Positions 1-32,000 of a stretch of 32,000 bases of DNA are shown here, one piece after another. The number at the start of each line of letters is the position of its first letter. Within the stretch, counting starts at the first letter, position 1. The notes under the pieces are model-generated. The model was given only the letters and a program-made list of their open reading frames with translations. It searched no databases and had not been told where the DNA came from. The stretch is from Okeania sp. (GTDB lineage Bacteria > Cyanobacteriota > Cyanobacteriia > Cyanobacteriales > Microcoleaceae), in contig NZ_JAYKGW010000042.1 in assembly GCF_035285525.1 (NCBI RefSeq), forward strand, positions 31,669 to 63,668, in the 5' to 3' direction. The translations under genes and the position numbers were made by a program.

Positions 1-114
1 ATGAACAGTTTTAGCTTTGTCAGTCCACTACTTTTGTTAATAAAGCTTCTAACATCTAATTAATGACATACCCTAGAAATTTTTTTATCAATTCCTGATT
101 CTAGATTTGTAATA

Positions 115-146
115 ATTTAGAATTTAGAATTTAGAATTTAGAATTG
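115..146. repeat. STRR-like heptamer tandem repeat (ATTTAGA) x4
   Basis: Direct reading: atttagaatttagaatttagaatttagaatt. Confidence 0.9.
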
Positions 147-441
147 AAGCAACTATTAAGTTGGTGTGGTTCACAAATAATCTATATCCTTCCGACTTTC
201 CATAGACCTTTTAGCCTGAATGCTTATCTAGATTTTACAGCAAATTTTCAACATAAGAAGTACAAATATTAATGTTAAAACTCTTGTAATACAGCCTTCT
301 AGGCTGTCAAAATTGTACCTAAATAATATGCAATCTGCTGTATTATCTACTCCCGTAATTTCTGAAATGTTCTGATTGTTTATTTAAACTATTATTTTTC
401 CTTATTTTCATTCTAGCTCACTAATAAATAGAGCTTTTAAC

Positions 442-571
442 GTAAGCATTCAGATGTCAGCTATTGTTTTTAATTTGAGATAAAAGTTTTATTAATTAAC
501 GCCAAATTAAAACTTACTATAAAAGCTGAGTCTTATTGCTGTTAGATAACAGCTAATAAATGAATGCCGAC
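442..571. mobile_element. degenerate MITE-B-like element (GTAAGCATTCAG termini)
   Basis: The left end gtaagcattcagatgtcagctatt and the right end cagctaataaatgaatgccgac are imperfect inverted repeats. It contains the family-internal motif gagataaaagttttattaatt. Confidence 0.4.
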
Positions 572-600
572 CTTTCAAGTTTGCTTTTAGGTAATCAAAA

Positions 601-1827
601 TTGTCTAATATCTGGCTTTATTTTGTACCACCGATTGCAGGTGGAATTATTGGCTATTTCACTAATGATATAGCCATAAAAATGCTATTTCGTCCTTATC
701 GTCCCTATTATATTTTTAGACGAAAACTACCCTTTACTCCTGGTTTAATTCCTTCTAACCAAGAACGTTTAGCTAAACGAGTTGCTGATACAATTATGGG
801 TTCTTTGTTAACTCCTTCAGAGTTGCAAAACCTAGCACGTCGTTTATTACAAACTGAACGGATGGAAGCTGCTATTCTGTGGCTTTTACAAATGGCTTTA
901 GAGCAATTAAAAGTTGATACAAATACTAAAAGTATCAAGATTTTAGCGAATATTCTCCGTGATTTATTAGGTCAATCTTTACCACGACTTTTGAAAATTT
1001 GGGCAAAGAGAGAAGATTTTTTAGAACCTCAATTAAATCAAATTTTTGACCATATTTTGCTAGAGTTTCAACTAACAGAAATGCAGGCAGCTCAATTATC
1101 TGATTGGTTATTAAAAGTTGTTTTACCACCAGATGTATTGAGACAGACTTTAATTGATTTTTTGACAGATCAAAATATTTCTATTATTGATGAGGGTTTT
1201 CGTGAAAAAGCTAGTGGAACTTATTGGGTAGTAGCTAATTTATTTGGGTTGCGTAACACTTTAACTAGGTTAAGAACTTTTTGTTTAGATGAGAGAGAGC
1301 TAACGAATAAACGCTTAACGGAACTAATTACTGCATTGGGTGTTAGAGAAAGAATTAAAGAATGGTTACATAATCTTTCGATGCAAAATTTACCTGTTTC
1401 TACTGTACGTCAATTAAGAAATACTATGCGGGATAGTGTGCGTTTATATTTACATGACCATGGTGCTGATTTGATTCAAGCTTTAAGTTTATCTATAGAT
1501 TGGGAACATATTGCAGATTTAATTATTAATCGTTTACAAGCTTCTTCAATAATGAATAGTTCTCTAGAGTTAGTTAGTCAAGAATTAGCTTTGATTTTAG
1601 AGCGTTATTTGGAGCGAGATTTAGAAAATATTGTGGCTATGGCAATTCCTATTTTAAATATTGATCAAGTTATTATTAATAGAGTTAAAGCTACTTCTGC
1701 TCAGGATTTAGAAGTTGCTATTAATGTAATTGTTAAAAATGAGTTGCAAGCTATTGTTAATTTGGGTGGAGTTTTAGGTGTTTTTGTTGGTTTGTTACAG
1801 ACAGTTATTTTGTTTTTACAAAAGTAA
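601..1827 (+). CDS. DUF445-family (YheB-like) membrane protein
   Basis: 408-aa ORF with a TTG start at 601; the first in-frame ATG would delete the conserved N-terminus. The N-terminal [23 protein letters not shown] and the C-terminal hydrophobic helix [19 protein letters not shown] match my recollection of DUF445 proteins. Family call is by recognition only. Confidence 0.8.
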
Positions 1828-1940
1828 TATTGTGTTGATAGAATTTGGTGGCGTACAGAATTTTTCGATTCTTAGAAAGGTAAGCAATATCGAGAGATTA
1901 GAGATTTTAGATCAAATTTTAAAACTGTTGCGTAATAGTT

Positions 1941-2098
1941 ATATCAAATCCGGTAGTATCGGTAGAATTGATTTCCTGTAGGGGTTTGGTCTCCAATTTT
2001 TCGGGAACCGTACCCTCTACATACCGGGGGTTTGCCCAATCCTGATGGTAAACCTTATTCTCCAATTTCTTGGGAACCGTAGAAATCGGATTTGATAT
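1941..2098 (+). mobile_element. MITE-A (12-bp TIR ATATCAAATCCG)
   Basis: It has perfect terminal inverted repeats atatcaaatccg...cggatttgatat. A second copy, similar along its whole length, lies inverted at 22852-22994. Confidence 0.75.
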
Positions 2099-2187
2099 TA
2101 CAGCAGATTCTATTTTTGTGGGGTACATCCATTGAGAGGATTTAATGATTAAATCTATACTTCAATATACTTGGAATCTGCTTTAAG

Positions 2188-2330
2188 TTAATTCAAAATT
2201 CAACTTAATTTAGAAGTATTATTTAGACATTTCATCTCTAACCTCAAAACTGTTGCGCAATAGTTATAGTTTCTGATTAATTCAAAATTCAACTTAATTT
2301 AGAAGCGTTATTCAGACATTTTATCTACTC
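2188..2330 (+). repeat. ~53-bp direct repeat pair, period 89 bp
   Basis: ttaattcaaaattcaacttaatttagaag...agacattt.atct occurs at 2188 and again at 2277. Confidence 0.7.
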
Positions 2331-2382
2331 TTTTCCCGGCACAAGATTATAATTAGTAGTAGATTTATTTCTGAAAACACTG

Positions 2383-2424
2383 ATAACTCATAACTCATAA
2401 CTCATAACTCATAACTCATAACTG
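2383..2424 (+). repeat. heptamer tandem repeat (ATAACTC) x5 plus variant, ending 2 nt before the ATG at 2427
   Basis: Direct reading: ataactc x5, then ataactg aa ATG. Confidence 0.9.
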
Positions 2425-2426
2425 AA

Positions 2427-2690
2427 ATGGCAACTCCAAACTCAAACAAATCTACTCCTAAAACTAAACTCGATCCAGAAAAATATGCTCGTCTCAAAGC
2501 TGAACTAGATGCACCTTATCGAGGATTTAGAAAATTTATCTATGTAACTTTTGGAGCTTCTGGTTTTATTGGAGCTTTTATTTCTTTTGCCAAAATTATT
2601 GCTGGTCAAAATATTGATTCTGCTCTTCCTAATTTTGCCTTACAACTTGGAATTATCGCTTTGATGATTTGGTTGTTTCGTTTAGAATAA
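2427..2690 (+). CDS. small conserved membrane protein, probably DUF3493 (LPA1/Rep27 C-terminal-like) family
   Basis: 87-aa ORF whose ATG directly follows a heptamer repeat. LDAPYRGFRKFIY is followed by two hydrophobic helices, a pattern I associate with a cyanobacterial/plastid small-protein family. Family call is tentative. Confidence 0.7.
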   Translation: MATPNSNKSTPKTKLDPEKYARLKAELDAPYRGFRKFIYVTFGASGFIGAFISFAKIIAGQNIDSALPNFALQLGIIALMIWLFRLE

Positions 2691-2722
2691 CTATCTGGGG
2701 TTTTAAATATAGCACTACTTAT

Positions 2723-3021
2723 GGTTGGCTGAAAAAGTCTTTTTCCGAAGGTAGGGAACACTTAACTGTTTAAACTATCTGCTACGGTCAAGTTTTCTGA
2801 GGGACAATAAACGAAAAACAAGATATGTCAAAAATTTACCATTTTGACTTTTGATTTATACCAGTTTGATACATGTTTACTACGAATCCCTCTATACCTA
2901 TTCCCAGTTAAGTGTTCCCTGTTCCCTATTCCCAGTTAAGTGTTCCCTGTTCCCTGCAATATACGAATCCCTATTCCCTCCATACCTATTCCCAGTTAAG
3001 TGTTCCCAGTTAAGTGTTCCC
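2723..3021 (+). mobile_element. R2 family copy 1: MITE-like unit with perfect 15-bp inverted termini, plus three extra tandem copies of the right terminus
   Basis: gggaacacttaactg (2754-2768) is the exact reverse complement of cagttaagtgttccc (2905-2919). tcccagttaagtgttccc recurs at 2930, 2990 and 3004. The internal sequence matches copies at 8003, 8223 and 10977. Confidence 0.7.
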
Positions 3022-3245
3022 TGTTCTCTAGCAATAAAAGTTGACATTTAGCAACAAGTCTATATATTTGGCCACAAAAATATAAAAAATAAAGAAAATA
3101 TTACGAAATCAATGATCCCTATCAAGTTATTGTCAAATATTATGTATAAATCAATTGAGGTCAGCTAATATAAAGACCTTAAACTTTAATTGGGGTTAGC
3201 TTATATATAAACCCTAAACATAATAAAAAACCAATTTTCAACACC

Positions 3246-3283
3246 AAAATGCCTAGTTCTAAACTTATAGAACTAGGCATTTT
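3246..3283 (-). terminator. strong hairpin, likely intrinsic terminator ending the infB-downstream transcript (bidirectional shape)
   Basis: aaaatgcctagttct / agaactaggcatttt form a perfect 15-bp stem with an 8-nt loop, and T/A runs lie on both sides. Confidence 0.6.
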
Positions 3284-3375
3284 GTCATTTACTACTCTTT
3301 TATATCTTGATTGTTAATCCTAACAAAAGAATTTCAGAAATAAACTAGAAAATTGTATCTTATTTGACTGTTTTT

Positions 3376-3606
3376 TTAGTAAGCTAGTGTTTCTAGAGTT
3401 TCTCTTAAATACAAACTAACTTGTTTATCTAAAGGAATATTTTGCTCCTCATTACTATTAACTTTACGTTCTAATTGCCATCTCTGAAAACCTGAAGTTA
3501 AAGCGATCGCCTGCTTCAAACTATCCCAAGTTTCAAGTTCTGGTTCATTCTTGGCAATTACCTGAACTGAACTATTATTCCAAGAAGTAGCATTAAAATT
3601 ATTCAT
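3376..3606 (-). CDS. hypothetical protein (76 aa)
   Basis: ORF about 190 bp downstream of infB on the same strand. It contains an in-frame HIP1 site and is followed about 90 bp later by a strong hairpin. Only a weak SD (AGGT) and no recognisable motif. Confidence 0.45.
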   Translation of the reverse strand: MNNFNATSWNNSSVQVIAKNEPELETWDSLKQAIALTSGFQRWQLERKVNSNEEQNIPLDKQVSLYLRETLETLAY

Positions 3607-3797
3607 AACATTTACCTAATTTACAAAGGACAAACTTTTAGTGCTGCAGTTGCTGATATTTTAGCTCTCTTTTTAAAGATAACTCACTAAACATAAATCA
3701 GGCATTCTTATGAGACTATATTTGTCACCAAATCTTGACTTTCAGAAATCATAAACACTACTTTAACTTGATATAACCCCCCCTAATACTCACGACT

Positions 3798-6700
3798 TTA
3801 AACAGATAATTTCCGACGCTTAGTTACCATCTGATAACCCTCAATTATGTCACCTTCATTCCAATCATTAAAATTGTCAAAACTGATACCACATTCATAA
3901 CCGGCATTTACCTCCTTAACATCATCCTTCATACGTCTGAGAGAGTCCAATATACCTTCATATATAACCTCTCCATTTCGACGAACTCTTACCTTACAAT
4001 TACGGATCACCTTACCAGATAAAACATAACAACCTGCAACAGCACCACGGCCAATGGCAAACACAGCTCGAACTTCCACCTCACCTAATGGCTCTTCTAT
4101 CAGCTCAGGATCTAACAGACCTTCCATTGCCCCTTGGACATCATCCAAAAGTTTGTAGATCACATCATACTCTCTCACATCTACTCCAGCTTCATCCGCT
4201 GCTTGACGCGCTCCCGATGCCATAGTCGTATTAAAACCAATAATCACAGCCTCACTAGCTGCTGCTAAATCAATATCTGTTTCCGTAACTTCTCCAGCTC
4301 CAGATAACAGCAACCTTAACTGCACCTCCTTCTGAGGTAACTGTCGTAAAGCTGCAACAATAGCCTCTATCGAACCTTGAACATCCCCTTTGAGAATCAA
4401 GTTCAACTCCTTCAGTTCTCCTTCCTGGGCACGAGCTGAAACAGCACCCAAACTGGTGCGACGCATAATCCGCGATTCTCGTTTCGCATCTGCTCTTTCT
4501 CCTGTAATAGCCGAAGCTTCCTTTTCACTCTCAAACACTTCAAACTCATCACCAGCTTGAGGGACATCTCTCAGACCCAGAACCTCCACCGCAAAAGATG
4601 GACTAGCCTTCTCCACTCGAGCGCCCCGGTCATCAATCATGGCCCGTACCTTTCCATAAACTGAGCCAGCAACTACAATGTCCCCTACTTTCAAAGTCCC
4701 ATTTTGGACCAATAAAGTAGCTACTGGACCTCTAGCCTTATCCAAATTAGCTTCAATCACCGTACCTTTAGCCAAACGTTCTGGATTCGCATTTAAGTCT
4801 TCTACCTCTGATACCAGCAAAATCATTTCCAGTAAAGTGTCCAAATTTTGCTTCTTAATCGCACTAACTGGAACCATAATGGCATCCCCACCCCATTCTT
4901 CAGGTACTAAACCATGTTCCATCAATTCTTGTTTCACACGGTCTGGGTTAGCCTCTTCCTTATCAATTTTATTAATTGCTACTATCAGAGGTACTTCCGC
5001 AGCTTTAGCATGACTAATAGCTTCTATAGTTTGTGGTTGTACCCCATCATCCGCAGCTACCACCAAAATAGCCACATCCGTAACTCTTGCCCCCCTAGCT
5101 CGCATGGCCGTAAAAGCTTCGTGACCAGGAGTATCTAAAAATACCACTTGTTGGGTTTGGCCTTCATGTTCCACATCAACATGGTAAGCTCCTATATGCT
5201 GGGTAATACCACCTGCTTCCCCTGCTGCCACTTTAGTTGCCCGAATTGAATCTAGGAGACTCGTTTTTCCATGATCCACATGCCCCATAATTGTTACAAC
5301 TGGAGGACGACGTTGCAGAAGTTCCATATCTGCATCTTCTAGCATTTCCGTTTTCTTAGCTGCTGACTGCTCTTCTAGAATTTCTATGGGTATTCCTTCT
5401 TCTTGTACTACCATTTCTATAGTAGGAATATCTAAGCTTTCGGTTATATTCACCGCAATACCTTTCATAAATAGTCTTTTGACAACTTCTGTATCAGGTA
5501 CTGCTAAAGCTAAAGCTAATTCCTGGACTGTCATTGAGCCATTAATGACTAACTTTTCTACAGGTTTTGGTTCAGTTGGTTGAGCTGGTTCACTACTTTC
5601 GGTCTTAACAGATTCACGGGATTGACTAGATCTCTTTTTAAGGGAAGTATTACTATTAGACTGGGGCTTATTTTCGGCAAAACTTTTTGGTTTGGCTGGC
5701 CGAGCTAGAGATAAACTCATTGTGACTGGCGCAGGCTTATTTAAAAGCTCTTCTAATTCCTCATCTTCATCTTCCATTACAGGTTTGGGACGAAGACGTT
5801 TTGCCTTAGCGGTAGATTTAGCAGCATTTTTCTGAACAATTTCGGATGGGTCTTCTTCTTCTTCTTCCCACTTTGAACCTTTCTTTGATTTAGGTAAAGT
5901 TGGTTTATTTGGAGCTATTGCTTTTCGTCTTGGTTTTTCTAAATCAAAATTTACAGTTTCTACAATGTTACCTTCCTGCTCTTTCTGTTCCACATCCAAA
6001 AAAATATCTGTTGATTCTTCTGTAACAGATGTTGTTAGTTTCGGTTTTGGTGCAAGTTGAGGTTTCTTTTCTTGTACTAGCTTTAGTTTAACTGTAGGTT
6101 TCTCTCTATTTTTCGGCTTTAGTTGAGGAGAAGTTTCAGATACTGGAGAAGGTTTTCTGGGACTCTCTTTATCTTTCTGAGGAGTATCTTTGATATTTTC
6201 TCTATCTTTCTGAGGAGTATCCTTGTTATCTTTTTTAGATACAAATGGCTGTTTTTCAGTAGTTTTTTCTTCTCTATCTTTTCTTTTTTTACCTTCTGGC
6301 TTTGGTTTTTTATTTTTTGGGCTAGGCTTAACAATGTTAGTATTTCGTGGACTCCGATTTAAGCTAGGGGGAGCTGGTCTAGCTGGTGGAGCTACTAACT
6401 TTGGTACTTCTACTGTTTCTTTTTCAACCGCAGTATTTTCCCTATTTAATGGTTTATTCGGTTGTTTGAGCTGAGAATTATTGCCTACTTCCCTATCTTT
6501 TTGAGTAGCAGTATTATCTTTACTATCTTTGTTTAATGGTTTATTCGGTTGTTTGAGCTGAGAATTATTGTCTGTTTCTAATCCAGATTGATCTTTTGCT
6601 GGCTCTGACTTGAGGGCAGAATTTGGCCTTTGTCTATTGACTGACTCAAGTTGTTTGTCTAAAACTGAAGTATTTGGAGGAGTTGCCACTAAATTTTTAT

Positions 6701-7025
6701 CTATTTTGCTGGAATTTTTTGATTGAGATTTTTCTGATAATCGCTTAGGTTTGCGTATTTCTAGTATTTCTTGTTTTTTTTGTTCGTTATTTTTTGAACT
6801 TAAATCTGATGAGTGAGAGTTACTCTTTTCTGGAGCAGCAGACTTACTAGGAGAGTGGGGTAAGTTTTCTGCTGTGGTGCGAATTAGTTCTGCTTCTGAT
6901 TCTGTAATAGTGCTACTATGACTCTTGGCTGATATGTTGAGCCTTTGACAAGCTGCTAATATATCCTTGTTTTCCAAATTTAATTCCTTTGATAATTCGT
7001 AAATTCTTACTTTTCCATTGTTCAT
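3798..7025 (-). CDS. infB: translation initiation factor IF-2
   Basis: 1075-aa ORF with G-domain motifs [20 protein letters not shown] and NKID. It has a long K/P/S/E-rich N-terminal region and lies downstream of nusA-ylxR. Confidence 0.97.
6445..6570 (-). repeat. in-frame 87-bp tandem duplication inside the infB N-terminal region
   Basis: An identical 39-nt core tttaatggtttattcggttgtttgagctgagaattattg lies at 6445 and 6532, encoding [13 protein letters not shown] twice. A second 33-bp duplication lies at 6171/6204 (KDTPQKD twice). Confidence 0.85.
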
Positions 7026-7429
7026 CCACTCTACCCTCTCTTTAAGATATTTATTTTTACATTGCCATAATCTTTGATTTAAGGACTACACTACAATCAT
7101 ACTAGATTTATGTTCAGTTTTGTTGCTGACCAAGTTTTTTTTTCAAGTTTTAACCAAGAAGTTTCTTCCCTTGGGATTAATTGCTTGGTAAGTTGACATA
7201 GTATTAAGATTTTATATAGCTAATCATTATTTTAGATATAGAAGTTAGTATTGCAGAATAATTAATCTATAGCAATCCTAAAAGACTAACCACAAATTTA
7301 ACCAAACCAATCAAGTCGCTTAAATGTTTAGTCCAGCCCACTTTTTTAAGTAAACGTCCCGATCAGTAACAATAGGTCGTATGGGTGCGGCCAGTTCCGA
7401 CCTAAGAGTGTTTGGCGTTAAACAGGTGA

Positions 7430-7448
7430 CTCCTGACTTCTGACTCCT
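7430..7448. repeat. heptamer repeat (TGACT[C/T]C); second copy at 7655-7673
   Basis: ctcctgacttctgactcct occurs identically at both positions in the ylxR-infB spacer. Confidence 0.85.
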
Positions 7449-7719
7449 CATTTACATATTTTATGTAGAAGGGACGGAACAATGTCCAAATATTTGAGAT
7501 ATTTTGGAGGTTAATTAATTAGCCTACAAAATATCCTCCCTAATATTTTAGGAAATAAAGACAATTACTCGTTTTAAGCACATTTTTTATTTTTTATAGG
7601 GGATAAAATATCCCACTAGCTTCTCACTCATGCTTCATACCTCATCCCTCATTTCTCCTGACTTCTGACTCCTAACTTCCTTCGTTAAGATTGATACCAG
7701 AAGCACTTTATTAAAAAGT

Positions 7720-7986
7720 TTAAGTAACTGTGGGTGATGAATTTTTCAATCTTTGCCATAGTGAATCGTATATTCCTTTGGATACATAAGCTTTAAGTGA
7801 ACGGCCTAACTTATTTTTTTGATCAGCAATTTTCAGACATTCTTCTTGCGGACAAATGTAAGCTGAACGACCTTCTCCGTGATCTAATTCAATAGTGTCA
7901 GATTTTTGGCTCCGAACAACTCGCCAAAATTCTTCTTTAGGAGCGAGTTTTTTGCAACTAACACACCGACGGTAATTTTGTTTCAT
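7720..7986 (-). CDS. ylxR: YlxR/DUF448 family RNA-binding protein
   Basis: 88-aa ORF with the RRCVSCKKLAPKEEFWRVV signature. It lies between nusA and infB, as in the conserved operon. Confidence 0.9.
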   Translation of the reverse strand: MKQNYRRCVSCKKLAPKEEFWRVVRSQKSDTIELDHGEGRSAYICPQEECLKIADQKNKLGRSLKAYVSKGIYDSLWQRLKNSSPTVT

Positions 7987-8002
7987 TTCGGATGTATTTT
8001 TT

Positions 8003-8130
8003 AGTTAGGGTTTGCTGAAAAAATCTGATGGTGGAGGTAGGGAACAGGGAACACTCAACTGGGAAAAGTTTAGAGTATCTGCTACGGACAAATTTTCTGA
8101 TTGTAAGTAACAAAACTCTACCATTTTGAA
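8003..8130 (+). repeat. R2 family copy 2
   Basis: It reads ttagggtttgctgaaaaa...gggaacactcaactgggaaaagtttagagtatctgctacggacaaattttctga...aaaactctaccattttgaa. This aligns with 2723-2848, 8223-8339 and the reverse complement of 10977-11060. Confidence 0.8.
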
Positions 8131-8222
8131 ACGACAACAACGAAAAACTAGGTACTTTTTTAGGACTTAAAAAGGCTCAAACTTTTAGTTTTCAATGATT
8201 TTATATTTATTCAGCAGACCCT

Positions 8223-8339
8223 AGTTAGGGTTTGCTGAAAAAGAGTTAAGGAACACTTAACTGGGAACAGGGAACAGCTTAGACTATTTGTTACAGCAAA
8301 ATTTTTTGATAGTCAAGGTCAAAATTTTATTATTTTGAG
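8223..8339 (+). repeat. R2 family copy 3
   Basis: Same architecture as copy 2, lying 220 bp further on in the nusA-ylxR spacer. Confidence 0.8.
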
Positions 8340-8390
8340 ACCAATAGTCAAAATTGTAAATCTTAAATCTGCTTCATTATTTCTCCCTAC

Positions 8391-9737
8391 TCATTCATTA
8401 CTTTCTACTTCATCTTTTGTAGAGATATCTAGAGGATGTTCATTTTCATCTTCATCAACTTCTAAAGAATCATTTAACTCCTCAAAATTTTCCTCAATAT
8501 TTTCTGTTATTTCTAACTCTGGTTCCTCAGTTTCATTTTCTTCTTGTTCTGCTAATGCTTGACGATGAGATACTTCAGCTGCAACTTTGCTATCTTCCTC
8601 AGCATGGTCATATCTATGCGTGTCCTTAATATCAATTTTCCACCCTGTCAGACGAGCTGCCAAACGCACATTTTGGCCTTCCTTACCGATCGCTAAACTA
8701 AGTTGGTCCTCAGAAACCAAAATATGAGACCTCCTTTCCTCTGGATCGACCAAACGAACTTCATCTACCCTAGCGGGACTAAGAGAATTAGCAATATATA
8801 TAGAAGGATCTGGAGACCAGCGAATTACATCTATTTTTTCACCCCTCAATTCATTGACCACTACCTGTATTCTGGAACCCCTAGCACCAATGCAAGCTCC
8901 CACAGGGTCTACATCTCTTTCTAGAGTATCAACTGCAATTTTAGTCCGGGGGCCAACGTGTCGGGATGGTGGATTGGCCTCTCTGGCAACTGCCACAATT
9001 CTCACTATTTCATCTTCAATTTCTGGGACTTCATTTTCAAATAAATAAACCACTAAGGCTGCATCTGCTCTGGACACAAGTAACTGAGGCCCACGAGTTG
9101 AGCCTTCGCATACCCGCTTCAGATAAACTTTGAAAGTTGCATTAGCACGATAATTGTCGTTAGGTAATTGTTCTTTTTTTGGCAGTTCAGCTTCTACTTC
9201 TGGTCTCCCAAAACCACTACTTACTGCTAGGATAACTGACTGTTTTTCAAATCTCAAAACTTTGGCTTGAAGAACTTCTCCTTCTAAGTCTTGAAATTCT
9301 TCTTGAATCATTTTTCGTTGTTGATCTCGTAATTTTTGAGCTAATACTTGTTTAGTTTGTATAGCTGCCATGCGACCAAATTCATTTTTATCTGGTGTCA
9401 CATCCAAGAAAACTGTATCATTTAACTGAGCTTCTGAAGCTACTTCTAGAACTTCATTCAGAGCTATATGATGATCTGGATTAGTTACTTCTTCAACAAT
9501 GGTTTTAGTGGCTAATATTCGATAACCTTCTTCTTCAATATCTAACTCTACTTCAAAGTTATCAAAATAATCATCTGTGAAATTAATTCCATCTATACGT
9601 TGAGTGCGTCGGTAGCGTTCATATCCTTTTAATAAGGCTTCTCGTAAAGCAGCTTGAACTGCGTTTTTTGGTAAATTACGTTCTTTACTAATATTTTCAA
9701 TTAACCCTCTCAGTCCAGGCAAACTAACCATTGACAT
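8391..9737 (-). CDS. nusA: transcription termination/antitermination factor NusA
   Basis: 448-aa ORF with an S1-like segment, two KH GXXG motifs (GACIGARGSRIQ, LAIGKEGQNVRLA) and an acidic C-terminal tail. It follows rimP. Confidence 0.97.
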   Translation of the reverse strand: MSMVSLPGLRGLIENISKERNLPKNAVQAALREALLKGYERYRRTQRIDGINFTDDYFDNFEVELDIEEEGYRILATKTIVEEVTNPDHHIALNEVLEVASEAQLNDTVFLDVTPDKNEFGRMAAIQTKQVLAQKLRDQQRKMIQEEFQDLEGEVLQAKVLRFEKQSVILAVSSGFGRPEVEAELPKKEQLPNDNYRANATFKVYLKRVCEGSTRGPQLLVSRADAALVVYLFENEVPEIEDEIVRIVAVAREANPPSRHVGPRTKIAVDTLERDVDPVGACIGARGSRIQVVVNELRGEKIDVIRWSPDPSIYIANSLSPARVDEVRLVDPEERRSHILVSEDQLSLAIGKEGQNVRLAARLTGWKIDIKDTHRYDHAEEDSKVAAEVSHRQALAEQEENETEEPELEITENIEENFEELNDSLEVDEDENEHPLDISTKDEVESNE

Positions 9738-9776
9738 AATAATTATTTCTCCTTGAAATTTTTATAAATAAAATAA

Positions 9777-9802
9777 GTCAGCATTCAGTAGGAAATGCTT
9801 AC
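9777..9802. repeat. 26-nt compact hairpin element (GT.AGCATT-N7-AAATGCTTAC)
   Basis: gtcagcattcagtaggaaatgcttac. Related copies lie at 15325-15351, 21697-21740, 29221-29244 and 29726-29760. Confidence 0.6.
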
Positions 9803-9988
9803 TCAAATAATAGTTATTGAAGCGACTTGGTTTGAATTTTTGTCATATTAAATTATTAATAATTTAGGTATTCAAGCCCAGTATTTTTGTTTTTTTTGAG
9901 AGCATATATATTGAAATTTATTTCAGTTATCAGTTAAGCTGTTGTACATTTAAACCCAATATTTTTTCTGTGTCTAATTAATAAAAAA

Positions 9989-10166
9989 GTAAGCATTCAG
10001 TCATCAGCTAGAAGGAGGGATTAGTCTTCAAGAAGAATTAAAAGTCAGATCCGAAAAATATCATCAGCTAAGTTTAGTAAGTTATTACTTTCATGTATTT
10101 TTTGGTGCAGGATAATCCAGGAAAAGCTGTTGGCGCAGCATTCCGGAGGTGGAGCTGAATGTTAAT
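9989..10166. mobile_element. degenerate MITE-B-like element
   Basis: Left end gtaagcattcagtcatcagc; right end gctgaatgttaa (about 10/13 inverted match). Confidence 0.45.
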
Positions 10167-10267
10167 AGTTGAATTATTACATAAAAAAACCTTTTTTAAT
10201 TATGAATTATGCTTTGCTAAAACACATTTTAAATGGGTTTTACCTGACACAAATTTTATTTATGAGC

Positions 10268-10360
10268 GGAAAATCAAGGTATAATGCCTCTCCTTTTAAG
10301 AATAAAAAAAGAATATTTTCTTATTTTAAATCCTCTGGTTAAAATCCAGAGGTAATTATC
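10268..10360 (+). repeat. two-hairpin element, type 2, copy E
   Basis: aaaatcaaggtataatgcc, then a weak hairpin, an A-run and the perfect hairpin cctctgg-ttaaaat-ccagagg (10332-10352). It contains TATAAT at 10280-10285. Confidence 0.65.
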
Positions 10361-10384
10361 CATTATTAATTATTAATTAATTAA

Positions 10385-10876
10385 TTAATTAATTTCTTGT
10401 AATTCAACAGTATTAATTAGAGAACGTGGAATACTTGTTTGTCTTCCCTTTTGGTTGATATAAACTGCTGTTTGATCGCGACGAACAAGTTGTCCTGTCC
10501 AGTTACTTTTACCTTTATAAGGTTCAGAAGTATTGACAGTTATACTAAAGCCTTTAAAAGCAATAAAATCTCGGTCATTATCCAAAAACTTAGAAATACC
10601 AGGACTGGATATTTCTAATAAATATGGCTCCGGAATTATGTTTATTGCATCTAGTTGTTCTTCTATAGCATGACTCATTCGTTCACAGTCATCTAAACCT
10701 GTGTCTTGATGAGGGTGTCGAATGTCCAACCGTAGAACTGGTGGATGCTGATTGGTATGAAATACTGCTCCTACTAATTCTAATCCTAGGGATTCAGCAA
10801 TAGGAGTAGCAAATTGGATGATTTGTGGTATTAATGGGTGACTCATAACAGGCGCAACAAAAAAAGTGGGCTTCAC
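10385..10876 (-). CDS. rimP: ribosome maturation factor RimP
   Basis: 163-aa ORF from GTG 10876; the ATG at 10846 (MSHPLIPQ...) is equally plausible. It has a RimP-like N-terminus ([14 protein letters not shown]) and sits upstream of nusA. The stop codon lies inside an AT-rich heptamer repeat. Confidence 0.9.
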
Positions 10877-10976
10877 CCACTTCCCTTTGGATATATTGTA
10901 GCATTTATTGCGGAAAAAGTCTTTTTGCTATTTTTAGGGAGTAAGGAGTCATTTCGGTTATCAGTTATCAGTACCT

Positions 10977-11060
10977 CTCAAAATGGTAGAGTTTTGACTC
11001 TAACTGCGAGAAAATTTGGCCGCAGTAGATACTCTAAACTGTTCCCAGTTCAGTGTTCCC
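10977..11060 (-). repeat. R2 family copy 4 (inverted)
   Basis: The reverse complement reads gggaacactgaactgggaacagtttagagtatctactgcggccaaattttctcgcagttagagtcaaaactctaccattttgag. Confidence 0.8.
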
Positions 11061-11073
11061 TATTCCCTATTCC

Positions 11074-12510
11074 CTAATTAGATTTATTAGCTTTAAGTTG
11101 TAATTGTCTGGTTTCTTCTAAAATTTTCTCCACATCTTCTTCACTCATCCCCATCACATAATTAATCTTTACTTCTTCAAGAAATGCTGATATTAAAGAT
11201 TGAAGTTCATCTAAAGTATTTTCTTGTTGTAATTCTTGACTTAGTTCTTTGCTGAAGTGTTGAACTAATTCTTCAGATAATTTTGTTCCCTCTGGATCTG
11301 CCATAGCAACTTTAACTGTTTCATAAGCATTTTGGGGTCCCTCGGTGACAATATTAGATAATTCTTTGACTAATCTTTCTGATAATTGCTTGGCTAAATT
11401 TTCTACTCCTGGTATTTGCTGAAGTGTCTGAAAAGCAGGTAATTCTTCAATGATTTTTTCTACGTTATAACGAATTAGAGCTTCTATCTCTGATTTAATT
11501 TCTGGTATTACTTTACAGACTGTTATTTCTACTAATTTATTGGTAATCGCTTCAATTTCATTAATGTTATTTAGATCAATATAAGTTCGCTGTTGAGAGG
11601 AAAATATTCGCTTGGCTAATTCACCACTTGCTACATCTTTTTGTAGCTGATTAATTATTTGTATTATGACTACTTCTGTTAATTCTTGAGCAATGGAAGC
11701 TAGAAAACCTCGGCTAGCTTGTGCCCTGATTGTTTCTAGGTCTATAATTTGAGCATTATTGAGGCGAATAGTAACAGGAATTATCCGCGATAATTGTAGA
11801 AATGGTAATAGTAAAAAAATATCATACCAACGCCATAGCATTGCTTCTTGCCAACTAACGCTAGGATAACGGCGACTAATTAAAAATGTTCTACCTAAAA
11901 ATTCTAAGCCAAAGATAATAATAAAAGGGAAGTCAATTATGCCGAAATAATCAGTTAGTCCTCCACTTTCCCCAATCCCTCGATAATAATTTTTGACAAT
12001 CAATGGTTGAATTTCTTTTTCAAACCATTCACTTTCTTTATTCCATCCATTTGCTATTAAGTATTCTGCACTCCAAAAAGTTGTAAATGATCCTTTTGCA
12101 GAATCTTCTGGATTAGGAATTTTATCTCTAATGCGATTTTTTATTTTTTCTAAAGAACCACTTTTATTAGCAACTGCAAAAGGATTTTGATTGATCATGT
12201 CTATAGAAAGTTCTTGTAGTTCTTCTAGTTGTTTTTTTACTTCTAAAGAATCAAAACCTGTAGAAATTTTTGTTTTTAATTCTGTAAAACTATTTAGATA
12301 TTTTTCTGTATCTCGATTAGGTCTAATTCCTTTGATAGGGTCGTATATTTTTGTGAGACTAGGGACATAATCAAAATAGAAATCTCGGAAAGTAATATAG
12401 CTGATATTAAATAGCACTAGGGTAAAATTTACTAGGGCTAAAAGTGCCATTATTTTTTCCAGTATTGGTACTTTGCGATTTTTCCGGCGGATATGTCTTG
12501 TAGTTACCAT
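11074..12510 (-). CDS. conserved-looking membrane protein with ion-channel S3/S4-like helices, family unknown
   Basis: 478-aa ORF with a basic N-terminus plus a TM helix. Two further helices follow (IIDFPFIIIFG; WRWYDIFLLLPF...SRIIPVTIRL), then a long acidic helical C-terminus. The stop TAG overlaps a (TATTCCC) repeat. Confidence 0.8.
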   Translation of the reverse strand: MVTTRHIRRKNRKVPILEKIMALLALVNFTLVLFNISYITFRDFYFDYVPSLTKIYDPIKGIRPNRDTEKYLNSFTELKTKISTGFDSLEVKKQLEELQELSIDMINQNPFAVANKSGSLEKIKNRIRDKIPNPEDSAKGSFTTFWSAEYLIANGWNKESEWFEKEIQPLIVKNYYRGIGESGGLTDYFGIIDFPFIIIFGLEFLGRTFLISRRYPSVSWQEAMLWRWYDIFLLLPFLQLSRIIPVTIRLNNAQIIDLETIRAQASRGFLASIAQELTEVVIIQIINQLQKDVASGELAKRIFSSQQRTYIDLNNINEIEAITNKLVEITVCKVIPEIKSEIEALIRYNVEKIIEELPAFQTLQQIPGVENLAKQLSERLVKELSNIVTEGPQNAYETVKVAMADPEGTKLSEELVQHFSKELSQELQQENTLDELQSLISAFLEEVKINYVMGMSEEDVEKILEETRQLQLKANKSN

Positions 12511-12523
12511 TTTTTAAATTTTA

Positions 12524-12551
12524 GGGAACAGGAAACAGGGAACAGGGAACA
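12524..12551. repeat. heptamer tandem repeat (GGGAACA) x4, 13 nt upstream of the start codon at 12510
   Basis: Direct reading: gggaaca ggaaaca gggaaca gggaaca. Confidence 0.9.
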
Positions 12552-12567
12552 GTTTTTAGTTTTTCCA

Positions 12568-12667
12568 AGAAACCCGGTTTCTAAATTTCAGAGGCTTCCA
12601 GAAACCCGGTTTCTTTAAGAAACCGGGTTTCTAATAGTCCTAATAATCCTAAAGAAACCGGGTTTCT
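12568..12667. repeat. cluster of four 15-bp palindromes AGAAACC(C/G)GGTTTCT
   Basis: Copies lie at 12568-12582, 12600-12614, 12618-12632 and 12653-12667. Copies 2 and 3 together form a 15-bp-arm hairpin with a 3-nt loop. Further copies lie at 19249-19262 and 19465-19479. Confidence 0.9.
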
Positions 12668-12703
12668 AATAATCCCTTGGACTTCAGCTTTGAGCCGTGA
12701 AAT

Positions 12704-14113
12704 TTATTTGACGGCGGGATGTTTCAGTGCTATGGTACTTTCTTGGCGAGCTGCATTAGCTACTGCACTAGCAACAACTGTAGCTACCCTTTTATCAAAA
12801 ACTGAAGGAACAATATGCTCTTTGTTAAGGTCTGAGTCTTCTACTAATGAAGCGATCGCTTTAGCAGCTTCTAAATACATTGTAGAGGTGAGGGTAGTTG
12901 CCCGACAATCTAGAGCGCCCCGAAATATTCCAGGGAATGCTAAAACATTATTAATTTGATTCGGATAATCACTTCTACCAGTTGCTATAACTGCCACATC
13001 TTCTTTGACTAATTCTGGTTGTATTTCGGGAATAGGATTAGCCATAGCAAATACTATCGGATCTTTTGCCATAGAACGTACCATTTCTGGAGTGAGAACT
13101 CCTGGTACACTAACACCTAAAAATACATCAGCTCCAACCAAAGCATCTGCTAGAGTACCTGAGGACTCAACCGCAAATTCTTGTTTTTCTCGATTTAAAC
13201 CACTACGGCCTTTTGATACGATACCCTTAGAATCGCATAACCAAATTTTATTAGTTCCTGCTTGGCGCAACAACCGAGCAACTGCTATTCCCGCAGCACC
13301 AGCACCATTAATAACTATCCTAATATTCTCTAGAGACTTTTTGACTAATTTTAAAGCATTAATTAAAGCAGCTAAACTAACTATTGCTGTGCCATGTTGG
13401 TCATCGTGAAATACGGGAATATCTAATATTTCTCTTAGTTTGGTTTCTATTTCAAAACAACGGGGAGCAGCAATATCCTCTAAGTTGACTCCTCCAAAAA
13501 CAGGAGCAATATTTTTAACGGTTTCGACAATAGTATCAGTATCTTGAGTAGCTAGACAAATAGGAAAAGCATCAACTCCAGCAAATTCTTTAAATAAGAG
13601 AGCTTTACCTTCCATCACTGGTAGAGCGCCTCCAGGGCCAAGATTTCCTAACCCTAAAACTGCACTACCGTCTGTAACAATGGCTACTGTATTTTGTTTT
13701 ATAGTAAGGTTATATATCTGTTCTGGGTCTTCAGCAATAGCTTTAGAAACTCGGCCTACTCCTGGAGTATAAGCCATTGATAGATCAGCTTGAGATTGGA
13801 GGGAGATTTTGCCTTGGACTGTGATTTTACCACCATGATGTAAATTGAAAGTCCGGTCATAGAAATCGACTACTTGTATTTCTGGTAAAGCTTTAACAGC
13901 TTGAACAATTTTTTCACTATGTTCTGTACTATAGGCATTGACTATAATTTCTCTAACTGTGGTTTGACGATTTTGTTCAAGTAGGTCAATATTGCCTATA
14001 CTGCCCTCTTCTGATGCAATGGCTTGGGTAACGCTGGCCAACATTCCGGCACGGTTAGGAATTTTGAGACGAATTACTATACTAAAAGAGGGATTTGGTG
14101 TTAGTTGTACCAT
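12704..14113 (-). CDS. NAD(P)-dependent malic enzyme with N-terminal ACT-like domain
   Basis: 469-aa ORF with an ACT-like first ~75 aa (IRLKIPNRAGMLASVTQAI). Malic-enzyme motifs follow: AYTPGVG, VTDGSAVLGLGNLG, FHDDQHGTA and the Rossmann INGAGAAGIAV. Confidence 0.95.
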   Translation of the reverse strand: MVQLTPNPSFSIVIRLKIPNRAGMLASVTQAIASEEGSIGNIDLLEQNRQTTVREIIVNAYSTEHSEKIVQAVKALPEIQVVDFYDRTFNLHHGGKITVQGKISLQSQADLSMAYTPGVGRVSKAIAEDPEQIYNLTIKQNTVAIVTDGSAVLGLGNLGPGGALPVMEGKALLFKEFAGVDAFPICLATQDTDTIVETVKNIAPVFGGVNLEDIAAPRCFEIETKLREILDIPVFHDDQHGTAIVSLAALINALKLVKKSLENIRIVINGAGAAGIAVARLLRQAGTNKIWLCDSKGIVSKGRSGLNREKQEFAVESSGTLADALVGADVFLGVSVPGVLTPEMVRSMAKDPIVFAMANPIPEIQPELVKEDVAVIATGRSDYPNQINNVLAFPGIFRGALDCRATTLTSTMYLEAAKAIASLVEDSDLNKEHIVPSVFDKRVATVVASAVANAARQESTIALKHPAVK

Positions 14114-14180
14114 GTTAGGTTTGTTTGAGGTTTAAGTCCTAAATTTTACCAAAAAAATGGGTTGAAAGGTAAACATTTTA

Positions 14181-14226
14181 TAATTAATAATTAACAATTA
14201 ATAATTAATAATTAATAATTAATTAG
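14181..14226. repeat. AT-only heptamer repeat (ATAATTA)n
   Basis: Direct reading. The same repeat type occurs at 10363-10392 and 21251-21279. Confidence 0.8.
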
Positions 14227-14341
14227 CCAAAAATGAGGTATAAAGCCTCCTCTTTTAAGGGCATGAAAAAATATTTAACTCAGTATTTCAAGCTTCCGAG
14301 TTTAGTCGGAGGTTCACTCTCTACTTATAACTGAAATTACC
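14227..14341 (+). repeat. two-hairpin element, type 1, copy A
   Basis: It reads ccaaaaatgaggtataaagcc, hairpin 1, atgaaaaaa, cagtatttcaag, hairpin 2 (cttccga-gtttag-tcggagg), then ttcactctctact...ctgaaat. Confidence 0.75.
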
Positions 14342-14383
14342 TCTTATTATTAAAGAATAGGGTTGGCTAAAAATAGTTTTTTT

Positions 14384-14421
14384 CTTTATGAATGGATAAG
14401 CTTTATACTTTTATTTTTCGG
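14384..14421 (-). repeat. two-hairpin element, 5' fragment (copy G)
   Basis: The reverse complement reads ccgaaaaataaaagtataaagcttatccattcataaag. Confidence 0.5.
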
Positions 14422-14477
14422 TAATTATTTAGGGTTTGCTGATTTATCGGGAACCGTAAAAGTCTTTTTGCATTTGG

Positions 14478-14500
14478 TAGGGAGTAGGGAGTAGGGAGTA
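14478..14500. repeat. heptamer tandem repeat (TAGGGAG) x3
   Basis: Direct reading. Confidence 0.9.
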
Positions 14501-15351
14501 AACCCAACCCTAAGTTAGGAGGGATGGGAGTTATCAAGGAAAAGGAATTAGTTGTAAGAATTGTCTCTTAATTTTTCTACTCTTGGGTAAGCCTTTTCAT
14601 GCTAACTTTTTTCACCTTTTTGACCTAAAAGCTGGTACTTTTTCCTGACAAATAAGTTGCTAAAAACTTTATCTGTTAATACTTTCATATTTCCATACGC
14701 AAGCCGTATTTAGCTATTAGCTATGAACTATCAGTTATGAGCTATTGCCTTGAATTTTAGATAAAAGCTTTATTAATTATTGACCTATAACAATATGGAA
14801 TAATTTGTGAGAAGAAACTTTAGGGGTTTGGTTTCCAAATCTCTTGGTGTTTGGGTTTGGAGACCAAACCAGGCTAACGAATAACCATGTCCTTTGTAAA
14901 TTTCCTATTGTTTATAGCCTAATTATTAATGGTTAATTCTGGATTACTACCTCTTACCTATACCCTAATTCTTAACTATGAACTTTAGTAGCGATCGCTC
15001 ATAAAGATAAGAAAATTTTCAACAATAAAGTTCCAATTAAAAGTCTTTCTGGTCAGTAGGTTAAGTACAAAAAAACTAAAAAATTTTAGATATCAGAAGT
15101 ATCTAAACTGAATGGAAAGATTAATCTCAATTTGTAAGTGTTCAGCTATCAGCAATAAAAACCTCAATCTTAAAGAGGAGATTTAAGCGAAATATAGACT
15201 TAAAAACTGGCTTTTGTAGATAAGATTTAATTCTGAATAATGAAACGCTATATCAAAAACTAAAAGTAATAACTGAGTTGCGCAGTTACGACCCAGAAAG
15301 GTAGCTTATATATGACGGCTTTTTGCGCAGCATTACCCAGGAAATGCTTAC

Positions 15352-15738
15352 TTATGAAAAATCTACAGGAAAAATTTTACACATCATATAACTTGGTAAA
15401 AATGTTTGATTTTCATCAACACAATCTATTAATATTTCTGATTCATTTTCCTCTTTAAGTGGATTTACACAAATAGCAAGTTTTCCTACTCCTGGCATTA
15501 ATGAAATTATTCGATTTTTGAGACTTTCAATATCTTGCTCTAAGTCATTTGCATCTGATATTGAGGGAGTAATAATGAAAAAAGTTTTGACTCCAACTGA
15601 ATCTGGGGCAAAGCCAAAACTACATTCGTTTAATAATGATTGAGTGGAAAAATTTAAAGTTTCATAGAAGCGATTAATTAGTGCTTGATAGAAAGATTCA
15701 CTTAGATAATGATCGTCGAAAGTTGGTTGAGATAACAT
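15352..15738 (-). CDS. hypothetical protein (128 aa)
   Basis: The track ORF starts at TTG 15753, but the ATG at 15738 has GAGGA 8 nt upstream, so it is preferred. No recognisable motif. This is the only ORF in a 2.6-kb repeat-filled gap. Confidence 0.5.
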   Translation of the reverse strand: MLSQPTFDDHYLSESFYQALINRFYETLNFSTQSLLNECSFGFAPDSVGVKTFFIITPSISDANDLEQDIESLKNRIISLMPGVGKLAICVNPLKEENESEILIDCVDENQTFLPSYMMCKIFPVDFS

Positions 15739-16084
15739 AATAAGTTTCCTCAAATAATATTTTTTGTATACTTGCTAATTTTAACATCCATTAAGATTAT
15801 ATAATTATCATTATCTGATTTTAGTTATCTAAATCACAAAACCATAAGATAATTATTACTAATCTAATTGTCAGCAAACAGCTATTGGCACTTAGCAGTG
15901 AGTATTTAGCTTTTGAACTCAATAACTTTAATTGTAAGCAAACAGCTATTAGAAATCAGCAGTCAGTATTTAGTTTGGGTTGTAGTAGTTACTACAGAGT
16001 TAAACTAGAGCAAACAGGAGAAAAATATCAGCAATTTGTTTGATATTTCCAGCTAAATATTATTGTTAGAGATACTGAGTAACT

Positions 16085-16323
16085 GTAAGTATTTAGCAGT
16101 TAGCCATTAGCTATTAGCTATTGTTTGGTTGTAAGCAGTTAGCAGTCAGCAGTCAGATATATATTTTATTTTAAGATAAAAGCTTTATGATACGGTTCCC
16201 GATAAATCAGCAATTTTATCTGACTACAAAATTCAGCTTTCAAGTTTATATTCGTTTAAATATACTCCTTAAGGTTGAGGTTTTTATTACTAAAGTGCTG
16301 ACAACTAATAGCTAAATGCTTAC
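16085..16323. mobile_element. MITE-B-like element
   Basis: Left end gtaagtatttagc; the right end gctaaatgcttac is its reverse complement at 12/13. Next to the termini are (CAGCTAT/CAGTCAG) repeats, and the internal motif is agataaaagctttat. Confidence 0.6.
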
Positions 16324-16759
16324 GTTGAGTTTGAGAGCAAAGTTTTATCAATTAAGACTTGCTGAAAAAGTATTTTTAAGAAAATAGGGTGATGGGGAGT
16401 AAATTTTTTTTGTCTAAACTATTGCCGAAAATGCGCTCCTTTTTAATTTTTTCGGGAACCGTGCATGAATAGCTCAAACAACCAAACCTTTTTCCACCCT
16501 AAAAAGACTAAAAAATTGCTCAATAAACATTTTCCTATTTAATTAGCAAGTCCTAATTAAATAGGAATTGATTTTGACTATAAAAGCCAAGTTCAAAGTC
16601 TATATTAACTTAAAAAAATCCGGACATTTTGAAGATAGTTGCTGTTTTTTGACAACTCCCTTAGTTGCTTAAAATTTAGAATCAGTGTCTCAAATATTAA
16701 TTTATTTTTTCATAGCAAGACGCTATTTTTTGTAAAATTTGAAAATATTAAACATCATC

Positions 16760-18517
16760 ATGGAATCTACTATTGAAAAACTGAAAAGTAAATTTGACAA
16801 AGCTTTAATTACTGCTTTTGGTCAAGATTTAGCAGGTAAAAATCCCTTGCTTGTTCCTGCAAGTAATCCCAAATTTGGAGATTATCAATGCAATTTAGCA
16901 ATGTCTTTAGCTAAAAAATTAAAAGATAAACCAAGAGCGATCGCTACTCAAATTATCAACAATCTTGACATTACCGATTTTTGTCTACCTCCAGAAATTG
17001 CCGGACCTGGCTTTATTAATATTACCCTGAAACCAGAATATATTCAAACCTGTTTAGAAATAATAATTAAGGATGAACGACTGAATATTTCTCTAGCTCA
17101 AAATCCACAAAGAGTTGTGATAGATTTTTCTAGTCCTAATATTGCTAAAGAAATGCACGTTGGGCATTTAAGATCGACAATTATTGGAGATGCTTTGGCG
17201 AGGGTATTAGAATTTCAGGGACATGATGTATTAAGACTAAATCATGTGGGAGACTGGGGTACTCAGTTTGGGATGTTAATTACTTATTTAAGGGAGGTTT
17301 TTCCGGAAGCTTTAAAGACTGCTGATGTTTTAGATATAGGAGATTTAGTTACTTTTTATAAGCAGTCAAAAAAACGGTTTGATGAGGATGAAGATTTTAA
17401 GGAAAGGTCGAGAAAAGAAGTAGTAAGTTTACAAGCTGGTGCTGAGGATAGTCGTTTTGCTTGGCAACTTTTATGTAATCAATCTCGACGAGAATTTCAG
17501 GTTATTTATGACTTACTTGATATTAGTTTAAATGAGCGAGGAGAGTCTTTTTATAATTCTATGTTACCTGGAATTATAGAGGAGTTAAATAAGTTAGGTT
17601 TATTGGAGGAAAGTGATGGTGCTAAATGTGTATTTTTAGAAGGATTTACTAATAAGGAAGGTGAGCGTTTACCTTTAATTGTACAGAAGTCTGATGGTGG
17701 TTATAATTATGCTACAACTGATTTAGCTGCTTTAGTTCATCGCATAGAAAAAGAGGGGGCAAACCGATTAATTTATGTTACTGATTCTGGTCAAGGTAAT
17801 CATTTTGCTCAAGTTTGGCAAGTGGCAAAAAAGGCTGATTGGATACCAGAAAATATAGAGGTTGTTCATGTTCCTTTTGGTTTGGTTTTGGGAGAAGATG
17901 GGAAAAAATTAAAGACTCGTTCTGGAGAAACAGTGAGGTTGAAAGATTTATTAGATGAGGCGATAAATAGAGCAAGGAATGATTTGGAAAAAAGGTTAAA
18001 AGAGGAAAATCGTTCTGAGAGTGAGGAGTTTATTAAAAATGCTGCTCAAGTTGTTGGTTTAAGTGCGGTTAAATATGCAGATTTGAGTCAAAATCGAAAT
18101 AGTAATTATGTGTTTAGTTTCGATAAAATGTTGGCTTTGCAGGGTAATACTGCTCCTTATTTATTATACGCTTATGTGCGGGTTCAAGGTATTGCTCGGA
18201 AGGGAGAAATTGATTTTGAAAAGTTGAGAAATGATGCCAAAATTATTTTGCAAGATGAGCCAGAGTTGGTGTTAGGAAAACATTTATTACAGTTGAATGA
18301 AGTATTAAATATGGTGGCTATTGAATTATTGCCTAATCGTCTTTGTGAGTATTTATATGAGTTGAGTGAAAAGTTTAATAAGTTCTTTGAAAATTGTCCG
18401 GTTTTGAAGTCGGAAGAACCTGTGCGTACTTCTCGGTTATTGTTGTGTGATGTAACAGCTCGAACTTTAAAGTTGGGGTTGTCTTTATTAGGAATTTCTG
18501 TTTTAGAAAGAATGTAA
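16760..18517 (+). CDS. argS: arginine--tRNA ligase
   Basis: ATG 16760 (MESTIEKLK) is preferred over TTG 16739. Motifs are the class I HIGH-type [17 protein letters not shown] and [10 protein letters not shown], plus a C-terminal anticodon-binding domain. Confidence 0.97.
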
Positions 18518-18523
18518 TTTTTA

Positions 18524-18660
18524 CCGAAAAAATTGGGGATAAAGCTTCCCTCAAAAAGGGGATGAAACAAATATTCGATTCAGTATTTCAAGCCTCTGAT
18601 TTTCCTAGGTCATGCTGCGCAAATAGACAGAGATACTGATAACTGATAACTGAAATGACC
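18524..18660 (+). repeat. two-hairpin element, type 1, copy C (starts 7 nt after the argS stop)
   Basis: It reads ccgaaaaaattggggataaagcttccctcaaaaaggggatgaaac...cagtatttcaagcctctg...cagagatactgataactgataactgaaatgacc. Hairpin 2 carries a longer loop insert. Confidence 0.7.
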
Positions 18661-19272
18661 TCTATTTAACTTTTTTTTCGGTGGGAAAAAGTCAAAAAGT
18701 GAGTATTTTGAGATACAGAATTTTCCCTTGCTATACCAGTTCCCATCTATTATTACTATACTTGAGGAATACTTCAGTCATCAAATAATTAACACAAACC
18801 AAATTATTTTTTGCCAATTTTAGCTAAGTTAATGTGAATTTTTCTGATGTTTACTTCTTTTCTTGCTCCCCTACTCCCCTGCTCAATCAAATTTAGAAAA
18901 CTTTTTGAGAAATGGTATTATGAGGTACTCCTCAGTAGGAGCATCTTTGTACTTCATAAAAGCTGATGAGCAATGCTTATCTCTTCTATAATTTTCTGTT
19001 CCTACTACAGATGTTGCATGACGTCTCTACCTCCTCCCTACCTCAACAAAAAAACTTTTCATAAGCAAACTCTATTTAAGGAGGGAAAATTTTAATATTG
19101 CATTTTTCTAATCTATGAGGTATAGTGTTAAACCAACGTTGTTCCTCTTATAGTCATTCTGGTTTAGACTGAGACAATAATTTCTTACTGTTAAAAGGTT
19201 TCAGCTAAAAAAATGTTTCATTCTTATTCAGAATAACTATAATTTATAAGAAACCCGGTTTCAACTTACAAG

Positions 19273-19458
19273 GTAAGCATTCAGCCCTTAACAGTCAGCA
19301 ATCAGCTATTTATTTTAGTTTGAAATGAAAGCTTTATTAATTGAGATCAATTTAGTTTGGCTATCAAAACTGACTTTGAAGACTACACTCATTTAGAGCA
19401 ACTCCGTAATTTTAGATAATGTTTGCTGAGTGCTGATGGCTAATAGCTGAATGTTTAC
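19273..19458. mobile_element. MITE-B element with 8-bp flanking direct repeat
   Basis: Termini gtaagcattcagc / gctgaatgtttac (12/13 inverted). cttacaag lies directly on both flanks (19265-19272 and 19459-19466). The element sits between two halves of an AGAAACCCGGTTTC palindrome pair. Confidence 0.75.
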
Positions 19459-19592
19459 CTTACAAGAAACCGGGTTTCTGAAGGTCTGGGTTTTTCAGTT
19501 ATCAGTTATTCAGAGTCTTTTTGTTGAGACATCTAATACTGAAGCACAAGACAAGTTAAACAATTTTAAATCCATAGTTTTACTTTATTGTT

Positions 19593-20036
19593 ATGTCTAA
19601 AAAGAAAGTTTTAATCGTAGATGACTGCGAAATAATCAGAAAACAATGTTCTCGTATTCTCATCAAGATGGGATTTAATGTTAAATTAGCAAGTAATGGT
19701 TTAGAAGCAATAGAACAAGTAAAACTATACCATCCTGATGTAGTAATTTTAGATATTATTATGCCAGAAATGAATGGATATCAAGTTTGTCGTCAAATCA
19801 AATCTCATCCTCAAACTAAGAATATATCTGTAATTTTTTGTTCTAGTAAATGTTCAGAAGTTGATATTTATTGGGGTATGAAACAAGGTGCTGATGGCTA
19901 TATTAGTAAGCCTGTAAAAAAGGATAAGTTAATTACATTAATGTCAAGATTTAGTGGTTATAAAAATGAGATTAAAGAATATAGCGATCAGTCTCTTTAT
20001 CAGGAAGGACGTATTCAGATTTTACCTAGTGTTTAG
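19593..20036 (+). CDS. single-domain response regulator (CheY-like receiver)
   Basis: 147 aa. It has the acidic pair D10/D11, the phospho-acceptor D54 (VVILDIIMPEMNG), S84 and K106 (YISKP). No output domain. Confidence 0.9.
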   Translation: MSKKKVLIVDDCEIIRKQCSRILIKMGFNVKLASNGLEAIEQVKLYHPDVVILDIIMPEMNGYQVCRQIKSHPQTKNISVIFCSSKCSEVDIYWGMKQGADGYISKPVKKDKLITLMSRFSGYKNEIKEYSDQSLYQEGRIQILPSV

Positions 20037-20074
20037 CAAGTAGTCGTCCCCAATAAATTTCTGATTAGAAAATA

Positions 20075-20980
20075 CTAAAAACCTAAATTTTGAGAAATTA
20101 CTTCTAATAGAAATAAACCTGCTACAGAATTTCCTTGTTGGTTAAGATGAGGACTATAGGAAACAATTACTCCTGTTCCAGGAACTATTCCCAAAACAAT
20201 TCCACTAACACTAGATTTGGTGGGAATTTTTATTTTTATAGCATAATTAATTGAGGCTTCATATAAACCACAAGTAGTCATTAATTTTTGCACAGTTAAA
20301 CAGTATTTTTGGCATTCAGGATGAGGTGCATTTACTAATAACATTCCGAGATTAGCTACATCGAATATCTTAGCAGATAAACAACAGATTTGATTATAAG
20401 TATCTAAACTAATTTCTGCTTCTTTTATACAGCCAGATTCTACTAATTTTTGAGCTATAGCTTGATTCTTTTGATTAGGTAAAGAACGAACCGAAGCCAA
20501 CATATTTTCATCTAAAAATAATTGACAATTTCCATAGTTATTCAACCAACAACAAAAATTTTCACATCTTTCTATAGCAGTATTTCCTGGTAATAAAGAT
20601 GATAAAGCGATCGCTCCACTATTAATCATCGGATTTCGCGGCCATCCCTCATCAGTTTCTAATTGTTCTAAAGAATTAAAAGGTTTTTCTGAAGGTTCTT
20701 GACCAACTTTTTTAAATACAAATTCATTGCCAAATTTAGATAATAAATAGAATAACAGAAATGGTTTAATCACACTCATTAAAGGAACTTTGGTTTCCAC
20801 ATCCCCTAATGATATAATTTGATTATCAATACTTTGCAAGACAACTGCAAAATTATTAGAGTTAGCTTCAGCAAGTAAAGGGATATAAGTAGGTAGTGTA
20901 CCTGATTTACTTTTAGCTAATGTTTGTTTTACCCATTTTGTTAATTCCTGTTCGTTAATTTCTGATAAACTTTTAAACAT
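20075..20980 (-). CDS. glsA: glutaminase
   Basis: ATG 20980 (MFKSLSEINE) is preferred; the 22 upstream codons to TTG 21046 read through an (AAGGTAG)n repeat. Motifs are SVIKPF (Ser-x-x-Lys), NPMINSGAIA and PTKSSVSG. Confidence 0.9.
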   Translation of the reverse strand: MFKSLSEINEQELTKWVKQTLAKSKSGTLPTYIPLLAEANSNNFAVVLQSIDNQIISLGDVETKVPLMSVIKPFLLFYLLSKFGNEFVFKKVGQEPSEKPFNSLEQLETDEGWPRNPMINSGAIALSSLLPGNTAIERCENFCCWLNNYGNCQLFLDENMLASVRSLPNQKNQAIAQKLVESGCIKEAEISLDTYNQICCLSAKIFDVANLGMLLVNAPHPECQKYCLTVQKLMTTCGLYEASINYAIKIKIPTKSSVSGIVLGIVPGTGVIVSYSPHLNQQGNSVAGLFLLEVISQNLGF

Positions 20981-20991
20981 AAAAATAGTAA

Positions 20992-21033
20992 AAGGAATAA
21001 GGAATAAGGTAGAAGGTAGAAGGTATAAGGTAG
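20992..21033. repeat. heptamer tandem repeat (AAGG[A/T]A[T/G]) x6 in the glutaminase leader
   Basis: Direct reading: aaggaat aaggaat aaggtag aaggtag aaggtat aaggtag. Confidence 0.9.
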
Positions 21034-21166
21034 AAACTTTGAACAAAAAGGAATAAATGATAGAAATAACTATCTAAAATTAATTGAAGCAGCTATTTTA
21101 ATCATTCAGCCATCAGCTATAAGCTAACAGCTTTGAATTAAGTGGTTTTCCAAAATAGATTTCCTA

Positions 21167-21487
21167 GTTGAAAGAAATAGGGAAAGGGGAACAGGAAGAA
21201 ATAATTGATAATTTATCAACTAAGATTCGATATTTATAATCTAATATTTCAATAATTAATAATTAACAATTAATAATTACCAAAAAATTAGGTATAAAGC
21301 CTCCCCTGGTTCGGGGATGAAAAAACACTTAACTAAGTATTTCAAGTCTCCGACTTTAGTCAAAGGTTCACTCTCTACTATCTACTGATAACTGAAGTTG
21401 AAATAGGGAAAAGGGAACAGGAAGAAATAATTGATAATTTATCAACTAAGATTGGATATTTATAATCTAATATTTCAATAATTAATA
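21167..21487 (+). repeat. ~92-bp direct repeat pair, period 230 bp, flanking two-hairpin copy B
   Basis: gttgaaa(gaa)atagggaaa.gggaacaggaagaaataattgataatttatcaactaagatt.gatatttataatctaatatttcaataattaata occurs at 21167-21261 and 21397-21487. Confidence 0.8.
21280..21396 (+). repeat. two-hairpin element, type 1, copy B
   Basis: It reads ccaaaaaattaggtataaagcct, the perfect hairpin cccc-tggttc-gggg, atgaaaaaacacttaactaagtatttcaag, a decayed hairpin 2, then ttcactctctact...ctgataactgaag. Confidence 0.8.
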
Positions 21488-21488
21488 G

Positions 21489-21580
21489 TTACCCCTTCTT
21501 ATAAAGAAGAGGATTGACTAACAAAACTCTTTTTTCTTTTTCCTCCATGAATGGAGGGGCTTTATACCTTAATTTTTTAG
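21489..21580 (-). repeat. two-hairpin element, type 2, copy F
   Basis: The reverse complement reads taaaaaattaaggtataaagccc, the perfect hairpin cctcca-ttca-tggagg, an A-rich stretch, then the hairpin cctcttctt-tat-aagaagggg. Confidence 0.65.
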
Positions 21581-21771
21581 TAATTAATTTTGCTTATGAA
21601 ATTATCAAATTAATTTTGCATAAGCACTTATTAACTTATGATAATACCAAAAAAGGCATTAGCTTCTCAAGAGAATTAAAATTTATGTTTGCGTTTGCGT
21701 AGCATCCCATAGGGAAGCATTCCCCAGGAAATGCTGAATAATTAAACTCATTTAATACCTATTTATTTTCC

Positions 21772-22452
21772 ATGAAAAAACTAATAGTAATTACAGGGGT
21801 AAGTAAAGGTTTAGGTAGAGCAATGACTGATGAATTTATTAATTTAGGTCATACCGTTATAGGTTGCGCTCGTTCTCAATCTACTATAGAAAATTTAACT
21901 AATAAATATCCTCATTCACATCAGTTTAGTTGTGTCAATGTAGCAGATGAAAATTCTGTGCAAGAGTGGGCAAGTAAAACATTAACTAATTATTCACCGC
22001 CAGATTTATTAATCAATAATGCAGGTATAATTAATCAACCAGCACATATTTGGGAAGTTGATAGTGAAGAATTTTCCCAATTAATTGATATTAATATTAA
22101 AGGTGTGGTAAATGTGATACGTCATTTTGTCCCAGCTATGATTTCTAGGAGAAGTGGTATTATTGTTAATTTTAGTTCTGGGTGGGGACGTTCTACTTCT
22201 CCACAAGTTGGACCATATTGTGCTTCTAAGTGGGCAATAGAAGGTTTAACTCGTGCTTTAGCTCAGGAGTTACCGTTAGGAATGGCTGCTATTCCTCTTA
22301 ATCCAGGAATTATTCATACTGATATGTTGGATATTTGTTTTGGAGAGGATGCAAAGTCTTTTTCCTCTGTTAAGTCTTGGGTAAAAAGAGCTGTTCCTTT
22401 TTTGTTGAAATTAAAACCCCAGGATAATGGGATACCTTTGACTGTATCTTAA
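21772..22452 (+). CDS. short-chain dehydrogenase/reductase (SDR)
   Basis: 226 aa with the TGVSKGLG cofactor motif, NNAG and the catalytic YCASK (YxxxK). Confidence 0.9.
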   Translation: MKKLIVITGVSKGLGRAMTDEFINLGHTVIGCARSQSTIENLTNKYPHSHQFSCVNVADENSVQEWASKTLTNYSPPDLLINNAGIINQPAHIWEVDSEEFSQLIDINIKGVVNVIRHFVPAMISRRSGIIVNFSSGWGRSTSPQVGPYCASKWAIEGLTRALAQELPLGMAAIPLNPGIIHTDMLDICFGEDAKSFSSVKSWVKRAVPFLLKLKPQDNGIPLTVS

Positions 22453-22547
22453 AAACCTGATAGTCAGAGTAAAAATTAGTATATTTTTTCAAAAATCTCT
22501 TACCAATTACTTATTTCTGACTTTTTTGTGAATTCTGGTTTTTAAAA

Positions 22548-22629
22548 TGCGGATGAAGGGAATCGAACCCCCACTTCCGAAGAAACTAGAACCTAAATCT
22601 AGCGCGTCTACCAATTCCGCCACATCCGC
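22548..22629 (-). tRNA. tRNA-Leu (anticodon UAG)
   Basis: 82-nt cloverleaf read by hand. Acceptor GCGGATG/CATCCGC; D arm GCG-GAATTGGTAGA-CGC; anticodon stem CTAGA/TCTAG with loop TTTAGGT. It has a long variable arm with a TTCG loop and a T loop TTCGATT (the T stem needs two G-U pairs). Discriminator is A and CCA is not encoded. Confidence 0.85.
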
Positions 22630-22851
22630 ATAATTTTAATATAACACACAAATCAAAATTTTTTGTATTTATTCTCAATTTTTTTTTAGATAGAGTTGTG
22701 AAAAAGTCTTGTTGCTATTTTTAGGGATTATTTAGGGCTTGCTGATTAAATTATAGAAGTATTGACATTCTCAAGTTTTGGCCTTCTTAAGTCGTGATTG
22801 ATCAGGAACCGTGTACATCTTCTACAACTCCTTATTCCTCATTGACTCTTC

Positions 22852-22994
22852 ATATCAAATCCGCTGGCTTTGGAGGATAAGGTTATACCATCAGTATTAG
22901 CTAAAATTCCTAGCTTGTCAGGGTACAGTTCCCGAAAAATTGGAGACCAAACCCCTACAGCCTTAAATTCTACCAATACTAACGGATTTGATAT
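22852..22994 (-). mobile_element. MITE-A, second copy (inverted relative to 1941-2098)
   Basis: It has the same 12-bp TIRs, and its reverse complement aligns along the whole length of copy 1. It lies between tRNA-Leu and the 3' end of the cyclase gene. Confidence 0.75.
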
Positions 22995-22997
22995 CAC

Positions 22998-23025
22998 TAC
23001 TCCCTACTCCCTACTTCCTACTCCC
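22998..23025. repeat. heptamer tandem repeat (TACTCCC) x4 overlapping the cyclase stop codon
   Basis: Direct reading. On the minus strand it encodes ...GVGSRE followed by the stop. Confidence 0.9.
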
Positions 23026-26000
23026 TTTCCTTGCAAAATATAAGCCTTCATTTTTCCCTTACCCTTTATATCAATGAATCCTCGTTCTGTAAATAAAAAT
23101 TTGTGCTGCAAAATCCGATAAGTATTCTCTGTAACTTGGATTAATCCTGGTATGCCATGAGATTCCATGCGACTAGCAATATTTACGGTATCACCCCATA
23201 GGTCGTAGATAAATTTCTTACGTCCAATTACACCAGCTACTACGGGGCCAGTATTAATACCAATCCGAATCCGAAAATCTCGTTGATGCTCATTAGTAAA
23301 ATGTTCTACTTCTTTTAATATATCTAGAGCCATTAAAGCGATCGCTTCGGTATGATTTTTCATTGGTTGAGGCAACCCACCGACAACCATATAAGCATCG
23401 CCAATAGTTTTAATTTTCTCTAAATTATACTTTTCTGCTAATAAATCAAACCTGGAAAAAATCTCATTTAACCAATAAACTAATTGCTCAGGATGAACGG
23501 AACTTGCTAACTCAGTAAAGCCTACTAAGTCTGCAAATAAAACTGTAACTTCGGCAAAGTCTTCTGCAATAATTTCTTGATTTTCTTTTAATTTATCAGC
23601 AATAGGTTTAGGGAAAATATTTAATAGTAATTTTTCTGACTTTTCCTGTTCTAAAAGTAAAGCTTGTTCTGTTTTTTTTCTTTCAGTTATATCACGACAA
23701 AGAGCTAAAATTAAATTACTATTACCTGCTTGTAATAAACCCCGACGTATTTCTACTGGAAAAGTTTTACCATTTTGGCATTTGTGTATTTTTTGTATAG
23801 TTATCGGTAAGCCAGGAATTAATTCTTGCCACTTTTGCTCAATTTCTTCTGATAAATTTACCTCAATATCTTGTATATAAAGATTCAATAATTCTGCACG
23901 AGTATATCCTAAACTTTGAGAAGCAATTTGATTGACATCAATAATTTTTCCTTGCAAATCGTGAATAATAAAAGCATCTGCTGCTTGTTCCATAATAGCT
24001 CTAAATTTTTCCTCACTTTCTCGCAAAGCTGCTTGTGCTAATTTCCTTTCAGTTATGTCTCGTATGGCAGTTACTTTATGTTGATTTCCATGATAAAAAA
24101 ATTTTTTTGCTTCTATTTCTATGGGAAAAGTAGAGCGGTCTTTTCTAAGTCCAAATACTTCATAAGGTTTCTCATATCCAGAACTCAAATTTTGCCGTAC
24201 TAAGTCTTGATATTTTGAGTCTATTAATTCTAATCCATTCATGCCTATCATTTCTGATAGTTCATATTGAAACATTTGCAAAGCTGCACTATTTGCATCA
24301 ACTATTTCTCCTAGTTCGTGAATAATAATTGCCTCAAAAGTTGCTGTAGATAAACTCCTAAATCTTTTTTCGTTTTCTCGAAGTTTTACTTCTGCTTTTT
24401 TTCTTTGAGAAATGTCTCTAAAAGTTCCGGTGTAAAATTTTATTTGATTTAATTTGGCTTCTCTAATAGCAATTTCCATAGGAAATAAAGAACCATCTTT
24501 GCGAATACCAACTAACTCGTAAAGATTTCCTGTCTCAGCAATATTAGATATCAAAAATTCTATATAATATTTTTTTTGATTGCTTTTTTTTTCTGCCTCT
24601 AAATCTGTTTGAATATCTGCTGAATTTGACTCTGCTAAATGAAGAAAATTTGGAAAATAAGACTGCCAGTTTTCCGGTTTAATATCCTCATTATTAAATC
24701 TATAATAAACATCTCCAATTTCTTGATTTGGAGAGAATATAAAACTTGGATAAACCCAGAAGTTTAATGGTTCTAATATTGATTTATTTACAGAAGGAAA
24801 TAAATCATGACCGTTGATTTTTTCCATTGTTAATGGATTAATAGTAAAATCAAGTATTTTAACAACAGGGATTCCTACTAATTCTTCAGACTTATAACCA
24901 AATATTTTCTCAACGCTAGGATTTGCACTAATAATTTCTAGTCCTGATTTACTAAAAGTTATAATTCCATCTTTAGCAACCTTAATAATAGCATCATTTC
25001 TGGCAGTAACTTCTTCCAAAGCATCCATAACCTGATTATATCTTTCTGCAATTTGACCTACTTCTGTAAAAGGTTCTACAGGCACTCTTAAACTTAAATC
25101 TTGGTTACGAGCTTGAGAATTCATTACTTCAAAAAAATCTAATATTTCGGTTTTAGCATTGTGTTCAGAAACATTTAAACCAATATACTCATCTTCTCTA
25201 GAAACTCGGAATAAAAAAAACTTATTTGTAATTAATAAAATTGGATATACAACACAAAATCCTAATATAAAAGCAGTACAAATTCCTAATAATTGAACAG
25301 TTAATTGTTGACTAAAACTAAGACCAGTATCTAATACTTCCCTCTTAGCAAATAAAGCTACTGCTAAAGTACCCCAAATACCCGCACCAAGATGAACTGG
25401 AATAGCTCCGACAGCATCATCAATCTGAATTTTTTCTAAAGCGTGCCCGACCACAATACTAACTATGCTACCAATAGCACCAATAACCACCGCAGAAAAA
25501 GCTGTAACTGCATGACAACTAGCTGTAATAGCAACGAGACCAGCTAAAGTTCCATTAATCAGTAGTTCAGCAGTGGGGATGCCAACAATATACCAACTAA
25601 TCCCAAGAGTAACCATCATTCCTGCTACACTAGCAAGAACTGTATTGACAATAATATCAGCTACTTGTTCATTCAAGACTAGGGTGCTGCCACCATTAAA
25701 CCCAAACCAACCAAACCAAATTAACATAGCTCCCAAAACTGATAGAGGCAAATTAGAACCATGAATTTTTTGCGGTGGGCGATCAGGAGGAAATCTACCA
25801 GTACGAGGTCCAATAACGAATAAAGCGGCCAAAGAAACCCAACCCCCAATACTATGAACAACTGTGGAACCTGCGAAGTCAATAAAACCACGTTGTCCTA
25901 ACCAACCTGTTGATATACCTGCATTAACTCCATTCCAAACCCAATGACCAAATATGGGGTAAATAAAACCGGAAACTAGGAAGGTAATAAATAGATAGGC

Positions 26001-26615
26001 CGCAAATTTCATTCGTTCAGCTACAGCGCCAGAAACAATAGTTGTTGCTGTGCCACAGAACATGACTTGGAATAGAAATAAAGCGATATCAAAAGGTTGC
26101 AGTTCAGTTCCCAAGAAGAAATTGGTATGGCCAATTAATCCACTATAAGATGCCCCAAACATAAAGGCAAACCCAAAAGCCCAAAAACAGGCAACTGAAA
26201 CACCAAAATCGGTTAAGTTTTTAATAGCAACGTTAATACTATTTTTTGACCTAGTAAGTCCGGATTCTAAACACATAAATCCAGGCTGCATGAGAAATAC
26301 TAATCCAGAGCAAAGTAATATCCACAAAATATCAATTGTTTGATATGTAAGTTCAGATTCTGAGGTTAATATATTATTGTTAAATTTGGATTTATTTTTT
26401 CTTTTAATAACAGTTTGGGGATTATAGTATAAATTTGTGGATTTAATTAAATATTCTTCTGGTGAAAGTTGAGATTTTTTCCATTCTTTGACTTCTTTTG
26501 TATTAGTTATTTGCTGATAATTATTTGTATGTTTATTGATTGGCGACCCTTGTAAAATGGTTAATGTTAGAGTCAGAAAGAATATAATAATTCCTAAAAT
26601 ATATTTTCGAGGCAT
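23004..26615 (-). CDS. ammonium transporter (Amt) domain - 3x PAS - class III adenylate cyclase fusion protein
   Basis: 1203-aa ORF. Amt hallmarks are at aa ~93-468: FIDFAGSTVVHSIGGW, WFGWFGFNGGS, AIPVHLGAGIWG. Three PAS-like modules span aa ~536-985, each ending in DI(S/T)(Q/E)RK. A cyclase homology domain spans aa ~1018-1195: VLFADLVGFT, KIKTIGDAYM, FIYDLWGDTVNIASRMES. The last 7 codons and the stop are encoded by a (GGGAGTA) repeat. Confidence 0.93.
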   Translation of the reverse strand: MPRKYILGIIIFFLTLTLTILQGSPINKHTNNYQQITNTKEVKEWKKSQLSPEEYLIKSTNLYYNPQTVIKRKNKSKFNNNILTSESELTYQTIDILWILLCSGLVFLMQPGFMCLESGLTRSKNSINVAIKNLTDFGVSVACFWAFGFAFMFGASYSGLIGHTNFFLGTELQPFDIALFLFQVMFCGTATTIVSGAVAERMKFAAYLFITFLVSGFIYPIFGHWVWNGVNAGISTGWLGQRGFIDFAGSTVVHSIGGWVSLAALFVIGPRTGRFPPDRPPQKIHGSNLPLSVLGAMLIWFGWFGFNGGSTLVLNEQVADIIVNTVLASVAGMMVTLGISWYIVGIPTAELLINGTLAGLVAITASCHAVTAFSAVVIGAIGSIVSIVVGHALEKIQIDDAVGAIPVHLGAGIWGTLAVALFAKREVLDTGLSFSQQLTVQLLGICTAFILGFCVVYPILLITNKFFLFRVSREDEYIGLNVSEHNAKTEILDFFEVMNSQARNQDLSLRVPVEPFTEVGQIAERYNQVMDALEEVTARNDAIIKVAKDGIITFSKSGLEIISANPSVEKIFGYKSEELVGIPVVKILDFTINPLTMEKINGHDLFPSVNKSILEPLNFWVYPSFIFSPNQEIGDVYYRFNNEDIKPENWQSYFPNFLHLAESNSADIQTDLEAEKKSNQKKYYIEFLISNIAETGNLYELVGIRKDGSLFPMEIAIREAKLNQIKFYTGTFRDISQRKKAEVKLRENEKRFRSLSTATFEAIIIHELGEIVDANSAALQMFQYELSEMIGMNGLELIDSKYQDLVRQNLSSGYEKPYEVFGLRKDRSTFPIEIEAKKFFYHGNQHKVTAIRDITERKLAQAALRESEEKFRAIMEQAADAFIIHDLQGKIIDVNQIASQSLGYTRAELLNLYIQDIEVNLSEEIEQKWQELIPGLPITIQKIHKCQNGKTFPVEIRRGLLQAGNSNLILALCRDITERKKTEQALLLEQEKSEKLLLNIFPKPIADKLKENQEIIAEDFAEVTVLFADLVGFTELASSVHPEQLVYWLNEIFSRFDLLAEKYNLEKIKTIGDAYMVVGGLPQPMKNHTEAIALMALDILKEVEHFTNEHQRDFRIRIGINTGPVVAGVIGRKKFIYDLWGDTVNIASRMESHGIPGLIQVTENTYRILQHKFLFTERGFIDIKGKGKMKAYILQGKGVGSRE

Positions 26616-27306
26616 AGATACGGTTCCCGAAAAATCGGGGCTTTTTTTAGATATTTTTTAAGTTAATTTTGTGGTCAGGATTCAGCGGTTAGTTATTAGG
26701 TATCAGTTACTCAAAAAGTAGAGATAAAAAGTTGGAATTAGTGTGGAGAATACACAAGTCCTGATATTGAAGTAAGTTGGATAAATTCTCTGAGGATAAA
26801 GTTGATTATGTATCCGATATTTTTTACTTCAATGGTAATAGAGAATATTGTTCCCAAAAGTAAAGATCGCCAGAGATTAAATGATTAAGAATAATGTATA
26901 TAATATGTGATTTTACTTATGATGGGTCTAGTTTTTATGATGTAAAACTCTTGGTTCAAAGAGGTTTATATTACAAAATAAAGTGCTGTAGATTCAGCAC
27001 TTTCCGTTATTATGAGAGATACAATCGGGGGCAAGATGCGCCCACTACAAAACTTTCACTATTTACCCTATACCTCATTTGTCCGAAATATGCTGTAAAA
27101 CCTACTTATCAATATATCATATTGTTAGTCGATATTTCTCACTTCAAAAGTAATATCAGACATTTTTTTAGGAAGAAATTTAATTAGAGGCTGAGTTATT
27201 AAGAATAAAGTTTATAGTTCCTATGTAGTATGTAATTTCCCTTAAGAATATCATATCTGTTAGTATTGATTGTGTAAAAGCCGACAAAACAGTTAACTGA
27301 TAACTG

Positions 27307-27501
27307 AAAAAGGGGGGGCGGGTTTTTTTCAGTTGATGAACTTTTCTTAAATCCCTGGTGAAACCCGCTGAGGGGGCGGGTTTTTTTCAGTTGATGAACC
27401 TTTCTTAAATCCCTGGTGAAACCCGCCCCTACATTCCCTGGTGAAACCCGCCCCTACAGTCCCTGGGGAAACCCGCCCCTACATTCCCTGGGGAAACCCG
27501 C
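27307..27501 (+). repeat. GC-rich composite tandem array (2 x 58 bp, then 3.6 x 25 bp) sharing the core CCCTGG(T/G)GAAACCCGC
   Basis: The core lies at 27353, 27411, 27436, 27461 and 27486. gggggcgggttttttt lies at 27314 and 27372. The units abut with no spacers. Confidence 0.9.
27361..27387 (+). terminator. terminator-shaped hairpin inside the GC-rich array
   Basis: aaacccgc-tgagggg-gcgggttt is followed by TTTT. No convincing plus-strand gene lies upstream, so its function is doubtful. Confidence 0.4.
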
Positions 27502-27562
27502 TTAGTTATTTCAGGGCGATCACTACTTTTGGGAATCAAAGATAACTGATAACTGATAACTG

Positions 27563-27604
27563 AAAAGCAATCAGCGATTTTAATACTTTTCGCTGATTGC
27601 TTTT
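27563..27604 (-). terminator. strong hairpin, candidate terminator for the peptidoglycan-binding gene
   Basis: aaaagcaatcagcga / tcgctgattgctttt form a perfect 15-bp stem with a 12-nt loop and flanking A/T runs. It lies 225 bp downstream of the stop at 27829. Confidence 0.6.
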
Positions 27605-27828
27605 CATGCCATTCTTATGTAAAGCTGCACAGAATTATTAACTTTTTAATTTATCTATAATTTTATCTGCAGTTATTTATAATAATCATTTATTCTATGC
27701 AACTTCATATTCAATTGGTATTATTAAAGTTGACATATTTTGACTGGAATTATGGTCTGAAAATATCAAAAAATCAACTTCAGTATTTTTCTAATTTAAG
27801 CCGGAAATGCTAATAACTGAAATGACTT

Positions 27829-28779
27829 TTAATTGTTACTAAAAGCTTCCCAGGTTTTTTCGTTAACTATTCCATCAATCTCTATTCCTTGAGATTTTTG
27901 AAATTCTTTGACTGCTGCTACAGTTTTCATGCCAAATATTCCGTCGATTGGTCCTGGATTAAAACCCATTGTTTCCAGACGAAGTTGTAAAGTTTTGACT
28001 TTAGACCCCCTGTCACCTTTAGCTAATATCTTGTCTGTTTCGACTACTTGGTTTTGCTTGGGAGTCGTTGCTTTTGCTATTTCAGGAGATGGTTGAGAAA
28101 CTATCGGTGGTGTTTCTCTTTGTATAGGTAAAGCAGGAGCTATCGGTAATTCTTCTTTAAAAGGTGGGGGAGAAACTATCGGTGATTTTTCTTGAATAGG
28201 TGAACGAGAAACTATTGATGGCGTTTCTCTTTCCAGAGGTGAACGAGAGACCAATGAAGGTTTAGCTAGAGATGTCCAAGTAATTTCATCAACTATACCT
28301 GTGACAGTCAAACCCGCAGACTCTTGAAAATCTTTTACTGTTTTTGTTGTCCGGGCACCAAATACACTATCTATAGTACCTGGATCAAAACCTCTTGCTT
28401 GCAAACGTCTTTGTACTGCCCAGACTTCAGCACCTCGATCGCCTTCTGATATATTCTTTTGGTTTGTTTGTTTTTGAGGAACTCCAGAATAGAAAGGTTT
28501 AGAGAATAATTTAGTTTGAGTAGGTTGCTCAGAAAATCTAGAATTTCCAGGAATTAAAGGTATTAGAAAATTTTGATTTTTGGGTTTTTCTGAGAACTTA
28601 GTTTTGATTCTGTCTGTTTCACTTAAGGTAAAATTTTTAGATTTTAATTGACTAATTAAGTTTTCTTCTTCTTCTTTAGTTAAAGACTCTGTTTTATTAG
28701 AAGCGATCGCTCTGTCGAAGTTTAAGTTAAACAGGGCAGCTACACTTAATAGAGTCGTAATAGTAGGAACACGCATCAT
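27829..28779 (-). CDS. secreted peptidoglycan-binding (PG_binding_1 x2) protein
   Basis: 316 aa with a signal-peptide-like N-terminus. Two copies of GDRG..V...Q.RL...GF.PG.ID..FG..T...VK.FQ are separated by Pro/Ser-rich short repeats (PIVSRSP). Confidence 0.85.
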   Translation of the reverse strand: MMRVPTITTLLSVAALFNLNFDRAIASNKTESLTKEEEENLISQLKSKNFTLSETDRIKTKFSEKPKNQNFLIPLIPGNSRFSEQPTQTKLFSKPFYSGVPQKQTNQKNISEGDRGAEVWAVQRRLQARGFDPGTIDSVFGARTTKTVKDFQESAGLTVTGIVDEITWTSLAKPSLVSRSPLERETPSIVSRSPIQEKSPIVSPPPFKEELPIAPALPIQRETPPIVSQPSPEIAKATTPKQNQVVETDKILAKGDRGSKVKTLQLRLETMGFNPGPIDGIFGMKTVAAVKEFQKSQGIEIDGIVNEKTWEAFSNN

Positions 28780-28809
28780 AATAATTTGGTTGTGATGGTT
28801 AATGTTTTT

Positions 28810-29006
28810 GTAAGCAGTCAGCTATCAGCTATCAGCTATCAGCTTTTTAGTTAACAACTAGAGCTACTCGTTTTACTGCTTCAAGTATCTGTTTGAAAAT
28901 TTAGTAGCAGTTAAACAAATTATTGCTTCATTAATGAAAAAGCTATTAATGAAGTTCCTCCAAAGGAAGCTACCTGACTGCTAATAGCTGATGACTGAAT
29001 GCTTAC
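28810..29006. mobile_element. MITE-B-like element
   Basis: Left end gtaagcagtcagctatcagc; the right end gctgatgactgaatgcttac is its reverse complement at about 17/20. (TCAGCTA) x3.8 lies at 28818-28844. Confidence 0.65.
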
Positions 29007-29370
29007 TTTTACAATTCAGACTTTAGTTACAATTAGTTAAGACAAAAAAACACTACAGTTACATTGTTCATATTATCATCTTCTATAAATTTTCCAATAA
29101 CATAAGAAGTTTTTTTGTACATTATTGCTAATTACTTCCAGTTAATCTAATTATCCGGAATGTGTCATTACAGCCTTACTTGTTGTTACCCCCTGGGTAT
29201 GTCATACCAATTTCTAATTTGTAAGCATTTCCTGCGGAATGCGCTCCCATTGAGCTATTAGCATTCAACTTTTAGATATTGTCAGGAATTAAGTAAGACT
29301 TGCTGATTAAATCTAAAAGTATTCATAGATAAATATTTCACTATTTTTAGGGTCTGATTTCTCCGGAACC

Positions 29371-29500
29371 GTCATTTCAGTTATCAGTTATCAGTTATCA
29401 GTAGAGAGTGAATCTCCGGCTTTAGTCGGAGGCTTGAAATACTGAATTAAGTGTTTTTTAATCTCCGAACAAAAGGAAGCTTTATACCTAATTTTTTAGT
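29371..29500 (-). repeat. two-hairpin element, type 1, copy D
   Basis: The reverse complement reads taaaaaattaggtataaagcttccttttgttcggagattaaaaaacacttaattcagtatttcaagcctccgactaaagccggagattcactctctactgataactgataactgataactgaaatgac. Confidence 0.8.
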
Positions 29501-29624
29501 AAAAATGCAACTTTTTAAACCGATAAAATTGAAAAAGTTAGCATCTTACATTAACTAAAACAGAAAAATTAAGCAACTATTTTTTCAACTATTTCCTTTG
29601 CAACACCCCGTTCATGCTTATTCT

Positions 29625-29666
29625 GTAAGGACGTTGCAGTAAGGACGTTGCATGCAACGTCCCTAC
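29625..29666. repeat. perfect 20-bp palindrome GGACGTTGCATGCAACGTCC with a tandemly duplicated left half-site
   Basis: gtaaggacgttgca occurs twice (29625, 29639), followed by tgcaacgtccctac. A related, shorter copy gttgcatgacgtctctac lies at 19013-19030. Confidence 0.85.
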
Positions 29667-29801
29667 CAAGTGCAAAAAGCTTCTTCAGCAAACCCTAATT
29701 AACTCAAAGATTAGAAATCCTAATAGCTGAATGCGAGTGCATGACCCAGGAAATACTTACATTTAATTTATAACTTTATCTGTTTTGAACGAACTTTTTA
29801 T

Positions 29802-31340
29802 TCAAGCAATAATTGCAAAATTAAGATTATATATATTGCTATATTTATCTTGAATGTAACTAATAAAAGGCTCAATACTTAAAGATTTACCTGTCACTTG
29901 ATTTATTAATTCATTAGCAGTATACTTACGACCATGTTGATAAATATTTTGTTTTAACAATTGACGTAGAAGAGTAAAATTACCTCGTTCAATACCAAAA
30001 GTAACTTCCGGATCAAATTTAACTATTGCTTCATAAATTTGAGCTGCGATTAAATTCCCTAAAGCATAACCTTGAAACATTCCGCCAATCATTTCGCCAT
30101 ACCAATGTACATCTTGCATTACCCCTTCACTATCATTAGCAGGAACAATTCCTAAATCTTTTTTATAACTTTCATTCCAAGCTTCAGGCAAATCTTTAAC
30201 ACTTAATTTACCCTCCAACATAGCTAACTCTAAATTAAATCTAATCATTACATGAAGATTGTATGTCACCTCATCAGCATCAGTACGAATAGGTGACTTT
30301 ACCACCTTATTAATAGCTTGATGAAACTCGGAAATAGAAACACGACTGAGTTGGGGAAGGAAAATACCCTGAAGTTGGGGATAAAAATATTCCCAAAATC
30401 CACGACTACGACCTACAATATTTTCCCATAATCTAGATTGGCTTTCATGGATACTACTACAAGTTCCTTTCGCCAGAGGAGTACCCTCTAACTCCGGAGA
30501 TATCCCCTGTTCATAAAGAGCATGACCTACCTCATGGATACTACTAAACAAAGCCTCACTAAAATTATTTTCATACACCCGGGTGGTCATACGCACATCC
30601 CCAATAGAAAAGCTAGAGGTAAAAGGGTGGGGCGTTTCATCTTGTCGTCCCCGTTGAAAGTCAAAACCAATACGTTCAATGACAGAACGTCCAAACTTGA
30701 GCTGTTTTTCTTTGGGATAATGTTGATACAGACAAGAGTCGTCTATGGGTGGAGCAGAGGCGATCACTTCCGCAATGGGTAATAATTTTTGGCGCAGTTC
30801 CTTGAATAGAGGCCGAAGGATGGAGACTGTCATGCCTTCGTCTACAAAGTCGATGAGGGGATCGGCGATGTGTTTGTAGGGGAAAAAGCTGGCTAGTTCT
30901 TGACTTAACTCTAATGTTTTTTCTAAGTATGGTTGGACTAGGGAGAAGTTTTTGAGTGATTTGGCCTTAACCCAAGCTTCATAACATACGGTTTGATGTT
31001 GAGAAAGTTTTGCCATAAATTCTGATGGGACTCGGACAGCACGCTCGTAGTCTCGGCGAGTAACGCGAATTAAGCTGGCTTCGGTAGAGTAGTAGGGGAG
31101 GCTTTTTTCATAAGCTCGGAGCTCTTCGAGCAGTTGGTATATATTTGGATCGGTAAATTTTTCATGGGCAAATTTTCTCAGAGTGGCTATTTGTCTGCCT
31201 CTGGCAAAGGTTCCTCCGGTGGGCATATAGGTGGTTTGGTCCCAGTTTAGGACGCTGATGGCTACTTCTAGGTCTTGTATTTGAGTAAGACGATTTTTGA
31301 GTTCTAGGTATTTTGGTTCACAAAGGCTGATGGTTGACAT
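29802..31340 (-). CDS. M32 family metallocarboxypeptidase (Taq-type)
   Basis: 512 aa with the full M32 motif set: HPF, DVRMTTR, HEVGHALYE (HExxH), IHESQSRLWEN, IRTDADEVTYNLH and GVMQDVHW. Confidence 0.95.
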   Translation of the reverse strand: MSTISLCEPKYLELKNRLTQIQDLEVAISVLNWDQTTYMPTGGTFARGRQIATLRKFAHEKFTDPNIYQLLEELRAYEKSLPYYSTEASLIRVTRRDYERAVRVPSEFMAKLSQHQTVCYEAWVKAKSLKNFSLVQPYLEKTLELSQELASFFPYKHIADPLIDFVDEGMTVSILRPLFKELRQKLLPIAEVIASAPPIDDSCLYQHYPKEKQLKFGRSVIERIGFDFQRGRQDETPHPFTSSFSIGDVRMTTRVYENNFSEALFSSIHEVGHALYEQGISPELEGTPLAKGTCSSIHESQSRLWENIVGRSRGFWEYFYPQLQGIFLPQLSRVSISEFHQAINKVVKSPIRTDADEVTYNLHVMIRFNLELAMLEGKLSVKDLPEAWNESYKKDLGIVPANDSEGVMQDVHWYGEMIGGMFQGYALGNLIAAQIYEAIVKFDPEVTFGIERGNFTLLRQLLKQNIYQHGRKYTANELINQVTGKSLSIEPFISYIQDKYSNIYNLNFAIIA

Positions 31341-31523
31341 AATGACAAAAAAATGTTATGTGATTAGGCTTTGGTTTAATGTTTTGCCTGTTAGGTGGGG
31401 TGGAATACATGATGTTTATAGTAGAGCGCATCTTGCCTAATTTTATTACTTAAGTATAGTCAAGTTTAGGCTTTTGGTAACATATTTATCAGGATTTACG
31501 CAGGGACTCTAGATATAGTGCTT

Positions 31524-31545
31524 AAAACTATTGTACAATAGTTTT
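31524..31545. promoter_or_regulatory. perfect 22-bp palindrome AAAACTATTGTACAATAGTTTT, candidate operator upstream of the M32 carboxypeptidase gene
   Basis: Direct reading. It is flanked by the direct repeats ctctagatatagtgc (31507) and ctctatatatagtgc (31550), and by the outer inverted pair aggatttac (31491) / gtaagtcct (31571). Confidence 0.35.
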
Positions 31546-31746
31546 TCAACTCTATATATAGTGCATTGGGGTAAGTCCTGTTTATGATGAAAGACAAAAC
31601 TCAACAGGCAAAGGTGGGAAAAATATGATAAGACCTTTTTAGCATAGACATCTGGTCTGTGATATCTCAGAAGGGAATAGGGAATTTTAAAATTAGAGAT
31701 GTTTTATGAAACGTTCCTACTTTGATATGTTAATTAATTATACTTC

Positions 31747-32000
31747 CTCATTTCTACAAAGAATTAAGTTGAGAATATTTGGTTCATTGGAAGTTAAAAG
31801 ATAGCGCTCGCTATAAATTTTTCTCGCATTTCTACTCAACTATAAAAGTGAAAAACAATAAGGGGAAATTAGAGATATTTTCTACCAATGGGTAAAGTAT
31901 TTGAGGAGGAATAAGGAGAATTTTCAGAGTGGCAAAGTATTCCCAGATTTTGCCGAGATTTTTAAGTTCATATTTTCTCATTTCTACAAAGAATTAAGTT
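31747..32000 (+). repeat. 24-nt exact direct repeat ctcatttctacaaagaattaagtt, period 230 bp, second copy truncated by the window edge
   Basis: Copies lie at 31747-31770 and 31977-32000. A looser shared block aattagagat.tttt lies at about 31690 and 31868. Confidence 0.7.

Follow-up and report, generated by a model that had tools for sequence, protein, structure and literature searches.

REPs are single palindromes of 20-40 nt with a GTAG/CGTC head, or inverted pairs of these. IS608 of Helicobacter pylori, which moves by 'peel and paste' with a Y1 HUH TnpA, is cleaved 3' of TTAC, 19 nt 5' of the foot of its left hairpin; this TTAC is recognised by a guide, AAAG, at +16..+19, and GAAT, located 5' of the right hairpin, serves the right site, TCAA, in the same way (PMC3201880, PMC5934647). 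The pairs stated for IS608, A+16:T-3 and A+17:T-4, imply the register g1:c-3, g2:c-4 and g4:c-1, and a preference for TTAC^C (carets mark insertion junctions throughout) has also been reported (PMC5934647). Palindrome-associated transposable elements (PATEs) have been described in Haloquadratum walsbyi and other haloarchaea (PMC3119063).

Here we analyzed a family of short two-hairpin elements in a 32,000-nucleotide stretch of cyanobacterial DNA, hereafter the window (G000:C42:31669-63668), which belongs to a 6.5-Mb, 260-contig assembly of 35% GC and of which 62% consists of ORFs of at least 120 aa. The earlier note on this DNA had described seven copies with a TTAC left flank and had offered two readings, namely non-autonomous IS200/IS605-type (PATE-like) elements and mobile promoter or small-RNA cassettes, or both. 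We found that the first reading accounts for insertion at TTAC, the lack of target duplication and terminal inverted repeats, the imperfect subterminal hairpins, and guides that lie in the IS608 register. The elements are therefore very probably non-autonomous members of the IS200/IS605 family, that is, PATEs with IS608-like ends. They form a new and very abundant cyanobacterial family within a known class, and they reveal no new mechanism.

Copies in the window and across genomes

All seven copies (A to G) exist and lie about where the earlier note had placed them, with boundaries that we refined as follows:

14227-14340, + strand: copy A, type 1; its left flank, TTAG at 14223-14226, is a mutated TTAC
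14242-14245 and 14289-14292, + strand: left guide AAAG and right guide CAAG of copy A
14246-14265 and 14293-14312, + strand: hairpins 1 and 2 of copy A
14313-14336 and 14337-14340, + strand: right linker and terminal TTAC of copy A
21281 to ~21396, + strand: copy B, type 1, the focal copy (nhmmer match 21270-21397, E 2e-34)
21277-21280, + strand: TTAC of copy B, target and predicted left cleavage site, outside the element
21296-21299 (+16..+19) and 21343-21346, + strand: left guide AAAG and right guide CAAG of copy B
21300-21319 and 21347-21366, + strand: hairpin 1 and the decayed hairpin 2 of copy B; they are followed by a heptamer tail with a degenerate or truncated right terminus that lacks TGAC
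18525-18659, + strand: copy C, type 1, a variant with a long hairpin-2 loop (nhmmer E 1e-25); TTAC at 18521-18524 precedes it and its terminus is TGAC
29371-29498, - strand: copy D, type 1; TTAC at 29499-29502 and terminal TGAC at 29371-29374
~10258-10383, + strand: copy E, type 2/3, decayed (type-2 profile E 6.5e-21)
21474-21579, - strand: copy F, type 2; TTAC at 21580-21583
14341-14420, - strand: body of copy G, type 2; its own TTAC adjoins at 14421-14424
~14176-14226, - strand: heptamer tail of copy G, (TAATTAT)n on this strand, parted from the body by copy A
10940-10980, - strand: tail-only fragment, (CTGATAA)n-CTGAAATGAC, a motif that also occurs without the element

Copy E has AATG as its guide and lacks both TTAC in the left flank and a clear right terminus. 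Copy F has a CCTCC/GGAGG hairpin 1, the right guide CAAT, hairpin 2 and a heptamer tail with a TGAA end, and an empty-like site for it lies at C6:19179-19290. Copy G had been taken for a fragment. It is instead a whole type-2 element interrupted by the insertion of copy A: when copy A was deleted in silico, copy G became one contiguous match to the type-2 profile (model positions 7-128, 44.5 bits), whereas the matches to copy G are split when copy A is left in place. The site that copy A entered is TTAC-like (now TTAG), on the opposite strand of copy G, at the junction between the foot of its hairpin 2 and its tail, and copy B sits at the equivalent TTAC next to a type-2 tail.

Around the focal copy, window positions 21166-21491 form a local duplication with a period of 226 nt and 97% identity. 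In each unit, a type-2 tail accompanies a repeat (21174-21265; 21400-21491) from yet another dispersed family, and unit 1 is followed by copy B and unit 2 by copy F. A tandem duplication with subsequent precise excision of one copy of B is a possible history of this arrangement. The sole Rfam match in the window is a tRNA gene at 22548-22629 (- strand, 58 bits).

Although the seven copies are real, a family of seven is far too small, as nhmmer finds hundreds of copies in the genome. Specifically, a profile built from four copies gave 310 genome matches, and an 80-copy type-1 profile gave 535, of which 307 have E < 1e-5; full type-1 copies number ~150-180 in the 6.5-Mb genome. Copies E, F and G fall in a sister group, types 2/3, with 455 profile matches genome-wide and ~200 relatives. 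Types 1 and 2/3 combined occupy 70.7 kb, or 1.09% of the genome, and the copy counts are far higher than expected by chance. Every near-full type-1 copy (155/155) is intergenic with respect to ORFs of at least 120 aa. The 5' block, the two hairpin positions and the A-run first recognized in the window belong to the consensus of the whole family, and the extra features of type 1 (CAGTATTTCAAG and the (CTGATAA)n-CTGAAAT tail) likewise hold as family-wide consensus features. The left part of the type-1 consensus reads TTAC^CAAAAAATGAGGTATAAAG-CCTCCCC-TTTTAA-GGGGATG-AAAAAATATTTAACTCAGTATTTCAAG, and the right part continues with CCTCCGA-CTTTAG-TCGGAGG-TTCACTCTCTA(CTGATAA)nCTGAAATGAC^. The element is 114-135 nt long and contains neither tnpA nor tnpB.

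Most copies are old: the median identity to the consensus is 82%, the median identity to the nearest neighbor is 88%, and only 12 copies have a neighbor at 97% identity or more. Many copies occur in all 11 other genomes of the same genus, a set that contains one single 7.8-Mb chromosome, and they are mostly at non-orthologous positions. Across the order, matches at E <= 1e-5 were found in 26 of 141 sampled genomes, representing 20 of 79 genera. Several of these carrier genomes have at least 24 scored matches each, and in some the match scores are near-uniform, suggesting recent bursts. A 15-mer of the element is present in Okeania, Trichodesmium and Dapis assemblies, in a scan of low specificity. 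The genome analyzed belongs to a filamentous cyanobacterium of the Trichodesmium/Okeania lineage. The elements account for a share of its non-coding DNA, a fraction that is typically unusually large in this lineage, and exact boundaries for several hundred repeats are now available to annotators.

Two kinds of smaller repeat are found within the elements. Many type-1 copies contain an inserted 15-nt unit, ACGGTTCCCGAGAAA, at TTTAAC^TCAG (e.g. G000:C160:17699-17837 and C5:12666); the reverse complement of this unit, TTTCTCGGGAACCGT, resembles the insertable unit TTTATCGGGAACCGT (compare window 14435-14469). The other, a small element of 30-160 nt with the form GCGGTCG...variable...CGACCAAGAGAAA, is repeatedly nested in the A-run just past hairpin 1, in ~20 type-1 and type-2 copies (e.g. 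G000:C223:27795-27981 and C183:5648-5863). Haloquadratum PATEs are likewise targeted by small repeats, of which this nested element is reminiscent.

Insertion boundaries, guides and hairpins

To find empty sites, we deleted each copy, starting at the first base 3' of TTAC and ending with the terminal xAC, and searched the genome for an ungapped match spanning the junction. Paralogous empty sites exist because many copies inserted inside other dispersed repeats. We found them for 43 of 144 type-1 copies, window copy D among them, and for 13 of 74 type-2/3 copies, in both groups with TTAC or TGAC retained. In a hand-checked example, the empty site reads TACTTTTAC^GGTTCC and the filled site TACTTTTAC^GAAAAAAGAGG...CTGAAATGAC^GGTTTCC. 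For copy D, the filled GCATTTTTAC^GGTTCCGG corresponds to the empty GCACTTTTAC^GGTTCCCG at G000:C173:10075-10198 (82% over 124 nt), and a type-2/3 example pairs C144:5935-6068 with C36:15447-15565 (88% over 119 nt). The comparison of filled and empty sites that the earlier note had called for therefore shows that exact removal of the element recreates uninterrupted sites. Because the empty sites keep TTAC, this tetranucleotide is the target left in the flank and not part of the element, nor does it merely belong to a longer conserved left arm, a possibility that had been raised as an objection. The TTAC left flank seen in the window extends genome-wide, with TTAC in 76 and TGAC in 30 of ~150 copies, and the base 3' of the insertion point is C in 53%, T in 23%, A in 18% and G in 6%.

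Within copies, the variable second base of the left T-N-A-C is uncorrelated with that of the right T-N-A-C, and the same holds for the bases that follow the two tetranucleotides, indicating that insertion duplicates at most the invariant AC of the target. A 3-4-bp target duplication (ACC or TNAC) was rejected on this ground. AC is invariant at both element ends, where a 2-bp AC duplication is indistinguishable from an element that ends in AC. The proposed lack of terminal inverted repeats is borne out by the asymmetric consensus ends, CAAAAAATGAGG... versus ...CTGAAATGAC; type 3 has inverted AT-rich arrays, and these are confined to the linkers. Together, these observations establish that the elements have moved, with exact boundaries and without target duplication.

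The ends follow the geometry of IS608. At the type-1 left end, exactly 19 nt separate TTAC from the foot of hairpin 1, with AAAG at +16..+19. At the right end, CAAG lies directly 5' of hairpin 2 in 80 of ~150 copies, and 79 have a TGAC terminus. Applied to a TGAC terminus, the IS608 register predicts the right guide CAAG, as seen in type 1; applied to the guide CAAT of types 2/3, it predicts the terminus TGAA, which is present after their (TAATTAT)n arrays. The strongest test is the covariation between the left guide and the flank, because the flank is not inherited together with the element: of 141 copies with A at guide position g1, 109 have T at flank position c-3, and of 49 copies with C at g1, 33 have G there (Fisher p = 1e-18). 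A:T guide/site combinations are also enriched at the right end (p = 0.01). There is one exception, in which TGTG replaces AAAG, still at TTAC (~13 of 151 near-full copies, ~30 left ends genome-wide). The TATAAAG that had been read as a -10-like box contains the left guide AAAG, which explains its conservation, and the two hairpins start alike (AAGCCTCC) because both would be recognition hairpins with their guides.

The earlier suggestion that structure rather than sequence is maintained in the hairpins holds at the level of the family. In a tool-made alignment of 40 copies, with the two hairpins and six guide/site pairs counted jointly, 80.5% of cells pair, compared to 33-51% with slid partners, and 33 cells are compensatory, a count that none of 500 shuffles reached (19.9 +/- 3.4). 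A C.T mismatch is conserved in the stem of hairpin 1 in 102 of 146 copies, which makes this hairpin an imperfect palindrome. Hairpin 2 has compensatory changes, and its upper stem alternates between C:G and T:A, between G:C and either A:T or T:A, and between A:T and G:C. Folding energies of whole elements are unexceptional for the type-1 copies in the window (z from -0.6 to 0.05), and copy F has z = -2.2. End geometry, complementarity and covariation of guides and sites, and hairpin maintenance are all directly observed.

An outer helix (TCAGTA/TACTGA or ATTTCA/TGAAAT) was considered as the right hairpin and rejected, as its four 5' bases misfit the terminus; the CAAG beside hairpin 2 fits it, and we therefore took hairpin 2 as the right hairpin. 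The right linker, from hairpin 2 to the predicted cleavage site, is composed of heptamer repeats and measures 15-129 nt (median 29), or 24 or 31 nt in the 14 youngest copies (at least 92% identity to the consensus). Similar arrays of 36-64 nt make up the left linker of type 3.

Candidate transposases and alternative readings

We infer a single-strand mechanism and a Y1 (HUH) enzyme for these elements. In this mechanism, a TnpA supplied in trans would excise the top strand as a single-stranded circle, which would reinsert 3' of TTAC (or TGAC) on single-stranded DNA without duplicating the target. The cleavage sites would be chosen through DNA-DNA pairing rather than by protein: AAAG (+16..+19, 5' of hairpin 1) would pair with TTAC at the left or target site, and the four bases 5' of hairpin 2 would pair with the 3' terminus of the element (CAAG with TGAC in type 1, CAAT with TGAA in types 2/3). 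A cumulative strand walk of orientation relative to replication revealed no significant pattern (p = 0.10; 136 loci, one complete related chromosome).

We infer mobilization in trans because the cognate transposase was not found. A tnpA or tnpB gene flanked by the same ends, proposed earlier as something to look for, was present neither in the genome nor in the sampled relatives, in a search that covered draft assemblies and a limited sample of relatives. Specifically, the draft genome contained no LE-tnpA/tnpB-RE arrangement with element ends (left and right halves 0.3-6 kb apart), and element ends were absent from 33 tnpA loci of the genus, where flanks match only at the background rate, from 13 tnpA loci of five other carrier genomes and from the 10 TnpB loci of the genome itself. 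Most sampled genomes of the same genus encode intact IS200/IS605 TnpA. The genome analyzed here has one decayed IS200 tnpA and no intact IS200 TnpA. The decayed IS200-type element (locus L129, G000:C34, 1330-2010, - strand) has a tnpA interrupted by a stop codon and two hairpins at each end (...TTAAAGCTCAAGTCCCTGAAAAGGGACTAAAAATACTTAGTCCTCTCAAGAGGACT...), in a layout like that of the mini-element with a different sequence.

It could be argued that the elements are a REP/REPIN-like family that depends for its maintenance and movement on a domesticated, single-copy RAYT-type Y1 enzyme rather than on an IS-borne TnpA. The high copy number, strictly intergenic location and age of the family are indeed REP-like, and the genome encodes one bona fide RAYT and two RAYT-like proteins that score under the cut-off (C100, 261 aa; C116, 187 aa) and lacks an intact IS200 TnpA. 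However, the bona fide RAYT gene (G000:C23:40160-40774, within locus L132, 1000-2230; 204 bits against NF047646) is flanked on both sides by arrays of its own, different REP family (GTAGGTTGGGTTGAGGCACGAAACCCAACA...), which has a GTAGG head (GTAGGTTGGGTT...), and is thus a separate Y1/REP system. Neither of the two RAYT-like genes has flanks related to the elements, and the C100 gene lacks element-like hairpins on its flanks. Moreover, the element has two distinct ends of IS608 geometry and not a single GTAG/CGTC palindrome or an inverted REP pair, and we consider this explanation unlikely. Directly upstream of the 261-aa RAYT-like gene are five tandem units of ~62 nt (tagaaaatctgacatccgtatatccgtggcaaaatctctgtctagctctttttct; locus L130, G000:C100, 1100-1390). 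A DDE or serine (IS607-type) transposase that acts at a preferred TTAC^C, with AC as a 2-bp duplication or crossover dinucleotide, would account for the AC on both sides of every well-preserved copy. Such an enzyme is highly improbable here, given that the elements have no terminal inverted repeats, that the right terminus is complementary to the right guide in two subfamilies, and that the identity of a base 16 nt within the element tracks that of the flank base two before the junction, which neither mechanism predicts.

The elements might also, or instead, be mobile promoter, 5'-UTR or small-RNA cassettes. In that case a transcript beginning a few bases past TATAAA would cover hairpin 1 and the A-run, and hairpin 2 would either terminate it or let it continue into the downstream gene. 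In addition to the conserved TATAAA box, this is suggested by orientation: the ORF downstream runs in the same direction as the element in 104 of 150 cases (p = 2.5e-6) and upstream ORFs are unbiased (72 versus 76), spacers between tandem genes split 56 versus 29 (p = 0.0045), in ~16 copies the end is no more than 25 nt away from an ORF start, and the tail motif CTGAAATG often adjoins start codons, even apart from the element. On the other hand, TATAAAG is accounted for by the guide AAAG and its neighbors, no suitably spaced -35 element is found, the downstream ORF lies at a median distance of ~315-340 nt, and the Rfam search of the window returned no family matching the elements. A cassette role therefore seems rather unlikely to us; the published Trichodesmium dRNA-seq (primary transcriptome) excluded RNAs below 300 nt. 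That the elements face downstream genes, and that the stop-rich tail ...CTGAAATG stands alone at start codons, could mean that they are more than selfish DNA and affect gene expression or are used in it. It is doubtful, in our view, that the elements or their right-end modules serve the host as portable 5'-UTRs, promoters or small RNAs, with arrays made or tolerated by the transposition machinery as unusually long linkers of variable length between hairpin and cleavage site. The (CTGATAA)n-CTGAAAT(GAC) array occurs 267 times in the genome, 156 times outside the element and often directly at an ATG (e.g. window 10940-10980; locus L130, 1430-1470), and contains stop codons in all three frames. 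Overall, we favor non-autonomous IS200/IS605-type elements as the explanation for the family.

Comparison with described elements

Like REP/BIME repeats and REPINs with their RAYT (TnpA-REP) enzymes, the elements are abundant intergenic hairpin repeats, probably served by a Y1 HUH enzyme, in which a tetranucleotide beside the hairpin matters, and RAYT genes are present in their genome. They differ from REPs in that their left and right ends are distinct and their insertion boundaries defined, and they are not GTAG/CGTC-headed palindromes flanking a RAYT gene. The terminal inverted repeats and target-site duplication of classical DDE MITEs are also absent from them.

The elements and IS608 both retain the target and left cleavage site TTAC in the flank, have 19 nt between TTAC and the hairpin foot with the left guide AAAG at +16..+19, place the right guide in the four bases 5' of the right hairpin with the same pairing register to the terminus, and lack inverted repeats and target duplication; a preference for C after the insertion point is similar in the two. 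In contrast to IS608, the elements carry no tnpA or tnpB within their 114-135 nt, and their right site is TGAC or TGAA instead of TCAA. Subfamilies that differ by one guide base, at matching tetranucleotides, are a natural counterpart of the IS608 retargeting experiments. The right linker is ~24-31 nt or more and built from heptamer repeats, compared to 10 nt in IS608, and even the shortest, at 15 nt, exceeds the short spacing of right hairpin and cleavage site (~10 nt in IS608) expected of an IS200/IS605-derived element. Given these heptamer-array linkers, one may ask how large a distance between hairpin and cleavage site this transposase family tolerates. The hairpin sequences are unrelated to those of IS608, and the likeness is one of end features and not of traced descent.

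The PATEs of Haloquadratum are, like the elements described here, too short to encode a transposase and free of terminal inverted repeats and target duplication, with palindromes near their termini and a 5' targeting sequence of 4-5 nt, and they occur in numerous heterogeneous copies that are often nested with other small mobile repeats (PMC3119063). Several of them are tied to IS605-type parents by shared ends (PMC3119063), whereas for our elements the parent was not found. The linkers of our elements are filled by heptamer arrays, unlike those of Haloquadratum PATEs, and the host is a bacterium, a cyanobacterium, rather than a haloarchaeon. In summary, the elements fit the definition of PATEs given for Haloquadratum (PMC3119063).

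What the first reader, a model, noticed from the sequence alone, without database searches (positions are those of the whole stretch)
23004..26615. Amt domain fused to three PAS modules and a class III adenylate cyclase: candidate ammonium-to-cAMP transceptor
One uninterrupted 1203-aa ORF carries all three parts.
- **Amt domain (aa ~93-468):** it keeps the pore hallmarks visible in the translation. These are FIDFAGSTVVHSIGGW (first pore His), WFGWFGFNGGS and AIPVHLGAGIWG (second pore His), so substrate binding or conduction looks intact.
- **PAS region (aa ~536-985):** three PAS-like modules are each closed by a DI(S/T)(Q/E)RK linker.
- **Cyclase domain (aa ~1018-1195):** it has both metal Asp residues (D1029, D1073), transition-state N1145/R1149, and the K1069/D1138 pair. 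In characterised class III enzymes that pair specifies ATP rather than GTP.

Amt domains fused to signalling outputs are known to act as sensors, for example the Amt-histidine kinase Ks-Amt5 of Kuenenia. I am not aware of a characterised Amt-cyclase. A direct ammonium-to-cAMP link would be physiologically meaningful in a cyanobacterium. Amt proteins are trimers and class III cyclases are dimers, so the oligomeric logic is itself an open question.
Basis: partly seen in the sequence, partly recalled or inferred. Interest (0 to 1): 0.72.

Follow-up and report, generated by a model that had tools for sequence, protein, structure and literature searches.

The report
Ammonium receptor fused to adenylate cyclase
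This cyanobacterial gene joins an ammonium-transporter-like membrane domain of the already known non-transporting "ammonium receptor" type, through three PAS domains, to a cAMP-making enzyme; it probably converts outside ammonium into a cAMP signal, an output not yet studied for this receptor class.

Summary
Window 23004..26615 (minus strand) is one intact 1203-aa ORF with Pfam Ammonium_transp (E 2.5e-120), three PAS domains and Guanylate_cyc (E 3e-66). It is 100% identical to a protein annotated only as "ammonium transporter [Okeania sp.]".

The Amt domain is not a generic transporter. By sequence and predicted fold it is closest to the two characterised ammonium receptors (AmR), Sd-Amt1 and Ks-Amt5. 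It carries the residues that form their lateral N1/N2 ammonium-binding site and constricted exit, which canonical Amts lack. "Receptor" is therefore more likely than "transceptor".

Two parts were missed: a HAMP-like helix-loop-helix after the Amt domain, and a cyclase-transducer helix before the catalytic domain. The cyclase is class IIIa, has all six catalytic residues and is predicted to be ATP-specific.

The fusion is not unique. Full-length orthologues occur in Okeania, Dapis, Trichodesmium and Phormidium. PAS-less Amt-HAMP-cyclase forms occur in Leptospira, Turneriella, Parabeggiatoa and others.

I found no paper on an Amt-class III cyclase. I rate it a new output variant of a known receptor class. 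Function is inferred by homology only.

The parts
23004..26615 (-). Whole ORF, 1203 aa plus stop; identical to 'ammonium transporter [Okeania sp.]' (P0001)
26535..26615 (-). aa 1-27: N-terminal hydrophobic segment (MPRKYILGIIIFFLTLTLTILQG). It is either a signal peptide or an extra membrane anchor.
   Evidence: Hydropathy peak at aa 3-27. The motif is conserved in orthologues. Cleavage was not tested.
26346..26534 (-). aa 28-90: variable, low-complexity extension, presumably periplasmic. It is absent from the Leptospira forms.
   Evidence: No Pfam hit. dN/dS about 0.7. Alignment.
25152..26345 (-). aa 91-488: Amt module with 11 TM helices. Pore residues: F186, W227, D246, H254, F306, S310, H408. 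AmR N1/N2 and switch residues: Q110, F113, E117, K132, N133, D136, T192, S195, Y207. Exit-constricting residue: N354.
24978..25151 (-). aa 489-546: HAMP-like helix-loop-helix (helices about 490-504 and 518-546), with the motif RVPVEPFTEVGQIAERYNQVMDALEE
   Evidence: Pfam HAMP E 0.02, 15.7 bits, below the cutoff of 25. Colinear with Sd-Amt1 residues 384-449 and with a poly-HAMP kinase. AF2 helices at pLDDT 57-74. F516, G520, I522, Y526 and N527 are invariant in 93 fused Amts.
24396..24977 (-). aa 547-740: PAS1, split by an insertion and ending in DISQRK
24525..24800 (-). aa 606-697: insertion inside PAS1. The first part is predicted disordered (about aa 606-673) and a long helix follows (about aa 669-695). 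It is under weak constraint.
   Evidence: AF2 pLDDT below 50 for aa 606-673. dN/dS 0.6-0.7 over aa 606-697.
24036..24395 (-). aa 741-860: linker helix plus PAS2, ending in DITERK
23676..24035 (-). aa 861-980: linker helix plus PAS3, ending in DITERK. This is the best-scoring PAS domain.
23565..23675 (-). aa 981-1017: signalling helix plus cyclase-transducer-element-like segment (EKSEKLLLNIFPKPIADKLKEN)
   Evidence: Aligns to the pre-catalytic helices of mammalian AC9 and AC8. AF2 helices at 977-1000 and 1003-1010. dN/dS 0.06-0.25.
23025..23564 (-). aa 1018-1197: class IIIa cyclase homology domain. Metal ligands D1029 and D1073; adenine-specifying K1069 and D1138; transition-state N1145 and R1149.

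Best explanation
The gene encodes a membrane ammonium receptor of the AmR class, whose output is a class IIIa adenylate cyclase.

Proposed mechanism, with shown and inferred steps marked:
1. NH4+ from outside the cell is selected by the normal Amt filter: W227/S310, the Phe gate F186/F306 and the twin His H254/H408. The residues are shown to be present. Their role is inferred from family knowledge.
2. Instead of leaving through the cytoplasmic funnel, which N354 narrows, the ion is diverted to a lateral two-ion site. That site is formed by Q110, E117, N133, D136, T192 and S195, and F113 takes the place of the channel-wall Tyr of canonical Amts and opens access to it. The identity of these residues with Sd-Amt1 is shown. 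Binding without transport is inferred.
3. Occupancy flips the E117-K132 salt bridge and Y207, and shifts the C-terminal end of the Amt module (inferred from Sd-Amt1).
4. This acts on the HAMP-like helix-loop-helix, so that two of the three cytoplasmic arms of the trimer pair up. The signal runs down the helical PAS-PAS-PAS spine and the cyclase-transducer helix.
5. Two catalytic domains then form the head-to-tail homodimer, with two symmetric active sites, that makes cAMP from ATP.

By analogy with Sd-Amt1 and Ks-Amt5, ammonium most likely raises activity. The three PAS domains, which are absent from the Leptospira versions, most likely add cytoplasmic inputs of unknown nature that gate or tune the response. 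The protein is probably not a relevant route of ammonium uptake.
For: Architecture and catalytic residues:
- The domain architecture and the six catalytic residues are confirmed.
- D, K, D, D, N and R are conserved in 26 of 26 full-length cyanobacterial orthologues. D1029, K1069 and D1073 are kept in all 51 PAS-less Amt-cyclases, and all six positions are invariant in their alignment.

The Amt domain is of the receptor type:
- Its best sequence matches in the PDB are Sd-Amt1 (E 1e-117) and Ks-Amt5 (3e-90). Af-Amt1 scores 4e-60 and E. coli AmtB about 1e-33.
- The predicted fold is closest to Sd-Amt1 in the ON state (8qj4), with TM 0.95, rmsd 1.5 A and 47% identity.
- All Sd-Amt1 N1/N2 and switch residues named in PMC11152129 are identical here: Q22, F25, E29, K44, N45, D48, T104, S107, Y119 and N269.
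- These positions are invariant or at least 90% conserved in 93 Amts fused to signalling domains.
- A canonical AmtB that sits next to glnK in Leptospira has I/L/Y/H/S/A/A/S at the discriminating positions. Af-Amt1 has V/V/Y/S/A/S at the six positions read from the alignment (Q110, F113, E117, N133, T192, N354).

Linker and spine:
- The linker is colinear with the Sd-Amt1 HAMP region and with a poly-HAMP kinase.
- AF2 shows a helix-loop-helix, three PAS folds joined by helices, and a helical lead-in to the cyclase.

Other support:
- Minimal Amt-HAMP-cyclase proteins without PAS exist, with the same signature. The Amt-to-cyclase coupling therefore does not need PAS.
- Purifying selection acts on the Amt, HAMP, CTE and cyclase parts.
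Against: - No experiment exists for any Amt-class III cyclase. Ligand, direction of regulation and cAMP production are all inferred by homology.
- The HAMP assignment is below Pfam's threshold, and its AF2 confidence is only moderate.
- Pflueger et al. state that the structure alone cannot exclude residual transport in Sd-Amt1.
- PAS ligands are unknown, and only generic FixL-like similarity was found.
- The gene neighbourhood gives no functional support. There is no glnK or nitrogen operon, no NtcA box upstream, and synteny with glutaminase holds only within Okeania.
Confidence: 0.7

Rival explanations
1. It is a true transceptor. The Amt module still conducts ammonium into the cell at a physiologically relevant rate, and signalling is coupled to the transport cycle, as proposed for yeast Mep2.
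For: - The complete conduction pathway is conserved: W227, S310, F186, F306, D246, H254 and H408.
- Pflueger et al. concede that structure alone cannot rule out transport by Sd-Amt1.
Against: - N354 replaces the small Ser of conducting Amts at the exit.
- E117 and F113 replace the channel-wall Tyr.
- Both characterised proteins with this signature show charge displacement, not translocation (PMC11152129; PMC5764959).
- Leptospira keeps a separate canonical amtB-glnK pair close to its Amt-cyclase gene, which suggests a division of labour.
Confidence: 0.15
2. The Amt module is only a trimeric membrane anchor. The real inputs are cytoplasmic signals such as redox state, light, O2 or metabolites, read by the three PAS domains.
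For: - There are three PAS domains, two of them under clear purifying selection.
- PAS domains are common primary sensors of cyclases.
- Many class III cyclases have membrane anchors with no known ligand.
Against: - The N1/N2 ligands are invariant in 93 fused Amts with cyclase, phosphatase or kinase outputs. That makes sense only if ammonium binding is under selection.
- PAS-less Amt-HAMP-cyclase proteins exist in Leptospira and others.
- No cofactor motif of the LOV or haem type was detected.
Confidence: 0.1
3. Ammonium binding inhibits the cyclase rather than activating it, so that cAMP reports the absence of ammonium. The wiring is the same but the sign is opposite.
For: - The sign cannot be read from sequence.
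- HAMP and PAS relays can invert signals.
- Ks-Amt5 phosphorylation rises at low ammonium and falls again at higher concentrations.
Against: Sd-Amt1, the closest characterised relative, is activated by ammonium.
Confidence: 0.3

Closest known systems
Sd-Amt1 of Shewanella denitrificans (AmR; PDB 8qj3, 8qj4, 8qpf; PMC11152129)
   Same: - It is the closest relative of the Amt module: phmmer E 1e-117, and foldseek 47% identity with TM 0.95.
- The N1/N2 ligands, the K/E/Y switch and the exit Asn are identical.
- The HAMP-like linker is colinear.
- The output enzyme likewise has to dimerise beneath a trimeric sensor.
   Different: - Its output is a GGDEF diguanylate cyclase making c-di-GMP. Here the output is a class IIIa cyclase making cAMP.
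- Sd-Amt1 has no PAS domains and no N-terminal extension.
Ks-Amt5 of 'Candidatus Kuenenia stuttgartiensis' (PDB 6eu6; PMC5764959)
   Same: It is a sensor Amt with an N1/N2 site, fused at its C-terminus to a transducer. It is the second-best PDB match (E 3e-90).
   Different: - Its output is a histidine kinase and it has no HAMP domain.
- It has Thr at the position of N354, and Arg and Asn at the positions of K132 and Y207.
Mycobacterial membrane adenylate cyclases Rv1625c/Cya and mammalian tmACs (class IIIa; PDB 7yz9, 4p2f, 1yk9, 6r3q, 8buz)
   Same: - They are the best matches of the catalytic domain, at E 1e-52 to 1e-74.
- The six catalytic residues and the K/D adenine pair are shared.
- The helix preceding the catalytic domain aligns.
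- The Rv1625c/Cya type works as a homodimer.
   Different: Their membrane parts are 6-TM bundles with no established ligand and are unrelated to Amt. They have no HAMP or PAS relay.
Amt-HAMP-cyclase proteins of Leptospira, Turneriella, Parabeggiatoa and others (uncharacterised; e.g. P0031 of L. kobayashii)
   Same: They have the same Amt signature, the same HAMP motif (PVEPFTEVGQIAERYN is identical) and the same class IIIa cyclase. Identity over the shared parts is 52-58%.
   Different: About 680 aa, with no PAS domains and no N-terminal extension. In L. kobayashii the gene lies 3 genes from amtB-glnK.
Yeast and Candida Mep2 ammonium transceptor (PDB 5aex, 5af1)
   Same: An Amt-family protein used for ammonium signalling. 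It is a distant match, at about E 1e-34.
   Different: Mep2 transports ammonium. It has no fused enzyme and lacks the N1/N2 signature. It signals through separate partners.

Membership tests
Amt/Mep/Rh ammonium transporter superfamily (PF00909, TIGR00836) | Profile match above the curated threshold over the whole 11-TM core | tested here: met
   Pfam scores 402 bits against a cutoff of 23.2, covering profile positions 1-397 of 399. TIGR00836 scores 415 bits against a cutoff of 343. AF2 predicts 11 long helices over aa 91-466.
Amt/Mep/Rh ammonium transporter superfamily (PF00909, TIGR00836) | Trp/Ser vestibule, Phe gate and twin-His | tested here: met
   W227, S310, F186, F306, H254 and H408 align to Sd-Amt1 W139, S225, F98, F221, H169 and H323.
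AmR, sensor Amt (Ks-Amt5 / Sd-Amt1 class) | Amt module fused at its C-terminus to a cytoplasmic transducer | tested here: met
   One ORF with the order Amt, HAMP-like linker, three PAS domains, cyclase.
AmR, sensor Amt (Ks-Amt5 / Sd-Amt1 class) | N1/N2 signature: Gln, Phe, Glu, Lys, Asn, Asp, Thr, Ser and Tyr at the positions of Sd-Amt1 residues 22, 25, 29, 44, 45, 48, 104, 107 and 119 | tested here: met
   Q110, F113, E117, K132, N133, D136, T192, S195 and Y207 are all identical to Sd-Amt1. Canonical Amts differ at eight discriminating positions: seven of these nine (not S195 or Y207) plus exit residue N354.
AmR, sensor Amt (Ks-Amt5 / Sd-Amt1 class) | Constricted cytoplasmic exit (Sd-Amt1 N269 in place of the Ser of conducting Amts) | tested here: met
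   N354 is present. Af-Amt1 and the Leptospira AmtB have Ser. The position is Asn in 90 of 93 fused Amts. The geometry of the model was not inspected.
AmR, sensor Amt (Ks-Amt5 / Sd-Amt1 class) | Binds NH4+ without net translocation, and NH4+ changes the output activity | not testable with these tools
   This needs SSM electrophysiology and enzyme assays.
Class III nucleotidyl cyclase, subclass IIIa, adenylate-specific | Cyclase homology domain with two metal Asp, a transition-state Asn and Arg, and a Lys/Asp substrate pair | tested here: met
   PF00211 scores 223 bits. D1029, D1073, N1145, R1149, K1069 and D1138 align to the corresponding residues of AC9 and AC8 C1/C2.
Class III nucleotidyl cyclase, subclass IIIa, adenylate-specific | Cyclase-transducer-element helix directly N-terminal of the catalytic domain | tested here: met
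   QEKSEKLLLNIFPKPIADKLK aligns with RDQADWLLRNIIPYHVAEQLK of AC9 C2 and with the AC8 equivalent. It is predicted helical. L996-P1002, I1005, A1006, L1009 and K1010 are invariant in orthologues.
Class III nucleotidyl cyclase, subclass IIIa, adenylate-specific | Makes cAMP as a dimer | not testable with these tools
HAMP domain (PF00672) | Profile match above threshold, and a helix-connector-helix able to form a four-helix bundle | tested here: inconclusive
   Pfam gives E 0.02 and 15.7 bits, below the cutoff of 25, and covers only the AS2 half. There is weak colinear similarity to the Sd-Amt1 HAMP region and to a poly-HAMP kinase. AF2 predicts a helix-loop-helix at pLDDT 57-74.
PAS domains | Three PAS folds, with a cofactor or ligand | tested here: inconclusive
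   The three folds are met. No cofactor signature was found, only generic similarity to FixL beta-strands at E 3e-8 or weaker.

The most novel reading that the evidence does not exclude
This would be a direct outside-in ammonium sensor that writes its answer in cAMP. It would give Okeania, Trichodesmium and related marine filamentous cyanobacteria, and independently Leptospira, a route for perceiving external ammonium. That route would not pass through assimilation, 2-oxoglutarate, PII or NtcA. The three PAS domains would make it a coincidence detector that combines external ammonium with internal state.
Probability: 0.5. Interest if true: 0.7.

Novelty: new variant of a known kind. Interest (0 to 1): 0.55.

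Why it matters
Nitrogen sensing in cyanobacteria is understood as internal sensing: 2-oxoglutarate read by PII and NtcA. A receptor that reads external ammonium and answers with cAMP would be a second, faster channel.

It occurs in the Trichodesmium/Okeania lineage, which includes globally important marine N2 fixers. In those organisms ammonium availability decides whether costly nitrogen fixation is worthwhile.

For the signalling field, it would be a class IIIa membrane adenylate cyclase whose membrane domain has a predicted, chemically defined ligand. It would also be a third, independent output type with which to test how a trimeric Amt sensor drives an enzyme that works as a dimer.

The minimal Leptospira versions (about 680 aa) look like tractable test objects. 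All members seen here are annotated simply as "ammonium transporter" or "guanylate cyclase", so genome-based nitrogen budgets may count them as uptake systems by mistake.

Tried and rejected
- **Species distribution.** A scan of genome contigs with P0001 was swamped by the WFGWFGFN pattern.
- **NtcA box.** A GTA-N8-TAC search found 7 sites in the window against 5.9 expected, and none in the upstream intergenic region 26616..27828.
- **Promoters and terminators.** The promoter scan found fewer sites than expected from shuffles. The terminator scan found 6 against 3.0 +/- 2.0 expected, which is not clearly in excess.
- **Functional linkage to the nearby glutaminase.** The linkage is conserved in Okeania SIO2C9 but not in Dapis or Phormidium. 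I read it as genus-level synteny only.
- **PAS cofactor identification by PDB sequence search.** Only generic FixL-like hits were found.
- **Literature.** Ten full-text searches found no paper on an Amt fused to a class III cyclase. Tremblay and Hallenbeck 2009 surveyed Amt fusions and is cited as the source for 'sensor Amts are widespread'. It is not held, so I cannot exclude that it lists this architecture.
- **Artefact.** I considered a frameshift or a chimeric assembly and rejected both, because 26 orthologues from independent assemblies share the architecture.
- **Guanylate cyclase.** Some database names call relatives 'guanylate cyclase'. I rejected this because the K1069/D1138 pair specifies ATP.


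Full report
**1. The observation**

Window 23004..26615 holds a single uninterrupted ORF of 1203 codons on the minus strand, starting with ATG. Profile searches recover all three parts.
- Pfam Ammonium_transp covers aa 97-488 (E 2.5e-120). PAS_9, PAS and PAS_8 match in three stretches. Guanylate_cyc covers aa 1017-1196 (E 3e-66).
- NCBIfam TIGR00836 'amt' scores above its curated cutoff.

The protein is 100% identical to a database entry called only 'ammonium transporter [Okeania sp.]'. The window has 34% G+C and carries ordinary housekeeping neighbours: rimP-nusA-infB, malic enzyme, ArgRS, glutaminase, an SDR, a peptidoglycan-binding protein and an M32 carboxypeptidase.

**2. The ORF is real and under selection**

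Twenty-six full-length orthologues have the same domain order, at 58-80% identity. They come from Okeania, Dapis, Trichodesmium, Microcoleaceae, Phormidium and metagenomes, and they share the same N-terminus.

I computed pairwise dN/dS against the Dapis and Okeania SIO2C9 genes.
- It is 0.06-0.25 for the Amt, HAMP-like, transducer-helix and cyclase parts.
- It is 0.14-0.37 for PAS2 and PAS3.
- It is 0.6-0.7 for the N-terminal extension (aa 1-90) and for an insertion inside PAS1.

**3. What kind of Amt it is**

This is the main refinement to the finding. Against solved structures, the Amt module matches the two characterised ammonium receptors best:

| Structure | E-value |
|---|---|
| Sd-Amt1 (8qj3) | 1e-117 |
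| Ks-Amt5 (6eu6) | 3e-90 |
| Af-Amt1, assimilatory | 4e-60 |
| E. coli AmtB | about 1e-33 |

The AlphaFold2 model has mean pLDDT 80, and above 90 through most of the Amt part. It superposes best on Sd-Amt1 in the ON state, with TM 0.95 and rmsd 1.5 A.

Pflueger et al. 2024 (PMC11152129) define the receptor subclass, AmR, by a lateral two-ion site (N1/N2) below the twin-His. The defining residues are:
- ligands Gln22, Glu29, Asn45, Asp48, Thr104 and Ser107;
- Phe25, which replaces the channel-wall Tyr;
- a Lys44/Tyr119 switch;
- Asn269, which narrows the cytoplasmic exit.

All ten are identical in this protein: Q110, E117, N133, D136, T192, S195, F113, K132, Y207 and N354. They are invariant or at least 90% conserved in 93 Amts fused to cyclase, PP2C/SpoIIE or histidine-kinase outputs.

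As a control, I used the canonical AmtB that sits next to glnK in Leptospira kobayashii. At the eight discriminating positions it has I, L, Y, H, S, A, A and S, while it keeps the pore residues. Af-Amt1 has V, V, Y, S, A and S at the six positions read from the alignment (Q110, F113, E117, N133, T192 and N354).

In both characterised AmRs this signature goes with charge displacement, meaning binding rather than translocation. 'Receptor' is therefore better supported than 'transceptor'. Residual conduction cannot be excluded by sequence.

**4.

Between the Amt module and PAS1 lies a helix-loop-helix at about aa 490-504 and 518-546. It carries the motif RVPVEPFTEVGQIAERYNQVMDAL.
- It scores below threshold for Pfam HAMP (E 0.02, 15.7 bits against a cutoff of 25).
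- It is colinear with the region of Sd-Amt1 that its authors call HAMP, and with a poly-HAMP kinase.
- Its core residues F516, G520, I522, Y526 and N527 are invariant across all 93 fused Amts.
- A home-made HMM of this linker hits 148 of the 150 best representative clusters.

I call it HAMP-like, with membership inconclusive.

Directly before the catalytic domain, the segment EKSEKLLLNIFPKPIADKLK aligns with the pre-catalytic helices of mammalian AC9 and AC8. This is the cyclase-transducer element typical of class IIIa.

The full order is therefore: signal or anchor helix, variable extension, Amt (AmR type), HAMP-like linker, PAS1 (with an insertion of about 90 aa whose first part, about aa 606-673, is predicted disordered), PAS2, PAS3, signalling helix plus CTE, and the class IIIa cyclase.

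**5. The cyclase**

The best PDB matches are mammalian AC9, AC8 and AC5 (both halves) and the mycobacterial Cya/Rv1625c type (E 1e-52 to 1e-74). That places the domain in class IIIa.

All six canonical residues sit in one chain, so a homodimer would have two complete active sites. The K1069/D1138 pair aligns with the adenine-specifying Lys/Asp of AC C2. The six residues are conserved in all 26 full-length orthologues and are invariant in the alignment of the 51 PAS-less Amt-cyclases.

**6. Distribution**

Of the 120 best clusters at 90% identity, 27 have the Amt-PAS-cyclase architecture (P0001-P0028 except the partial P0017); the named ones are all cyanobacterial and 11 carry no source name. 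Another 51 are Amt-HAMP-cyclase of about 680 aa from Leptospira (many species), Turneriella, other Leptospiraceae and Candidatus Parabeggiatoa. The rest are Amt-PAS-SpoIIE or Amt-PAS-histidine kinase.

A profile search of 1.84 billion representatives shows that all of the best 150 clusters at 50% identity are Amts with something fused to them. Nine of them carry a cyclase domain. These include a Pseudomonadota MAG, Spirulina, and a eukaryotic transcript (Artemidia motanka) with two Amt domains and one cyclase domain.

The fusion is thus recurrent and fairly widespread, but it is a minority output of a very large AmR family.

**7. Context**

The gene stands alone. There is no glnK, no nitrogen operon and no NtcA consensus upstream. 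A tRNA-Leu follows it on the same strand. The nearby glutaminase is conserved only within Okeania. In L. kobayashii the minimal Amt-cyclase lies three genes from a canonical amtB-glnK pair. That fits a division of labour between uptake and sensing.

**8. Mechanism**

I distinguish three levels of support.
- *Shown:* the residues and the architecture.
- *Inferred from Sd-Amt1 and Ks-Amt5:* NH4+ passes the selectivity filter and the twin-His and occupies N1/N2. E117 leaves K132, and Y207 and K132 move. The C-terminal end of the Amt module shifts. HAMP-like arms of two of the three protomers pair.
- *Inferred from class IIIa knowledge:* the helical spine and the CTE align two catalytic domains into an active homodimer that converts ATP to cAMP.

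Activation by ammonium is the more likely sign, because Sd-Amt1 is activated. Inversion by the HAMP/PAS relay is possible. The PAS domains are a lineage-specific insertion between the HAMP linker and the CTE and are absent in Leptospira. They probably add cytoplasmic inputs, and I found no cofactor signature.

A published working model exists for it.

**9. Novelty and verdict**

The receptor class has been known since 2018 and 2024. [quoted passage not shown]

Ten full-text searches found no description of an Amt-class III cyclase. The 2009 review that surveyed Amt fusions could not be read.

I rate it a new variant of a known kind. It has a new second-messenger output (cAMP) and, in cyanobacteria, an added triple-PAS relay. 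A specialist would find it plausible rather than astonishing. Its value is that it makes two things directly testable: direct sensing of external ammonium, and a ligand-defined class IIIa membrane cyclase. Interest is 0.55.

Noticed in passing
window 22547..22630 (-): A tRNA-Leu gene (anticodon tag) lies about 370 bp downstream of the Amt-cyclase stop codon on the same strand. It is the only Rfam or ARAGORN hit in the window.
   Followed up: partly
window 19593..22452: A single-domain response regulator (+), glutaminase A (-) and an SDR oxidoreductase (+) lie just downstream of the gene. The same set flanks the orthologue in Okeania SIO2C9, but not in Dapis or Phormidium. A glutaminase releases ammonium, so the proximity is suggestive, but it looks like genus-level synteny.
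   Followed up: partly
window 11074..12510 (-) and 15352..15753 (-): ORFs of 478 aa and 133 aa have no Pfam or NCBIfam match.
   Followed up: no
window 24525..24800 (-), aa 606-697: PAS1 is interrupted by an insertion of about 90 aa. AlphaFold2 leaves its first part (about aa 606-673) disordered (pLDDT below 50) and predicts a long helix after it, and the insertion evolves almost neutrally (dN/dS 0.6-0.7). A few motifs, such as PENWQ and FPxF, are nevertheless conserved in orthologues.
   Followed up: partly
P0131 (eukprot, Artemidia motanka transcriptome), 1825 aa: A eukaryotic protein has two tandem Amt domains followed by one class III cyclase domain. It looks like an independent, differently built Amt-cyclase.
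   Followed up: no
L082 1736..8046 (Leptospira kobayashii AP025028.1): The minimal Amt-HAMP-cyclase gene lies three genes downstream of a canonical amtB-glnK pair. The two Amts differ at the eight discriminating AmR signature positions; S195 and Y207 are the same in both.
   Followed up: yes
P0044, P0047, P0058 and others (Coleofasciculus, Geitlerinemataceae): A sister family in other cyanobacteria has Amt-HAMP-PAS fused to a SpoIIE/PP2C phosphatase (PF07228) instead of a cyclase. Its Amt part is 62-68% identical over the BLASTP local alignment (about 41% of the query). This recalls the Amt-phosphatase fusion reported for SAR11.
   Followed up: no
window 26616..27828: There is an unusually long (1.2 kb) upstream intergenic region. 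It contains a strong terminator-like hairpin at 27360..27384 (+) and a 97-aa ORF with no family match at 26894..27187.
   Followed up: no
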